The notes: generated by a model not told the origin, from the sequence alone. A stretch of 64,000 nucleotides of DNA from Bdellovibrio sp. (GCA_036676395.1 JAKFCY010000002.1:1312001-1376000); one strand, 5' to 3'. Positions 1-64,000 are shown, numbered from the stretch's first letter. A program made the numbers and translations.

Positions 1-169
1 TTGGAACTCGCTTGCAATTTCAGATCATTTCACTTTTTCATTATTACGTAACCCAGTGATTTTTTTGTCAAAAATTATTTTTGCCACTAGTTCCATTTTG
101 GGTTTCAATTATGAGCAATCAGGATCTAAGTCCAGTAAACAAACATTATCCACCACGGAAAGAGGGATT

Positions 170-1828
170 ATGAAAATCATCATGAAATCAGTTGTCGCAT
201 TAGTAGCCACAGTTGCAATGTGCAACGTAGCTTCAGCGAAGGATCGCTATCTTGTTATCTACAAAAGCCAACAAGGTTACGCAGCAATGAATCAATATAT
301 GTTAACAGAAGGTGTTTCTTCATTAAAAGTTGAAGACTCTTTAGTTCACGTTAACGGTCAAGTTTTAGAAACTTCAAACGTTAACGCGATTAACGCTTTA
401 AGAAATCACCCTGAAGTAGAAGTTATCGAAGCTGAAACTTTCAGACCATCTCCTAAACCAGTTCATGGTTTTAAATTAGTTAAAGCTGCTAAAACTTGGA
501 ACCAAGATTTAGAAGTTTCTGACAACGCTGATATCGATGCACAAGTTCCTCATTTAAATGAAGGTGTGTCTACTCCATGGGGTATCATGGCGGTTAATGC
601 TGGTAACGCGTGGGCGACTGCAAGCGCAGGTATGAATGCACGTGTATTAGTATTAGATACTGGTATTGACCCAAATCACCCAGCATTAAAAAAGAACTTT
701 GAAAAAGGCCGTAACTTTTTTCAATCATTTGATGGACCAAATCCAGAAGATTTCATCGATAAAGAAGGTCACGGAACTCACTGTGCCGGAACAATCGCTG
801 CTTCTTACAATGAAGCTACAGGCTTCACTGGTGTTGCTCCGCTTGCTAAAATCTTAATGGGCCGCGTGTGCGGTGAATTAGGTTGTTCTAATATCGCAGT
901 TGCTCAAGGTATCAACTGGGGTGTTGAGCAAAAAGTTGATGTGATCTCTATGTCATTAGGTGGTCCATCTACTTCTTCAGCTGAACGTAAAGCTGTTCAG
1001 AACGCAGAAGCAGCTGGTGTTACAGTTGTTGCCGCTTCTGGTAACGGTGGAAACGCAGCCGTTTCATTTCCAGCAGCTCTACCAACAGTAGTAGCCGTTG
1101 GTGCGGTTGACTCTTCAATCAAAAAAACTAGCTTCTCTCAATGGGGCCCAGAATTAGACATCGTGGCACCTGGTGCTGCAGTTGTATCTTCTGTACCACA
1201 AGGAACAGGCCGTGATTCAGTAACTGAAATCACTGTTGATGGCACTGCTACTTTAGTTAAATCTGCAGCGTTTTCTGGAACAAAATTATTTCCAACTGCT
1301 AAGTTAGGTGATTTAGTTCCTGCAGGTCTTGGTAAAGCAGAAGATTTCGCAAAAGTTAACGTTGCTGGTAAATTTGCATTAATCAGCCGCGGTGAAATCG
1401 CTTTCGCAGAAAAAGTAAAAAATGCATTAGCTGCTAAAGCTACCGGCGTAGTTGTTTACAACAACACAACTGGTTTAATGCAAGGTGCTTTATCTGAAGA
1501 TGGTACTGAATTAGACGTAGCTGTAGTTATGATCGAACAAACTGTTGGTCTTAAACTAGTTGAACAAATCACTGCTGGCCAAAAAGCTTCGGCTGCGATT
1601 TCAACTTCTGCTTCTGACTACGCCATGTTTGATGGAACTTCAATGGCAACTCCACACGTTGCTGGTGTTGTAGCTCTTATCAAATCGGCTAACAAAAAAT
1701 TAACTCCTGCCCAAGTTAGAACAATCTTAGGTGCGACTGCTTTAGCATTAGGACCTAACGATGCTAACCAATACGGTAAAGGTTTAGTACAAGCTGATAA
1801 AGCTGTGAAAATGGCTGTTGGCCAATAA
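170..1828 (+). CDS. Secreted S8 (subtilisin-like) serine protease with I9-like propeptide and PA domain
   Basis: Motifs VLDTG, HGTHCAG, ASGN and GTSMATPHVAG; PA-domain segment (LISRGEIAFAEK); signal peptide; ATG at 170 follows the SD-like AGAGGG. Confidence 0.95.
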   Translation: MKIIMKSVVALVATVAMCNVASAKDRYLVIYKSQQGYAAMNQYMLTEGVSSLKVEDSLVHVNGQVLETSNVNAINALRNHPEVEVIEAETFRPSPKPVHGFKLVKAAKTWNQDLEVSDNADIDAQVPHLNEGVSTPWGIMAVNAGNAWATASAGMNARVLVLDTGIDPNHPALKKNFEKGRNFFQSFDGPNPEDFIDKEGHGTHCAGTIAASYNEATGFTGVAPLAKILMGRVCGELGCSNIAVAQGINWGVEQKVDVISMSLGGPSTSSAERKAVQNAEAAGVTVVAASGNGGNAAVSFPAALPTVVAVGAVDSSIKKTSFSQWGPELDIVAPGAAVVSSVPQGTGRDSVTEITVDGTATLVKSAAFSGTKLFPTAKLGDLVPAGLGKAEDFAKVNVAGKFALISRGEIAFAEKVKNALAAKATGVVVYNNTTGLMQGALSEDGTELDVAVVMIEQTVGLKLVEQITAGQKASAAISTSASDYAMFDGTSMATPHVAGVVALIKSANKKLTPAQVRTILGATALALGPNDANQYGKGLVQADKAVKMAVGQ

Positions 1829-1885
1829 GACTACCCAAATTTAGGGTAGTTCATGGATGAATAACTCTTTCTAGATATAAAACTT

Positions 1886-1922
1886 AAAAACCCAAAGCGC
1901 GATAAACGCTTTGGGTTTTTTT
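1886..1922. terminator. Bidirectional intrinsic terminator
   Basis: AAAAACCCAAAGCG-loop-CGCTTTGGGTTTTT between convergent genes. Confidence 0.85.
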
Positions 1923-1944
1923 ATTTGTTTTTGTATAGAACTAC

Positions 1945-2343
1945 TTATTTATATTGGGCTGGAAACGATGAGCGAAGCACAAGCTGCGTTTCTCCATGAG
2001 TTGTCATTACGTTACCTTGATCGTTCATAGAACAAGGAACTTCCCAAGATCCTAAATCGTCATTTGGGTCGTCGTAAATTAAATTTCCTGAAGAGGTAAT
2101 TCCTAAAAGATTATTTTCTAAAGCATACTCACTATTTTCATAATTGATCTTGCCGGTAACTTTTCCATGCGTGTAATTCACTGAAACAACCAATACATCG
2201 CCTTCTTCGCCCACATGCTTCCACGTGGTATTCATGGCTTCACCTTTAGGCGAGTTGCCGACGTTTTCAGTCGTGCATTTTTTTGCGTGAGCTAAAGTTG
2301 AAAGTAATAAGATCGACACTAATGTAATGATTTGTTTTTTCAT
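1945..2343 (-). CDS. Hypothetical secreted protein
   Basis: Signal peptide MKKQIITLVSILLLSTLAHA; start placed at 2343, just downstream of a sigma54 motif. Confidence 0.75.
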   Translation of the reverse strand: MKKQIITLVSILLLSTLAHAKKCTTENVGNSPKGEAMNTTWKHVGEEGDVLVVSVNYTHGKVTGKINYENSEYALENNLLGITSSGNLIYDDPNDDLGSWEVPCSMNDQGNVMTTHGETQLVLRSSFPAQYK

Positions 2344-2355
2344 ATAGCTTTGAAT

Positions 2356-2372
2356 TGCAGCCGGCGTACCAA
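2356..2372 (-). promoter_or_regulatory. Sigma54 -24/-12 promoter
   Basis: TTGGTACGCCGGCTGCA on the minus strand (GG-N10-GC). Confidence 0.7.
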
Positions 2373-2469
2373 CTGCAATTCGGCTCAGAATCAAATAAAT
2401 AACAACCTAGCTGTCCAAGAAAATTTGAGTGACGAAAATTGAATTACAGCCGTCTCACTTCGAGATTTG

Positions 2470-2522
2470 GGTAGGCCGTCCCTTTTTCGGATGCAGTGCT
2501 CCCGAAAAAGGGACGGCCTACC
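2470..2522. repeat. Perfect 21-bp GC-rich inverted repeat (REP/REPIN-like hairpin)
   Basis: GGTAGGCCGTCCCTTTTTCGG-N11-CCGAAAAAGGGACGGCCTACC. Confidence 0.8.
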
Positions 2523-2524
2523 TT

Positions 2525-3130
2525 TTAAAGCATGATTGATAAAGTGAATGATAAATCTGTTGAATCGATTTTGTCGAAATGATCATCAACTTCTTTGCTT
2601 GAAGTGTAATTGGCACCTTCAATTTCTTTGAATTGATTGATGTTGTACTGAACGCCCAAACCCACAAAGCGAAACGGGAAGAACATGACTCCAGCAGTAT
2701 AGGTGTGACCTGATAAGGTAAATCCTTGAAGGCTGCCTTCATCTTCGAATTTTAATTTATTAAGAGGCGAGTAGCCTAAATATATTTTCATCGCGTTCAT
2801 CGCGCTGACGCCAACTTGAAAGCCTGCAATCGTGTGCGTGAATTTAGGTTTGTCTATTTCATTACCTTCGATTTTGGCTTTGCCTGATATTTGCTCGCCG
2901 GCTAAAAGTAAACTAACTCCTGCAGCCGAAGTTACCCCAAGTTTTAGACTGGCTACGGGGCCCGTCATTGAATATTTTGTTAAAGCTTGTGATAGGTCAG
3001 TCAGTTTTAAAGTTTCTTCTTTATAACCGATTCCTGGTTCGATAATGAATGCGCCTGCGGCTTTTGCTTTTGATGTAATTCCTGATGTCGTCACTAGCAA
3101 AACTAAAGATAAGATCGCCTTTTTGTTCAT
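2525..3130 (-). CDS. Outer-membrane beta-barrel protein (OmpA/OmpW-like, small)
   Basis: Signal peptide, alternating amphipathic beta-strands, hydrophobic C-terminal strand. Confidence 0.65.
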   Translation of the reverse strand: MNKKAILSLVLLVTTSGITSKAKAAGAFIIEPGIGYKEETLKLTDLSQALTKYSMTGPVASLKLGVTSAAGVSLLLAGEQISGKAKIEGNEIDKPKFTHTIAGFQVGVSAMNAMKIYLGYSPLNKLKFEDEGSLQGFTLSGHTYTAGVMFFPFRFVGLGVQYNINQFKEIEGANYTSSKEVDDHFDKIDSTDLSFTLSIML

Positions 3131-3243
3131 AGGATATTGTTCCTTGTTTTGGTTGTGGTTTTAATTCATTTTAAGCCATTTTTTAGAATGAAATGAGCAA
3201 TAAATTGCGTCTTTCCTATATCTTAGACTATAGTCGAAAGCCT

Positions 3244-3735
3244 ATGTCATATGTAGCTGAAAAATTGAACTATCAAAACAAAACTGAATTTTATCAAAAA
3301 TTGAACGAAGAACTAAAATACAATTTGGATAAACATTGGTTCACAAATCTATCGCAATTTTCAGCTTTAGTGTTTGATCAATTGCCGGATGTAAATTGGG
3401 TGGGATTTTACCTAAATGTCTCTAACGAGCTGATTCTAGGCCCTTTTCAGGGAAAACCTGCTTGCATGAAAATCAATTTCGGCCGCGGTGTATGTGGCAC
3501 TTCAGCGCAAAAGCGCGAAGCGATTTTAGTTGATGATGTCGAAGCCTTTCCTGGCCACATTGCCTGTGATTCGGCGTCGCGTTCTGAAATTGTAATCCCG
3601 TTAATTCAAAATGATGCGGTTTTAGGGGTGCTGGATGTGGATTCGCCCAGCTTAAAGCGCTTCACGCAAGACGATGTAACTGGACTAAAGTTTCTGGTTG
3701 ATACACTGCTAAATACGACGACAATTAGACTCTAG
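3244..3735 (+). CDS. msrC: GAF-domain free methionine-R-sulfoxide reductase (YebR/MsrC family)
   Basis: NWVGFY, LGPFQGKPAC, GRGVCG, HIACD and SEIVIP motifs; start position uncertain. Confidence 0.85.
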   Translation: MSYVAEKLNYQNKTEFYQKLNEELKYNLDKHWFTNLSQFSALVFDQLPDVNWVGFYLNVSNELILGPFQGKPACMKINFGRGVCGTSAQKREAILVDDVEAFPGHIACDSASRSEIVIPLIQNDAVLGVLDVDSPSLKRFTQDDVTGLKFLVDTLLNTTTIRL

Positions 3736-3760
3736 TCTAGAGCATAATAGGCATGCTTTT

Positions 3761-3768
3761 GCCGATAA
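3761..3768 (+). promoter_or_regulatory. Sigma28 (FliA)-like -10 box
   Basis: GCCGATAA 6 nt before the ATG at 3775; no clear -35 box. Confidence 0.45.
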
Positions 3769-3774
3769 GAAAGC

Positions 3775-6486
3775 ATGTCAACAGCATTAAAAACACAAGT
3801 CAAAAAAAGCGATTACTTATCTGAATTACGTTCGATGTATCATTCACTGGATACTGAAGAAAGATTCAAATCGATTCATCAATTAGCGCAAGAAAAAAAT
3901 TCTGATTCTACGCGCGAATTGATTCATATTTTTAATGAATGCGGCTGGCGCGAAACCAAGTTCCAAATCTTAAAATCAATCGTCGCAAATCCTGATCTGC
4001 GTTGTTTAGAGTTCTTATGTGCGCAAGCCCAACAAACTGAAGACATTCCGTTAGCCGAAGCAGCACTTCAAGCCCTGGGCGATACGAAAAGTATCTGGGC
4101 TGCAAGATTTCTATCTGAGTTTTATAAATTCGCACCTGAAACATTAAAACCAGCCTGTGCGCTAGCATTAGGTAAATTATCTGATCGCAGGTTATTGCCA
4201 GAATTTTTACATGATTTAGATAGAGCTTTTAAATTACAGCAGACATTGTTAGTAAAACATTTGGTGTTAGCGCTGGGTGAATTAAAAGCTCAGGCGGCAA
4301 TTCCTATGCTTGTAACTATTGCTAAGAACAAAAACTTTCGCGATGTGGCGCTAAGTGCTGTAGTCAGTCTTGGCAAAATCGCTAAAGACACAAAAGTTTT
4401 TAACGAGCTAGAAACATATTTTAAAAATGATTCTTTCGAGTATCAAATTTTTAATGCCGCGAAAAGCCAATGCCAATTTAGATCTGACTGGAAATTAGAA
4501 GATTATTTAAATAAAATCATCACTCAAGGCTCATTTCATCCAGCCTTGTTGTTAGAATTTAATTCATTTCCGGTAACGGATGTAAAAGCAGCTCTTGATA
4601 TGTTAGCTGAAGATGAATTAAGCCCTACATTATTTCAAATATTAGCTAAGATTGAGTTTCCAGAAGTTGTTGGTTGGTATAAAGAATACAGCCACTTGGT
4701 GAACGAAAATAACCAAGAAGAATTTTTATTAAGCTTAAGTTCACATTCAAAAACTGATTTATTGCAAGTTTTAGAAAAGTATTCAGATATTAAAAATAAA
4801 TACTTTATCAAAGCGCATTTATTAAATTCGGCAAATCCTGAACCAGAACTTAAAAAATTCATTTTATCTGATGATTTTAAAAATGTTTCAGAAACAGAGC
4901 AGATTCAGATTTTAAATGATTTTTATTATTACTTATTAGCTTATAAGCCGAATGAAAAATTATATAACCAATGCTTAAAAACTTTAGAAGGCTTTGCGAT
5001 TGATGGCAAAAGTTTAAAACCAAAAGCTTTAGGCCGTATGATTCGGCTGTTTGGCCAATTAGGGTATTCAAGCCCTAAATTAAACCAATTTGTTTTTACC
5101 AAACACACTGATCAGCGTAAAAGCTGCTTAGTGTATTTCGAAGCTCAGGCGCAAAGCTATTTTTGGGCTGAAGCCGTACAGTCTCCGGTATTTACAAAAA
5201 ATCCGGATTTTGAAGAAGACGACATTAATGCCGTTTTGAAAATCTTAATCAACGGTAAAGAAAATCCATTCACTGAAAGCAAATGGACTGATTTTTTAAA
5301 AACTGCTGCCGCTGATAAATCAGAAAGCACGCAAATCTGGTTTTTAAAACTGATCGCTCAGTTTAAGCCTGTGGCGTACAAAGAGCATTTGTTAAAGTTA
5401 GCTAAAAGCCAAAACTATATCGTACAGTTTCACGTGATTATCGCTCTTAAAAGCTTTGGCGATGAAACCTTATCTGATCAAATCGCGGTATTTTTAAGTT
5501 CTCAATCAAAATCGATTTCAGGTCGTGCGCTAGATGCGATGTTAAGTTTACCGGGTAATCGCGCTAAACGCTTAGTGTTTGAGTATTTCAGTGAACATTA
5601 TGCAACACCTGGTGTGGTTGAAAAAATCGTTAGATCATTTAAACCACCAGAAAATGACACAGATTATTTTGTCGTTCAGTCAGCAAAGATCGTGGCTCAC
5701 TTAGAGCAAAGTGAACCAGATTTTCAGGCATTGCCAATGCTGCGTGAATTTAAAGATCAATTAGCCGTTCATCAAAAAAGTTTTTCGAAGCTAAAATCGA
5801 CACCAACTGATGCAGATATCTTAGCGATTGATTATGAAATCGAAAAAATGATTCCGTCTTATAAGCACTTTGATGAGGCTTCTAAAGCGGCATTACGTTC
5901 TGCTGAAGTGGTGTTTAAACATCCAGAGCTATTTGATGCCTTCGTTGATAAATCAAGTGTGGTGATGGGTTATAGTAAAGCGATTGATATCGTTTTAGAA
6001 AAACAATTAGGCCGTAAGATTTTATTTCCGAAATTAGAAGCGAAATTGAATGAATTTCAAAATGTGGTGCATTCGTTAACGTTAAACGAAGACTATCCAC
6101 AAGGCGAAAAAGTTTTAAAACTTTTACATCTTGAAAAGCATTTTTCAGTGCAGTCATTGCCAGTGCATAAAATGGGATTAGTTTCTCAGGGCATTATGAA
6201 TTCTAAAATCATCAACGAGCATTTCAAAATCTTAGATGGATTACGTGCCTGGGCCGTCATGCTATTAGTGTTTGCCAGAAAGTCTTCAGCTTTAACTAAG
6301 CCACTAATTTCTGTGGTTGATGATGAGCAAAGCTGTATTTTATTAGCAAAAAAACTAATGTGGCTTCAAGACGTTAGAAATCCGATCGCGCACAGACAAA
6401 CTGTGGTCGAACACAAAGATGTGGAACAGATCCGCGAAGAAGTGTTCCAGATTTTAAAGTTAATGAATAAGTTACTATTTTATTAA
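3775..6486 (+). CDS. HEAT/ARM-repeat protein with C-terminal HEPN-like domain
   Basis: Repeated A(L/A)xALGx helical hairpins; C-terminal DKSSVVMGYSKAID and RNPIAH (RxxxxH). Confidence 0.7.
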   Translation: MSTALKTQVKKSDYLSELRSMYHSLDTEERFKSIHQLAQEKNSDSTRELIHIFNECGWRETKFQILKSIVANPDLRCLEFLCAQAQQTEDIPLAEAALQALGDTKSIWAARFLSEFYKFAPETLKPACALALGKLSDRRLLPEFLHDLDRAFKLQQTLLVKHLVLALGELKAQAAIPMLVTIAKNKNFRDVALSAVVSLGKIAKDTKVFNELETYFKNDSFEYQIFNAAKSQCQFRSDWKLEDYLNKIITQGSFHPALLLEFNSFPVTDVKAALDMLAEDELSPTLFQILAKIEFPEVVGWYKEYSHLVNENNQEEFLLSLSSHSKTDLLQVLEKYSDIKNKYFIKAHLLNSANPEPELKKFILSDDFKNVSETEQIQILNDFYYYLLAYKPNEKLYNQCLKTLEGFAIDGKSLKPKALGRMIRLFGQLGYSSPKLNQFVFTKHTDQRKSCLVYFEAQAQSYFWAEAVQSPVFTKNPDFEEDDINAVLKILINGKENPFTESKWTDFLKTAAADKSESTQIWFLKLIAQFKPVAYKEHLLKLAKSQNYIVQFHVIIALKSFGDETLSDQIAVFLSSQSKSISGRALDAMLSLPGNRAKRLVFEYFSEHYATPGVVEKIVRSFKPPENDTDYFVVQSAKIVAHLEQSEPDFQALPMLREFKDQLAVHQKSFSKLKSTPTDADILAIDYEIEKMIPSYKHFDEASKAALRSAEVVFKHPELFDAFVDKSSVVMGYSKAIDIVLEKQLGRKILFPKLEAKLNEFQNVVHSLTLNEDYPQGEKVLKLLHLEKHFSVQSLPVHKMGLVSQGIMNSKIINEHFKILDGLRAWAVMLLVFARKSSALTKPLISVVDDEQSCILLAKKLMWLQDVRNPIAHRQTVVEHKDVEQIREEVFQILKLMNKLLFY

Positions 6487-7808
6487 TCAGCTAAAACGTA
6501 AGGACGAAGAGTTTCAGCGCTGCCATCGAATGAAACATTCGTCGTTACACCTAAGATTTCCATAACAAACGGGTAGATATCAATATTGCTGAATTCAGGA
6601 ATATTTGCTCTGCGTTTAGTGATGTGGCTTCCGGCTGCGATAAATAGGGCGTGCATTGATTTGTTAGTGTTTGGCCAGCCATGTGAGCCGCCGCCTACGC
6701 GGTAGGGTTTTTCTGGATTAAAAGTACGATCGGTCATGTAGTGACCCGCTTCAGAGACGACGAAGATATCACCCACACGGTCAGTGTTTGTTAAGTGGTA
6801 TTCGGCCGGAATATCAGCGCGAAGATATACTTTGTAGTTTTTCTCTTTAGCTTTTAAATCCTGGTAAACTTTTGCAATTTTAGTTTCATCGTCGTGGTAA
6901 AGCATTACAGCTGCGCCTTTATCGCTCCATTTGAAGCCTGATAAATTAGCCTTGTCGCCTAAGAAAATAATTTTATCTTGATAGTTCGTTTGCATACCGT
7001 GATCTGAAACCAGAACTAGGTTAATCGGTAAATCAGAGGCGCGAATAAAATCCCATAAACGGCCAATTTCACGATCGACTTCTAACACGGCGTCTTTAAC
7101 TTCTTTTGAATCTGGACCGTTGGCATGTCCTGCAGAATCGACAATCGAAAAATATGAATTAATATAATGCGGGCGTTTTTCAGCAGGTAGTTTTAACCAT
7201 TCCATGACAACATCAACTCGTTGAGCTGAAGTCACTTTACTGCTGTAAGGGGCATAACAGGTCGGATCTTGGCCGTTCACATGAACTTCGTTAGCCACCC
7301 ATTGGTTCGTGTGGGCGATCATTCCGTTTTTTTCTACCACATTCCAGATCGGCTCGCCTTGATACCAAGTTGCATCTGAAGATGTGTCGCCGAAAGCATT
7401 ATAAGTTTCTTTTCTTTTTTCATCGTAAAAGTAATTACTTAAAATACCGTGATTCGTTGGTAGGCGACCAGTCACTAAAGTGTAATGGTTTGGAAAGGTA
7501 TGCGTTGGGTAACTTGGAAGCATGCCCGGAGAATAAATACCTTCTTTGGCGATTTTTTTCAAATTTGGAGGATTAATTTTTTGCATGTAATCAGCGCGAA
7601 AGCCATCGATTGAAATCATGATCACGATCGGGCGGTCTATCATAGCTAAAGAATTTTTATTATCAGCACAAGTTAAGTTAAGTGAAGCTTCACGAAGGCG
7701 AACGGCTTCTTCAGGTTTTGGAGTTTCGCTCTTACTGCAGGCGATTAAAGAAACTGTTAAAGCAAAAATTAATGAAACGGCACCTATAGCACGCGTGAAT
7801 GTATTCAT
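6483..7808 (-). CDS. Ectonucleotide pyrophosphatase/phosphodiesterase (alkaline phosphatase superfamily) lipoprotein
   Basis: ISIDGFR, PTHTFPNHYTLVTG, DSAGH, SDHG and GSHG motifs; lipobox LIAC. Confidence 0.9.
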   Translation of the reverse strand: MNTFTRAIGAVSLIFALTVSLIACSKSETPKPEEAVRLREASLNLTCADNKNSLAMIDRPIVIMISIDGFRADYMQKINPPNLKKIAKEGIYSPGMLPSYPTHTFPNHYTLVTGRLPTNHGILSNYFYDEKRKETYNAFGDTSSDATWYQGEPIWNVVEKNGMIAHTNQWVANEVHVNGQDPTCYAPYSSKVTSAQRVDVVMEWLKLPAEKRPHYINSYFSIVDSAGHANGPDSKEVKDAVLEVDREIGRLWDFIRASDLPINLVLVSDHGMQTNYQDKIIFLGDKANLSGFKWSDKGAAVMLYHDDETKIAKVYQDLKAKEKNYKVYLRADIPAEYHLTNTDRVGDIFVVSEAGHYMTDRTFNPEKPYRVGGGSHGWPNTNKSMHALFIAAGSHITKRRANIPEFSNIDIYPFVMEILGVTTNVSFDGSAETLRPYVLAD

Positions 7809-7923
7809 AATCTAACTCCCCTCAAAGCTAAAATATTAACCAAATCTAGGCTCATCTAAACCTAGATCTTGGTCTACATCAAGAGTAATGGGATGCGTTA
7901 AATTATTGTGTTAACGTTAGAAA

Positions 7924-9171
7924 CTAGTACGGCTGTCTTTGTTCAGAATTTCCTAAATCCATTGCCATAGTTAGCGCGATTTTAGAAAAAAGTTTTGCAT
8001 GCTCAAAGCTCATTACTGGGCTGATAACATCTTGGGGAGTATGGATACTTTTGAAAGAAGAGTCGAATTTAGACTCTGTCGGAAACAAAGTCGCAAAGCC
8101 TTGGCGGTGCCATGAAGCATGGTCACTACAACCATAACCGCATTGGTCTTCTTGAACAGTGGCATGAAAGTAAGTGTTGTTTGCAGCCACTAAATAGTCG
8201 CGTAACCAACGGCTTGTAAAATCAGTCATGCTAGCAATCTTTAAAACACCATCACCAGGAAACATCGTCATATCTAATTGAAGAACAGCGATGATATCTT
8301 TTTGCTGAGCTTTAGCTTCTTTTGCGATTTCAGCAGAACCAAGTAAGCCAGACTCTTCACCGGCGTACCAGTAAAATTCAATCGTTCTTTCAGGTTGCGG
8401 TTGTAAAGTTAAAACACGTAAGGCTTCAACTAAAGCTGAAGAGCCAGAAGCATTATCATCAGCACCCGGAGCTTTTGATCCCATACCCATAAATCCGCTG
8501 ATTGAATCTAAGTGACCACCTAGAACGATAATTTCTGACGGGCGAGTAGAGCCTTGAATAGTCAGCTTAATTGATTTTTGTGGCGTTGATTTGTGGCTAA
8601 CCGTTTCGATATTGATTGGGTAGTTAGCTTGTTTTGCGATCTCAGCTAAACGATCCATGAACGGGTTGATGTGGTTATTCGGGTTTGAACCTTTATTATA
8701 ACGTGTCGGAAAAGCAGATAAGAATTCAACCGTATTGCGAATTTTATCACCACTTAATTGTTCTAAAGCTTCAGAGATTTCAGCGCGAGCTTCTAGGTCT
8801 TCAACTTGTGAGAACGATAAAACTTGGTTTCTTTTATGATATGTATTTAAAGCTTCAAGTTGTTGGCGTACAGAAATTAGATCACGTGGCATTTCATCCA
8901 AAGCCTCGAAGTTTCCGCAACGACCGTTAGCGTGAGCAAGCTCTGAAAGTTTGCCTTCAGACGCTGAATTTAACACCGCATAACCTACACCAGTTTCTTC
9001 ATCTTTATATAGAACTGGAATATTGGCTGCGCGTAATAGCTTAAGATCCGCTAATACAGGCTTAAACACCAGAGGGTCACCGTGTTGGCCGTGGGCATTT
9101 AAGATCGGAGTTGAGTTGAAAATTGTAAGTGTAATAAGAGATGTGGCAATAAGACGTGTGGTATTTTGCAT
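7924..9171 (-). CDS. M28 family leucyl aminopeptidase
   Basis: GGHLDS, GADDNASG, GEESGLLGS, LQLDM and CSDHASW motifs; signal peptide. Confidence 0.92.
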   Translation of the reverse strand: MQNTTRLIATSLITLTIFNSTPILNAHGQHGDPLVFKPVLADLKLLRAANIPVLYKDEETGVGYAVLNSASEGKLSELAHANGRCGNFEALDEMPRDLISVRQQLEALNTYHKRNQVLSFSQVEDLEARAEISEALEQLSGDKIRNTVEFLSAFPTRYNKGSNPNNHINPFMDRLAEIAKQANYPINIETVSHKSTPQKSIKLTIQGSTRPSEIIVLGGHLDSISGFMGMGSKAPGADDNASGSSALVEALRVLTLQPQPERTIEFYWYAGEESGLLGSAEIAKEAKAQQKDIIAVLQLDMTMFPGDGVLKIASMTDFTSRWLRDYLVAANNTYFHATVQEDQCGYGCSDHASWHRQGFATLFPTESKFDSSFKSIHTPQDVISPVMSFEHAKLFSKIALTMAMDLGNSEQRQPY

Positions 9172-9283
9172 AGATAAATCTTAGCTATGAAAATTTCATG
9201 AAGCAGCATTTTCACTCTTGAGTCTTGCAATTCTAGACTAAAGATAGTGAGCGTAAAAACATGGCACCAGAGAGTCCCGCGCA

Positions 9284-9300
9284 TTGGCACGAGCCTTGTA
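9284..9300 (+). promoter_or_regulatory. Sigma54-like promoter (GT at -12)
   Basis: TTGGCACGAGCCTTGTA. Confidence 0.6.
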
Positions 9301-9346
9301 ATACCCTTTGTGAGCGCCTTTCAAAGGGCGTTTATTTGGAGGACGT

Positions 9347-9790
9347 ATGACGAAGTTTCTGACAGTGATGACTATTTTTGGTCTTTTCGCGTTTAAAAGC
9401 TATGGATTAGATATGAATGATTTGAAAAATCTGGCTGAAGCGATTGCTCAATTCAAACAATCGGTGCAAACGATGGAAGCCGTGTATGATAAGGGCGTGA
9501 TCAAAGCTGATTTAGTTGCGCTTAAAAAAATCAACGCAAGCACTGCTGCAGTTTTAAAATATTGCCAAGTGATCGAAACGAAATTTCAGGCAAAAGCGCC
9601 AGAAGTTTTAGCGCGCAAACAAGAAGCTAGAAATCGTGCGATCGAAAAGTCTGAAAGTTTATTAGATGCATCGGATGCTGATTTAAGATCAGCCCAAGTT
9701 GATTTCGTGCGTGGTTTAGAGACAGCGAAATACTGCTTAGGCTTAACAAGTCAAATGGCCGCATCGATTCGCGCCTCTATTTCGCAGTAA
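9347..9790 (+). CDS. Hypothetical secreted alpha-helical protein
   Basis: Strong SD GGAGG, signal peptide, helical composition. Confidence 0.75.
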   Translation: MTKFLTVMTIFGLFAFKSYGLDMNDLKNLAEAIAQFKQSVQTMEAVYDKGVIKADLVALKKINASTAAVLKYCQVIETKFQAKAPEVLARKQEARNRAIEKSESLLDASDADLRSAQVDFVRGLETAKYCLGLTSQMAASIRASISQ

Positions 9791-9828
9791 TCAATGGGCG
9801 AAGCCCAATAATTTTAGCTAGTTAAAAG

Positions 9829-11433
9829 CTAAAGCTGAACTGATTTTACGACTTTAAATTTACTATCGTACTTACGCACTTCGGGTGTTTGTAGTTCTAC
9901 AGACACCTTTATAGTTTTTGCGGCTCCAAAAGCAGCACGTGAAACCTCAAACTGATTAAATAAAGCAGAAATTTCAGAACCATCAGCGTTGAACCAGCGT
10001 ACGCTAAGGCCAGAAACATTTGGAGTTTCTACTTTAACTGTACTTGAAGTTTTAACAACAGCATCAACAAGTGAAACGCGATTCAGAAATTTGTGCCACA
10101 TATTTTCTTGGTCAACGGCGCAGAAATGTTTAAGAGCCATATTGCGCATCAAGCAGCCATCGTGAGTTGGGCGGTACGTTTTACCACTAAAATCACCATA
10201 AGTTGCAAACGCCGCAGTTACATTTTTTTCAAAGTTAAATCCTTGTGGGTAAGAATAAATGTAAGCGGTTGCTAACATATTATCGCCATCAGCAATATTT
10301 TCTTTAATTTCTAAAGTGTTACCGCCTACTTGCGTTTGAAGATTATCAAGTACGAAGAAGTTTCTATCGTTATGATAAGGCCCACCTAAGTTAAGTTTTT
10401 GGCCGTTCACATAAACATAGACATCATCAGGGCTAGACCAGCCAACCACGCTTAATTCTAAACCTAAGGTTTCGCCAGCTTGGGTTTTAAAAGTCGTTTT
10501 GTAAGGCTTGTTTTTTAAATTTTGCCAAACGTAGTTACCGCTTAAAAGTTTAGCGTCGTAAGAATTTTTATCATCGCGCCATTGTGACCAGTGCGAAGCC
10601 TGAGCATTCGATGAAGAATTGGCTCCCGAATATACAGATCCACCGTCATACTCTTCGCCAACTTCGCCGAAGTTGTGACCAAGTTCATGATTTAATACGA
10701 CCATACCACTTCTGATAGAACTTGTTGAAATTGCATAGCGGCCACCTAGACCACCATAATAATCATCATTGGCAATTACGATCGGATAGTCGGTGCGTTC
10801 AACCATATCAAGTGCGCTTTCTAAAGCGCGTTCGTCGCCTGGGTAAATCGCGCGTTTTGAACCTTTTGGCATACGGTATAAGCCATAAGCTGTGTCTTTT
10901 GATTCTCCATCGCCAATACCTGAAGTGTTTGATGGAACAAAAACCGCATGAACTTGAAATAAAGACAGATAACTTGAGAATGTTGAAGTTCCAAAAAGAT
11001 TTTTAGTCGTGCGTTCAGCATCGGCAAAGAACTTTTCTTTTTCTTTTAATGTGTAGCCATCACCTAAAATCGTTAAATGAATACGGTTGGCTGCAGGACC
11101 CTCTGTAACAAGTTCGCGAACTTCAGCATTTGCAATATTAACTTTAACTTTTCTTTGTAACGCTTTGTAAAATGCTAATTCAGATTCAGTCAGCGAATTT
11201 TTAATTTCATCTATATATATAGTGTTGTTGTCGGTGCCTGGCCCTTCAACTATATAGTAGGGAAGTTTTCGCAAGATTTTTTCTGGCTGTTCTGAAACTT
11301 CTGAAACATTTAAAACTTCTGATGAACGATTTTTAGAAGAAACTTTTTTCTGCACGCGAAAACTTTCGGCAGAACAAAGTGATGAAATTAAAAGCGCTGT
11401 TGTAAAAATAAAAATGTTCGAAGTGTTTTTCAT
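9829..11433 (-). CDS. M64 (IgA peptidase-like) zinc metallopeptidase
   Basis: ILGDGYT, HELGHNFGEVGEEY and YRPT..CLMR..FC motifs; signal peptide. Confidence 0.85.
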   Translation of the reverse strand: MKNTSNIFIFTTALLISSLCSAESFRVQKKVSSKNRSSEVLNVSEVSEQPEKILRKLPYYIVEGPGTDNNTIYIDEIKNSLTESELAFYKALQRKVKVNIANAEVRELVTEGPAANRIHLTILGDGYTLKEKEKFFADAERTTKNLFGTSTFSSYLSLFQVHAVFVPSNTSGIGDGESKDTAYGLYRMPKGSKRAIYPGDERALESALDMVERTDYPIVIANDDYYGGLGGRYAISTSSIRSGMVVLNHELGHNFGEVGEEYDGGSVYSGANSSSNAQASHWSQWRDDKNSYDAKLLSGNYVWQNLKNKPYKTTFKTQAGETLGLELSVVGWSSPDDVYVYVNGQKLNLGGPYHNDRNFFVLDNLQTQVGGNTLEIKENIADGDNMLATAYIYSYPQGFNFEKNVTAAFATYGDFSGKTYRPTHDGCLMRNMALKHFCAVDQENMWHKFLNRVSLVDAVVKTSSTVKVETPNVSGLSVRWFNADGSEISALFNQFEVSRAAFGAAKTIKVSVELQTPEVRKYDSKFKVVKSVQL

Positions 11434-11605
11434 GAGCTTATCAGAACAAGCTTTTTATCGGTGGTCATGTTTTTTGCGCCAATTTTGCAAATGGCGTACG
11501 TGCAGCATTCGGGCATTTTACCCGAACGGGTAATTTTGATCGGCGTTTTTGCCACGAAAAATTTGCAAATGACAATTTTTCATCGTGCTAGTGCGTTTTT
11601 ATGTA

Positions 11606-11621
11606 TGGCACTTATGTTGCT
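11606..11621 (+). promoter_or_regulatory. Sigma54 -24/-12 promoter
   Basis: TGGCACTTATGTTGCT, a consensus match, upstream of SD GGAGG. Confidence 0.85.
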
Positions 11622-11661
11622 CAAACACTCTTAAAACAAAACATCCTAATGGAGGGATTTT

Positions 11662-12618
11662 ATGAATAAGAGTTATGCGCGTTACTTAAAACTAGTTTCT
11701 TTATCATCACTTTGCGTAGCATTCGTTGCTTGTAGTGGTAGCGGTTCAGGTGGATCTTCTCCTGCAGCAGCACCTGTAGAAGCAGCATCATCAGAAATGG
11801 TGGCTTCAGGAAATACTCTGCGTATTTCTAAAGTGGCTGATTATCACTTAGCTGCGGGCGGCGAATTAGCCGGAACTCCAGCTGCTAAATTAGCAGAAAT
11901 TTTAGCGAAACACCCAGCTTTAGCTGAGCGTGCGAATCTATTAGGAACAGTAAATAGAGTTGTTGAAACTGATAAAGGCACTTGGGATTTGTATGCCGGT
12001 GAACAAATCGTAATGACACTTTCTTCTGCTGACCGTAAAGCATTAAATATCGTAAGAACACGTTCTGCGTTTACTGCTGATGGTATCACTTTATTATCTT
12101 CAAATGTAGAAGTTAAACATTCTGAAGCAATTCGCTTTGCAATGTCAGATTGCTCTGCAAATGCTGTAGAACCAGGTCAAGGACAAGATCAAGGTCAAGG
12201 CCAAGGCCAAGATAAAGACCAAGATAAAGACCAAGATAAAGACCAAGATAAAGACCAAGACAAAGACCAAGACAAAGATCAAGACAAAGATCAAGATAAA
12301 GACCAAGATAAAGACCAAGATAAAGATAAAGACCAAGATAAAGACCAAGATAAAGATCAAGATAAAGATCAAGATAAAGATCAAATGGCCCAAAACTGTG
12401 TCTCTGTCGAAGCTACACTTCTGTTAGAGCAGGAGCCTGGACAAGGTCAAGATCAAGGACAAGGTCAAGATAAAGATCAAGATAAAGACCAAGACAAAGA
12501 CCAAGATAAAGATCAAGACAAAGACCAAGACAAAGACCAAGATAAAGACCAAGACAAAGACCAAGATAAAGATCAAGACAAAGACCAAGACAAAGATCAA
12601 GACAAAGACCAAACTTAA
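11662..12618 (+). CDS. Lipoprotein with two (Asp-Lys-Asp-Gln)n repeat tracts
   Basis: Lipobox FVAC (Cys24), Ser/Gly linker, 14 + 12 DKDQ units each preceded by EPGQGQDQGQGQ. Confidence 0.9.
   Translation: MNKSYARYLKLVSLSSLCVAFVACSGSGSGGSSPAAAPVEAASSEMVASGNTLRISKVADYHLAAGGELAGTPAAKLAEILAKHPALAERANLLGTVNRVVETDKGTWDLYAGEQIVMTLSSADRKALNIVRTRSAFTADGITLLSSNVEVKHSEAIRFAMSDCSANAVEPGQGQDQGQGQGQDKDQDKDQDKDQDKDQDKDQDKDQDKDQDKDQDKDQDKDKDQDKDQDKDQDKDQDKDQMAQNCVSVEATLLLEQEPGQGQDQGQGQDKDQDKDQDKDQDKDQDKDQDKDQDKDQDKDQDKDQDKDQDKDQDKDQT
12211..12384 (+). repeat. Coding 12-bp tandem repeat GAYAAAGAYCAA (14 units plus one extra DK)
   Basis: Read directly; variation only at synonymous GAT/GAC positions apart from the single half unit. 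Confidence 0.95.
12469..12612 (+). repeat. Coding 12-bp tandem repeat GAYAAAGAYCAA (12 units)
   Basis: Read directly; 144 bp. Confidence 0.95.
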
Positions 12619-12650
12619 TTGATTGAAATCAAATTCGAAAAAGTCTAAGG

Positions 12651-12682
12651 GTGGGTAGCGGTAAAACGCTGCCCACTTTTTT
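12651..12682 (+). terminator. Intrinsic terminator after the repeat lipoprotein
   Basis: GTGGGTAGCG-GTAAAA-CGCTGCCCAC followed by a T tract. Confidence 0.85.
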
Positions 12683-12698
12683 AAGATGAGGGGATGTT

Positions 12699-13508
12699 AT
12701 GAAATGGTTATTTGTATTTCTGCCTTTAACGTTATTAATTGCCTGTAAACCGAAAACAGAGGCCATCATTGAAGAGCCAGTAATGCCATCTGAAATTGCT
12801 CTATCTGATGTGTCTTTTGGAAAATGTTTAAATTTAGAAAAACTATCGCGGGTGTTTCAAAACCCCGATTTTAAAGTGCCCGCAGCACTTATGACGACAG
12901 ATTTAAAACCTGTAGGTGAAATGCCGCAGGCGAAAAAAACTTTTTTTTCTTACGCTACTTTTAATTATAAAGTGAACAGCGCAAACGAGCTTGGGCTTTT
13001 TAATCAAGTGCGCCAGAAAGATTGTAAGACCGTCCAGATGTTATCAGCTTCTGAAGAAGTTTTGACTTACAAAGTGACTGCTTCAAATGAAGCCGAAATT
13101 ACCATCAAGTTAGTTGATAAATTTCGCGATAACATGGCTACAGCTCACAAAAAAGCCTTAATAGATCGTCAGCAGCCATTCGAATACACGTTTCGTTATT
13201 TAACGCCAAATCATATGTTGATCAGTGAAAAATACACGACCGTGGATCCTCTGTGTATTTCGAAAAATCCGCTTACATTTGAAATTCATAAAGATTTAAC
13301 TTGGGCTGGACGGTATTCAGATTTGCCGCAAAGTTATCAAATCGAAACTCGGTATTTAAATCTTGTGAAAGAATCTCTGATACCTGAGGCTCAAGGATTA
13401 ATTCCAACAACAGAAACAGCAGAAACTTCAGAAAGTTTTTCTGTAGACTCGATCCGTACGGTGATGCGTTCATCTTTAAAAGACGAGCTTAAACTGTGCA
13501 GCCAATAA
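12699..13508 (+). CDS. Hypothetical lipoprotein
   Basis: Lipobox LIAC; SD GAGGGG; overlaps the next gene. Confidence 0.8.
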   Translation: MKWLFVFLPLTLLIACKPKTEAIIEEPVMPSEIALSDVSFGKCLNLEKLSRVFQNPDFKVPAALMTTDLKPVGEMPQAKKTFFSYATFNYKVNSANELGLFNQVRQKDCKTVQMLSASEEVLTYKVTASNEAEITIKLVDKFRDNMATAHKKALIDRQQPFEYTFRYLTPNHMLISEKYTTVDPLCISKNPLTFEIHKDLTWAGRYSDLPQSYQIETRYLNLVKESLIPEAQGLIPTTETAETSESFSVDSIRTVMRSSLKDELKLCSQ

Positions 13509-14635
13509 ATACTGTTTTTTTAATTCTGTCTATTCTGCTTTTAGGAGCTTGCGCTAAAGACGAAAAATACGTTCAAGCGACATCTCCTTTTTGCCAAAGT
13601 AACATGGTTAAAAATCAGTATATTGTACACTGGAAAAAACAAGATCCAACTTTATTGGCTGAAGAAAATCTTGCCAAATTTATTTCGCTCAATGATGACG
13701 AAATTGACTTTGTTGAACCCAATTACACTATCCTTGCTAAATTTGCAAAAAAACAGGAAGAGCCGGTGATTCCGTCGATCACTAGCGTTGAATCTGCAAC
13801 TGCAGTTTATGATATGATTCATGTGCGATCGGCCTGGTACCGGGGATTTTTCGGTCAGGGTTTAACTGTCGCTGTCGTTGATACGGGAATAGATCAAAAA
13901 CATCCAAGCCTGCGACGAAGACTTGTGCCAGGCTGGAATTTTGTTTCTAATGCTGCAGATTCTAGTGATGAAACCGGTCATGGTACAGCTATGGCGGGTA
14001 TTATTACCGGCCCATATTTAAATGGTTCAAGTTTAAGTTTAGCACCTGATGTAAAAATTATGCCTATAGATTTTATGACTGATCACGGTGGCACCGAATA
14101 TCATGCGCAGCTTGCGCTAAACTATGCCATCACCCACAAAGCTAAAATTATTAATAATAGTTGGACGGTCAGCTGTTCAGAGCTTTTACGAAGTTCATTT
14201 GTTAGCTGGGCCAATGAAAATGTAATTTTCATTAATTCGTCAGGTAATGAACCCGTAGATGTTATTACTCATGGAATTTTACCGGCAAGCTTAAGCCTAA
14301 GTAATCATGTGCATGTGGGTTCATTAGATGATCGCGGGCATCGATCAAGTTTTAGCGGTTTTGGTTACACCGTTTTGTTGTATGCCCCGGGAGAATTAGT
14401 TCCAAGTTTTGCCCAGAGTGATAGCGGATCGCGTAGCGTGCGAATTTCAGGAACCAGCGCATCGACCGCCATAGTTTCTGCAGCAGCAGCTTTATTATGG
14501 AGCGCTTTTCCGCGTGCCACGGCCAGCGAAATAGTGTCGTTAATTGTCGAAGGAGCTCAGCAGGAGCTGACTATAGAGCCGACCCTTAACGTGCAACAAT
14601 CTCTGCGTCTGGGACGCGAACGTTTTTCAGAATAA
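13496..14635 (+). CDS. Lipoprotein S8 (subtilisin-like) protease
   Basis: Lipobox LGAC; VVDTG, GHGT, SSGN and GTSAS motifs (triad present, divergent after the Ser). Confidence 0.85.
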   Translation: MQPINTVFLILSILLLGACAKDEKYVQATSPFCQSNMVKNQYIVHWKKQDPTLLAEENLAKFISLNDDEIDFVEPNYTILAKFAKKQEEPVIPSITSVESATAVYDMIHVRSAWYRGFFGQGLTVAVVDTGIDQKHPSLRRRLVPGWNFVSNAADSSDETGHGTAMAGIITGPYLNGSSLSLAPDVKIMPIDFMTDHGGTEYHAQLALNYAITHKAKIINNSWTVSCSELLRSSFVSWANENVIFINSSGNEPVDVITHGILPASLSLSNHVHVGSLDDRGHRSSFSGFGYTVLLYAPGELVPSFAQSDSGSRSVRISGTSASTAIVSAAAALLWSAFPRATASEIVSLIVEGAQQELTIEPTLNVQQSLRLGRERFSE

Positions 14636-14639
14636 TCTT

Positions 14640-15926
14640 TTAAGGAACAATGCTTTCATTGAGCAGGGCTTCGGCGATTCGACTTAAGACTTTTCCTTTT
14701 TGTGAAGCTTCTCTGGCCTTAGCGGCGTAGCTATCGGGCAGACGAGAATCTAAATCCCAGGATTCGTTTAAAGTTAAATCTTCAGCTGTCATCGCGCGGC
14801 CTGTGCTGGCGTAAGACCAGATAAAATCGGGTCTTGCTGCTGAATGCCATTCGCCACCGATTACGGTGTAGCTTTCATCTAATTCTAAATCGTATACAAA
14901 GTTGTATGATTTAGTGCGATCGTTGCGGCCTTCGTTGACCGCCGGAGTGACTAAAGAAGGAATAAATACATCCATTGCAACCCCGACAACGTATTTTGTT
15001 CTAGGGCTTCGGTGGATTTTGAATTTATCAGCCGTCATATTTTCAATGGGTTCTATAGCGGCTTTAATATTGTGAGTGGTTTCGAATGTTCGTGGGTTAA
15101 AGTAGCTGTAGTCATAGCCTTTAACTGCGAAATTCCATACTTCTGATCCGGTGGTTGAATCCATCACAAAACTTTTTTGCTGCACACCAACGCGATTTGT
15201 AACAGCTAAATGCCAACTCATCGGATTTGAATCAAGGCAAGACGCATCTATAGGACGCTGATACGGGTCTTTAATAACGATATCTTGGCGACAGCGATTG
15301 CCGGCTTGAATTGAATCTGTGCTTGATTCGGCCCAAAGATAAGACATTAAGGCTTTGATATCTTGCCTGTAAAATTCGATCGCATGGTGGCCATTGACGT
15401 CGGTCACAACCACAGATTGGCGTGGGGCTTTGATGCCCATGTGGACTGCCGCAGACCAGCCGTGACAAATTCCTGTCCATGTTGGAACTTCGCCGTACTG
15501 AATTAAAGTTTTTTGTCCGCGAGCCCACATAGCTTTGGTTAATGTCCAGTTTGCATCCCCAACCAGTAGGTCATATTTTTCAGCTGGAGATAGGCGATTG
15601 ATTTGCCCCGAGTAAACCAGGGTTTCTGGAGGGCGCAGCATGTGGTCGTTGTAATTTTCTAAGAAATTTTTTGATTTAGGAAACAAGGGGTCGGCATAAC
15701 GCAGTCCAAGTAAACCTTGGTGAATTGGCCAATAAGAGCCAGCCCAGATTTCATATTGGGTGTGGCCTTGCGTCAGTCGAGTTTGCTGAAGATCAAAAAT
15801 ATTTGCGATATAACTTTGTTTATCAAGAAAAATTTTAAAATCATCGTCACGCATAGGCTCCGAGAACGGGCTTACCGCCGTGGTTAATGCTGTCGCTGCT
15901 ATAAGATTGAAAATTGTTTTTGTCAT
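14640..15926 (-). CDS. Transglutaminase-elicitor (Phytophthora GP42-like) family protein, secreted
   Basis: WAGSYWP, LSPAEKYD, WTGICHGW, DIKAL, DSNPMSWH, and Pep-13-like VWNFAVKGY; signal peptide; SD GGAG before 15926. Confidence 0.85.
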   Translation of the reverse strand: MTKTIFNLIAATALTTAVSPFSEPMRDDDFKIFLDKQSYIANIFDLQQTRLTQGHTQYEIWAGSYWPIHQGLLGLRYADPLFPKSKNFLENYNDHMLRPPETLVYSGQINRLSPAEKYDLLVGDANWTLTKAMWARGQKTLIQYGEVPTWTGICHGWSAAVHMGIKAPRQSVVVTDVNGHHAIEFYRQDIKALMSYLWAESSTDSIQAGNRCRQDIVIKDPYQRPIDASCLDSNPMSWHLAVTNRVGVQQKSFVMDSTTGSEVWNFAVKGYDYSYFNPRTFETTHNIKAAIEPIENMTADKFKIHRSPRTKYVVGVAMDVFIPSLVTPAVNEGRNDRTKSYNFVYDLELDESYTVIGGEWHSAARPDFIWSYASTGRAMTAEDLTLNESWDLDSRLPDSYAAKAREASQKGKVLSRIAEALLNESIVP

Positions 15927-15963
15927 AATACACACTCCGTACAAAGATTTTCATCAATAGAGT

Positions 15964-15979
15964 TGCACTATTTATTCCA
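15964..15979 (-). promoter_or_regulatory. Sigma54-like promoter of the transglutaminase gene
   Basis: TGGAATAAATAGTGCA on the minus strand (GG-N10-GC). Confidence 0.6.
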
Positions 15980-16116
15980 TGCGTAGATTCGGGTTAATTT
16001 GCCCGAGGCGTTGGGGGCGAGGCATTGTGCGCCACGACCCCGGGCTTTTTTGGCTAGTTGTTCTATTATTTAGAAAATTACACACCATTCTAACACTAGG
16101 TCTACAACTCTAGTGG

Positions 16117-16476
16117 ATGATTATTTGTATGAGTGATGTGAAAAAAAATATTTTAGTCGGAAATATATCAATTTGTAACCATAGCAGAAAGGTTGTCGTT
16201 CGTGATGAGCAAGATTGCGAACACACCTTAAAACTCACGCAAACTGAATTTAGACTTTTGACTTGTTTGGCAAGTCGGCCCGAAAAAGTCTTTTCACGAG
16301 AAGAGCTCTTCGACAAAGCCTGGGGGCAAGATCCGCGCGATATGGGTCGAAATGTAGATGTGCATATTTGCCAGGTTAGAAAAAAACTAACTGATAAAAG
16401 CACGCACACGGTAAAAGCCCTGTCAGGTGTAGGCTATAAACTAACACAAAGGCGAAAAGTAAAAACGCAAATCTAA
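16117..16476 (+). CDS. Stand-alone OmpR/PhoB-type winged-helix DNA-binding protein (no receiver domain)
   Basis: LTQTEFRLL, FSREEL, RNVDVHICQVRKKL and GVGY motifs. Confidence 0.8.
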   Translation: MIICMSDVKKNILVGNISICNHSRKVVVRDEQDCEHTLKLTQTEFRLLTCLASRPEKVFSREELFDKAWGQDPRDMGRNVDVHICQVRKKLTDKSTHTVKALSGVGYKLTQRRKVKTQI

Positions 16477-17003
16477 AGCATAAGTTGATTTAAATCCTGA
16501 ATATTCTGAATCAACAGAGTTTTTTGTTTGTACGCATCGCGCGATAAAATACGCAACATTTCTGGCCGCATTTTAGTGTGAACCTGATGAATCGTTTTAA
16601 AGAGTTTCAGCGTATGACTCCAATTTCTTTCGCTACTGTTTGGCGGAAGTTCAGAGCGTTGGTTCACAAATATATTTTTAAGTACGCGCTTTACAGCCCA
16701 CAAATAATGAGTAGCGATAGGTAAATCAATCATAATGATTTGATCGGCTAATTTCAGGCGTTCTTCCAGAATGTCTAAGGGCCCAAAACCATCGATGATC
16801 CATTCAGGTTTTGCTTGTTCAAGCCTTAACAGTTGAATGGATTCGGCAAAAGGGCGAAATTTTAACCCCGCCATAAATTGAATTTGATCCACGTGAATTA
16901 ACGGCAATAGCAATTTTTTTGCTAAGCTTTGGCTTAGACGAGTTTTGCCACCACATGAATTTCCGATAATTGCAATTTTTGAGACACTTGAGACTAAAGA
17001 CAT
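16473..17003 (-). CDS. P-loop nucleotide-kinase-like protein (FlaR/topology modulation family)
   Basis: IIGNSCGGKT Walker A; WIIDG. Confidence 0.8.
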   Translation of the reverse strand: MSLVSSVSKIAIIGNSCGGKTRLSQSLAKKLLLPLIHVDQIQFMAGLKFRPFAESIQLLRLEQAKPEWIIDGFGPLDILEERLKLADQIIMIDLPIATHYLWAVKRVLKNIFVNQRSELPPNSSERNWSHTLKLFKTIHQVHTKMRPEMLRILSRDAYKQKTLLIQNIQDLNQLML

Positions 17004-17207
17004 GAGTGCATCTTAAGCTATCTAAGACTTTGTTGCAAGATCAGTTGAAGAAGCCATTTAATCCCCTGGAATTTCGCCCGCGTGTAGAAAATAAAATTAA
17101 AAAAAAGCATTAAATAAAAAGCTGAATCAAAAGTCACAGACATCGAAAAAATTCATTGGGGGTATAATACCTGCTTGATTCTCTGAGGTTCTGTTTTAGA
17201 CTTATCC

Positions 17208-18053
17208 ATGATGAGTCTACGTGTCGGAGAACCCTGGAGTTACGGGGATTATAATTTTTTTGGAGTATCACTTGCGGGGATTCGTACCGCTATCTCGATG
17301 CCTGAGTTATCAATTAGTTTTGATGTAGCTCAGGGCTATCCGTATTTGTTTAATATGCACAAATATTTTATTACGCATGGGCATCTGGATCATGCGGCCG
17401 GTATTCCGTATATTATTTCGCAAAAAATGATGACCTCGCAAAAAGCGGGTGAGTTCTATATGCCGGCGTCTTTAGTTGAACCGTTATCTGAAATTATGCA
17501 GCTTTGGAGCAAGATCGAAGGCTTTCCGTACAATTTTAAATTTATTCCAGTACATGCAGATGATGAAATCGAAGTTAATAACCATCATTTCATCAAAGCT
17601 TTTCCGACCACGCACCGGGTTGATTCTTTCGGCTATACCTTATTTGAAAATAAGAAAAAATTAAAATCTGAATACACTAGTCTTAGTAAAGACGAAATTA
17701 TTAATTTACGCAGACAGGGTGTTGACGTTAGCGAAACAATACAGACACCGATGGTCAGTTTTACCGGAGACACCCAGATCGAATTTTTGCAGGCCAGGCC
17801 GTGGATTAAAAAATCAAAAATCTTAATTTTAGAAGCTACGTATTTGGATGATAAACGCTCAATTGAAAAAGCACGTGAATGGGGTCATACCCATTTAGAT
17901 GAAATTATTCCGCATCTGGACGAAATTGAAAGCGAACGCATTGTTCTGATTCATGCGTCGTCTCGCTATTCAAATGCCGAAGCCAATCACATTCTGCGTG
18001 AAAAAATTCCAGACAAACATCATGACCGCGTGGTGTTTTTTCCTGGTCGATAA
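17208..18053 (+). CDS. Short (TM-type) ribonuclease Z, MBL fold
   Basis: THGHLDH, HRVDSFGY, KKKLK arm, FTGDT, EAT, GHTH and HASSRY motifs. Confidence 0.8.
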   Translation: MMSLRVGEPWSYGDYNFFGVSLAGIRTAISMPELSISFDVAQGYPYLFNMHKYFITHGHLDHAAGIPYIISQKMMTSQKAGEFYMPASLVEPLSEIMQLWSKIEGFPYNFKFIPVHADDEIEVNNHHFIKAFPTTHRVDSFGYTLFENKKKLKSEYTSLSKDEIINLRRQGVDVSETIQTPMVSFTGDTQIEFLQARPWIKKSKILILEATYLDDKRSIEKAREWGHTHLDEIIPHLDEIESERIVLIHASSRYSNAEANHILREKIPDKHHDRVVFFPGR

Positions 18054-18160
18054 TGATACAAATTCATTCTCAGTGTGAGACTGGTGTAGTTCTTTTTTCG
18101 TCACCCTTGTAGTCTTAGACAGCCAGGCTATAAATAAGCGCCTATTGGCCCTTTTTAAGC

Positions 18161-18177
18161 TTGGTACGACAGCTGCA
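18161..18177 (+). promoter_or_regulatory. Sigma54 -24/-12 promoter
   Basis: TTGGTACGACAGCTGCA (GG-N10-GC). Confidence 0.7.
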
Positions 18178-18189
18178 ATTCAAAGCTGT

Positions 18190-18708
18190 ATGAAAAAACA
18201 AATCCTAGCCTTAGCTTGTATCTTTATCTGCTCAACTCAAACGTTAGCTCAGTTAGATGGAACAGATCATAATCCTGATCAACGTATAGTTTGTGATCTT
18301 GAAGAAGCTAAAACGGCGGTTAATGAAATGGTTGAAGACGAAGACCTTGGTGACTGGAAAACCTCAATGCAAGCCGCTGGCGAAAAACTTCGTGAAGAAG
18401 TTCTGAATATGTTAACCCGCGCCGACATCAGTGCAAAAACAATCGAATATGACATGTACGAAATTTTCAGAAATGCGAACTGTGTTTTTAAAATTATCAG
18501 TCAAAATGACGTTGATGCTGAAATCGGCAGAAAATATAAACATAATTTGTCGATTATCGAAGAACGCGTAAAATTAAATAACTCGAAAATGCCGTCTTTA
18601 GAAAATGCAAAAACTCAAGCCGAAAAAAACAACGCCCGTGCCAATAAATATTTATACGCTAACCGCTTTGCTGCTGCCATCGTGATGGCTGTTTTTGACG
18701 GTCAATAA
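18190..18708 (+). CDS. Hypothetical secreted protein
   Basis: Signal peptide MKKQILALACIFICSTQTLA. Confidence 0.75.
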   Translation: MKKQILALACIFICSTQTLAQLDGTDHNPDQRIVCDLEEAKTAVNEMVEDEDLGDWKTSMQAAGEKLREEVLNMLTRADISAKTIEYDMYEIFRNANCVFKIISQNDVDAEIGRKYKHNLSIIEERVKLNNSKMPSLENAKTQAEKNNARANKYLYANRFAAAIVMAVFDGQ

Positions 18709-18816
18709 TTTCTCTGTTTGCAAAAGCTAGGTTCGTGAACTAAAGAATCTGGACCTAAGCTGTAAAATCATGAAAATATATTAACAGGCGAGCACAATGC
18801 TCGCTATTCTTAGTCT

Positions 18817-19689
18817 ATGTTAAGAATAACTTTTCTAATTACAACTCTTGTTACGCAATTAACATGGGCGGCATCACCAACAACCACGGTTTCTGCTGCC
18901 GTAAAAACAAAATCTGCCGCAAAGCCAACATTTGATTTAGTTTCAATAAAAAAACTTTATGACAAAGATTCAAAAGAAGATATTAATGCTAAAGGCGACA
19001 AGGGTTGGGCATTGCTGCATCACGCAGCTTTAGCGAACAAAGCTGATATCGTGGCCTTTGCTTTAACAAAAGGGGCGCAAATTAATGCGCAAGCAAACGA
19101 TAAATCAACACCGCTCATAGTAGCTTCGCAAGTTGGCGCAAAACAAGCCGTCATGTTGCTTACAGAAAAAGGGGCCGAGATCAATGCGCGTATGACGGGC
19201 GGATTTACCGCGCTTCATTTGGCGGCCCAGCAAGGGCAAACTGAAATTATAAAAATCTTAATCGCTGCAGGCGCTGATAAAACTTTATTAAGCGAACCTA
19301 AAGGCAGTGGCTTGCAACCGATCCATCTTGCGGCGTTGGGCGGGCATGTTTCGGCAATGAGCACATTATACAAAGCCGGAGTTTCCATCGATGCTTTAAC
19401 AGGGGATAAAAAAACTCCACTGATGATTGCTCTTGCAGCTAAACAAGATAAAATGGCGAACTTAATCGTAAACACCGGGGCAAATTTAAACGCTGCCGAT
19501 TCACAAGGGTTAACCGCATTAATGATTTTATCAAGTCATGATGGCAGTCTAGAGCTGGCTAAAAAAATGATAGATAAGGGTGCAAAGCTTGAAATCGAAT
19601 CTAAAGGTAATGCGACCGCTTTAGATTACGCTAAATCTAAAAAGCGTGATGATTTGATAAAGTATTTTGAATCAAAGGGCGCGAAATAG
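18817..19689 (+). CDS. Secreted ankyrin-repeat protein
   Basis: Several G.T(P/A)LH.AA...GA.IN repeats; signal peptide. Confidence 0.92.
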   Translation: MLRITFLITTLVTQLTWAASPTTTVSAAVKTKSAAKPTFDLVSIKKLYDKDSKEDINAKGDKGWALLHHAALANKADIVAFALTKGAQINAQANDKSTPLIVASQVGAKQAVMLLTEKGAEINARMTGGFTALHLAAQQGQTEIIKILIAAGADKTLLSEPKGSGLQPIHLAALGGHVSAMSTLYKAGVSIDALTGDKKTPLMIALAAKQDKMANLIVNTGANLNAADSQGLTALMILSSHDGSLELAKKMIDKGAKLEIESKGNATALDYAKSKKRDDLIKYFESKGAK

Positions 19690-19802
19690 CCAAGTTTTTT
19701 TGTAGCTCAGTTTTTGCAATTGTACCGCAATTAGTAAAAAACTGAGAAAATTTGCCACATTATCGTGGCAAAAAATATCAAGAACAAAAAATGAGGACAA
19801 CT

Positions 19803-20489
19803 ATGAGAAAAAATCAAAGAAATGATTCAAACTATGAATCAACCAGCCGCCGTAATAATCAAGCTTCACAAAGAATGTATTCAGGTCGTGATCGCAATTT
19901 CGATACCGACTCTGATCTTTACGAAAATGAAGACTATTACCGTAATGAATCACATCAAAGTCCACGCAGTGATTATGATTTTGAACCAAGTGACCGTCCA
20001 AGGTTTGAAGCGCCTCAAGGCCGCGGCCGTATGGAAAGCCACGGTCTAACATCAGACTATACGAGCAGTGCACGTGATTATTCAGGAAATTTTCCATCGT
20101 CTGAATTATCAGGTTCAGGACGCCGAGAAGCCGGTTATGGAAGTTCGTGGACACAAGGTGCTCACGCCGGAAAAGGCCCTAAAGGTTATCAGCGTTCAGA
20201 AGAAAGAATTCGCGAAGATGTGTGCGACGCTTTAGAAGCGCACGCGCATATTGATGCTTCAGATATTGATGTTGAAGTGAGCGACGGCTTAGTGACTTTA
20301 ACTGGAACAGTCGATTCGCGCCAGGCAAAGCGCCTAGCTGAGCAAGCGGTTGAAACTGTTCGTGGTATTAAAGATATCAGTAACGAACTTCGAATTATGT
20401 CTACAAGTGAAAATGTAAGAGAAGCTAAAAGTTTTACGCCGACTAAAACAAAATCCGGCAAAAAATCGAGTGCAAATTACAAGCAATAA
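19803..20489 (+). CDS. BON-domain protein with disordered Arg/Ser-rich N-terminus
   Basis: GKGPKGYQRSEERIREDV...IDVEV..GLVTLTG...V.GI..I.NEL. Confidence 0.88.
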   Translation: MRKNQRNDSNYESTSRRNNQASQRMYSGRDRNFDTDSDLYENEDYYRNESHQSPRSDYDFEPSDRPRFEAPQGRGRMESHGLTSDYTSSARDYSGNFPSSELSGSGRREAGYGSSWTQGAHAGKGPKGYQRSEERIREDVCDALEAHAHIDASDIDVEVSDGLVTLTGTVDSRQAKRLAEQAVETVRGIKDISNELRIMSTSENVREAKSFTPTKTKSGKKSSANYKQ

Positions 20490-20547
20490 TATCAAATTAA
20501 AAAAAAGAGACTCCGAATATCTTGGGTGATCGTTGCCAGAGGTTCAG

Positions 20548-20571
20548 AAGAGGACTTCGGTCCTCTTTTTT
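20548..20571 (+). terminator. Intrinsic terminator with cUUCGg loop
   Basis: AAGAGGAC-TTCG-GTCCTCTT followed by Ts. Confidence 0.85.
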
Positions 20572-20573
20572 AT

Positions 20574-22316
20574 TTATTTTCGGATGAAGCGTAATTCTTG
20601 GGGCTCATCAGAGCCATCGGGTCCTGTTGGCAACATGCGAATTAAAACTAATTCATCTTTGCTGCAACGAAATTTCGTCGAGCCTTCGATAAAATCATCA
20701 AAATTTGAATACGGGTTTGTCGTGTCAGAAACGCCGTAAGGAAAGAACACTTGAATGCGAATGTTGTAATCGGCTCCGATATCAGAAAAACAAATTTCAT
20801 TCTTAGCTAAAAGCTTTGAATAAGCATCGGTGGATCCATTCATCGTCACTAAAACGCGAAGATCACCAAACTCTTCATCTTTAACAATGACTGAAGCACT
20901 AAAATCAGTTTGGCTAAATGTAAATTTTTGACCGTTAGTTATTGATAAAGCGTAGCCTCCTGAAGAGTTTTCGACCACATAAGATTTGTGGCTGAAAATG
21001 CGTGAGAACATTTTATCAAGCGAGGGTTTATCCAGTTCATAATCGCCAACTAAACAGGGATCAAATTCTACTTTTTCAATACAGTGGCACTCGGCTTTTT
21101 CTGCAGTGATTTTTACAGCGAATTTATCATTCAAGGGGTCATCACTGGCGTAAGAAGAAAGGATATCGATGCTTTTTGGAAAAGCCTTACAAGACATATC
21201 TACTGTTGTAGGGTAGCCAGAAATCAAAAAATTCCACGAACCTGTGGTGCCGGTGTTTCGCATAGCCATAGGATTCACAATGCTATCCGAGCTGACCATG
21301 TTTTCAATTTTAATTCTTGTTTTTGCTGGTAATGAAAATTCTGTGATTCTGATCGTTAAAATTTCATTAAACCACTCAAAATTATTTTCGCCTTCTTTGA
21401 CTTTAAAATTTTCAGTAAGTGTCGGAAGCGAAGTGGTCATAAAGTTTCCGGTAAAATCTTTAATCCGGTTGCTGGTGATATCTTGCGCGAAGCTATCAAA
21501 AAATAGTTCAATCGATGGAATATCCAAAACGGATTCAATCTGCTCTGGAGTGTCACCGCTATTTGGCAGGTCTTCTAGCATACTAAGTACACCATCAACA
21601 CCTAACCAGCTGTGAGAAAGTGACTGAAAAAATAAATGAGTCCCATACTTGTTATTGTCGTCTTGCAAAACCAAAGATTTATTACCTTGGTAGTCATCAT
21701 TATAGTCAAATTCTTGATTGATAGCAGGGTATACTAAATTACTAAACCAAACTGCAGAGCCTTCGCTCCACCATTGATGAGCGCTCTTTGGCGTATCAAC
21801 AATTTTATCTTGCCATAAAGTATCTTGGACACAGTGAAAGATTTCGTGCGCTAACATTTGTCGTTGGCGATCAGGGGATTGTTTTTTGAAATTATCGATA
21901 TACACAAGAATCGGACATGATTCCTCGTCGCTGGAGTGACCTACGCGAACCATAGCAACTTCATTTTTATCAGCTTTTTGATCGGTAAAAACAAAAGTTA
22001 AAGGCTTAAAACGAAGTTTAACTGAAGATTCAGCGTGAAGGGCTATGATTTTAGCGACAACAGTTATAAAAACTTCGTGGGCGCGAAATGAAAATCCTGT
22101 ATCATCTGGTGAGGCCGGAAATCCTTTTGCGTAATGATAAACTTCGGCTTGGGCTCCTTCAGGAGTTTCCCATTTCTCACTGGATTGACAGTCTAAACCT
22201 TCTGGAAATCGGGGATCAGGATAACCCTTGGCCCATAGAGTATTGCAGTTAATTGATTTAGCTTGGGCCAAAGCCGGAAGAACGAAAAGTAAAGAAAGTA
22301 AGAGGATGAATTTCAT
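20574..22316 (-). CDS. Secreted putative zinc metallopeptidase (gluzincin-like) with beta-rich C-terminal domains
   Basis: Signal peptide; AHEIFHCVQ plus a downstream WWSEG. Confidence 0.65.
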   Translation of the reverse strand: MKFILLLSLLFVLPALAQAKSINCNTLWAKGYPDPRFPEGLDCQSSEKWETPEGAQAEVYHYAKGFPASPDDTGFSFRAHEVFITVVAKIIALHAESSVKLRFKPLTFVFTDQKADKNEVAMVRVGHSSDEESCPILVYIDNFKKQSPDRQRQMLAHEIFHCVQDTLWQDKIVDTPKSAHQWWSEGSAVWFSNLVYPAINQEFDYNDDYQGNKSLVLQDDNNKYGTHLFFQSLSHSWLGVDGVLSMLEDLPNSGDTPEQIESVLDIPSIELFFDSFAQDITSNRIKDFTGNFMTTSLPTLTENFKVKEGENNFEWFNEILTIRITEFSLPAKTRIKIENMVSSDSIVNPMAMRNTGTTGSWNFLISGYPTTVDMSCKAFPKSIDILSSYASDDPLNDKFAVKITAEKAECHCIEKVEFDPCLVGDYELDKPSLDKMFSRIFSHKSYVVENSSGGYALSITNGQKFTFSQTDFSASVIVKDEEFGDLRVLVTMNGSTDAYSKLLAKNEICFSDIGADYNIRIQVFFPYGVSDTTNPYSNFDDFIEGSTKFRCSKDELVLIRMLPTGPDGSDEPQELRFIRK

Positions 22317-22401
22317 GGCGCAAGAATTAACACAAATTGCGCCAACTTCCAGCGAAAATTTCAGCTCAGGTAAAAACTCAAAGGTTCAATAAATGACTTA
22401 G

Positions 22402-22484
22402 TGGTGCGCGGAGAGGGACTTGAACCCTCACGCTTGCGCATACGCCCCTCAAACGTACGTGTCTACCAATTCCACCATCCGCGC
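22402..22484 (-). tRNA. tRNA-Leu(GAG)
   Basis: 83-nt cloverleaf: GCGCGGA/TCCGCGC acceptor stem, anticodon loop TTGAGGG, variable arm, TTCAAGT T-loop, encoded CCA. Confidence 0.97.
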
Positions 22485-22593
22485 GCACAAATAATTAAAG
22501 CAAACCGTTAAAGAACGGTCAACGAGGTATAGAAAAATGCCCCGTTTTTGTGGCAGCCTTGACGAAACTTTAAGTTTTTGCATAAAGTTTCGT

Positions 22594-22956
22594 ATGGCTA
22601 AGACAATCCTGATCGTTGAAGACGACGAATCGATTCGAGAGACCTTGCAAGCAGTGCTCGAATTAGAGGGCCACGAAGTCCTGACTGCTGAAAACGGGCA
22701 GGAGGGGTTAAATGTATTAGCTGTTCAACCCAAACCTTGTCTTATTCTTTTAGATTTGATGATGCCGGTTATGAATGGCTGGGAATTTGCCACCGCTCTT
22801 GAAAATGACTCAAAACTTTCTTCAATCCCCATTATCGTGGTGAGTGCCTATACTGACAAAGCCACGACCATTAAATCAATAGGGTTTTTAAAAAAACCAA
22901 TTGATCTTAGATCACTCAATGAAACTGTGAAAAAATGGTGTGCTGCCCATGAGTAG
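22594..22956 (+). CDS. Single-domain response regulator (receiver)
   Basis: ILIVEDD, LLDLMMP, SA and KKP motifs. Confidence 0.92.
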   Translation: MAKTILIVEDDESIRETLQAVLELEGHEVLTAENGQEGLNVLAVQPKPCLILLDLMMPVMNGWEFATALENDSKLSSIPIIVVSAYTDKATTIKSIGFLKKPIDLRSLNETVKKWCAAHE

Positions 22957-25054
22957 TTCAATCCCTGGAGTTTCAGTTCAATCATTCGGTGAAGGAAAAA
23001 TGGGGGCTCTAATTCGTGCGCATGACTGGAGCAAAACGTCGCTTGGGCCTTATGAGTCTTGGCCGAAATCTTTAAAAGCCCATGTAAGCATGATGCTGGC
23101 GCTACCAACAGCCGCGTCTATTTTTTGGGGTAAAGATTTACTGCAAATTTATAACGACGCTTGTACGGCAACCATGGGTGATCGCCATCCGCGTAATTTA
23201 GGATTGCCGATTAATCAGGGATGGCCTGAAGCTTATTCAATGATGAAGTCTTTATTTGATCGTGTCATTGAACACGCAGAAGTCGTTGTGAACAAGCGCG
23301 TGTTCACGCCACTTGAGCGTAATGGATTTATTGAAGAATGTTATTTCGATTCGACAATGAGCCCGCTTAAAGGCGATGACGATCAGACACATGGAATTCT
23401 TTCTTTAGTTATTTCAGAAAATACAGAATTGGTTTTAAGCGAACGCAGAACTGCGACACTGCGTAAGCTTGCACAAACAATCATTTCGCCTGCTGATAAT
23501 TTTAAAAGTTTGATGGAGGTATTTGCATCAAATCCAAATGATATACGATTTGCATTTTTATTTTTACCTGACGATTTAAATTTACAGGTTAAGCTTGCGG
23601 CCAGTTTCGGAATCGATGAACGAATGCTTGAAGCTACTGACTTTGATCAACTTATGAAGTCTGTTCGTCATGTGCTGACTTCAAATAATCCAATCGAAAT
23701 TAATAATTTTCAAAATCTAATTCCGCATGCGCCGATTGCACCATGGCCAGAACCAACGCAAAAAGCGATTCTGATTCCGATACGTACAGATTCAAATCCT
23801 GCAACAGGAGTTTTGGTTTTTGGTATTAGCCCGCGGCTAAAACTTGACGAGTCCTATCGCGGTTTTTTAGTCGATATTACTTTAAAGATGGGAAGCATTC
23901 TTGAAGCACAGGCCCAGACCATGGATGCGGTAAAAATTCATAAGTCATATGAGTTTTTAAACTCGGTAATTGAACATGTGCCATTGATGATTTTTGTAAA
24001 AGACGCCAAAGAATTACGATTCACACGCTTTAATAAAGCTGGTGAAGAATTGCTGGGCTATAAGAGTGAAGAGCTTATCGGTAAGAACGATTATGATTTT
24101 TTCAATAAAAAAGAAGCCGACTTTTTTACTGAAAAAGACCGCGCCACTTTAAATAGCGGTAAAATTTTAGATATACCTGAAGAAAAAATTCAAACTCGTC
24201 TTAATGGTGAACGTTTTTTACATACGAAAAAAATCACCTTGCATGACGAGAATGGAAATCCCGAGTTCTTGCTCGGGATTTCAGAAGACATCACCGAAAA
24301 AAAAATAGCTGAAGAGCAGCATCGCTTATTATTGCAAGAACAGTTTGCCAGAAGCGAAGCTGAAAAAATGATTCAGCAGCGCGATGATTTTATTTCAATT
24401 GCAGCCCACGAACTGCGAACACCACTGACTTCGATCAGTCTACAGAATCAACTCCTCAGTAAATTTTTGCCGACGTTAGGTGATACTCCGAATGTTCAAA
24501 AATTTATTACTCTGACGAATAACTGTCAGGCACAAATTGAACGTCTGACAAAGCTTGTCGAGAATTTATTAGATGTCACGCGTGCCACCACCGGAAGATT
24601 AGTTTTAGATAAAACGCATGTTAATTTGGCTGATTTAGTCGAGCGAATTATTAAAGGCCTTGAAGTTGAACTTTACCGATCGAAATGTAAACTTGAACTT
24701 GATCTTGAGCCCACGCTAAACGGCAAATGGGACGCCAGCCGTCTTGAGCAGGTTTTTGTAAACCTAATGACCAACGCGATTAAGTTTGGCAAGGGGCAAC
24801 CTATTGAAATATCGGCTAAACAAGTGGGCGCATTTGCTGTTCTGCGGGTGACAGATCACGGTATCGGTATATCTGCTGAAGATCAGGTAAGACTGTTTAA
24901 TCGCTTTGAGCGGGCGGTATCCATCACATCGTTTGGTGGCTTAGGGCTTGGGTTATACATCTCTAGACAAATCGCTACAGCTCACGGAGGCACTATCGAG
25001 GTGCAGAGTGAGGTTGGCAAAGGCACCACGTTCACAGTGAAGCTTCCGCTGTAA
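22949..25054 (+). CDS. Cytoplasmic PAS/GAF sensor histidine kinase
   Basis: PAS domains; HELRTPL H-box; NLMTNA, DHGIG, GLGLGL and GKGTTF boxes. Confidence 0.93.
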   Translation: MSSSIPGVSVQSFGEGKMGALIRAHDWSKTSLGPYESWPKSLKAHVSMMLALPTAASIFWGKDLLQIYNDACTATMGDRHPRNLGLPINQGWPEAYSMMKSLFDRVIEHAEVVVNKRVFTPLERNGFIEECYFDSTMSPLKGDDDQTHGILSLVISENTELVLSERRTATLRKLAQTIISPADNFKSLMEVFASNPNDIRFAFLFLPDDLNLQVKLAASFGIDERMLEATDFDQLMKSVRHVLTSNNPIEINNFQNLIPHAPIAPWPEPTQKAILIPIRTDSNPATGVLVFGISPRLKLDESYRGFLVDITLKMGSILEAQAQTMDAVKIHKSYEFLNSVIEHVPLMIFVKDAKELRFTRFNKAGEELLGYKSEELIGKNDYDFFNKKEADFFTEKDRATLNSGKILDIPEEKIQTRLNGERFLHTKKITLHDENGNPEFLLGISEDITEKKIAEEQHRLLLQEQFARSEAEKMIQQRDDFISIAAHELRTPLTSISLQNQLLSKFLPTLGDTPNVQKFITLTNNCQAQIERLTKLVENLLDVTRATTGRLVLDKTHVNLADLVERIIKGLEVELYRSKCKLELDLEPTLNGKWDASRLEQVFVNLMTNAIKFGKGQPIEISAKQVGAFAVLRVTDHGIGISAEDQVRLFNRFERAVSITSFGGLGLGLYISRQIATAHGGTIEVQSEVGKGTTFTVKLPL

Positions 25055-25138
25055 CGTCTCAAAATGCGAAATCTTTAATTTATAATTTAGTTTGGCAAAC
25101 CCTGTGGCAAACTAATTAATTCAAAGGGGTTTAAGCGC

Positions 25139-25552
25139 ATGTTAAAATTTTTAGTTTTAATTTTTTCAATCAGCTTTTTAACTTTACCAACTTTTGCTGA
25201 AGAAGATTTAGATGCAGCCTTAAAAGACGTGCAAGATTTAATGCGCAGTGAAGCTAAACGCAATGACGTGATCAAAGCAAGCCCCAAAGCCCAACAAGCT
25301 GATGACTTTGCCTTGCAAGCGGTCGGCGGCAATCAGGCCTTAAAGAACGATGTCTATGATGTCTCAGCAGACATTATGGCGACCGTGAAGCAACAAAGTG
25401 GCGGCGACGCTGCAAAGATGAATGAGCTTTTGCAAAAAGCCTTACAAAATCCTGCCGCCTTTTTAAAGTCTTTACCCGCAGAACAACAGGCAAAAATTCG
25501 CGATATTGCAGCTAAGACAGAAAAACAGAAAAGCAGCCCAGCTAAGCCATAG
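25139..25552 (+). CDS. Hypothetical secreted helical protein
   Basis: Signal peptide; SD AAGGGG. Confidence 0.75.
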   Translation: MLKFLVLIFSISFLTLPTFAEEDLDAALKDVQDLMRSEAKRNDVIKASPKAQQADDFALQAVGGNQALKNDVYDVSADIMATVKQQSGGDAAKMNELLQKALQNPAAFLKSLPAEQQAKIRDIAAKTEKQKSSPAKP

Positions 25553-25690
25553 AGGCGATTCACAGCATCCAAAACTCTATAGTGTTTATACATACTTATA
25601 CCAACCCATAAGGCTAGATTATGGTCTGGATTTATATTTCTTTTGCTCTATTTTTAACCCCGAAACACCACTTTATCATCTTACCAATAA

Positions 25691-25827
25691 GAGCAAGGAC
25701 GCTCCCCAGACGACAAAGGGGTGTACACAGCTAGGATGGCTGTTTCCAATGTCGTCAATAGCCAAGGATGGCGAAGTAAGTGAAACGAACAGTTCAAGCA
25801 ATTGAACAATTGAAGAAGGAGTTTCAA
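25691..25827 (+). ncRNA. Structured RNA or 5' leader with AGGA-loop hairpins (Csr/Rsm-type sites)
   Basis: Hairpins GAGC-AAGGAC-GCTC, ACAGC-TAGGATG-GCTGT, GCCA-AGGA-TGGC, GTTCAA-GCAA-TTGAAC and TTGAAG-AAGGAG-TTTCAA. Confidence 0.6.
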
Positions 25828-25929
25828 GTGAGTTTCGAATTGAGTGAGGTTTTAATTTTTTGTGGTTTTTATTCTAGCCTGGTGATCTTTTCCCTCTGGA
25901 TCACTGTAGCTGACAGAATAAAGATGTAA
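25828..25929 (+). CDS. 33-aa single-TM small protein, absent from the ORF track
   Basis: GTG start after SD AAGGAG; MSFELSEVLIFCGFYSSLVIFSLWITVADRIKM. Confidence 0.55.
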   Translation: MSFELSEVLIFCGFYSSLVIFSLWITVADRIKM

Positions 25930-25992
25930 CAAAAAGATATTAGTTCTAAGTAAGAGTGAGTTGGGTTTTGGTGGTTCCCTAACTTAATCTTC

Positions 25993-26027
25993 AGCGGAAA
26001 GCCTAAAAAGCTTTCCGCTTTTTTTTT
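25993..26027 (+). terminator. Intrinsic terminator
   Basis: AGCGGAAAGC-CTAAAAA-GCTTTCCGCT followed by a T tract. Confidence 0.88.
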
Positions 26028-26054
26028 GCCTTTTTTTCATGTAGATATATTCAT

Positions 26055-27062
26055 ATGAAACTTTCTGACCTACGTTTTGATTATCCTGAAGAACTTATAG
26101 CTACAAGTCCATCGCGCCCAACGCGAGTAATGCTTGTGGACACAAGCGGTCAGCCAAGCGAAATAACAATTTCACAATTAATCGAACAAATTCCGGCAGG
26201 CGATGTTTTAGTTTTAAACGACACCAAAGTTTTAAAAAGACGGGTATTTGTGCGGACGGCTGAGTCCGATGATCTAGAAATTCTTTTCTTAGAAGAATTG
26301 CCAGACGGTACCCAAAAAGTTTTATTTCCTTCAAAAAAATATAAAGTTAACGACGAGATCACTTTACCTAATGGCGCTAAAATGAAGCTTTTAGAAAAAG
26401 GACTTCCGCAAATCGTTCAAGTTAGGCCTCGATTAACTGAAGCTGATTTTGATAGATTCGGCGAATTGCCGCTGCCGCCATATATTCAAAAAGCCCGCGA
26501 TGCCCGCCATAACGTACAAGCTGATGAAAGCTGGTATCAGACAGCTTGGGCACAAAACCCCGGAAGTTTCGCGGCACCCACGGCAAGTCTGCATTTTAGT
26601 GAGGCCGATTTAAAAAAACTTGAAGCTAAAGGCGTAAAAGTTTTAAAAATCACTCTGCATGTGGGGCTTGGAACTTTTCTGCCGGTAAAAACCGAAAATT
26701 TAAATGATCACAAAATGCATGCTGAAGTTTACGAAGTTTCAAAAGCTGTTTGGGATCAAATCGAAAAAGCAAAGGCTGCGCAACATAAGGTTTGGGCCTT
26801 GGGTACGACAGTCACACGCACCCTAGAAACGGTCGCCCGTACAAAAGAATTGTCTGGTTCATCAGAAATTTTATTACAAGTGGGCAGTGATTTTTTAGTG
26901 GTCGACCGCTTGATGACAAATTTTCATCAACCAGAATCAACATTGCTCGCACTGGTGTCTGGATTTTCTACGTTAGAAAATGTAAAGAAAAATTATGCCT
27001 GGGCCATCGAGCGCAAATTCAAACTTTTCAGCTACGGCGATTTCTCGGTCTGGAAAAGGTAG
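26055..27062 (+). CDS. queA: S-adenosylmethionine:tRNA ribosyltransferase-isomerase
   Basis: LPLPPYI, YQT, AAPTASLHF, LHVGLGTF, TNFHQP and FSYGD motifs. Confidence 0.96.
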   Translation: MKLSDLRFDYPEELIATSPSRPTRVMLVDTSGQPSEITISQLIEQIPAGDVLVLNDTKVLKRRVFVRTAESDDLEILFLEELPDGTQKVLFPSKKYKVNDEITLPNGAKMKLLEKGLPQIVQVRPRLTEADFDRFGELPLPPYIQKARDARHNVQADESWYQTAWAQNPGSFAAPTASLHFSEADLKKLEAKGVKVLKITLHVGLGTFLPVKTENLNDHKMHAEVYEVSKAVWDQIEKAKAAQHKVWALGTTVTRTLETVARTKELSGSSEILLQVGSDFLVVDRLMTNFHQPESTLLALVSGFSTLENVKKNYAWAIERKFKLFSYGDFSVWKR

Positions 27063-27070
27063 TTATTTTC

Positions 27071-29608
27071 CTATCGGTAGTTCATAGACACGTTGTGAAT
27101 CGCATCGAATAACAGTTTTTTCTTAATGGGCTTCGATAACAAGGTTACATCATCAAATGTTTTTGCGGTTTTTGCGGTGTAATCTAATAAATCGGCCGTG
27201 ACTAGAATAACCGGAATCGGCTTAATGTTACGATGTCTTTCATAGGTGCGAATTTTTTCTAGCAGTTCAAAGCCATCCATGTTTGGCATGCGCACATCTA
27301 AGATTAATAAATCCGGAAGTTTTTTTTCAAAACTTTGCCAAGCGGTCTCACCGTCGTAATTGTAATTCACTTGCCAGGTGGATTTAGCAAAATAAGCCTT
27401 ATACAGCTCGATATTGCCATGATCATCATCGGCTACGATAATTGATAGATCTTCTTTAGGTACAACGACTGGCATGTTAGCTAGCGCTGAAGGATCGGTA
27501 CTTTTTCGCAATTGGTCTGAAGATAAATGTTTGCGATGACGACTGCGACTGGTGAAGCCATTAGCGGTTAACAATTCATACGGCAAAAAAGGTGCATTAC
27601 TTAAATGATTAATATTTAAGTGCCCCCACGTTTGCTGGATCTTGCCTTGGCCTAAAACGAACACATGGCGGCCAAATGTTTTAGACAAAATATCAAGATC
27701 CATTTGAGCCGTTTCAGGATCATGCACAAACCAATAGTTACGATTCGTGTCAGTCAGTAATAATACTTTGGCAAAGTCTTCAGTGATAAAAATAACTTCT
27801 TCAATATTCGGATGCGAAGCTAAAGCCGAGAATGATTTTTGTAATTGTGGATCAGTCGACAATAGCACGGCTGTGTACTTGGTGGTGTCATGAGTTTTGT
27901 AAATTTCGTACCAGTTCACACGGTCTGGGCGGTTAAGCTCTAACTCTACCGAGAACACGGATCCTTTTTTAAGCGTCGATTGCACTGAAATTTTTCCGTG
28001 CATTTTTTTAATAATATCTTTAACGATAGATAAGCCAAGACCTACGCCACCTTCGGCATAGGTTTTTGAATTTTCTACCTGAAAGAACGCATCAAAAACT
28101 TTGCTGACCTTATCAGAAGGAATACCAATACCTGTATCTTTGATTTCAAATTTTAATTGGACACGGTTTGAAATTAAACTTTCAGTGGCCTGCACTGCTA
28201 AAATCACATGACCTGCTAAGGTGTATTTGCTGGCGTTGCGTAATAAGTTAATTAAAACCTGGCGTAAGCGGTTTGGATCAGCGATCACGCAAGCGGGCAT
28301 CGACTTATCTAAGTGCAGATAAATTTTAAGACCTTTTGATTTACAATCCTGACCGGCTAGTTTTACGACATCTCCTAAGAATTGCGCCATATAGATAGTG
28401 CGCTCCTGAAAGGTCATTTCATTTTTTTCAGCTTGGGCTAATTCGATCAAATCATCCATCATTGAAAGCAGATGTTCGCCCGAGGTGTGCATAGTTTTAA
28501 GATAGTTTTGCACGACATTGTCGACATTCACTTCGCTACAAAGATCGATCATGCCTAATATTAGATTTAGCGGCGTCCTGATCTCGTGACTGATCTTACC
28601 GAAAAAATGCGCTTTACTGTTCAGGGCTTGTTGCAGATCATGCGCTGTTTTTTCTAAAGCTAAGGTTTTTGCGACAATCAATTTATTTGCCAAGCGATTT
28701 TGATTAATTAAAGTGTAAAATAAATATGAGATCACCAGAGTTAACAAAAAGCCAAGTGCCGCCGCTGATTTTTCAGGTGACAAAAAGTTTGTTCGCATTG
28801 GTGCATAACGAAAATCAATAGATAAATCGATATTTGATTGCGGCAATGAATTTGTAAAGCGCACACTAGTTATATTTAAATTGGGCTTGTCGGTGTATTT
28901 AGAAAGAATTTTTTTACCGTTGATATTTTGAATTAACCACGACGTTTCGCTGTTTTCAGCTTTGACGATGATACTATTTAAGTCAGCTAAAATAGTATGA
29001 TTAAATAAACTAGATAACGGAGTCGTAAAAAGAAAATAAATCTTACGATGAACACGCGACCGTAAGACAACTGATAAATAAGGTCGATCATTGGATTCAA
29101 AAACTAATGTTGTCAAAAGACCTGAGGTTTTTTTCAAATCTTTGATAATATTTTTGATGTCATTTGATTGTAAGTAACTTGAAGGTACATTGGGTATAGT
29201 CGAATCGGGGGTATTTACACGAAGCAGGGCCTTATACTTATTGCCTTGCTCCTGAATAATTGTCATGCGCTGAAATAATGTATGCCTCAGTACTAAATCT
29301 AAGTACGGTTCATCTTTAGTGTAATTGATTGGGCGGTCTTCAAGGTTTGCTTCATAACTTTGAATTTTTAAAATACTATTTGTTAATAACAAATCTATTT
29401 TGGTTAACTCTTCGCGTGCGGTTTGGCTAAATACTGATTTTTGAATGAAGTCATCACGCTGTTTTAAATGAGCGTAAATATAGTAGGTTAAGCCGAAGCC
29501 GAAAATAAGAGTCAATACCGGAGCCCACAAAACAATTTTTTGCAGTTGGGTAATTCTGTGACTTATTGACATGATGACACGGTTGGAAAATCGATTTGAA
29601 GCTTTCAT
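27071..29608 (-). CDS. Membrane hybrid histidine kinase (HisKA/HATPase + receiver)
   Basis: Two TM segments; SHEIRTPL; N, G1 and G2 boxes; C-terminal receiver (ADDD, LDVRMP, SKP); start uncertain (29572-29671). Confidence 0.9.
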   Translation of the reverse strand: MKASNRFSNRVIMSISHRITQLQKIVLWAPVLTLIFGFGLTYYIYAHLKQRDDFIQKSVFSQTAREELTKIDLLLTNSILKIQSYEANLEDRPINYTKDEPYLDLVLRHTLFQRMTIIQEQGNKYKALLRVNTPDSTIPNVPSSYLQSNDIKNIIKDLKKTSGLLTTLVFESNDRPYLSVVLRSRVHRKIYFLFTTPLSSLFNHTILADLNSIIVKAENSETSWLIQNINGKKILSKYTDKPNLNITSVRFTNSLPQSNIDLSIDFRYAPMRTNFLSPEKSAAALGFLLTLVISYLFYTLINQNRLANKLIVAKTLALEKTAHDLQQALNSKAHFFGKISHEIRTPLNLILGMIDLCSEVNVDNVVQNYLKTMHTSGEHLLSMMDDLIELAQAEKNEMTFQERTIYMAQFLGDVVKLAGQDCKSKGLKIYLHLDKSMPACVIADPNRLRQVLINLLRNASKYTLAGHVILAVQATESLISNRVQLKFEIKDTGIGIPSDKVSKVFDAFFQVENSKTYAEGGVGLGLSIVKDIIKKMHGKISVQSTLKKGSVFSVELELNRPDRVNWYEIYKTHDTTKYTAVLLSTDPQLQKSFSALASHPNIEEVIFITEDFAKVLLLTDTNRNYWFVHDPETAQMDLDILSKTFGRHVFVLGQGKIQQTWGHLNINHLSNAPFLPYELLTANGFTSRSRHRKHLSSDQLRKSTDPSALANMPVVVPKEDLSIIVADDDHGNIELYKAYFAKSTWQVNYNYDGETAWQSFEKKLPDLLILDVRMPNMDGFELLEKIRTYERHRNIKPIPVILVTADLLDYTAKTAKTFDDVTLLSKPIKKKLLFDAIHNVSMNYR

Positions 29609-29757
29609 CTGTATTAATCTTAGATGAAGATATGTGATATTAATAATAATTTCATTTGAAGAAATCTTCAAATGACCTTCAAACGTCCTTTATTTGGACA
29701 TGATTAACTATTTGACGGGGAATAAACGCGTCATGATGGCGCTAATTGAGGGGTATA

Positions 29758-30159
29758 ATGCAATTTCAAGATGTATTGGTAAAATTTAAAAAAGTTAAGG
29801 ATTTTGACCCAAGTGGCCTGTTGCAGCTTAAGGAAGACACCGATGAATCCGTGGCCATTAAGATCTTAGCCCGCTTTTTTATCACTCTTGAAGAATCGCT
29901 GAATCATGTCGCCGCAAGCCTAAACAGTGGCGAATTAGCTGAAGTCTCGAAAGGTTCGCATAAAATTGCAGGTAGTGCTGACTTGGTTGGATTTGCGGTT
30001 TTCGCGCAAAAATCGCGAAAAATTTCTCGCGATGTAAAAACATTGCCTGAAATGTCTTCTGCAGATTTGCATCACGAAGTTGTCGATTATCTGAGTGATG
30101 GCAAATTAATGTTAGGTCAGATGAAAGAAGCTTTTCCTGACTACAAAAAATGTATCTAA
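29758..30159 (+). CDS. Hpt (histidine phosphotransfer) domain protein
   Basis: SHKIAGSADLVG in a helical bundle; sits between the hybrid kinase and the response regulator. Confidence 0.75.
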   Translation: MQFQDVLVKFKKVKDFDPSGLLQLKEDTDESVAIKILARFFITLEESLNHVAASLNSGELAEVSKGSHKIAGSADLVGFAVFAQKSRKISRDVKTLPEMSSADLHHEVVDYLSDGKLMLGQMKEAFPDYKKCI

Positions 30160-30167
30160 AATAAAAC

Positions 30168-30866
30168 TTAAGATTCTTTAACTTCGATTTTATATCCGGC
30201 ACCTAAAACAGTTTCAACTTTTGCGGTGCTTGAAGATATTTTTTTACGAAGATGAGAAATATGGGCATCGACAGTACGCTCGGTAATATGTTTAGCAATA
30301 CCCCAGACATGATCGATCAAATAATCACGCGAATAAACCTGGCCTGGACGAGTCGAGAGAATTTTTAAAAGTTTAAATTCAGACGGCGTTAAATCCACAT
30401 TTTCAACCTTGTCAGCAACTTGAATTTGCACGCTCATTTTATCAGAATCGATAATCAGGTTTCCGATTTTAATATGTTGGCTGTCTTTTGCCTGTGCCTG
30501 CGCTGTGCGAAGTCTGGCTTCAATGCGAGCTTTTAATTCTGCAGAATGAGGTGGTTTAACGATATAATCATCGGCACCAACGCCGAAGGCGGCGACTTTG
30601 CTTAAAATATCATTGTCGGCGCTTAAGATAATAATCGGGATGTTTTTAGCGCTAAAGGCATCTTTAAACTGGCTGAGGGCTTTGATCCCGTTACCATCTG
30701 GCAGCGATACATCCAAAAGGATCAAATCAAAACTTTCGCGGCCATTTTGCACGTATTTAAAGGCATCGTTTAATGTAGGTGCGAAAGACAACGTATGGTC
30801 TTTTAAAACCGATGTGAGGTAAACCACAAAGTCCTGACTGTCTTCGATACAGAGTATTTTTGCCAT
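30168..30866 (-). CDS. OmpR/PhoB-family response regulator
   Basis: Receiver (IED, LLDVSLP, KP) plus winged helix (LTPSEF, RTVDAHISHLRKK). Confidence 0.93.
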   Translation of the reverse strand: MAKILCIEDSQDFVVYLTSVLKDHTLSFAPTLNDAFKYVQNGRESFDLILLDVSLPDGNGIKALSQFKDAFSAKNIPIIILSADNDILSKVAAFGVGADDYIVKPPHSAELKARIEARLRTAQAQAKDSQHIKIGNLIIDSDKMSVQIQVADKVENVDLTPSEFKLLKILSTRPGQVYSRDYLIDHVWGIAKHITERTVDAHISHLRKKISSSTAKVETVLGAGYKIEVKES

Positions 30867-31002
30867 AAAATTAACCAACCTCAATAGGAACGTATTTAGA
30901 GGAAAAAATACCGTGGTTTTGCGTATTCATCAAACGTTTTTAATTCTAATCCCAAATTTACCCCACACACTTAATAGTAAGGCATACATCAAGGAGGAAT
31001 AT

Positions 31003-31380
31003 ATGACTATTAACTTACATTTTTCTCACGTCGAGGTCCCAGATTATCTACGTTACAACATTGAAGGTTACGTGACCGAAATGATCGGAGAACTGGCCCA
31101 GAAACCAAATTTATTCGTAGATTTGTTCTGTAAAAAAGAAGTTGTATCTAAAAACCACGGAGAAAAATTTAAATGTCACATAGAGGCGCACGCCCCTTGG
31201 TTGAACAAAAAAATATACGTGCAAACCACGGGCGATGAGTGCTGGGAGACCATCACCAAAGCGTCCGGAATCATGAAACGTAAATTATTTAGTCAGAAAA
31301 AATCTGATCATAGAAGAAGAGCGAGAGCGGATTGGAGTCTTGAACAGACAGACAGTAACGAACAAGAATTAGCAATTTAA
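31003..31380 (+). CDS. Divergent HPF/RaiA (S30AE)-like protein
   Basis: SD AAGGAGG; N-terminal pattern resembles the HPF fold; weak similarity. Confidence 0.45.
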   Translation: MTINLHFSHVEVPDYLRYNIEGYVTEMIGELAQKPNLFVDLFCKKEVVSKNHGEKFKCHIEAHAPWLNKKIYVQTTGDECWETITKASGIMKRKLFSQKKSDHRRRARADWSLEQTDSNEQELAI

Positions 31381-31424
31381 GATGAGCAAACCTTAAAGCA
31401 ACTCTTGTTGAAAGAGAGTGTGTT

Positions 31425-31835
31425 ATGATTTACAGAATCTTAATTATCGAAGATGATTTGGCCTATAAGCCACTCTGGGCAGATATTCTGCGCAGACACT
31501 TGGGTGATCATATTGCTGATATTTGTTGGGCTGTTAGTGCTGAAGAAGCGCGTATTCAATACGAAAAATCTATCGCCACGAAACAGTATTTCGATTTCAT
31601 TATCACAGATGTATTCTTAGCGGGCTCAGACACAGGTCTGGATTTCGTCGAAAACATTTTCGCTGATGATCAAGAAGCCCCTCCCATTATCTTGATTTCA
31701 TCGGTCGATAAAGAAGAAGTCGAAGACATCGTGAATACAGATTCACGTCGTGTTGAAGTTTTAACAAAACCAATTAATGCAAGTCAGTTTAAAGAAGTTA
31801 TGAACCGAATTACCGAAAACCGAAGGGCGATTTAA
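31425..31835 (+). CDS. Single-domain response regulator
   Basis: ILIIEDD, ITDVFL, ISS and TKP motifs. Confidence 0.85.
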   Translation: MIYRILIIEDDLAYKPLWADILRRHLGDHIADICWAVSAEEARIQYEKSIATKQYFDFIITDVFLAGSDTGLDFVENIFADDQEAPPIILISSVDKEEVEDIVNTDSRRVEVLTKPINASQFKEVMNRITENRRAI

Positions 31836-31837
31836 GT

Positions 31838-32770
31838 ATGTCAGTTGATACTTCACAAAAAATTGTACTGATCACCGGATGTGCCACGGGGCTTGGAAAA
31901 GCCCTTGTGGAGACCTTAGGCCGAAACCCGCAATATAAAATTATTGCAACGGCACGGGCGCATCGTCTGGATGACATGCGAGCAATGTTTGTTGAGTCAG
32001 AAAATCTGATTGTGCGTGAACTAGATGTCACCAATGAATCCAATATTTTTTCACTTGTGAATGAAATCGCTAACATGTGGGGCCGCATTGACGTGCTGGT
32101 GAATAACGCCGGTATTTGTTATCGTTCAGTCGTTGAACATATGGACCGTGAATCAGAAATGATTCAGCTTGAAACTAATTACCTGGGCCCTATGTCGCTG
32201 ATCCGGTCGGTGCTGCCGATTATGCGCGAACAAATGTACGGGCAAATTATTAATATTTCATCAGTCAGCGGCATGGTTTCAATGCCAACCATGGGGTCGT
32301 ATTCGGCATCAAAGCATGCGCTCGAAGGTGCTACAGAATCTTTGTGGTATGAAGCGCGCCCTTACGGCATCAAAGTCAGTCTTGTTGAACCAGGGTTTAT
32401 TAATTCAGATTCTTTTAAAAATATTCTGCTCCCAAAAAAAGCAAAACTTTCTGCAAAATTAAAGGGCCCACATTCGGAGTATTATAAATCGATGTCTCCG
32501 TTTATTGAAAGTCTGATGAAATGGGCCTTTGCCACTCCTGAATCCATTGCTCATAAAGTTGAAAGACTGATTGAACAGAAGAATCCACCCTTACGTTTGC
32601 GCGTAACGATGGATGCCGTGGTGTTTTCTTTTTTACGAAAGCTTTTGCCGGAATTCATGTTTCATAAAGTGATGTTCTTGCTGCTTCCGGGATCTAGGCT
32701 TTGGGGGCACAGAAGTTATTTCGGTAACCGGGTCAGATCTAAAAAACTAAACGGTTCCGCTCCTATATAA
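31838..32770 (+). CDS. SDR family oxidoreductase
   Basis: TGCATGLG, NNAG and YSASK motifs. Confidence 0.93.
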   Translation: MSVDTSQKIVLITGCATGLGKALVETLGRNPQYKIIATARAHRLDDMRAMFVESENLIVRELDVTNESNIFSLVNEIANMWGRIDVLVNNAGICYRSVVEHMDRESEMIQLETNYLGPMSLIRSVLPIMREQMYGQIINISSVSGMVSMPTMGSYSASKHALEGATESLWYEARPYGIKVSLVEPGFINSDSFKNILLPKKAKLSAKLKGPHSEYYKSMSPFIESLMKWAFATPESIAHKVERLIEQKNPPLRLRVTMDAVVFSFLRKLLPEFMFHKVMFLLLPGSRLWGHRSYFGNRVRSKKLNGSAPI

Positions 32771-33083
32771 AATTCGGTGAGTTTGATGGCAAAACTTCGC
32801 CGCAAAGTTTTTTTCGCCATTGCGGCTAAACATTGCGTTAGAATTATATTTTTTTAAAAAAACTCTTGCCAGCATTTTTGTGAGGTAAATTTTCTTATTG
32901 TTAGGGCGTAAAAAAATATTTACGCAGGGGCTTGTGATTCAAAAACAAACTTAACCATGAGGCGCTAGGAAGGCATGGCCGTATTAAAAACTAAATTCAA
33001 AATCCAAATTACATACAGAAAAAGCGTGAAAAATCTGCATTTAAAACCCGTGATATGTTGCTGTTGAAATCGAAAGGATTAAC

Positions 33084-33878
33084 ATGAACTTATCTGAAAT
33101 TGGAAATCACGAATTACTTAATCGGTTGGAAAAACTTTCGCGCACTGAGCGTAAGATCACGCATCTTATTCTTTGCCATATTTTAGAAGTTGAGAGCCGT
33201 AAGCTGTTTGCTGATCGCGGTTTTTCGAGTTGTTTTGAATATCTAACACAAGGGTTAGGCTACTCGGAAGGTAGCGCTAACCGAAGATTGCAATCAGCTC
33301 GATTATTAAGACAGCTTCCCGAGATCGGCGAAAAAATTGAGGCCGGTAGTTTAAATTTAACCCAATTATCCCAGTTGCAAAGATGTATTCGCCTGCAAAA
33401 GAAAAGCGGAGAAGCTATAACCCCAGAAAAAGCTCAAGAATTTAATATAGACTTGCGATCCATCGAAAGACTTATACCGCAAAAGAATAATTCAATAAAA
33501 CTTGAAATTTTATTTACAGAAGAACAAATGAAAGAACTTGAATTAGCGAAAAGTATGCTAAGTCATGTATACCCGCAAGGAACCTGGGCTGAAGTGATTT
33601 CTTACTTAGCCAAAAGCCATAATAAAAAGCCTAAAAGCACTGCTAGAAATTATATGCCGCTCAAAATTCGTCGTGAGTTGTTTGATAAGGCCAATCACGT
33701 TTGTGAATATTCAGATCCCGTAACGCATAGAAAGTGTTCGTCAAAGCATCAACTGCAAGTCGATCATCTTATTCCTTTAAGTAAAGGTGGTAGTAATCAA
33801 AGAGCAAATCTTCGGATATTATGTCGTACCCATAATGTTCATATGGCTAAGGTTTGGGGTGTTGTAAAAGCAAAATGA
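33084..33878 (+). CDS. HNH endonuclease with DUF222-like N-terminus
   Basis: C..C...VDHLIP.SKGGSN...NL..LC..HN; N-terminal GFSSCFEYL..GLGYSEGSA. Confidence 0.85.
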   Translation: MNLSEIGNHELLNRLEKLSRTERKITHLILCHILEVESRKLFADRGFSSCFEYLTQGLGYSEGSANRRLQSARLLRQLPEIGEKIEAGSLNLTQLSQLQRCIRLQKKSGEAITPEKAQEFNIDLRSIERLIPQKNNSIKLEILFTEEQMKELELAKSMLSHVYPQGTWAEVISYLAKSHNKKPKSTARNYMPLKIRRELFDKANHVCEYSDPVTHRKCSSKHQLQVDHLIPLSKGGSNQRANLRILCRTHNVHMAKVWGVVKAK

Positions 33879-33949
33879 ATATTAAAAGACTTGTCGATGT
33901 GATGGTAGTTCTGGCAGAGGTCGTAATATAGATGACAGTCGGGCGGTAA

Positions 33950-35110
<1,161 letters not shown>

Positions 35111-35195
35111 CCATCCTTGATCGTAACAGCGTTTAAGTGTTCAATTTACTTTGAGTTTTTTCGAAAAACTAAATTAAATAAAGGGACTTAAAAAT

Positions 35196-35564
35196 ATGTT
35201 ACTGAAAATGTTATCGATGAATTTCGCCGCTTTCGCACAAGACGCAACTACAGCAGCTACAGCTGCGACTGCAGAACAACCTCCAGCATGGATGCAATTT
35301 GTTCCAATGCTTGCCATCGTAGTAGTGTTTTATTTTTTCTTAATTCGCCCACAAGCTAAACGCGCTAAAGAACAACAAGGATTTTTATCAGCATTAAAAG
35401 TTGGAGATCAAGTTGTGACTCAGTCGGGTTTATTCGGAAAAATCACTGGGCTAAATGAACAAATCGCAAATCTTGAGATTTCAAACGGAGTGACGATTAA
35501 ACTTCTTCGTTCGCAAATCACAATGCTTCAATCAGCTTTACAAAAAGCTGAGCCCGCTAAATAA
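35196..35564 (+). CDS. yajC: Preprotein translocase subunit YajC
   Basis: FYFFLIRPQ.KR and LKVGDQVVT.SG motifs; position between tgt and secD. Confidence 0.95.
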   Translation: MLLKMLSMNFAAFAQDATTAATAATAEQPPAWMQFVPMLAIVVVFYFFLIRPQAKRAKEQQGFLSALKVGDQVVTQSGLFGKITGLNEQIANLEISNGVTIKLLRSQITMLQSALQKAEPAK

Positions 35565-35597
35565 TTTTTTAGAAAATAAAAGACAAGGAAAAACAAC

Positions 35598-37289
35598 ATG
35601 GAAAATCTACGACTGAGAACATGGACAGCTGGCATTGCATTAGTATTAGCTGCGCTATTCATTGCTCCTAACTTTATCGACACCTCGAAATTTGCTTGGT
35701 GGCCGGCACGTAAATTAAATTACGGCTTAGACATTCAAGGTGGTATTCACTTAGTTATGGGTGTTGATGTTGAAAGTGTTTTAGTGACTACAGTTAACCG
35801 TCAAACGGTTGTACTAGCTGATGATTTCAAAAAAGAAAACATCAAGTTCAAAGGCTTTAACACTGATAACGCTAAAAATGGCGGCTTAGATGTTTTAGTT
35901 GAATCTGCAGAAGCTGCAAAACAAATTGAAGCGATCATTTTAAAAAACTACGTTGGCGCATTGCAAGTGATATCGGCTACAGCTGAAAAAGTTGAAATTC
36001 GTTATTACGACGCTTATTTGTTAGATCAAAAACAAAACACAATTCGTCAGGCGATCGAAACTATTCGTAATCGTATCGATGAATTCGGTGTAGCAGAGCC
36101 TTCAATCACCCAACAAGGTGCTGACCGTATTTTAATTCAGTTACCGGGTTTAGCTGATGCTGAAAAAGCAAAACAGTTAATCAATACAACGGCTAAACTT
36201 GATTTCATGTTAGTGTCTTATGATAAGTCTCCGGATGAAGTTCGTAAGATGATTGATGACGCTGAAAAAGCGGGTGGCTATTCAATGGCGACATTGAAAT
36301 ACACTGAATACATCAAACGTATTAACGATGATTTAAAAGCACAGCTTCCAGCAAACACAGCGATTTACTTCGAAAAAGGTTCAAACGCTAAAACAATGGA
36401 AGCCGGAAGCACGCCTTATTTATTAACTACAAACACTGATCTTGGTGGTGATTCATTAGATAGCGCCGGGGTTTCGTTTGACCAGTATGGTTCACCTGAA
36501 GTGACTTTACGTTTTAACCCATCAGGGGCTAATAAATTTGCTGATTTAACAGAAAAAAACATCAACCGCCAAATGGCAGTGGTGTTAGATAAAGTTGTTA
36601 AAACAGCGCCAAACATCAATTCAAAAATTCCGAATGGCCAAGCCGTTATTACTTTAGGCCGTTCTGGTGATCAGCAACAAATGATGGATGAAGCCAAACT
36701 TATTTCTACGGCTTTGCGCGCGGGTGCTTTACCTGCAACGCTTGAGCAATTAGAAGAACGTCGCGTTGGTCCGTCACTGGGTAAAGATGCTTTAGAGAAA
36801 GCTCGTTTAGGAGCTATCGTCGGTTCGATCTTAATCATGATCTTTATGATTGTTTATTATAAAGGTATGGGCGTTATCACAGCGTTCACATTAATCTTAA
36901 ATATCGTAGCAGTATTTGCGATTCTTGGTTCATTAGGTGCAACTTTAACATTACCAGGTATTGCCGGTATGGCTTTAACTGTGGGTTTTGCGGTTGATGC
37001 GAACGTTTTAATTAACGAACGTATTCGCGAAGAATTAGCCAAAGGTGCCGGCATTAAAGCGGCGATTCAAGATGGGTATTCACAGGCTATGTCTGCGATT
37101 ATCGATTCGAATGTAACAACATCGGCAACAGCATTAATTTTATTGTACTTTGGAACAGGCCCGGTACGTGGATTCGCTGTTACATTACTTGCGGGTATCG
37201 CAACGACGATTTTTGCAAACGTTTTCGTTTCAAAAGTTATCTCTGACAACTTAGTTTACCGCTTTGGTCTTAAAAAGATTTCTATATAA
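35598..37289 (+). CDS. secD: Protein translocase subunit SecD
   Basis: GLDIQGG, RIDEFGVAEP, LRAGALPA and VDANVLINERIREE motifs. Confidence 0.97.
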   Translation: MENLRLRTWTAGIALVLAALFIAPNFIDTSKFAWWPARKLNYGLDIQGGIHLVMGVDVESVLVTTVNRQTVVLADDFKKENIKFKGFNTDNAKNGGLDVLVESAEAAKQIEAIILKNYVGALQVISATAEKVEIRYYDAYLLDQKQNTIRQAIETIRNRIDEFGVAEPSITQQGADRILIQLPGLADAEKAKQLINTTAKLDFMLVSYDKSPDEVRKMIDDAEKAGGYSMATLKYTEYIKRINDDLKAQLPANTAIYFEKGSNAKTMEAGSTPYLLTTNTDLGGDSLDSAGVSFDQYGSPEVTLRFNPSGANKFADLTEKNINRQMAVVLDKVVKTAPNINSKIPNGQAVITLGRSGDQQQMMDEAKLISTALRAGALPATLEQLEERRVGPSLGKDALEKARLGAIVGSILIMIFMIVYYKGMGVITAFTLILNIVAVFAILGSLGATLTLPGIAGMALTVGFAVDANVLINERIREELAKGAGIKAAIQDGYSQAMSAIIDSNVTTSATALILLYFGTGPVRGFAVTLLAGIATTIFANVFVSKVISDNLVYRFGLKKISI

Positions 37290-37306
37290 TTAGGGGAATG
37301 AATAAA

Positions 37307-38248
37307 ATGGCAAAAAATAATACTACACAAGAATCCTCTGGAAGATTTGATTTCGTCGGTAAAGTTGGAATTTTCGGCGGGATCTCATTAATTTTAACTG
37401 TGCTTTCTTTAGGTTACATCGCAGTTAAAGGCATTAACTACGGTATCGATTTTAAAGGTGGAACAGAAATTCAGGTCAAATTTGAACAGCCTGTAAATAT
37501 AGATCAAGTGCGTACTTCATTAGAAGGACAAGCTTTAGGTGAAGTTGGCGTTCAGGCTTTCGGTGAAGGCAATGAATTTATCATCCGCTTTCAAGGCGTA
37601 AAAGGCGCAACTGATAAAGAAACAAATGAAAATTTAAATACTTCAATCACAGGTTTAAAAGATAAAATCATGACAACGTTTGCGGCTCAAGGCCCAGATA
37701 TTCGTCGTGTGGATACGGTCGGGCCTCAAGTTGGAGCAGAACTTAAACGTAATGGCTTTTTAGCAGTATTTTACTGTCTATTAGTTATCTTTATTTACGT
37801 AGCCTTACGCTTTGATTATAAATTCTCGCCGGGTGCGGTGGTGTGTTTATTTCATGATGCGGTAATCACATTAGCTATATTCTTGTTATTCGGAAAAGAA
37901 GTTAACATTCCGATTTTAGCAGCGATTCTAACTTTAATTGGTTTTTCGTTAAATGATACGATCGTGGTATTTGATCGTATTCGTGAAACTGAACACCGTT
38001 ACAGAGACCGTGGGTTCAGATTCATTATTAACAAATCAATCAATGATATGTTAGGCAGAACAATTATTACTTCGGGCACAGTTTTTCTATCGGCATTATG
38101 TTTATTGATTTTTGCTGATGGCGTTGTGCAAGATATCGCGTTTGCACTTTCTGTAGGTATCGTATTCGGAGCATATTCAAGTATTTATGTTGCGGCTCCG
38201 TTTATCTTAATTATGGAGAACATTTTCAAACCGACTGCAAAGGCGTAA
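37307..38248 (+). CDS. secF: Protein translocase subunit SecF
   Basis: GIDFKGG, VGPQVG and GFSLNDTIVVFDRIRE motifs; alternative start at 37298. Confidence 0.96.
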   Translation: MAKNNTTQESSGRFDFVGKVGIFGGISLILTVLSLGYIAVKGINYGIDFKGGTEIQVKFEQPVNIDQVRTSLEGQALGEVGVQAFGEGNEFIIRFQGVKGATDKETNENLNTSITGLKDKIMTTFAAQGPDIRRVDTVGPQVGAELKRNGFLAVFYCLLVIFIYVALRFDYKFSPGAVVCLFHDAVITLAIFLLFGKEVNIPILAAILTLIGFSLNDTIVVFDRIRETEHRYRDRGFRFIINKSINDMLGRTIITSGTVFLSALCLLIFADGVVQDIAFALSVGIVFGAYSSIYVAAPFILIMENIFKPTAKA

Positions 38249-38254
38249 TCGCCC

Positions 38255-39967
38255 ATGGCTGTCTGGAAAGATAAAAGTAAAAATATATCTACTTCAGATA
38301 GCTCTAAACCATACCCTGAGCTGATAGCAAAACTTCTAAACGCTCGGGGCTATGATGATTCGCAGATCGAATCAATTCTTAATCCCAAATTAAGTGTCTT
38401 AAAAGATCCGTTTTTATTATTAGGAATGGATAAAGCTGTTGAACGCATTAAACAGGCTTATTTAAATAATCAAAAAATCTGTATTTACGCTGACTTTGAC
38501 CTTGATGGCACAAGTGGTCTTGGTATTTTAAAACAAGCCCTTGAAAATCTGGGTTTTAAAGATGTCAGCTACTATCAACCAAAACGTCTTAGCGAAGGTT
38601 ATGGATTTCATCCGCACGCTGTTGAAGAGTTAAAAACGATCGGCATTGATTTAATTATCACGGTCGATGTGGGTATCACTTCACATAAAGCTTTTGAAAA
38701 AGCGAATGAATTAAATATCGATGTGATCTTAACTGATCACCATTTGCCAAGTGAAACATTACCTAGTGCTTATTGTGTAATTAACCCGAATCAAAAAGCT
38801 TGCACCAGTGGCTTAGGCTATTTGTGTGGAGCAGGGGTTGCATTTTATTTAGCTCGCGCCCTAAAACGAACCTTCGCTGAAGACCCGTTACTTCCTAAAA
38901 AAGAATGGGATCTGAAAGACCTGTTAGATTTATTCTGTATCGGTACATTAACAGATATGGTGCCGCTGGTTGATGATAACCGCGTGTTAGTAAAGCATGG
39001 CATGGTGGTGTTGCAAAATACACAAAAAGTAGGGCTACAGGCGCTGCTAGAGGCCTTAGAATTAACGGGCAGAACATTATCATCCCAAGATGTTTCGATT
39101 AAATTTGCGCCAAAGCTAAATGCCTTATCGCGGATGGAATCAGACATTTTACCGATTCATATTTATCTAGAAAAAAATCTGGCGCACGCAAGATCAATGG
39201 TCGATCAGATTTTAAAAAATAACCAAACAAGACAATCTTTACAGTCAAACGCCGAAGGCAAAGCTTTCGAATTACTAAAAGGCTGGGATAAAGAAGACTT
39301 TGTTTTCGTATCCAGTGAAGACTTTCACCGCGGTATCATTGGGCTTATCGCCACAAAACTTTCGCAAGAATTTAACCGTCCGGCTTTTGTGGGTTCGCAG
39401 AATTCAGAAGGCATGATTGTGGGTTCAGGGCGTTTGCCGGCAGGGCATGAATCAAGTTTAGTTGATGCCTTAGGTTTTGCACAAACGTCATTAAACCGCT
39501 TTGGTGGGCATTCGGCAGCGGCGGGCTTTGAATTGCCTGCAACAAACAAAGAAAGTTTAATCTTAAGCTTAGAAAAATTTTATCATCAGTTAAAACTTGA
39601 AAAGCGCGAAGTCGAAATTGATTTTGATGTGACGGCTCAGTTATCAGATTTGAATTCACACTTTATGAAATGGTATGATCATATCGGGCCTTATGGTGTG
39701 GGGTTTACTACGCCATTGTTTCGTTTTAATAATTTAAATTTAAATAAGATTAATGAACTAAAAGGCGGCCATTTAAAAGTACAATTTTGGGACGAGAAAA
39801 GTTCTATGGATGCTTTATTGTTTTCTCCAAGCACTACTCAGCGCGAAATCCTTCAAACTGGCAGAATGTATGATATTCTAGGTGAAATTCAGTGGAATTA
39901 CTTTAGAAATAAACAATCTGTCCAAATCTTGATTAAAGATTTGAAGGTATCGGGAACACAAGCATGA
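38255..39967 (+). CDS. recJ: Single-stranded-DNA-specific exonuclease RecJ
   Basis: DFDLDG, TVDVG, TDHH, GTLTD and FGGH.AAAG motifs. Confidence 0.95.
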   Translation: MAVWKDKSKNISTSDSSKPYPELIAKLLNARGYDDSQIESILNPKLSVLKDPFLLLGMDKAVERIKQAYLNNQKICIYADFDLDGTSGLGILKQALENLGFKDVSYYQPKRLSEGYGFHPHAVEELKTIGIDLIITVDVGITSHKAFEKANELNIDVILTDHHLPSETLPSAYCVINPNQKACTSGLGYLCGAGVAFYLARALKRTFAEDPLLPKKEWDLKDLLDLFCIGTLTDMVPLVDDNRVLVKHGMVVLQNTQKVGLQALLEALELTGRTLSSQDVSIKFAPKLNALSRMESDILPIHIYLEKNLAHARSMVDQILKNNQTRQSLQSNAEGKAFELLKGWDKEDFVFVSSEDFHRGIIGLIATKLSQEFNRPAFVGSQNSEGMIVGSGRLPAGHESSLVDALGFAQTSLNRFGGHSAAAGFELPATNKESLILSLEKFYHQLKLEKREVEIDFDVTAQLSDLNSHFMKWYDHIGPYGVGFTTPLFRFNNLNLNKINELKGGHLKVQFWDEKSSMDALLFSPSTTQREILQTGRMYDILGEIQWNYFRNKQSVQILIKDLKVSGTQA

Positions 39968-40680
39968 CTTTTAAATTTAAGCCAATGCCCAAGAAAGATC
40001 TAAAGTCTGTAGTGTGTTTATCAGCAGGCTTAGATTCAACGGTGAATTTGTATGCGGCCCATAAAATGACCGAAGTCGTTCAAACCGTTACTTTTAATTA
40101 TGGTCAGAAAGCCGCAAAAAAAGAAATCGCCGCGGCTACAGAAATCTCTAAAAAATTAAATATTCCTCATAGAGTTATCGACCTTCTGTGGTTTAAAGAC
40201 CTAGGGGAGTCATCGCTGACCAGTGACAAACAAAATGTTCCCATTGGGGATGAAGTTTCTATTGATAATCATAAAAAATCACAAGTGACCGCTAAGGCTG
40301 TATGGGTGCCAAACCGTAATGGCATATTTTTAAATATTGCTGCGGGCATCGCTGAAAGTTTAAAAGCTGATTTAGTTGTTCCTGGTTTTAATTTAGAAGA
40401 GGCCTCGACGTTTCCTGATAACAGCGATGGTTTTATGAAAAGCCTGGATCTATCGCTATCATTTTCAACGGCTAATAAAGTTAAAGTTCATTGTTATACG
40501 GTTTCATTAACTAAAATTCAGATTGTTAATGTCGGTATGTCAATGGAGGTGCCTTTTGAAATGATCTGGCCATGTTATTTTGCTAAAGATAAATGGTGCG
40601 GTGTATGTGAATCTTGTCAGCGCGCCAAGCGTGCTTTAAGCTTTAACAAGGTACCAGTTACACATTTATTTGAAAGTTGA
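39964..40680 (+). CDS. queC: 7-cyano-7-deazaguanine synthase
   Basis: SAGLDS, FNYGQ, WVPNRN, FPDN and CY...CGVCESC motifs. Confidence 0.9.
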   Translation: MTFKFKPMPKKDLKSVVCLSAGLDSTVNLYAAHKMTEVVQTVTFNYGQKAAKKEIAAATEISKKLNIPHRVIDLLWFKDLGESSLTSDKQNVPIGDEVSIDNHKKSQVTAKAVWVPNRNGIFLNIAAGIAESLKADLVVPGFNLEEASTFPDNSDGFMKSLDLSLSFSTANKVKVHCYTVSLTKIQIVNVGMSMEVPFEMIWPCYFAKDKWCGVCESCQRAKRALSFNKVPVTHLFES

Positions 40681-40687
40681 ATAAATA

Positions 40688-41254
40688 ATGCAAACACTCT
40701 TCGTATCGGCAGCTAAGAAAACTCTTAAAAAATATGATGGCGCGCAGCTGCGCCCGCTATTTTCTTATGAAAATTTTGGCTTAAAAGGCAATGCGATGAT
40801 TTCATGGATTTCTCCAACAGATGTGACATTGGCACATATGGTGGATTATGAAGATAAAATCGAAGAATCAAAAATCTGCGGCGATAAAATGTTACATTTT
40901 ATAATTGAGTTTTTTCCGGCGAATTTATCTTTTGGGGTGATGGCGCAAAGATTATTAGCTTCAATCATTAAAGACATGATCAGTTTAAAAGCCCCTAAAG
41001 AAAAACTAACCCGTAAGGGTGATGATATCTATGTGGGCCAAGGTAAACTTTCAATTTCTATTGCCAGTGTTTCAGCGGTTTCAACGCTCGTGCATTTTGC
41101 CGTGAATATTACCAATAAAGGCACACCTGTTAAAACTGCGTCTTTAGAAGATTTAAAGATTAAGCCAGATACTTTTGCTAAAGAGGTTTTAAAAGCTTTT
41201 GCTTCTGAATTTGACGATGTGGTTTGGGCCACGCAAAAGGTGAAGCCGCTATGA
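40688..41254 (+). CDS. DUF366 family protein (biotin/lipoate-ligase-like fold)
   Basis: YDG.QL, MVDYED, MLHFIIE, QRLL, RKGDDIY, KLSISIA and HFAVN motifs. Confidence 0.75.
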   Translation: MQTLFVSAAKKTLKKYDGAQLRPLFSYENFGLKGNAMISWISPTDVTLAHMVDYEDKIEESKICGDKMLHFIIEFFPANLSFGVMAQRLLASIIKDMISLKAPKEKLTRKGDDIYVGQGKLSISIASVSAVSTLVHFAVNITNKGTPVKTASLEDLKIKPDTFAKEVLKAFASEFDDVVWATQKVKPL

Positions 41255-42039
41255 TCGTGAAAAGTTTAATTTTTAGTTTGGCTATTATTTTTACGTTGCC
41301 AAGTTTTGCCTTTGATCAAAACTATGCGCTCTGGAAGCGTGTGATTGCCAATTACGTCGATTACAGCGTAAGTCCTGCCACTGTGGATTATATCGGCATA
41401 AAAAATAACCGTCTGGATTTTACTGAAAACCTGCAAGAAATGGTTAAAGTAACTGAAGAAGAGTATAAAGCTTTTTCGATCGATCAGCGTAAGGCTTTTA
41501 TTTTAAATCTTTACGGCGCTTTGGCTATCAAAGCTGTGCTTGATCAAATCGAAGGTCATAAAATACCGAAAACAATTAAAGCCGGCAGCCGGTTTTTGAA
41601 TGATATTTTTGATAGAAAATTTTTTAAATTATTCGAAAAAAAACGCAGTCTGAATTATCTTGAAAAAGACCTAGCCGAAGAATTTGAAAGTGATTTTAAA
41701 TTTAGGGTGGCTTTTGCGTGCGCTGCCAAGGGGTGCCCGCCGCCAGGTTATTACACAGCTGATAATTTAAATAAAACTTTAAACGATGTGATGAAATCAT
41801 TTTTGGGCTGGGATAAAAATGTGACTTACACGATAGCTACAAATGAGCTGATCGCCTGTGATTATTTTAAAGAACGTAAAAGCATCATTAAACAATCGAA
41901 AGAATATTCAAGTTTAGAAGACTTTTTAATTCGTAATGCTCCCATTTCTGAATTATTAAAAGACAAAGCTTTAAAAAATGAAAACAGTCTTGATTTAGAA
42001 TTTTCAAAAATGGATTGGTCGCTTAATATTAAGCCGTAG
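41251..42039 (+). CDS. DUF547 domain secreted protein
   Basis: VDY, KAF.LNLY, F.CAA.GCPP and DWSLN motifs. Confidence 0.8.
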   Translation: MIVKSLIFSLAIIFTLPSFAFDQNYALWKRVIANYVDYSVSPATVDYIGIKNNRLDFTENLQEMVKVTEEEYKAFSIDQRKAFILNLYGALAIKAVLDQIEGHKIPKTIKAGSRFLNDIFDRKFFKLFEKKRSLNYLEKDLAEEFESDFKFRVAFACAAKGCPPPGYYTADNLNKTLNDVMKSFLGWDKNVTYTIATNELIACDYFKERKSIIKQSKEYSSLEDFLIRNAPISELLKDKALKNENSLDLEFSKMDWSLNIKP

Positions 42040-42052
42040 GCGTATAGCCTAG

Positions 42053-42397
42053 CTAAACTCTAAATACGAAATACACAGCACCCACCATGCACAAGCCAGC
42101 CCACAGGTAATCCCATTTAAAGGCTTGCTGCATGTAGAATGTCGAAAAAGCGATAAACACTAAGATCGTGATCACTTCTTGCATGATTTTTAATTGCGGT
42201 AGGGTGTAATGATTAAAACCTAAACGGTTTGCCGGCACCTGAAAACAATATTCAAAAAACGCGATTCCCCAACAGGCTAAGATGACAATCCACAAAGGCG
42301 AAGAATTCATCGTCTTTAAATGCCCATACCAAGCCCAAGTCATGAAGACATTTGAAATCACTAATAAAACTAACGGAAACACAGCGCCTGAGGTCAA
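42053..42397 (-). CDS. DMT family small membrane protein (DUF486)
   Basis: SNVFMT.AWYGHLK, FEY.FQVPANR and QLKIMQEVIT motifs. Confidence 0.9.
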   Translation of the reverse strand: MTSGAVFPLVLLVISNVFMTWAWYGHLKTMNSSPLWIVILACWGIAFFEYCFQVPANRLGFNHYTLPQLKIMQEVITILVFIAFSTFYMQQAFKWDYLWAGLCMVGAVYFVFRV

Positions 42398-44037
42398 GAC
42401 AGATCTTCTTTTGGGTCGTCAATTTTTTTGCCGGCTCCCTTAATAGTGGCATAGGCATGATTACATAAAAGACTGGCAATGCGGCGGTATTCGCTTAATA
42501 AATCTAAATGAATCGAACTGGTGTTGATTGAATCTTGCATGCCTCTGTTTAGGCGCGAGATATGGTTTTCTCTGAAGTTTAATTCAATCTTTGCTAGTTC
42601 ACGTTTTAATTGAATCGCACTTTCACACATGGCAGGGCTATCGTAAGCGTTGATTCCCATCGAGGCCACTTTAACAACTTGCGCGTGCATTTGTTTGATT
42701 TCGTTCCAGCCTTCGTTTGAAAAATATAATTTTAAGGCGTGTTTTTTGATCGCCAAAGTTCTGATATTGATATCAATTGAATCGGCTGCGCGCTCAAGAT
42801 CTGAAATGAACATGATCATATTCATCACGTTTTGATTAACCACTGAGGCATTTGAATTAGCCTGGTTTAATAAAAACATTTTCGTTTCGCGGTATAAAAA
42901 ATCAACTTGGTTATCGCGATCTTTAATCGACTGCACTAACACAGGATCTTCTTCTTCGAATAACACCACAGAATCTTTTAACATGCTGATCACGATATCT
43001 GCACAACGCATGATTTCACGCTGCGCATATGAAATCGCTAAAGCCGTGTTATCATAATTGTTCATTGCTAAGTATTCAGTGCCGAATTCTTCTTGTAAGC
43101 CTTTAGGAAACATTTTTTGAATCAGCTGTGAACCTTTAGAAATAAACGGGTAAAAAAGCATTGCTGATCCGATATTAAAGAAAAAATGTGCATTGGCGAT
43201 CAGACGCGAAGTTGTTGTTTGAAACTGACTAACGAATTCAATAAAATAAGTGGTGAGCGGGTAAAAGATAATTACACTTAAGGCTTTGTAAAAGAAATGC
43301 GCCCAAGCCACTTGTTTACCGATGTAGTTGCTGCCGGCAGCCATGTAAAGAGCAGTTGAGGTGGTGCCGATGTTTGCACCATAAACCCAGATGATCGCAT
43401 CATGAGTCGAAATCACACCTGCAGCACATAAACTCATCGCAAGACCGATCGTGATCGCAGAGCTATGCACGAAAGCACAAAAAATCACGGCAGCAAAAAA
43501 TGAATACGCCGAGTTTTCTTTTAAGCCGGTAAAAAAATCAGCTAAAAATGAAAGTTGCGCAAAATAATGCGAACTGATCGAAATCATTTTCAAGCCTAAA
43601 AATAGCATCGCAAAACCCATTACGACTGTGCTTAGGTTTTTTAATGCAGGCTTTTTGCTCACAAAAAATCCGCCAAAGCCTAAAATAAATAATGGCAATG
43701 CATACTGAGATAAATCAAACGAGATCAATTGCACCGTTAACGTCGAACCAATCGCTGTGCCGATGATCACGCCCATAACTTGGGGTAATTGAATCACACG
43801 GGCACTGCCAAGGCCAACGAGCATGCTGGTGACAGCGCCCGAGCTTTGTAAGATCGAAGTTAAACCAACACCCACACCGATTGACAGCAAGCTTGATTTA
43901 GAAAGTTTCGTCATTAACAGCGTGATTCTTTGGGCCATCAGCTTTTCAAGTGAGCCAGAAGCCATTGAGCTTCCGTAAAGAAAAAACGCGATACCTGCCA
44001 AGAAAATTACAATGTGACTATTTTGAAGATCGATCAT
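42394..44037 (-). CDS. Na/Pi cotransporter family protein with PhoU-like C-terminus
   Basis: LQSSGA, HSSA and GANIGTT repeats; helical C-terminus with DLER.AD. Confidence 0.9.
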   Translation of the reverse strand: MIDLQNSHIVIFLAGIAFFLYGSSMASGSLEKLMAQRITLLMTKLSKSSLLSIGVGVGLTSILQSSGAVTSMLVGLGSARVIQLPQVMGVIIGTAIGSTLTVQLISFDLSQYALPLFILGFGGFFVSKKPALKNLSTVVMGFAMLFLGLKMISISSHYFAQLSFLADFFTGLKENSAYSFFAAVIFCAFVHSSAITIGLAMSLCAAGVISTHDAIIWVYGANIGTTSTALYMAAGSNYIGKQVAWAHFFYKALSVIIFYPLTTYFIEFVSQFQTTTSRLIANAHFFFNIGSAMLFYPFISKGSQLIQKMFPKGLQEEFGTEYLAMNNYDNTALAISYAQREIMRCADIVISMLKDSVVLFEEEDPVLVQSIKDRDNQVDFLYRETKMFLLNQANSNASVVNQNVMNMIMFISDLERAADSIDINIRTLAIKKHALKLYFSNEGWNEIKQMHAQVVKVASMGINAYDSPAMCESAIQLKRELAKIELNFRENHISRLNRGMQDSINTSSIHLDLLSEYRRIASLLCNHAYATIKGAGKKIDDPKEDLS

Positions 44038-44068
44038 ACCATTTTATAATACTAGGATAACAGGCTTA

Positions 44069-44473
44069 ATGGCAAATACAGATGTCTTACAAGTAGTCGC
44101 ATTAGCACTTTTTCACCCCGTCAGAAAACGGTACCTGATCGTGCGCAGAAACGCCCAGCAAAATTCAGGAGCAGGACAATGGGAGTTTCCGGGCGGAAAA
44201 ATCGAAGCTAACGAATCACACAGACAGGCTTTAGTGCGTGAAACGCTAGAAGAACTTGGGTTTGCGGCGAACGAATCTGAGCTAAAATTCATTCACAGTA
44301 ATCAATATCAATACCCACAAAGAGTCGTAGAAATTCATCTTTACCGCTATGACAAAGCCATTGATGATTTCATGTTAGTTGATCACGATTTACACGCCTG
44401 GGTCGACGAGACTGAAATCACGACTTTCGATTTAGCGCCGGCCGATATTCCGTTTATTAAATTCTTATATTAA
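44069..44473 (+). CDS. NUDIX hydrolase (MutT-like)
   Basis: WEFPGGKIE..E....AL.RE..EELG. Confidence 0.92.
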   Translation: MANTDVLQVVALALFHPVRKRYLIVRRNAQQNSGAGQWEFPGGKIEANESHRQALVRETLEELGFAANESELKFIHSNQYQYPQRVVEIHLYRYDKAIDDFMLVDHDLHAWVDETEITTFDLAPADIPFIKFLY

Positions 44474-44871
44474 TCTAAAAAATATTTTCGCTCTTGCTGC
44501 GTAGGCAGGCGGCAGGTTTCTGATTTGCCAAATAGGCGGTAGCGGTATTTAGCGACCAGCTCGTAAAAAAAATCTGAAATAAAACCCGGCAAAGCATGTA
44601 ACATAATGCTTATTGGTTTGTAGATGCCACCGATGTCACCAAGTAAATAAGCCACAGCTTTTGACCGGCGATAGATTTTTGCGTCACGAAAATACACCAC
44701 ATAATCAAGACCAAGGTCTTGCGGAGGCAGCATTTCACGGGCAGTTGCTCCTTGTAATGGAGCAAAATAGATTTCGCCTTCAGAAAATTTCGGAAGACAG
44801 AAATCAACAAGTGAACTGCACAAGTGGCAGACGCCATCGAAAAAAAGGATTCTTTTCGTATTTTCTTTCAT
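44470..44871 (-). CDS. DCC (DUF393) thiol-disulfide oxidoreductase family protein
   Basis: FDGVCHLC and RYRLFG...C motifs. Confidence 0.9.
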   Translation of the reverse strand: MKENTKRILFFDGVCHLCSSLVDFCLPKFSEGEIYFAPLQGATAREMLPPQDLGLDYVVYFRDAKIYRRSKAVAYLLGDIGGIYKPISIMLHALPGFISDFFYELVAKYRYRLFGKSETCRLPTQQERKYFLD

Positions 44872-44900
44872 CGACTTTATGATACACTTTTTTTAAGCAG

Positions 44901-45488
44901 ATGAAATGTTTTGTTTTCCCGCTCACGCACGCAAACTTATTTCCCCTTACCACAAAGCCATTAAATATCTTTGAGCCGCGTTATTTGCAGATGATCGAAG
45001 ACTCTTTAGCCACAAAAACCCCAATAGCCTTAGCGTATGTGCCAGAAAACGGTGACACGTTTCGTTCAATCGCAGGATTTGGCTTGCCACAGGTCATTGA
45101 TCAAAGACCGAACGACAACGTACTTATCTTTTTACCGGGGCAGGGTAAACTTCGCATTTTGGTCGAAGATACGGTTTCTGATAAGCCTTATATCATCGCA
45201 GACTGTGAAATCGTTAATGAAGATTTATTTTTAGATGAATCTTTGCAGTCGAAATACAATACGCTGCATACGCTGTTAGTTCAGTGGGTGCAAAAGCATA
45301 TTCCTGACCAAGAACAGCGTGATATTTTTACTCGTAGTCTCAAAGGGCCGCAGGAAACTGTATCTGCGTTTGCTGCGTATTTGATTCGTGATTATGATTT
45401 ACAATACGAGATGATGGAGATTTTTAATATCAACGATCAGGTTAAGTATTTGCATCGGTTGTATGAATCTAATGAGCTTACGATTTGA
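44901..45488 (+). CDS. LON peptidase substrate-binding domain protein
   Basis: FPL...LFP....LNIFEPRY..M. Confidence 0.88.
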   Translation: MKCFVFPLTHANLFPLTTKPLNIFEPRYLQMIEDSLATKTPIALAYVPENGDTFRSIAGFGLPQVIDQRPNDNVLIFLPGQGKLRILVEDTVSDKPYIIADCEIVNEDLFLDESLQSKYNTLHTLLVQWVQKHIPDQEQRDIFTRSLKGPQETVSAFAAYLIRDYDLQYEMMEIFNINDQVKYLHRLYESNELTI

Positions 45489-45497
45489 TAATTGAAG

Positions 45498-46616
45498 TTA
45501 AGGCGGGTACTGATCACTCGGCACGATCGTGATGATGCGATCTGCAGTCAAAAACTTCTGCAAGGTAAAACGCGGGTGCTCAATACCACCAATACTTTGT
45601 CCCGGAAGCACGCCGATGCGCTCCCACTCTGCTTGCGCAGATTCTGGGGCTTCAAATTGAAGAGCATGGCCGCCGGCAGTGTCAGTTATAAACCAACCGT
45701 AATCTCTGAGCGCTGTGAAGATAATTTTAATTGCACGTTTTTTCTGGCTACTTAGACCAGAGTAAGTCGCAATGAACGCATCGATCTCGCTATCTGTGGC
45801 TTTTAAAGCAAAGCGCATTCCTTCTGGAATGTTTCCGACTTTACCTGGATGTTCAAGTTTTGTTGCTGGTGCTACATAGTACTGACCAGAGGTTCCGATG
45901 ATCGGCATTGAAAGAGCATGTTCAATCACGCCTTTTTCAATTTCCCAAGGGCGCACTAACATGGCAAGGTAATTGATTCCCACACCGCGAGAGCCCGAAC
46001 ACTTTGTTGTATTTGTATCCCAGTTGTTTGTTAGATAATCGCCGGGGCATAGGTTGCCATTACCAATCGTGATTTGTTTCGAAGTAGTGTCGACCACCAT
46101 ATCCCACAAATTCCATTCTCGTCCGGTTGCTGCATCTAAAATAATTGCCTGAGCATCAGTTCCTGCATTTGGCAACCAAGCAGGATTATAAGGAATCATT
46201 TTACCATTTAAATTACCCCAGTTGTTTTTATCGTTGATCACATACATATCAGTAGCCTTTGTCGCATCATAAACTGGGTATGTGTATTTTCTAAAATTAA
46301 GCTCTGGTAATTTGCCGTTAAAGTCTTCCCATAAGTAATCTGCAAACTTTTTACTTTCAGGATGCAACGGCAAATTTTTGACCGGAATATTCCACGGGGC
46401 TTTTGCGCCGTAAGGGCGAACGCCAGTAAAGGCTCGAACTGGCGCTGAAGTTACTGGAGTGGGTGTTGGTGTCGTAACTACTGGAGGTGTTACGGGCGGA
46501 GTAGTTGGCGGAGCTGTTGTAGTAGATTCTTGAGAGCGCTTAGCTTCAAGTTTTTCTTCTCGTGAAGGGCTACAACCAACTAAACATAGAATTGAAATAA
46601 ATAAAATCAAACGCAT
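45498..46616 (-). CDS. Hypothetical lipoprotein with Pro/Thr linker
   Basis: Lipobox LVGC; PT-rich stalk; globular C-terminal domain. Confidence 0.75.
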   Translation of the reverse strand: MRLILFISILCLVGCSPSREEKLEAKRSQESTTTAPPTTPPVTPPVVTTPTPTPVTSAPVRAFTGVRPYGAKAPWNIPVKNLPLHPESKKFADYLWEDFNGKLPELNFRKYTYPVYDATKATDMYVINDKNNWGNLNGKMIPYNPAWLPNAGTDAQAIILDAATGREWNLWDMVVDTTSKQITIGNGNLCPGDYLTNNWDTNTTKCSGSRGVGINYLAMLVRPWEIEKGVIEHALSMPIIGTSGQYYVAPATKLEHPGKVGNIPEGMRFALKATDSEIDAFIATYSGLSSQKKRAIKIIFTALRDYGWFITDTAGGHALQFEAPESAQAEWERIGVLPGQSIGGIEHPRFTLQKFLTADRIITIVPSDQYPP

Positions 46617-46816
46617 ATTTCTATTTTCGGCTGAAACAAGAGCGAACAAAATTTAAATATGGATTGATCTCAGTTTGAAACTAAATTTAAATTATTGCTA
46701 GTCGCAGTAGATATAACTTAGTCAGTGGCGTTGATTGTTTTCTGTAGCTAACGAATTAATGATCACCGCAAGTTGAGAACTTGCATGCGCATAAAGAGGC
46801 ATGTTGGAATAGTTGT

Positions 46817-47101
46817 ATGGATAGAAAAAATCTCTATGCAATAACTATGGTAGCTTTAATTGGTGTAGGTACTACAATTTTTGCTTATGAAAGTACAAAA
46901 AAATCTTTTAGGGCTGAAGGATTTAATGATGGCTCGATAATGCAAAGAGAAGGAATTATAGAAAAATTAAACAGTATTAAGAAAATAGAAAATTGCTCTC
47001 AATCGTCATCCGAATTGATTGAAGTATTTTCGGTCAAGGCGACGAGCGTTTATGTGCAAAAAACTAATGATGTCAGTTTTCACTTTTGCCTGATGCGGTA
47101 A
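46817..47101 (+). CDS. Small membrane-anchored hypothetical protein
   Basis: N-terminal TM segment; AT-rich. Confidence 0.5.
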   Translation: MDRKNLYAITMVALIGVGTTIFAYESTKKSFRAEGFNDGSIMQREGIIEKLNSIKKIENCSQSSSELIEVFSVKATSVYVQKTNDVSFHFCLMR

Positions 47102-47933
47102 CGTTTTTCCAGTTTAAACTTAAAAATCTAGCCCACAGCACATGTGCAATACCTAAGTGAGCAATCTTTAAAGCTACTGGGCTTAAAGTAACTAACGTAA
47201 TCACCCCGACAAACATCGCAAATAAAATTTCTAAAGCAAAACGCGTCTGGTTTTTCATAAATAACCAAATCATAAATCCAGACATAATAGTTACAGCTAA
47301 TACAGGATGCACGATACGAAGTTTGATAAAGATATGCGAATCATGGCTAAAATCTTCAATAATACCTTGAAGTAACGAAATACTCGGAAACAATGTCGCT
47401 GAAAGTGCGGCAATCGCACCACTGACTGATACAACTAAGAACAATAATAACTTCTTAGAAAATTTAAAATTAAATTCAGGGTTGATCGATTTAAACAATA
47501 AATAAGTAACTCCAGTTAACATAAAACTATTCAATTGATGAAGTATCATGAAAAATAAACGTAGATAAGAATCATCAACACTGACTAATTTTAACTTCAC
47601 TAATAAAGCCCCAACCAACGCTTCAGAGATCATCAGACAAAGTAGCGCCACATTTAAATTTCTAACCAGCTTGCGACCATGACTGCGAAGCTTAAAGAAA
47701 ATAAAGATAACAATCAGCCCATAAGCCCCAGTCATCAACCTGTGCGAATACTCAATGAACGTTTTCTTTTGCGTAAGATCCGGAATAAATTCACCCGTGC
47801 ATAAAGGCCAGTGATCACCACAACCATCGCCAGAGTGAGAAATACGAACCCAGGCTCCCCAGAAAATCACGATCAAAGTGTAAACCCAAAACAGGAGTAA
47901 TAAATTCGAGGTTTTCTTTTCTTGCGCAGTCAT
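47073..47933 (-). CDS. ctaA: COX15/CtaA heme A synthase family protein
   Basis: G..VR...SG.GC..WPLC, EYSHR and further TM histidines. Confidence 0.85.
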   Translation of the reverse strand: MTAQEKKTSNLLLLFWVYTLIVIFWGAWVRISHSGDGCGDHWPLCTGEFIPDLTQKKTFIEYSHRLMTGAYGLIVIFIFFKLRSHGRKLVRNLNVALLCLMISEALVGALLVKLKLVSVDDSYLRLFFMILHQLNSFMLTGVTYLLFKSINPEFNFKFSKKLLLFLVVSVSGAIAALSATLFPSISLLQGIIEDFSHDSHIFIKLRIVHPVLAVTIMSGFMIWLFMKNQTRFALEILFAMFVGVITLVTLSPVALKIAHLGIAHVLWARFLSLNWKNVTASGKSEN

Positions 47934-47938
47934 AAAGA

Positions 47939-48739
47939 TTAGTCTTTCAAACGGTGGTTATTAAAAATACTTAAAGCCTTTTTATAATCAGAGCGGCTGT
48001 ATTTTAAAATATCGGGAATATAATTAAAGTAAAAACGAATCGACGTAAGTTTATTCTTCGTCATGCAACGGCCACGGTTGCGCTGAAAAAGCTCGTAAGT
48101 GTAAAAGCGGTCTTTATGACAAGTTTTGCCGATCTTATGGCGAAACACAGTCGTGTCATCATAACCCAACGTGATTTTGTGCTGATGCGCCCGTAAACTG
48201 AAATCAACGTCTTCCCAATAAGTGTGAAAGCGTTCATCAAAACCTTGAAGCTTTGCAAACGCTTCTTGGTTGATCCAAAATGCCGTACCCGGAATATAAG
48301 TAATTTCGCGATGCTTATGATCAGTTAAATTTTTAAGATGTTTCAATTTACCAGTACGGGGATTCAAAGCCCCCATCACTGAATCGACTTCTTCAGAATT
48401 ACGGCGAAGCAATTTAACCGAACTAAAATGTTTTGGGGCTACCAAGGGCAAACTAATAGCCTCGGTATCATTAGTTAAAAATAAAATATCAGAAAAATGC
48501 TTCAGCGTTTCTTTTAATGTCGCATTCGCGCCACCCGAGAAGCCTTTGTTTTCAGAAATATCGATGTGACGGATATCTGGAAATTCAGATTTTAGCTTAG
48601 CAACGTGTTTTTCTAAGCTTCCGTTGTGAGTCAAAAATACGTTTTCAGGAGCCGCATGGAGCAAAACGCTTTTGAGGCATTTTGCTGTTAGTTCTGGATG
48701 GTTGTAGGATAAAACCGAGATACCATAGGGCTTCTTCAT
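47939..48739 (-). CDS. Glycosyltransferase family 2
   Basis: VLSYN, NKGFSGG.N, TND and GFDERF..YWEDVD motifs. Confidence 0.88.
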   Translation of the reverse strand: MKKPYGISVLSYNHPELTAKCLKSVLLHAAPENVFLTHNGSLEKHVAKLKSEFPDIRHIDISENKGFSGGANATLKETLKHFSDILFLTNDTEAISLPLVAPKHFSSVKLLRRNSEEVDSVMGALNPRTGKLKHLKNLTDHKHREITYIPGTAFWINQEAFAKLQGFDERFHTYWEDVDFSLRAHQHKITLGYDDTTVFRHKIGKTCHKDRFYTYELFQRNRGRCMTKNKLTSIRFYFNYIPDILKYSRSDYKKALSIFNNHRLKD

Positions 48740-48807
48740 AAGCTTTTTTTTAAACCTAAAGTAAAAAAGGTTCAAATAGAAGTTTTTAACATGTTAGGCT
48801 ATTGCTG

Positions 48808-50112
48808 ATGAATAAGACATACACCTTGTTTTGGTTTAGGCGTGACCTGCGATTATTCGACAATGCAGGCTTATGGCATGCTTTAAAGCATGAATCTAAC
48901 GTTTTACCGGTCTTTGTTTTCGATGCAGTGATTTTAAAGAAATTGCCCGAAAATGACCTGCGCGTTCAATTTATTCATCAAACCGTAGCCACCCTTAAAA
49001 AAGAGCTGCAAAAAAAGAAATGCGATCTGATCGTTGAACACGGAAGCCCCGTCGAAGTTTTTAAAAAGCTGATCCAGACCTATCGGGTCAAAGCCATCTA
49101 CGCAAATCACGATTATGAACCTTATGCTCGTGCACGCGATGAAAAAATCGCCAAGCTTTGCGTAAAAAATAAAATCGAATTTAAAACATTTAAAGACCAA
49201 GTTATCTTTGAAAAAAATGAAATAATCACTGATCAAGAAAATCCTTATACGGTGTACACGCCATATAAGAAAAAATGGCTTAAGGCGATTTCGCCATTTT
49301 ACTTAAAATCATACCCTGTCGAACTTTATGAATCAAATTACGCAAAAATAAAAACAACAAGTATGCCAAGCCTTAAACAGCTTGGGTTCAAAGAACAAAA
49401 AATCGTATTTCCAGAATCTTCGGTTCATGCTAGCGTTTTAAAAAATTATGCAAAAACCAGAGATCTTCCAGCCTTAGAATCAGGAACAAGTCACTTAGGC
49501 CTGCATTTGCGTTTTGGCACAGTTTCAGTGCGCGAGCTAGCCTGTAAAGGAAAAAAACTTTCTGACGTGTGGTTAAGTGAATTAATCTGGCGAGAATTCT
49601 TTATGCAGGTGCTATGGCATTTTCCGCACGTAGAAAAACAAAGTTTCAGGCCCCCGTATGACAAAATTGCCTGGCGCACGAATAAAGCAGAACTTGAGCG
49701 TTGGAAAAACGGCCAGACGGGTTACCCGCTGGTCGATGCAGGTATGCGCGAATTAAATGCGACAGGGCATATGCATAACCGCGTGCGTATGGTGACAGCT
49801 TCATTTCTAACAAAACATTTGCTTCACTATTGGCTAGAAGGTGAACGTTACTTCGCCGAAAAATTATTAGACTATGATTTGGCCGCAAATAACGGCAACT
49901 GGCAATGGGCTGCAGGCACAGGCTGTGATGCCGCTCCGTATTTCAGAATTTTTAATCCTGAATCACAGATTGAACGATTTGATGCTAAATTTGAATATGT
50001 AAAAAAATGGGTTCCAGAATTTGGTACAGCAAAATATGTAAAGCCGATGGTAGAGCACAAATTTGCGCGCGAACGGGCTTTGGGTGAATTTAAAAAAGGA
50101 CTTGGAAAATGA
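48808..50112 (+). CDS. phrB: Deoxyribodipyrimidine photolyase (cryptochrome/photolyase family)
   Basis: WFRRDLR..DN, WREF, GQTGYPLVDAGMREL, MHNRVRM and NNGNWQW motifs. Confidence 0.93.
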   Translation: MNKTYTLFWFRRDLRLFDNAGLWHALKHESNVLPVFVFDAVILKKLPENDLRVQFIHQTVATLKKELQKKKCDLIVEHGSPVEVFKKLIQTYRVKAIYANHDYEPYARARDEKIAKLCVKNKIEFKTFKDQVIFEKNEIITDQENPYTVYTPYKKKWLKAISPFYLKSYPVELYESNYAKIKTTSMPSLKQLGFKEQKIVFPESSVHASVLKNYAKTRDLPALESGTSHLGLHLRFGTVSVRELACKGKKLSDVWLSELIWREFFMQVLWHFPHVEKQSFRPPYDKIAWRTNKAELERWKNGQTGYPLVDAGMRELNATGHMHNRVRMVTASFLTKHLLHYWLEGERYFAEKLLDYDLAANNGNWQWAAGTGCDAAPYFRIFNPESQIERFDAKFEYVKKWVPEFGTAKYVKPMVEHKFARERALGEFKKGLGK

Positions 50113-51461
50113 AAATATTAATGACGGGTGCCACAGGGCATATAGGAAATTTCGTAGGTCGCAAACTTGTAGATCTTGGTCACGAAGTCGTCGTCGTTAG
50201 CAGATCAAAGAATAAAGCGCTTAATTATTTAGAATTTCCGGCAGAAATTATCGAACACGATTTAGTCGCAGATCCATTGCCTGAAAAAAAGTTGCTGGGT
50301 ATTGATGCCATAGTTCATCTCATGGGTGAAACCGTTGATGGCCGCTGGACAAAAAAGAAAAAAGAACAAATTTTAAATTCTAGAAAAATCAGCAGCGAAC
50401 ATTTAGTTAAACATTTACCGGCAAACATTAAAGTTATTGTTTCTGCTTCAGCGCAAGGTATTTATGGCGATCATAAAGCCCATATGGTGACCGAGAACTC
50501 AAAACTGGGGAGCGATTTTTTAGCCGAAGTCTGCAAAGAATGGGAAAAGCCATTTGTGTTTTTAAATGGCATTCGCACAGTGCAGTTACGCATAGGCCTT
50601 GTGTTAGACCCGCAATCTGGGGTGTTGCGAAAAATGATCCCGTTATTTCAGCGCGGCCTTGGCGGTACTCTTGGCAGTGGCCAACAGTATATGAGCTGGA
50701 TTGCGATTGAAGATTTAACTGAAGTGATTGTTCAAGTTCTAACAAATGATAATTATAGCGGGGCTATTAATTGCGCCACTGATAATCCAGTCACAAATAG
50801 CGAGTGGACTAAGCTTTTAGGTAAACAATTAAATGCGCTGCGATCAGCGCCAGTGCCATCGTTTGCCTTACGAATCGCCGTCGGTGAAATGGCCTCGGCG
50901 GTATTAGCATCAATTAAGCTCGCGCCGACAAAGCTTTTAGCAAATAATTTTAAATTCAAATACCCAAACCTTAAAGATTATTTTGAAAAATCCCTGGCGC
51001 CCTATAAAGGCGGCCAGTATTTCTATTCAGTAAAACAATTCGTACCCCGGGATATCGAAAGTGTTTTTACTTTTTTTTCGCAAGCGGCAAACCTAGAGCA
51101 AATCACGCCACCTTTTTTAAATTTCCAAGTATCAAAGATGTCGACAAAGACCATTCATAAAGGAACGTTGATTGATTACAAATTAAATTTAAAAGGTATT
51201 CCCATGAAATGGAAAACTTTGATTTCAGACTGGAATCCGCCGCACAGTTTTATCGATACCCAGCTATCAGGGCCATACCGGTCTTGGCATCACATGCACC
51301 GGTTTGAAAAGTTAGGAAACGGAACTTTGTTAAGTGATGAAATTCGTTATAAATTACCATTGGGGTTTTTAGGTCAGATGATGGCTTCTACCTTGGTCCA
51401 GAAAGATGTCGAAAAAATATTTAAATTTCGTCGTGAAGTGATACATAAAATTAAATTCTAA
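50109..51461 (+). CDS. TIGR01777 NAD-dependent epimerase fused to an SRPBCC domain
   Basis: TGATGHIG and GSGQQYMSWI motifs; C-terminal NL..ITPP, F.D.Q..GP...W.H.H.F. Confidence 0.88.
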   Translation: MKILMTGATGHIGNFVGRKLVDLGHEVVVVSRSKNKALNYLEFPAEIIEHDLVADPLPEKKLLGIDAIVHLMGETVDGRWTKKKKEQILNSRKISSEHLVKHLPANIKVIVSASAQGIYGDHKAHMVTENSKLGSDFLAEVCKEWEKPFVFLNGIRTVQLRIGLVLDPQSGVLRKMIPLFQRGLGGTLGSGQQYMSWIAIEDLTEVIVQVLTNDNYSGAINCATDNPVTNSEWTKLLGKQLNALRSAPVPSFALRIAVGEMASAVLASIKLAPTKLLANNFKFKYPNLKDYFEKSLAPYKGGQYFYSVKQFVPRDIESVFTFFSQAANLEQITPPFLNFQVSKMSTKTIHKGTLIDYKLNLKGIPMKWKTLISDWNPPHSFIDTQLSGPYRSWHHMHRFEKLGNGTLLSDEIRYKLPLGFLGQMMASTLVQKDVEKIFKFRREVIHKIKF

Positions 51462-51497
51462 TTGCAGAATCTTTACAATAAAGCCGACAATATAGGT

Positions 51498-51890
51498 ATG
51501 GTGTTTGCCGAGATTCCCTACAAGGCTCGTATCGAGCTAAAAGATAATGTAATTACCGTCAGAGGTTCAAAGCTTCTGTTGGATAAAGTTGCGCAAATGA
51601 AAGCGCAATATGGTAATGACCCGCATAAATGGCCACAACAACGAGTTGGATCAGGTGAAGACATTTTAATTAATGAATTTATCATGAAGGCTAATTTTGA
51701 ATTTAAATTCTGTTATACCCACGAAGAGTTATGTCATTGCAGAAACGTCGAAACCGAAAAAGTTTTCGGGGCGATCAAAAACGGTTGTTTTAAAACTGAA
51801 GACGTATCACGTACGACTTTGGCAGGAACCGGTTGTGGTTCGTGCCGCCAAGATATCACAAATCTAATCGAGCAATTTAAGAAGCCTTAA
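51498..51890 (+). CDS. BFD-like [2Fe-2S]-binding protein
   Basis: CHC...GTGCGSC. Confidence 0.85.
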   Translation: MVFAEIPYKARIELKDNVITVRGSKLLLDKVAQMKAQYGNDPHKWPQQRVGSGEDILINEFIMKANFEFKFCYTHEELCHCRNVETEKVFGAIKNGCFKTEDVSRTTLAGTGCGSCRQDITNLIEQFKKP

Positions 51891-52838
51891 TTCAGCGTGA
51901 ATTTTTGCTTCAATCGTTGCAAAACCATCGGCCTTGATCCAAGTGCCAGATGAGCTTTTGTGACCGCCGCCATCCATGCGCGAAGCTACAGTGTAAGCAT
52001 AATCATTTAAAGCCGATCTAAAACTGACTTTGTATTCATTATCACTGGCTTGTCTGATGAAGTAGGCAAACTTCACCATCGGCATAAGCGTAAACATATC
52101 AACGATGTCATTTACATCATCGCCTTCTAATTTGTATTTTTCTAATTGTTTAAGGCTTACCGTAAGGCCAACAACTTTGTTGTTCGAAAAATATTTTGCC
52201 GAATGAATCAGTTCAGCCAAAAATAACATTTTATCAGGAGTCCAATGCGCGAAAAGCGCACGTTGAATGCCTTCGGTGTTAATTTTATAACCGGCTAATT
52301 CGCCAGCGATATAATGTGAGCGCGAAGAATTTTTAACTAACTTAAAAGCCTGGGTATCAAAAGTTAAACTTGAATAAAGAGCCGAAGCGATAAAATCATT
52401 CAGCGGCACTTTCAGAGTTTTAATCACATCAAAAACGATTTCTCCTGTCGAGGCCGCATCAAGATTCATAATGCGAAAAACAAGTGGGTGGGGTTTGGCA
52501 TTTTCGACGTGATGGTCGATAAATAAAACTTTGCAGTTTTGATCTAAGCAGTTTTGATAAAGGGGGTTGCAAAGTTCGCCATGGTTGGTGTCTAGAATAA
52601 TCAGTAAATCCGGAGTCATTTCGTCAGGATTTGAGCAGATGTCCACATTTTCAAGCATATACGAGTAGCGTTTTGGGACTTCGTCGACGGGAACAAACCA
52701 AACTTGCTTGTTCAGATTTTTAAGGGCTCCATATAAGGCTGCAAGACTACCGATGCCGTCGCCATCAGAATTTCTATGAGTTGAGAGGAGGATTTTGTTG
52801 GCTTTAAGGATAACTTCAATTTGCGAATCAATAGACAT
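51864..52838 (-). CDS. nrnA: DHH/DHHA1 phosphoesterase (NrnA-like oligoribonuclease/pAp phosphatase)
   Basis: H.N.DGDG.GS, IDHH, DT..F, SFRS and GGGH motifs. Confidence 0.85.
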   Translation of the reverse strand: MSIDSQIEVILKANKILLSTHRNSDGDGIGSLAALYGALKNLNKQVWFVPVDEVPKRYSYMLENVDICSNPDEMTPDLLIILDTNHGELCNPLYQNCLDQNCKVLFIDHHVENAKPHPLVFRIMNLDAASTGEIVFDVIKTLKVPLNDFIASALYSSLTFDTQAFKLVKNSSRSHYIAGELAGYKINTEGIQRALFAHWTPDKMLFLAELIHSAKYFSNNKVVGLTVSLKQLEKYKLEGDDVNDIVDMFTLMPMVKFAYFIRQASDNEYKVSFRSALNDYAYTVASRMDGGGHKSSSGTWIKADGFATIEAKIHAELRLLKLLD

Positions 52839-52941
52839 AGGCTATATCCTAATATGACGCAACGTAGCCTGTCCCCTGTAGTTTGTTAAACCCAAACATT
52901 TTTGGTATAAAATAAGACTTTTGAATAGGGATCTATAAAAT

Positions 52942-53421
52942 ATGGCATCAGACGTACTACCAATGACCGCTCGTGGAAAACAATTGCTTGAAACTGAGCT
53001 TAAAAGATTAATCTTTGAAGAACGCCCAGCTGTGATTAAAGCTATTGAAGAAGCTCGTGCCCATGGTGATATCTCTGAGAATGCTGAATATGAATCTGCA
53101 AAAGAGCGCCAAGGTATGATTGAAGGTCGCATTGGCGACATTCAAGGCAAAATTGCCGGAGCAGATGTTATTGATCCAGCGACGATTAAATCAGACCGTG
53201 TGGTTTTCGGAGCTACTGTTGTGATCGTTGATCAAGAAACAGAAGAAGAGCACACCTATCAAATCGTAGGTCCTGACGAAGCTGATGTTAAAAAAGGCAT
53301 GATCTCGGTCATGTCTCCGATTGCGCGCGGTATGATCGGTAAAAAAACTGGCGATGCGTTTACAGTGCAAAGTCCTAAAGGCGATAAAGATTACGAAATT
53401 GTTTCTTTTAAATTCGTCTAA
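52942..53421 (+). CDS. greA: Transcription elongation factor GreA
   Basis: AR.HGDISENAEY and ISVMSPIAR motifs. Confidence 0.97.
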   Translation: MASDVLPMTARGKQLLETELKRLIFEERPAVIKAIEEARAHGDISENAEYESAKERQGMIEGRIGDIQGKIAGADVIDPATIKSDRVVFGATVVIVDQETEEEHTYQIVGPDEADVKKGMISVMSPIARGMIGKKTGDAFTVQSPKGDKDYEIVSFKFV

Positions 53422-53440
53422 TTAAGTTCACAATTAACAC

Positions 53441-55399
53441 ATGAGAAGAGCGGTCGTTGATCAAGCCGGTTTAAGAGTCGTAATGATAGGATTAATCCTG
53501 TCATTATTTATCGGGCTTATTTTTAAATCGCAAATCAGATCCAGTGTTGTTAAAGCCCGCTTACAACAAGCCATTGTAAGACTGCAAAAAGATGTAAATA
53601 TTGATTTTGAATCTGTCGAAGTTCGCCTAAGCGAATGGGGTATCCCGCGCCCGGTGATTGAAATTCGCGGCGTTCGCATCAGTCCGCTAAAAGCCAACTG
53701 CCAAGAAAACCAAATTTACATCGATGCTTTAAGTTTTCCGTTAAGTTTTAATCTATTGTTTGCAAAAGAAAAGGTGATTTCAACCGTACGTGTGTCGCTG
53801 TTAGAGGTGCGCACGAAAAATACGCGTCAGTGTTTTGCAAAAAATAATAACGAAGATGCCATCGCTAATCGCGTGGTTATGTCGGCAGCTTCGCCAAGTG
53901 CACCCGTTGTTGTTAATACAGAAGAAAAGCGCAATGCGGCCGTTGAAAAGTTAAGAAATTTCAAGTCACATTTAAATGAAATTAAAATTGATCGCTTGCG
54001 TGTGATCGCGATTGATAAAATGAACACCGCTGTCGATTTTAATGCTGTTCAGGTGTTGTTTAAATATGAAAATAGAAAATTAAATGAACTTTCTATTCAG
54101 TCGCAGTTATCGGCTTTTAAAGAGGCTGAAAAAAGTTATTATCTTTTTAAATCAGACTTAAAATTTAACATAAAGCTTGAAGACAAACCTTCGATCAATG
54201 CCGAACTCAAAGGGCTTATTGTCGATCGCCCATTTCATTTAAAACTTAAAAATGATCTGCAAAAAAATAGTTTACAGTTTTTAGGTGAATTAGGCGGAAT
54301 TTCTTTAAAGGCGATTAATTACATCGTTAAAGCTGAACGACCACAGGCTGAAGTTTTTGACTTCTTAAGCGGATCGTCAATGACGGGCTACATGACTGGT
54401 GAATACTTTATTGATAATCGTCATTATGAAATTAATTTTAAAGATATTAAAATCTTAGTTGGTGGCGGTGTGGCCGAAATTAACGATATTTATGTCTTAG
54501 GTAAGATGGATGAAAAAGCACAGATCAGACCTTTCGATGTGCAATTATCACATATTGAACTTACTAAAATTTTATCACACTCAACTTTTGATAATATCAG
54601 ACCCAGTATTCAAAATGCGGGGTATATTTCGGGCTTAATTCAGTTTACTCATGCAAATCAGTTTAAAGTTAAATCACTGATCGAAAAAACAAGTTTCGTG
54701 TTTTCAAATAAAGGCGAGCGGGTTTCGCAGGTTTTTGACAGCTTTAATTTGCATGCCAGTGTTGACCCGCAAAAAATCACCTTAAACATTAATGATTTTA
54801 TTCTGGATACGCACAAAATTCATGGTTTTTTAAAGTACAGCCATCAAACAGCCAGTGGCGATAAAAGCCTATCAGTGGATTTAGAAGGGCGTTTGCTAAA
54901 GCCTGATACGGTGAAGTTATTTACAGGTAAGGCCGGTGATCCAGAGATCAGATTGTTATTTACCACAGATTTAAAGAATCAATTAAAAGGCACTGCAAGT
55001 ATTGATAAAATCAGTATTCAGCAGTTTGATGTGACGAAATTAAATCTTGAGTATGATAAAAATCTTTTATTAAAAAGTGAATTTTACAATGTAAGAACGG
55101 GCAATTTAACAGTTGCCGCGTCTGAGAATTCACAAGCAAGCCACTTAAATGTGATGTTCGATCAAATATTGCCAAAACCTTCAGTAAGTTTTGCGCAAAG
55201 CAGGCTGACAATTCAAAAAGATGGTTTAGGTAAATTAAGCTTTAATCTTAAAAGTGAACAAAAAGGCAAAACCGATTTGAATGTTATCGGTGAATATGTG
55301 CCTCGCATGAGTAATATGACAGCTAAGGGTAATTTCAAGGGGCAAAACTTCACCCTTTCTGGCGCTTTAGATAAGTTAGTGGCGACTCCGCTTAAATGA
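53441..55399 (+). CDS. Membrane-anchored beta-rich protein (AsmA-like, tentative)
   Basis: N-terminal TM followed by a long amphipathic beta-strand region. Confidence 0.5.
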   Translation: MRRAVVDQAGLRVVMIGLILSLFIGLIFKSQIRSSVVKARLQQAIVRLQKDVNIDFESVEVRLSEWGIPRPVIEIRGVRISPLKANCQENQIYIDALSFPLSFNLLFAKEKVISTVRVSLLEVRTKNTRQCFAKNNNEDAIANRVVMSAASPSAPVVVNTEEKRNAAVEKLRNFKSHLNEIKIDRLRVIAIDKMNTAVDFNAVQVLFKYENRKLNELSIQSQLSAFKEAEKSYYLFKSDLKFNIKLEDKPSINAELKGLIVDRPFHLKLKNDLQKNSLQFLGELGGISLKAINYIVKAERPQAEVFDFLSGSSMTGYMTGEYFIDNRHYEINFKDIKILVGGGVAEINDIYVLGKMDEKAQIRPFDVQLSHIELTKILSHSTFDNIRPSIQNAGYISGLIQFTHANQFKVKSLIEKTSFVFSNKGERVSQVFDSFNLHASVDPQKITLNINDFILDTHKIHGFLKYSHQTASGDKSLSVDLEGRLLKPDTVKLFTGKAGDPEIRLLFTTDLKNQLKGTASIDKISIQQFDVTKLNLEYDKNLLLKSEFYNVRTGNLTVAASENSQASHLNVMFDQILPKPSVSFAQSRLTIQKDGLGKLSFNLKSEQKGKTDLNVIGEYVPRMSNMTAKGNFKGQNFTLSGALDKLVATPLK

Positions 55400-56145
55400 A
55401 AATTTTAAAATTTTTTTACTCGCTAGATTCAGAATCATTCAAACCCCCAAGACTTCAGTGTCACCGTGGCTATTGGGTAGATGGGTTAACGCAAAACTCG
55501 CTGGCATCACTGCAACGGGCCTATGAACTTGGTTACAAAATGTCTGAGTTCGATATTCGCATCACCAAAGATTCAGAAGTCATTTTATTTCATGATGATT
55601 TTATTGGCTCTAAAAAAGTTTCTGAAATGACTTTAGCTGAAGTCAATAAAGACCATAAAGTCGATTTGTTTGAAGAAGCGCTTAAGTGGTTTTCGACTTT
55701 AGAAAAAAACAGTTATTATTTAAATATCGAAATCAAATCAAAGTTTGTACGTAACCGTCGTTTAGAGATAAAAGTTTTAGATTTAATATTAAAATACAAA
55801 GTGCAAGATCGCGTGCTGATTTCTAGTTTTAACCCATTCAGTTTGTATTTTTTCAGAAGAAATTATCCTTCAATTTTGCGCGCGCTGCTTTTAACTTACA
55901 ATAATGAGAACGGTAATAATTTTGTCGTTAAAAGTCAGGTTTTGAATGTTCTGGCGCACCCGCATTTTTTGCATTTAGATGAAAAACACTGGTCACACAA
56001 GCGCTATAAAGCTTTATTAAAATTAGGAATTCCGGTGGTTCTATGGACCTGTAATGACCTGGAAAAGGTCAAAAAATACTTCGCGCAAGGTATTTATGGC
56101 GTCATTAGCGATGACCTGAAACCAGCTGATATCGCTAAAATATAA
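55396..56145 (+). CDS. Glycerophosphodiester phosphodiesterase family protein
   Basis: HRG, EFD...TKD, HD, NIEIK, SSF, WT.N and ISD motifs. Confidence 0.9.
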   Translation: MKILKFFYSLDSESFKPPRLQCHRGYWVDGLTQNSLASLQRAYELGYKMSEFDIRITKDSEVILFHDDFIGSKKVSEMTLAEVNKDHKVDLFEEALKWFSTLEKNSYYLNIEIKSKFVRNRRLEIKVLDLILKYKVQDRVLISSFNPFSLYFFRRNYPSILRALLLTYNNENGNNFVVKSQVLNVLAHPHFLHLDEKHWSHKRYKALLKLGIPVVLWTCNDLEKVKKYFAQGIYGVISDDLKPADIAKI

Positions 56146-56194
56146 AAGTGTTTCAAGCTGAAACGTTCTAGAGTTTTTACCCCACCCAAAGTCT

Positions 56195-56221
56195 TAATTA
56201 TTTACACAATTTTGCCGATAA
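56195..56221 (+). promoter_or_regulatory. Sigma28 (FliA)-like promoter of the pilin-like operon
   Basis: TAAT-N15-GCCGATAA. Confidence 0.6.
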
Positions 56222-56244
56222 GAGTTACGGGGGAACTTATCGAA

Positions 56245-57612
56245 ATGGCTAAACCATCGCGCGCTGCTTTTATTAAATCAAATAAAGGGTTTACCTTAGT
56301 TGAGACTATGGTGTCGGTTGGCATTATGTCGGTTGTTCTTGCTGGCCTTGCCACAGCCATTGTTAGCACGCTTAGAGACGGTGAAGCTTCAGCAAAAGAT
56401 TCAATGAATGCAATGGAAGACCTTCAGGTGCAAACCGCACAGCAAGATTATCTGACTCGTGCAGCGCCTTCATATTACTTCATGCATGTTCCGATTCGTT
56501 CATTTTGTTCTGGTTCAGAAAAAGTTCCGTGTCTGCGTAAGATTGATCCGGCGACGGGTGCTCTTACTGGAATTAACAGTGGTAGTGGGCTTCCCGCTAC
56601 AATTGATTTTTACAAAGACGTCAGCGGTGATATGAAAAAGACAAAACTTTCGGGTATGTCAGCCTCTGGTGAAATTAATAGTTCGGTCTACATGATGTCG
56701 GGATCAAACGTTGATATCAGTAAACTGACAACACAAAGTAATAATTCTTATGTGTATGCAAGTTGGCCTTTGTTTAATGAAGAATCCGAAGCCTTGCCTA
56801 TTCTGGTCCGCAAAAAAAATGCATCCTACTTAACTCATATCAAACAATTCGGAGCCTCTTATGAAAACACGGCTCCGGCTGGAATATCTTTATTTAATGT
56901 GGCTTTGACTGCCGATAAAGCCCAGCTATTGGTTAAAGATTTAAAAGATTCATTAGCTGTTGTTTATAATGTGAATCGGCCGACACAGTTTGTAATTCAA
57001 AAAATTACTCAAGCCCTAAACTGTCCCAAAGATAGTACGACTCAAAATTTCTGCAAAGTGACGGGTAAAAGTATTTCAGTTTCTGCAGCTACCGATGATT
57101 TAGTCGCTGTAGGTTTTGCGAATACGATAGCGCTTAAGTTAGATAACGTTCAGATTTCCGCAAGCTATACAGCAAATGCTGCCGCGGGTTCAAGAACGCA
57201 TTTAACTTCACGTTATATACCGACTTCGACATCAGTCAGTATTTCGGGTAACTGGTTTGCGGGCGGCGGCGGCGGTGATTATTTATTTCCGCGCAGTTCT
57301 TTTTCTTTGGCAGATGATCGCGCTGATTTTCAGGGGGATTTAGATTATTCTCCGGTCGATATTAAGCGTATTCAACATTACTATAATATGAATAGCCATG
57401 AGGCGACCTTGGTCGTCCTGCCAGTTGATCTTGGTTATATTAAATTAAAACAAAGTGCACAGTTTCCTGATAAGTATGACCTTGTCGTGACGTCTTCAAG
57501 TCATGAAGAGGTTGTTTTAGTTCCGTCAATTAAAGAAAAAAATGATCCTAATTCTTATGTTTACGTAAACCGTAAATTAGGAACTGGGATGATAGAAGTA
57601 TTTATTAAGTGA
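56245..57612 (+). CDS. Large type IV prepilin-like protein
   Basis: NKG|FTLVE class III signal followed by a hydrophobic helix. Confidence 0.88.
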   Translation: MAKPSRAAFIKSNKGFTLVETMVSVGIMSVVLAGLATAIVSTLRDGEASAKDSMNAMEDLQVQTAQQDYLTRAAPSYYFMHVPIRSFCSGSEKVPCLRKIDPATGALTGINSGSGLPATIDFYKDVSGDMKKTKLSGMSASGEINSSVYMMSGSNVDISKLTTQSNNSYVYASWPLFNEESEALPILVRKKNASYLTHIKQFGASYENTAPAGISLFNVALTADKAQLLVKDLKDSLAVVYNVNRPTQFVIQKITQALNCPKDSTTQNFCKVTGKSISVSAATDDLVAVGFANTIALKLDNVQISASYTANAAAGSRTHLTSRYIPTSTSVSISGNWFAGGGGGDYLFPRSSFSLADDRADFQGDLDYSPVDIKRIQHYYNMNSHEATLVVLPVDLGYIKLKQSAQFPDKYDLVVTSSSHEEVVLVPSIKEKNDPNSYVYVNRKLGTGMIEVFIK

Positions 57613-59399
57613 GGTATCTCATGAAAAACAAATTGAGCTCTATTTTGGTCGCAGGTTTTTTAACGGTCGTGCTTCCGCTAAGCTTATTTGCCGCAGGCAA
57701 AGTTAAGAAAAACTCTAAAGTTATTCTTAGCGGTAATATCTTAGCAAATTCGCAGATCGTGCCTGTTGGTGGCCAGATTAAAACAGTAATGGGTGCAGGG
57801 GCTGGTAAAATCAGCTTTTCAAGCACGCGCTATTGTGGTGATGGTGACGTGGCCTCGTATAGTGATAGCCATCCGACGACAGAGTTTTATCCTTCTGATG
57901 ATCCTGACACGAACATTATCGTAGGCTATTGGATTTCGCCACAAGGTAGCCCGTTAGATCTATCTGCGAATAAATTTCATTCTATCGGGTACGTGAAAGA
58001 TTCAAAAGTTGATTCTGACGTTACTGAAAGACTGATTGCAACAAATTTTTCTGGTATGCCAGCCAAAAAGACTTTTAAGTTAATCGAAGATGCTGTGAAA
58101 GATCTAGCGTTTGTTGCTGAAGCAACAAAGCCAGCACGCGTACAGGGGTTATCTAATACTAAATTTAACATGAAGTTTGTAGCTATGGCTTGCCCGGTGA
58201 TTAAGAACACCAATGGTATTGATAGTAGTTCAGGTATGAATAATTTAACAATTTCGCGCCAATTTTTATCTGGCAGTAGCTTAGTAGGTACAACAAACCT
58301 TCAGGATTACATGCAAGATAGTATTCTTGAATCGAATGCTTCGATTAGTAAAACGCGCATTCGTGTTGATAACGGCGGCGGCACAGTTTCTGGCAAATCA
58401 ATAGATTTAAATTTTGGTGGTAGCGGAAGTGAAAGTTTATCAAGTGAACTAGTGAATTTAGTTAACGATTTGGCAACAAGATCAAAGCCGAATGTTCATA
58501 CGACGACTTTAACAGCGATGATCACTTCAATGACAAGCATTAGTTGTTCATGTGACAGATTAGAATACCAAGCTGATTTGTCAGGTTTAAAAGCGCGCTT
58601 TGATGCTTTTAAAACACGACTGAATGCCGCTAAAGCTGATGCAAGTATTTGTGATGCAAGTTCTTCTATCCGTTTTGATAGTGCCGACTATCCGTGGGAA
58701 TCATTCCGCACAAATGCCGCCTGCCAATTATATCACAAATTACTTGCCACAGAGTTAGCACCTTATGAAACAGCGTTGGATGAAATGTTTAGCGCTGCAG
58801 ACACAAACAAAAATACTTGCCCAGACGTACAAGCGGCAATGAGTAGTGGTTCGTGCCCGGCGCCATCAGTAGGTAATTTAACTAATATCAGTGATAGCGA
58901 ATATCGTTCGCGTAAAATGGCTTTGAATAAAAAATTAATGAAAATTGTAGGAACCCCAAACGCGATTCAATTAGCACAAGGTCGTTTGAAAACAAATATC
59001 ACTTCAAGTAATCCAAATTTTGCGTTAAATACGGCATCATGTTTTCCGTTAACAGCAGCCAGCGGTGAATTTATTAAATATGTAGGTTCATCGGTGGGGA
59101 TTGATATTGATCCAGATCCTGTGATGTCTGGTTCAAAAATGGTCAGTATCAACAAGCAAAGTGTAGCTCATCCTGAGGGTAATTTTGCCATCGGTGGTGA
59201 TGCTCCTTACTTAACCGGAACTGGTAATTCATTAGTTATGTTCAACAATACCGGCGGTGATCCGAAACTAGACTCTTCTTTTAAGGTTGAAGTTGGTACG
59301 GCCACTCCGGTAGCATTAACAACAGGTACGGCGAATGTGCAATTTCATATTCGTTCGATAGGTTGTTCGCAGAATATTTATTGCTACAATGACAGATAA
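57609..59399 (+). CDS. Secreted Cys-containing protein in the pilin-like operon
   Basis: Sec signal; multiple Cys; overlaps both neighbours; alternative start at 57621. Confidence 0.75.
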   Translation: MRYLMKNKLSSILVAGFLTVVLPLSLFAAGKVKKNSKVILSGNILANSQIVPVGGQIKTVMGAGAGKISFSSTRYCGDGDVASYSDSHPTTEFYPSDDPDTNIIVGYWISPQGSPLDLSANKFHSIGYVKDSKVDSDVTERLIATNFSGMPAKKTFKLIEDAVKDLAFVAEATKPARVQGLSNTKFNMKFVAMACPVIKNTNGIDSSSGMNNLTISRQFLSGSSLVGTTNLQDYMQDSILESNASISKTRIRVDNGGGTVSGKSIDLNFGGSGSESLSSELVNLVNDLATRSKPNVHTTTLTAMITSMTSISCSCDRLEYQADLSGLKARFDAFKTRLNAAKADASICDASSSIRFDSADYPWESFRTNAACQLYHKLLATELAPYETALDEMFSAADTNKNTCPDVQAAMSSGSCPAPSVGNLTNISDSEYRSRKMALNKKLMKIVGTPNAIQLAQGRLKTNITSSNPNFALNTASCFPLTAASGEFIKYVGSSVGIDIDPDPVMSGSKMVSINKQSVAHPEGNFAIGGDAPYLTGTGNSLVMFNNTGGDPKLDSSFKVEVGTATPVALTTGTANVQFHIRSIGCSQNIYCYNDR

Positions 59400-61077
59400 A
59401 AAAACTTTTAACCACACTCTAGGTAACAACAGCGGGTCTATCGTCGTTATGGTGATGATGGGCGCTGTAGTTATGACAGCTGTCGTGGGTATGATGTTCT
59501 ATGTAAAAAACGCCACCGATTCTTTATCATACATCGTTTCTAAGGGAACAACCCGTGCGATGACCGAAGTAGTGATCGGAAGCATTCTTGATGTCTATTC
59601 ACAACCTTTAGTTTCTACGACGTGTGATAGCCAGCTTGTGGCTACGGCGGTCAGTTTTCGTGATTTAACAAATGCGAATCCCACAACTTTTTCCTGGGAT
59701 TCTAACCCGTCAAATTCCTCAACGCCGCCGGCTGTTGCAGCCCGCAACTGTATGATTCCGGCCTTGATGGCCAATCAGTTAGAGCGTGTACTTATTATTT
59801 TGACCCCGATGCCCACCTTGGATGATTTACCGGGAACCCGCCGTGAACTGCGTATTGAAATTAAATTACAAAAAAAAGGTGCAGTCGCTACGCAGTCTGT
59901 GATCAGACACTATACTTTAAGTTTATTAAGCCTTGATCGTTATGGCGTTATTTTTAATTCTAGTTTAGCCACTGCTTTTGAAATCGATTCAAGCAGTAAA
60001 TTGTATTTCGATACGCATGTTCTACATTCAAATAAAGCAGCTCCTTTTACAGTTTCAAACTTAGTGGCCTACACCGAATCACCGAAGACGATCTTTAAAC
60101 AGACAGTTTATTCTTTAGCCGATAAGATTAATTCAGCAGCCTCATTTCAATTAGCCAAATTTAATGCGGTCTTTGAAAAAGGTTTTAGTACCGGTCATTT
60201 GCCGAATGTAAAATATTTTCCGACAACCTATGTTGGCTATTCTTGGACTGAGCCTATTGATTATCATTACGTCTATGCCAATTCAGGCGGGGTTCAGGAT
60301 CTAAGTCCTTTACCAGGTTTAACAGGGGGCAAAATTTCAAGTAATGGAGATCCCTATAATTATAACGCTACGTTAGCTAATGTCACAACGTTTCCGCATT
60401 CATCTATTTTGCAAAAGTTAGCTCATACCTGTGAGATTGGGGTTTTAGGAAGTGCGATCAGTAAAATCATGGTGCTGTACCGGTCTGATGCCGAAGTCAC
60501 TTTAGATTTTTCGGCTGATTCAGATCCGTTAAAATTTTGTGGACTTCTAAAAGTCAGAAAATTAACCATTAAACTTCAGCCCGGAAAAACGCATTATTTA
60601 TTCGGTAAGTTTTATTTCGATCAAATCAAAGTTACCGGCGGCGGAACTTTATACATTGTCGATCCAGAACTTGATACCTTGCTTACACAAAATTACGACA
60701 GTGTGATCAGTATGACCGATCTGCGCCGTGAAATGAAAACACTTGAAGTTTACGTTGGTAACCCTTTTTACCAACCGATTAACAGTGATCTAACAACGTT
60801 GGAAGCGACGGTTGGAAACTACGGTAAAAACTTCGGCCATAAAATGCCGTCAGACTGGTTTTCAGGAGCACCGCAAAAAGATTTAGCCGGAAATGTTGTT
60901 GCTCCAGGCAGTCAGCTTTGTGACCCAGCTATTCCAAATTATTATTGTTGGCCAAACTATATGCGCAGTTACCGCCGCCATATAGAAGGATCAGGGCTGC
61001 CAAATATCAGCGTATTGTTTAACGCTTCAGGCTCATTTAACCGCACATTGATATTTAATGCTGTGAGGACTTTATGA
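59389..61077 (+). CDS. Large PilX/GspK-like minor pilin
   Basis: NNSG|SIVVM cleavage site lacking Glu5, followed by a hydrophobic helix. Confidence 0.7.
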   Translation: MTDKKTFNHTLGNNSGSIVVMVMMGAVVMTAVVGMMFYVKNATDSLSYIVSKGTTRAMTEVVIGSILDVYSQPLVSTTCDSQLVATAVSFRDLTNANPTTFSWDSNPSNSSTPPAVAARNCMIPALMANQLERVLIILTPMPTLDDLPGTRRELRIEIKLQKKGAVATQSVIRHYTLSLLSLDRYGVIFNSSLATAFEIDSSSKLYFDTHVLHSNKAAPFTVSNLVAYTESPKTIFKQTVYSLADKINSAASFQLAKFNAVFEKGFSTGHLPNVKYFPTTYVGYSWTEPIDYHYVYANSGGVQDLSPLPGLTGGKISSNGDPYNYNATLANVTTFPHSSILQKLAHTCEIGVLGSAISKIMVLYRSDAEVTLDFSADSDPLKFCGLLKVRKLTIKLQPGKTHYLFGKFYFDQIKVTGGGTLYIVDPELDTLLTQNYDSVISMTDLRREMKTLEVYVGNPFYQPINSDLTTLEATVGNYGKNFGHKMPSDWFSGAPQKDLAGNVVAPGSQLCDPAIPNYYCWPNYMRSYRRHIEGSGLPNISVLFNASGSFNRTLIFNAVRTL

Positions 61078-61547
61078 TTATTAAAAACAATAAAGGCTTT
61101 ACGATAATTGAATCTGTGATGATGGGGGCCTTAGGTTTTATTATTATCGGTGCCGCTGTTTCTGGTATTGCCTGGATTAAATCAAGCTTTAACCGCTTAT
61201 CTAAACGTACTGTAGCGATAGAAATTGTTTCTGCGTTTTCACAAAACTTACAAGAACAGTTCGTTCGCTATCCCAATATAGCTATCAGCGGAACTCAGGG
61301 TACATTTGTTTTATGTTTTGATATGTCGATTCGTCCGGCAAAAAATTCTACCGGCGGAATGGATCCAATTGTTAAAACTTTTAGCGCAAGCAACATGAAG
61401 AAAAATAGCGGCCTTTGTGTTCTTAATGGTTACGAAATTCATTTAACGTGGACAACAACACCAAATCAATACCGCCTGGTTGTTCTGGGCGTAAATAATG
61501 ATTTAGGACCAGTGTATGACGAAACCGTTTCAGTTTTTAAACAGTAA
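61074..61547 (+). CDS. Type IV prepilin-like protein (PilV-like)
   Basis: NKG|FTIIE. Confidence 0.85.
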   Translation: MIIKNNKGFTIIESVMMGALGFIIIGAAVSGIAWIKSSFNRLSKRTVAIEIVSAFSQNLQEQFVRYPNIAISGTQGTFVLCFDMSIRPAKNSTGGMDPIVKTFSASNMKKNSGLCVLNGYEIHLTWTTTPNQYRLVVLGVNNDLGPVYDETVSVFKQ

Positions 61548-62517
61548 GAGTTTAATTCATATTTTTTTATTCGGATTATTTTCAATAATCTTACTGGCTT
61601 CGCTTTATCTTTTTAATGTCAGTGGTTTTGGTTATCAGATCAAGTCTTCTGAAAAAGATGTATTTTGGTTATTAATTCTATTTTCTTATCCACATTTTGT
61701 CGCTAGCTATTATTGGTTTTATAAAAACAAAACTCTGCGTGAAGAAAATCGTTTTGTCGGAAAGTACCTGCCGTGGATGATCGTGGTATTGCTGGCTTTA
61801 GTTTTTACTTTGCAGGCTGGCTTTTTGGTGCAATCGATGCTGATCGCAGCCTGGATTTTACTATTTTGGCATTTTGTTAAACAAAGTTACGGCTGTTCTG
61901 TTTTTTTGGCAAAAGAAAATTTTCCATTTACTAGTAAGTCTTTGCTTTTATATAGCTATCTAAGTCTTGCTGGCTTTGGTTTTTTAAATATTCAAAGACA
62001 TGAAGCTAAAGTTTTGCTTTTTCGAAGTTATGTTAGTGTTTATAAAGTGCCTGATTTTTTTTCTTATACGTTGTTAGGTTTTGCCTGGATTTTATTTTTT
62101 GCGTTTATCGTAACTTATGTAAAACAAACTACAGATAAAAATGCGAGCTATAAAAAAATAGCCATGATCAGTATTCCGTGGGTTGCGAATTTAATGTGGT
62201 TTTCGTGGTGGACTGTTGAAAGCTTTTTTATGCTGATTCCGGTGTTTCATGCGATTCAGTATAGCCCCTTTATTTTACAGGGCATATCCCGCTTACAAAA
62301 TGAAACCAAAGATTTCGTAAAGGTCGTGGCGGGGATTTTTGCCGTCTCGGTTTTGTTTTTCGTAGGTTTACCCTTAGTTGCGAATCAATACGCACCCCAA
62401 ATGGCCGAGGCTGTAGTGACTTCGATGTTTGTCTTTTTTAACTTACATCATTTTTTTATTGATTCGGTCGGGTGGAAGTTAAGTAAAGAATCGATCAGAA
62501 AAATTCTATTTAATTAA
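61516..62517 (+). CDS. Polytopic membrane protein with four His motifs
   Basis: About 9 TM segments; PHFVASY, WHFVKQSYG, FHAIQY and HHFFID. Confidence 0.75.
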   Translation: MTKPFQFLNSKSLIHIFLFGLFSIILLASLYLFNVSGFGYQIKSSEKDVFWLLILFSYPHFVASYYWFYKNKTLREENRFVGKYLPWMIVVLLALVFTLQAGFLVQSMLIAAWILLFWHFVKQSYGCSVFLAKENFPFTSKSLLLYSYLSLAGFGFLNIQRHEAKVLLFRSYVSVYKVPDFFSYTLLGFAWILFFAFIVTYVKQTTDKNASYKKIAMISIPWVANLMWFSWWTVESFFMLIPVFHAIQYSPFILQGISRLQNETKDFVKVVAGIFAVSVLFFVGLPLVANQYAPQMAEAVVTSMFVFFNLHHFFIDSVGWKLSKESIRKILFN

Positions 62518-62541
62518 GCTGTATAATTTGAAAAATCGCAA

Positions 62542-62571
62542 AAAAAAAGCGAGTGTTGACTCGCTTTTTTT
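62542..62571. terminator. Bidirectional intrinsic terminator
   Basis: A-tract-GCGAGT-GTTG-ACTCGC-T-tract between convergent genes. Confidence 0.9.
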
Positions 62572-62591
62572 AGTTTGATCAGTTTGAAGAA

Positions 62592-62834
62592 TTAAGAATT
62601 CTGATCTTGCTTTTGTTTTTCAGTTTGAGCTTGGTTTACGCCTTGCTTGTTCGCATTAAGTTGTTCTTGCGGACTAACATCTTTTGCCTCAGTGTCGATT
62701 TCGTTTAAACCTTGTTTAAAGCCTTTGATCGCTTTACCTAATGATTGGCCTAAAGCTGGAAGACGGCTTGGTCCAAAGAAGATTAATAAAATTAAAGATA
62801 AAATCAGAATATGTGAAAGGCTAAACTCACCCAC
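62592..62834 (-). CDS. tatA: Twin-arginine translocase TatA/TatE subunit
   Basis: LIFFGPSRLP.LG..LGKAI..FK; GTG start with SD AGGAG. Confidence 0.93.
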   Translation of the reverse strand: MGEFSLSHILILSLILLIFFGPSRLPALGQSLGKAIKGFKQGLNEIDTEAKDVSPQEQLNANKQGVNQAQTEKQKQDQNS

Positions 62835-62880
62835 AGTAGGCTCCTTGTTTATAGAATTGCTATCTATTCAGGAGTTCAGA

Positions 62881-63345
62881 TTACTCTTGTTCAGCTGGTA
62901 TTTCAACAATTTCAATTGATGATGCGTCTGTATTGTTGCTCAAATCACCCTGAGACTGGTCTTTAGGCATGGGCAATTCGCGAGCACCACTTGAGCGTTT
63001 AATGTAGCCCTCTTTAGAAGGTCTATTGTTTTGAATTGAGATATTGTCATCAGAGCTCGGAGCCGTAGAAGCTTTAGCTGATTCGCCTTTTGAAATCTTT
63101 TTTAGTTTGTTTTCAAAACGACTTTTAACAGCAGCTAATTCTTCTTCGTACTCTTTGCGCACTTCTTTAATTTGCGACTGTTTTTGATCAGTCACACAGT
63201 TTTTATAAGTTTCAGCAGCAATTTCTTTAGCTTTGTTTCGGCACATAAGTTCAAAAGAACCTCCGCCAACAGCAGCCATTGATGAATTTGAAATGCTTAA
63301 GATTCCTAACATTAAAACTGTTTTTAAAGCTGTGCTTTTTTTCAT
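62881..63345 (-). CDS. Hypothetical secreted coiled-coil protein
   Basis: Signal peptide; Cys pair; coiled-coil segment. Confidence 0.75.
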   Translation of the reverse strand: MKKSTALKTVLMLGILSISNSSMAAVGGGSFELMCRNKAKEIAAETYKNCVTDQKQSQIKEVRKEYEEELAAVKSRFENKLKKISKGESAKASTAPSSDDNISIQNNRPSKEGYIKRSSGARELPMPKDQSQGDLSNNTDASSIEIVEIPAEQE

Positions 63346-63383
63346 AAACTAAACCCCATTAAATTATTTCATTAATGAAGTAT

Positions 63384-63399
63384 TACAATTCAGGGGCCA
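63384..63399 (-). promoter_or_regulatory. Sigma54-like promoter (GT at -12)
   Basis: TGGCCCCTGAATTGTA on the minus strand. Confidence 0.5.
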
Positions 63400-63475
63400 G
63401 ATTATGAAGAATTTAAGGGACTTAGACGAAGTCCCTCAGGAAAAATATTCAGTGTTGTACTGTATAACGACGGTC

Positions 63476-64000
63476 TTAGCGACGCACTGTTTTAGGATCG
63501 ATAGCGTCTTGCAGGCCATCGCCTAAGAAGTTAAAGCTCACAACCACTAAGAAGATCAAGATACCCGGTAAAACCGCCAAAAATGGAGCCTGGTAAATTA
63601 ACTCTTGGGCATTGAATAACATGTTACCCCAGCTTGGCATAGGCGGCTGGATTCCTAATCCTAAGTACGATAAGGCCGCTTCGAATAGGATTGAATCACC
63701 CACACCTAATGTCACAGACACCAATAGCGGAGCAACAACATTTGGAAACATATGCCGAACGATGATTGTTAAATCGGTAGCGCCCAATGTTTTAGAAGCT
63801 AAGATAAATTCACGTTCACGTAACGATAAAATACTGCCGCGAATTAAACGAGCTACCGTCATCCATGAAAATAAACAAAGAATAAATACAAGCTTGTAGA
63901 TCGATTCTTTACCGCCAGAAAAAATGTTATTCACCATTTCTTGTGCTAAGTTTCCACCAGTTGCGCCGAATAGGCTTTCAGCAACACTGACTAGGCCGCC
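63476..64000 (-). CDS. oppC: Peptide ABC transporter permease (OppC/DppC family), 5'-truncated by the window edge
   Basis: AR..RG..LS..EREF..A...LGA, EAALSYLGLG..PP..SWG and GDGL.DA.DP motifs; frame open to the window end. Confidence 0.9.
   Translation of the reverse strand, partial: GGLVSVAESLFGATGGNLAQEMVNNIFSGGKESIYKLVFILCLFSWMTVARLIRGSILSLREREFILASKTLGATDLTIIVRHMFPNVVAPLLVSVTLGVGDSILFEAALSYLGLGIQPPMPSWGNMLFNAQELIYQAPFLAVLPGILIFLVVVSFNFLGDGLQDAIDPKTVRR

What the first reader, a model, noticed from the sequence alone, without database searches (positions are those of the whole stretch)
11606..15979. Candidate transglutaminase cross-linking system: GP42-like TGase, a (DKDQ)26 lipoprotein and a lipoprotein subtilase
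Seen: 14640-15926 carries the signature blocks of the oomycete transglutaminase-elicitor family (WxGSYWP, SPAEKYD, WxGICHxW with adjacent Cys-His, DIKAL, and a Pep-13-like stretch). About 2 kb away is a lipoprotein whose C-terminal half is mostly two tracts of alternating Lys and Gln spaced by Asp, each preceded by GQGQ linkers. Between them lie a lipoprotein and a lipoprotein S8 protease. Both end genes have sigma54-type promoters, and the repeat gene has a strong SD and its own terminator, as expected of an abundant structural protein. Established: transglutaminases form Gln-Lys isopeptide bonds, Phytophthora GP42 is a Ca-dependent TGase, and Streptomyces TGase is protease-activated. Inference: the repeat lipoprotein is a dedicated substrate that is polymerised into a covalent membrane-anchored mesh (coat, attachment glue or bdelloplast reinforcement). 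The Asp residues may bind Ca2+, and the subtilase may mature the enzyme or remodel the mesh. I know of no description of such a system.
Basis: partly seen in the sequence, partly recalled or inferred. Interest (0 to 1): 0.9.

Follow-up and report, generated by a model that had tools for sequence, protein, structure and literature searches.

The report
Transglutaminase paired with Gln/Lys-repeat lipoprotein
A predatory bacterium keeps a secreted protein-cross-linking enzyme beside a membrane-anchored protein whose floppy tails are almost only glutamine, lysine and acid, the two residues such enzymes join, which points to an undescribed covalently cross-linked envelope or adhesive layer.

Summary
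14640-15926(-) encodes a secreted PF16683 (GP42-type) transglutaminase, 112 bits against a cut-off of 25, with its Cys-His motif intact. 11662-12618(+) encodes a lipoprotein with exactly 26 DKDQ units. A lipoprotein of unknown function and a lipoprotein S8 protease lie between them.

New here: the repeat protein is an 8-strand beta-barrel. Tract 1 is a loop closed by two conserved Cys, and tract 2 is the tail.

Its barrel family is small: 86 representatives among 1.84 billion proteins. Of 51 genomes that hold it (384 searched in the order), 49 also hold the enzyme. In 40 the two genes lie 344-4987 bp apart, in at least five gene orders.

All 33 linked enzymes, together with 10 from cut loci, form one 43-row group. 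Its sister sits beside a different (LPKQx)n lipoprotein.

The repeat units change between genera (DKDQ, GQDK, QEQGK, EEPKQ), yet Gln (not Asn) and Lys (not Arg) persist while Asp and Glu swap freely.

A sigma54 promoter is conserved upstream of the repeat gene.

Best reading (0.5): a dedicated cross-linking substrate, convergent with the mammalian cementoin GQDPVK repeat and with involucrin. Nothing biochemical is shown. The protease partner varies, and a role in a bdelloplast is unlikely.

The parts
11606..11620 (+). sigma54-type -24/-12 promoter TGGCACTTATGTTGC of the repeat-lipoprotein gene; predicted +1 near 11632
   Evidence: This is the only exact match in the window. Upstream of homologous genes, 19 of 32 sites have at most 1 mismatch and 30 of 32 at most 2. 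In 2000 random 380-nt windows the figures are 19 and 83. Contigs from RNA libraries begin at 11644-11658, which is only a weak hint of a 5' end.
11651..11655 (+). Shine-Dalgarno GGAGG, 6 nt before the ATG
   Evidence: Read directly from the sequence.
11662..12618 (+). Repeat lipoprotein, 318 aa. Signal peptide and lipobox Cys24. Eight-strand beta-barrel, residues about 45-165 plus the closing strand 246-257. Tract 1 (residues about 172-242, nt 12175-12387) is a loop between conserved Cys164 and Cys246. Tract 2 (residues 259-318, nt 12436-12615) is the C-terminal tail. 26 DKDQ units in all.
   Evidence: 26 units. AF2 model: the barrel has pLDDT about 90, the closing strand 67-82, and the tracts are under 50. 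C24 and C164 are invariant and C246 is kept in at least 90% of 17 homologues; only a generic small barrel, Z at most 6.8. No Pfam family.
12651..12682 (+). Intrinsic terminator: 10-bp stem with one G-T pair, 6-nt loop, T6
12699..13508 (+). Lipoprotein of 269 aa, function unknown, with four conserved Cys. It overlaps the start of the S8 gene by 13 nt.
   Evidence: C43, C109 and C186 invariant. AF2 pLDDT 84. No clear solved relative: Foldseek E at least 1.9e-3 and VIA Z at most 6.3, calycin-like. It lies next to the repeat-lipoprotein gene in most related loci.
13496..14635 (+). S8 subtilase lipoprotein, 379 aa, with an N-terminal extension of about 95 aa before the catalytic domain
   Evidence: Pfam PF00082, E 4.7e-42. 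The best NCBIfam match is mycosin, 149 bits, below its cut-off of 279. The DTG, HGT and GTSAS motifs were read.
14640..15926 (-). Secreted GP42-type transglutaminase, 428 aa, with a Sec-type signal and no lipobox Cys. Catalytic Cys154-His155.
   Evidence: Invariant in 29 homologues: W61 D119 W150 G152 C154 G156 W157 D189 G209 R211 V263 N265 W360 P366 D367 W370.
15965..15979 (-). Weak sigma54-like element TGGAATAAATAGTGC upstream of the enzyme gene
   Evidence: It has 3 mismatches. A TGGAAY..TGC element recurs in relatives, but this match quality is not significant on its own.

Best explanation
The locus encodes an envelope protein-cross-linking system. Its conserved core is a Sec-exported GP42-type transglutaminase and a lipid-anchored beta-barrel protein that displays two disordered tracts built from Gln, Lys and acidic residues.

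Proposed mechanism (inferred):
- The lipoprotein is made under a sigma54 promoter and anchored in a membrane of the envelope.
- The enzyme's Cys154 forms a thioester with tract glutamines and passes the acyl group to tract lysines of neighbouring molecules, or to other amines.
- This yields epsilon-(gamma-glutamyl)lysine bonds and a covalently linked, protease-resistant layer or cement.
- The 269-aa lipoprotein and the S8 protease(s) are accessory. Their roles (assembly factor; activation of the enzyme or trimming) are guesses.

Shown: family membership of the enzyme, its intact catalytic motif, export signals on all four proteins, the architecture of the repeat protein, the conserved and reciprocal gene pairing, and the compositional constraint.

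Inferred: that the tracts are the substrate, which compartment is involved, and what the product is for.
For: (1) The enzyme. PF16683 at 112 bits against a cut-off of 25. 3TW5 at E 1.8e-22, with Cys-His aligned to the catalytic position. The CH motif is described as GP42's catalytic arrangement in PMC10318531 (passages). C154 and N265 are invariant in 29 homologues; H155 is replaced only in this genome's two paralogues.

(2) Reciprocal linkage.
- Starting from the enzyme: 19 of 38 loci carry the barrel homologue, 10 are cut before the expected place, and 9 lack it.
- Starting from the barrel: it is found in 51 of 384 genomes of the order. 49 of the 51 also have the enzyme. In 40 the two lie on one contig 344-4987 bp apart, 21 of them at most 839 bp apart as a divergent pair. 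In 9 they are on different contigs of fragmented assemblies, and 2 have no enzyme.
- Within the window's genus, 51 other genomes: both genes in 19, enzyme only in 2, barrel only in 0, neither in 30.
- At least five gene orders keep the pair together.

(3) One enzyme subfamily. All 33 linked enzymes plus the 10 from cut loci form one 43-row group (SH-aLRT 92). All 30 enzymes without such a neighbour lie outside it. The sister row (L071, support 91) sits beside a different lipoprotein with about 35 LPKQx units: Lys and Gln kept, acid lost.

(4) Composition. In 34 tails, Q/(Q+N) is 0.94 and K/(K+R) is 0.96, against 0.44 and 0.65 in this genome's ORFs of at least 200 aa. D/(D+E) ranges from 0 to 0.98 between homologues. 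Among 86 family representatives, 60 of the 75 with at least 30 residues after the barrel have Q of at least 10% and K of at least 7%. The repeat units differ between genera: DKDQ, GQDK, QEQGK, EEQKQ, EEPKQDQ.

(5) Known substrates look alike. The trappin-2 cementoin domain is five GQDPVK units and was likened to SVP-1, involucrin and cornifin (PMC3110255 passages). Involucrin is half to two thirds short Gln-rich tandem repeats (PMC2192633 passages).

(6) Presence in RNA libraries. In 4 of 4 soil metatranscriptome runs laid, a contig of 556-595 nt covers 11644/58-12205 with 6-10 differences.
Against: - No biochemical datum exists for any bacterial PF16683 protein that I could find. Papain-fold enzymes of this kind can also hydrolyse or deamidate.
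- The third catalytic residue could not be mapped, because the original GP42 paper was not available.
- The linkage arose once, so the many linked genomes are not independent events.
- Paralogues of the barrel protein that lie far from the enzyme also carry short DQ/DK tails, so such a tail does not need an adjacent enzyme gene.
- Acidic Gln/Lys/Glu-rich disordered regions are common as spacers.
- In trappin-2 the GQDPVK glutamines and lysines themselves were not the reactive sites with epidermal proteins.
- 73 of the 122 genomes with an enzyme homologue have no barrel partner. In 19 of 20 such loci examined there is no Gln/Lys-rich neighbour.
Confidence: 0.5

Rival explanations
1. The tracts are a hydrated, negatively charged spacer, brush or cation-binding tail, like Ser-Asp repeats or TonB/TolA-type linkers. 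It holds the barrel away from the membrane or covers the surface. The enzyme acts on something else, and the pairing reflects co-regulation or shared ancestry only.
For: - The tracts are predicted disordered.
- NCBIfam gives only low-complexity matches to Sdr/Clf SD-repeat regions, 21-31 bits against cut-offs of at least 999.
- Some homologues have Pro-rich EEPK units like periplasm-spanning linkers.
- Paralogues away from the enzyme keep short DQ/DK tails.
- The linkage has a single origin.
Against: - A charge or hydration role would tolerate Arg for Lys and Asn for Gln as readily as Glu for Asp. Only the Asp/Glu exchange is seen.
- The LPKQx variant beside the sister enzyme has no acid at all but keeps Lys and Gln.
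- The pair survives at least five rearrangements, and the two genes are present or absent together within one genus.
Confidence: 0.2
2. The barrel lipoprotein is an inhibitor, chaperone or self-protecting decoy for the papain-fold enzyme. The enzyme would be a secreted weapon against prey, and the predator would shield its own envelope. This follows the pattern of staphostatin/staphopain, of potempins with their proteases, and of ankyrin-type immunity proteins in Bdellovibrio (all recalled).
For: - A divergent adjacent pair at 344-839 bp in 21 genomes is typical of enzyme-immunity pairs.
- The partner is an 8-strand barrel.
- Potempin E appears among weak Foldseek rows: E 1.7, probability 0.14.
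- The organism's relatives are predators.
Against: - The fold matches are generic (Z at most 6.8).
- An inhibitor role gives no reason for long tracts constrained to Gln and Lys, or for versions of 500-620 aa with eight or more repeat modules. A sacrificial decoy would explain them, but that is still enzyme acting on tract.
Confidence: 0.12
3. The PF16683 protein works here as a hydrolase: a protease, or a glutamine deamidase that converts Gln to Glu. It would process or remodel the tracts, or release the protein, without forming cross-links.
For: - The family belongs to the papain-like superfamily, which includes proteases and amidases (PMC10318531 passages).
- Transglutaminases deamidate when no amine is at hand (start of the abstract of PMC11087917).
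- Glu-rich tails in some homologues could mimic a deamidated state.
Against: - The only characterised family member, GP42, is described as a transglutaminase (its Ca2+ dependence is recalled).
- Strict retention of Lys has no role in a deamidation or cleavage model.
Confidence: 0.1

Closest known systems
GP42 transglutaminase of Phytophthora sojae (PDB 3TW5; Pfam PF16683 TGase_elicitor)
   Same: Homologous catalytic domain (E 1.8e-22). It shares the adjacent Cys-His motif, the VWN stretch of the Pep-13 region and the D.NP, DIKAL and PDF.W blocks. Both proteins are secreted.
   Different: GP42 is a eukaryotic cell-wall protein with no dedicated substrate known to me. The bacterial enzyme has conserved extensions of about 50 residues at the N-terminus and about 45 at the C-terminus, outside the Pfam domain. 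It also has a conserved partner gene.
Bacillus subtilis spore-coat transglutaminase Tgl with its substrates GerQ and SafA and the protease YabG
   Same: A bacterial transglutaminase that builds a covalently cross-linked protective protein layer from dedicated, partly disordered substrates, with a protease in the pathway (titles and abstract starts of PMC6490927, 10.64898/2026.02.03.703564 and PMC13553755).
   Different: The enzyme family is unrelated. The Bacillus system works in the mother-cell cytoplasm of a Gram-positive sporulating cell. Its substrates are not lipoproteins, and as far as I recall they are not built of short tandem Gln/Lys repeats or encoded beside tgl.
Mammalian transglutaminase-substrate repeat domains: trappin-2 cementoin (GQDPVK x5), involucrin, SVP-1, cornifin
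   Same: Short tandem repeats that offer both Gln and Lys, with Asp or Glu next to the Gln. They are disordered and serve to anchor a folded domain covalently or to build an envelope. Homologues of the window protein carry GQDK, DKGQ and QEQGK units.
   Different: No homology, so the likeness is convergent. The enzymes belong to the animal transglutaminase family, and the mammalian proteins are not lipid-anchored by a lipobox.
Streptomyces mobaraensis transglutaminase with activating proteases and the inhibitor/substrate SSTI
   Same: A secreted microbial transglutaminase whose activity depends on extracellular proteases. Protease inhibitors serve as its substrates (SSTI is named as a substrate; the activation pathway is recalled).
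   Different: A different enzyme family. As far as I recall it has no repeat substrate and no conserved gene cluster.
Braun's lipoprotein Lpp linked to peptidoglycan by LD-transpeptidases
   Same: An abundant outer-membrane lipoprotein that an envelope enzyme joins covalently to another envelope polymer through a Lys (abstract start of PMC10653827).
   Different: The chemistry (transpeptidation to meso-DAP) and the enzyme family differ. Lpp is a helical trimer with no repeats.

Membership tests
Pfam PF16683 TGase_elicitor (GP42-type transglutaminase) | Profile match above the curated cut-off over most of the domain | tested here: met
   112.2 bits against a cut-off of 25, covering profile positions 18-340 of 361. 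3TW5 at E 1.8e-22.
Pfam PF16683 TGase_elicitor (GP42-type transglutaminase) | Catalytic Cys followed directly by His (the 'CH' motif) | tested here: met
   C154-H155 in WTGICHGW aligns with S-H of the 3TW5 chain. The motif is described in PMC10318531. C154 is invariant in 29 homologues; H155 is replaced only in this genome's two paralogues.
Pfam PF16683 TGase_elicitor (GP42-type transglutaminase) | Third polar residue (an Asn on a beta-strand or an Asp on a helix) that contacts the His | tested here: inconclusive
   Candidates N265, D119 and D189 are invariant, and D232 is kept in all but at most 3 of 29 homologues. Residue numbers for GP42 were not available, and no model of the enzyme was made.
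Pfam PF16683 TGase_elicitor (GP42-type transglutaminase) | Ca2+-dependent acyl-transfer (cross-linking) activity | not testable with these tools
   This needs an enzyme assay.
Peptidase S8 (subtilase) | Profile match and the Asp/His/Ser catalytic motifs | tested here: met
   PF00082 at E 4.7e-42. VVDTGID, HGTAMAG and GTSAS were read.
Bacterial lipoproteins (Lgt/LspA substrates) | N-terminal signal peptide ending in a lipobox with an invariant Cys | tested here: met
   FVAC24, LIAC16 and LGAC19 were read. The Cys is invariant in 17 homologues of the repeat protein. 67 of 86 family representatives match a lipobox pattern. No dedicated predictor was run.
Transglutaminase-substrate repeat proteins (a functional class: cementoin, involucrin) | Short tandem repeats that offer accessible Gln and Lys | tested here: met
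   26 DKDQ units; the tracts are predicted disordered; Gln and Lys are kept across the family.
Transglutaminase-substrate repeat proteins (a functional class: cementoin, involucrin) | Shown to be cross-linked by a transglutaminase | not testable with these tools
   This needs biochemistry or mass spectrometry.
Sigma54-dependent promoter | GG-N10-GC with the TGGCAC-N5-TTGC consensus at the right distance, conserved in orthologous positions | tested here: met
   Repeat gene: exact match at 11606-11620. Upstream of homologues, 19 of 32 sites have at most 1 mismatch, against 19 of 2000 random windows. Enzyme gene: 3 mismatches, inconclusive.
Staphostatin/potempin-type beta-barrel inhibitors of peptidases | Specific structural similarity beyond a generic 8-strand barrel | tested here: inconclusive
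   Potempin E: Foldseek E 1.7, probability 0.14. The VIA-align top rows are unrelated barrels at Z 5-6.8.

The most novel reading that the evidence does not exclude
During epibiotic predation the enzyme uses the Gln/Lys tracts as an enzymatic cement. It couples the predator's lipid-anchored protein covalently to amines on the prey surface, or to the predator's own wall. That would be a bacterial, convergent counterpart of the mammalian cementoin and cornified-envelope systems, and the first isopeptide-bonded attachment between two bacterial cells.
Probability: 0.12. Interest if true: 0.9.

Novelty: new variant of a known kind. Interest (0 to 1): 0.72.

Why it matters
Transglutaminase-built protein layers are known from spore coats, skin and blood clots. 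I found none described for the envelope of a Gram-negative bacterium.

No bacterial member of the GP42 family has a function assigned in the literature I could search. The searches gave no such paper, and two comparative-genomics papers on these predators never use the word transglutaminase.

If the pairing means what it appears to mean, it gives:
- a first function and a natural substrate for bacterial GP42-type enzymes;
- a new kind of covalent envelope or adhesion structure in predatory bacteria;
- a compact, genetically encoded enzyme-plus-tag pair (GQDK/DKDQ tracts) of possible use for protein immobilisation;
- a clear case of convergence with mammalian Gln/Lys repeat substrates.

It can be tested directly with two recombinant proteins.

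Tried and rejected
- Complex prediction, enzyme residues 25-428 with repeat lipoprotein residues 45-318, both as 17-row alignments: score 0.00, no verdict. This says nothing either way.

- Laid RNA-library contigs: no contig lay on 12688-15100 (the 269-aa lipoprotein and S8 genes). Only short contigs at depth 2-5, 90-94% alike, lay on the enzyme gene. Contigs cannot rank expression and a gap proves nothing, so I draw no conclusion on relative expression or on a monocistronic transcript.

- Contigs start at 11644, 11645, 11651 and 11658, about 12-26 nt after the predicted sigma54 +1. One has a loose end that looks like an adapter (my recognition, not a tool result). No DNA run was laid, so this is a weak hint only.

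- Fold searches gave no specific relative. Repeat protein: Foldseek best E 1.0 and VIA-align Z at most 6.8. The 269-aa lipoprotein: Foldseek best E 1.9e-3 at TM 0.14-0.20 and VIA Z at most 6.3.

- ESM Atlas: no usable lead for either lipoprotein.

- The search for homologous proteins on barrel residues 44-166 returned nothing, although the exhaustive profile search found 86 representatives. I treat as a miss of the word index.

- Names: every homologue that a source names is called 'hypothetical protein'.

- The two other PF16683 genes of this genome (L002/L004 and L003) have H-C-N in place of I-C-H and no Gln/Lys-rich neighbour. They are not part of this system.

- M28 and M64 peptidase genes upstream (7924-11433) are syntenic only in the closest relatives L005-L009. 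I rejected them as core parts.

- PADLOC and PHROGs were not searched, because nothing pointed to defence systems or phage.

- The original GP42 structure paper (PMC3234954) is not held.

Full report
WHAT IS THERE

The window lies in a 3.4-Mb genome. By the enzyme gene, its nearest named relatives are a Bdellovibrionota MAG (90% identity), Bdellovibrio sp. qaytius (87%) and Pseudobdellovibrio spp. (82-83%).

Between 11606 and 15979 lie four genes:
- a 318-aa lipoprotein, 11662-12618(+);
- a 269-aa lipoprotein, 12699-13508(+);
- a 379-aa S8 subtilase lipoprotein, 13496-14635(+), which overlaps the previous gene by 13 nt;
- convergent with these, a 428-aa protein, 14640-15926(-).

The last protein matches Pfam TGase_elicitor at 112 bits against a cut-off of 25. 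It also matches the solved GP42 transglutaminase 3TW5 at E 1.8e-22. Its WTGICHGW aligns with the catalytic position of GP42. The adjacent Cys-His is the unusual catalytic arrangement described for GP42 (PMC10318531 passages).

The first protein holds exactly 26 DKDQ units in runs of 9, 5 and 12. At DNA level the array has 78% matches, and Asp codons are split GAT 28 / GAC 27, so the copies are not identical at DNA level.

Around the repeat gene are an exact sigma54 consensus (11606-11620), a GGAGG ribosome-binding site and a strong terminator (12651-12682). The sigma54-like element claimed for the enzyme gene (15965-15979) has three mismatches and is not significant alone.

ANATOMY OF THE REPEAT PROTEIN

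An AF2 model built on 17 homologues gives a confident domain at residues about 45-165 (pLDDT about 90). The stretch between the two repeat tracts (246-257, pLDDT 67-82) returns to this domain as its last beta-strand.

Structure comparison shows only a generic 8-strand barrel, of lipocalin, avidin or small-OMP type, at Z at most 6.8.

Cys164 at the end of the barrel is invariant, and Cys246 at the start of the closing strand is kept in at least 90% of the 17 homologues. Tract 1 is therefore a long loop, probably closed by a disulfide. Tract 2 is a free C-terminal tail.

The 269-aa lipoprotein folds confidently (pLDDT 84) into another barrel-like domain with four conserved Cys. It has no informative relative.

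IS THE PAIRING REAL?

Starting from the enzyme, 38 loci were fetched from named genomes. The barrel homologue lies nearby in 19. Ten loci are cut before the expected position. Nine lack it, and those enzymes are the most distant, at 27-40% identity.

Starting from the barrel, I used a profile of the domain alone, without the tracts. It is found in 51 of 384 genomes of the order, and the enzyme in 122.
- Of the 51, 49 have the enzyme.
- In 40 the two genes lie on one contig 344-4987 bp apart. In 21 of these they form a divergent adjacent pair, at most 839 bp apart.
- In 9 they are on different contigs of fragmented assemblies.
- Two genomes have no enzyme (the coordinate for G008 comes). In one of these the homologue has no tracts and no lipobox (L062). 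In the other the tail is Lys-poor (L061).

Within the window's own genus, 51 other genomes: both genes in 19, enzyme only in 2, barrel only in 0, neither in 30. Kin are not independent, so I give no statistic.

The pair persists through at least five gene orders. In these, one S8, another S8, both or neither, and usually the 269-aa lipoprotein, lie between or beside the pair.

A quick maximum-likelihood tree of 74 enzymes (the careful search did not finish) gives this picture:
- All 33 linked enzymes and the 10 from cut loci fall in one 43-row group (SH-aLRT 92).
- All 30 enzymes without a Gln/Lys neighbour lie outside it.
- The single sister row (L071, support 91) sits directly downstream of a different lipoprotein that carries about 35 LPKQx units.

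The linkage therefore arose once and has been kept. The nearest outgroup has an analogous partner that keeps Lys and Gln but not the acid.

THE COMPOSITIONAL SIGNAL

Repeat units differ between genera: DKDQ, GQDK, DQGK, QEQGK, EEQKQ, EEPKQDQDQTPDK. Lengths range from about 30 to over 450 residues.

Across 34 tails (5143 residues; one was mis-parsed as a whole protein), Q/(Q+N) is 0.94 and K/(K+R) is 0.96. In this genome's long ORFs the values are 0.44 and 0.65. D/(D+E) swings from 0 to 0.98.

The barrel family is small: 86 representatives at 50% identity among 1.84 billion proteins. Sixty of the 75 with at least 30 residues after the barrel have Q of at least 10% and K of at least 7%.

A tail selected only for charge, hydration or disorder should exchange Lys with Arg and Gln with Asn as freely as Asp with Glu. 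It does not. Gln and Lys are the two residues that a transglutaminase joins.

The units resemble the GQDPVK units of the trappin-2 cementoin domain and the Gln-rich short repeats of involucrin, both transglutaminase substrates. One caveat comes from the same source: in trappin-2 the motif residues were not the sites used with epidermal proteins.

REGULATION AND EXPRESSION

The sigma54 element recurs upstream of homologous genes. Of 32 sites, 19 have at most 1 mismatch and 30 at most 2. These include a paralogue and the LPKQx gene. In 2000 random windows the figures are 19 and 83.

Contigs from four soil metatranscriptome libraries carry the 5' 560 nt of the gene at about 98-99% identity. What those data cannot show is listed under Tried and rejected.

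INTERPRETATION

The best-supported reading is that enzyme and repeat lipoprotein are a dedicated cross-linking pair in the cell envelope (confidence 0.5).

Rivals:
- an unrelated spacer or brush (0.2);
- an inhibitor, immunity or decoy role for the barrel protein (0.12);
- a hydrolytic or deamidating role for the enzyme (0.1).

The S8 proteases are variable accessories. The 269-aa lipoprotein is a frequent third member of unknown role. Paralogues of the barrel protein elsewhere in the genome carry short DQ/DK tails without tract 1, for example G000:C2:142198-142731. They could be further substrates in trans, or they could count against a strict enzyme-tract coupling.

Relatives of this organism are described as epibiotic predators, so a role in a bdelloplast is unlikely. 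A surface coat, a tether between envelope layers or a predator-prey cement all remain open.

NOVELTY

I found no description of such a system.
- Full-text searches for Bdellovibrio with transglutaminase, for PF16683 / TGase_elicitor, and for transglutaminase with lipoprotein, outer membrane and predatory gave no relevant paper.
- Two comparative-genomics papers on these predators have zero occurrences of 'transglutaminase'.
- Every homologue that a source names is called 'hypothetical protein'.
I did not examine that locus.

The principle, a transglutaminase with dedicated Gln/Lys substrates, is known from spore coats and from mammalian envelopes. What is new is the enzyme family, the lipoprotein architecture, the Gram-negative predatory setting and the conserved gene pair. 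Hence 'new variant of a known kind'.

Noticed in passing
outside the window: L002/L004 (G000:C2:2069453-2070721) and L003 (G000:C3:541154-542482): Two further PF16683 genes in the same genome read W-E-G-H-C-N-G-W instead of W-T-G-I-C-H-G-W. The His sits before the Cys, not after it. Neither has a Gln/Lys-rich neighbour. They may be a subfamily with a shifted catalytic dyad.
   Followed up: partly
outside the window: G000:C2:142198-142731(-): A 177-aa lipoprotein paralogue of the barrel domain. It has a short Cys-Cys loop in place of tract 1 and an 18-residue DQ/DK tail. Similar paralogues occur in four relatives (L063-L066).
   Followed up: partly
L071:3364-4575(+) (G227, another family of the order): A 403-aa lipoprotein with about 35 tandem LPKQx units, directly upstream of the enzyme that is sister to the whole linked group. 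It has its own sigma54-like element with 1 mismatch.
   Followed up: partly
L048:2222-3736(-) and L070:1686-3545(-): Versions of the repeat lipoprotein of 504 and 619 aa, built of seven to nine near-identical modules (ADxGQGQGQ(GQDK)n...K.TVA). This shows very rapid expansion of the tracts.
   Followed up: no
L010-L020, L028 and L035 (for example L035:7487-9013): Most relatives carry a second S8 lipoprotein of about 490 aa between the enzyme and the S8 gene seen here. The window's lineage lacks it at this locus. L006-L009 have a 142-144-aa lipoprotein-like ORF in that place instead.
   Followed up: partly
window 16117-16476(+): A 119-aa protein made only of an OmpR-type winged-helix DNA-binding domain (Trans_reg_C, E 1e-22), with no receiver domain. 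It is divergent from the enzyme gene and syntenic in L005-L009.
   Followed up: no
window 7924-9171(-) and 9829-11433(-): Secreted M28 aminopeptidase-like and M64 (IgA-peptidase-like) genes lie just upstream. Together with the S8 gene they make a run of exported peptidases. They are syntenic only in the closest relatives.
   Followed up: partly
window 12145-12393(-) and 12424-12612(-): ORFs of 82 and 62 aa reading (ILVF)n on the opposite strand of the repeat array. They are shadows of the repeat, not genes.
   Followed up: yes
window 18817-19689(+): A 290-aa ankyrin-like repeat protein with a signal peptide (my reading of the sequence; not searched). I recall that ankyrin-type self-protection proteins are known in Bdellovibrio.
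   Followed up: no
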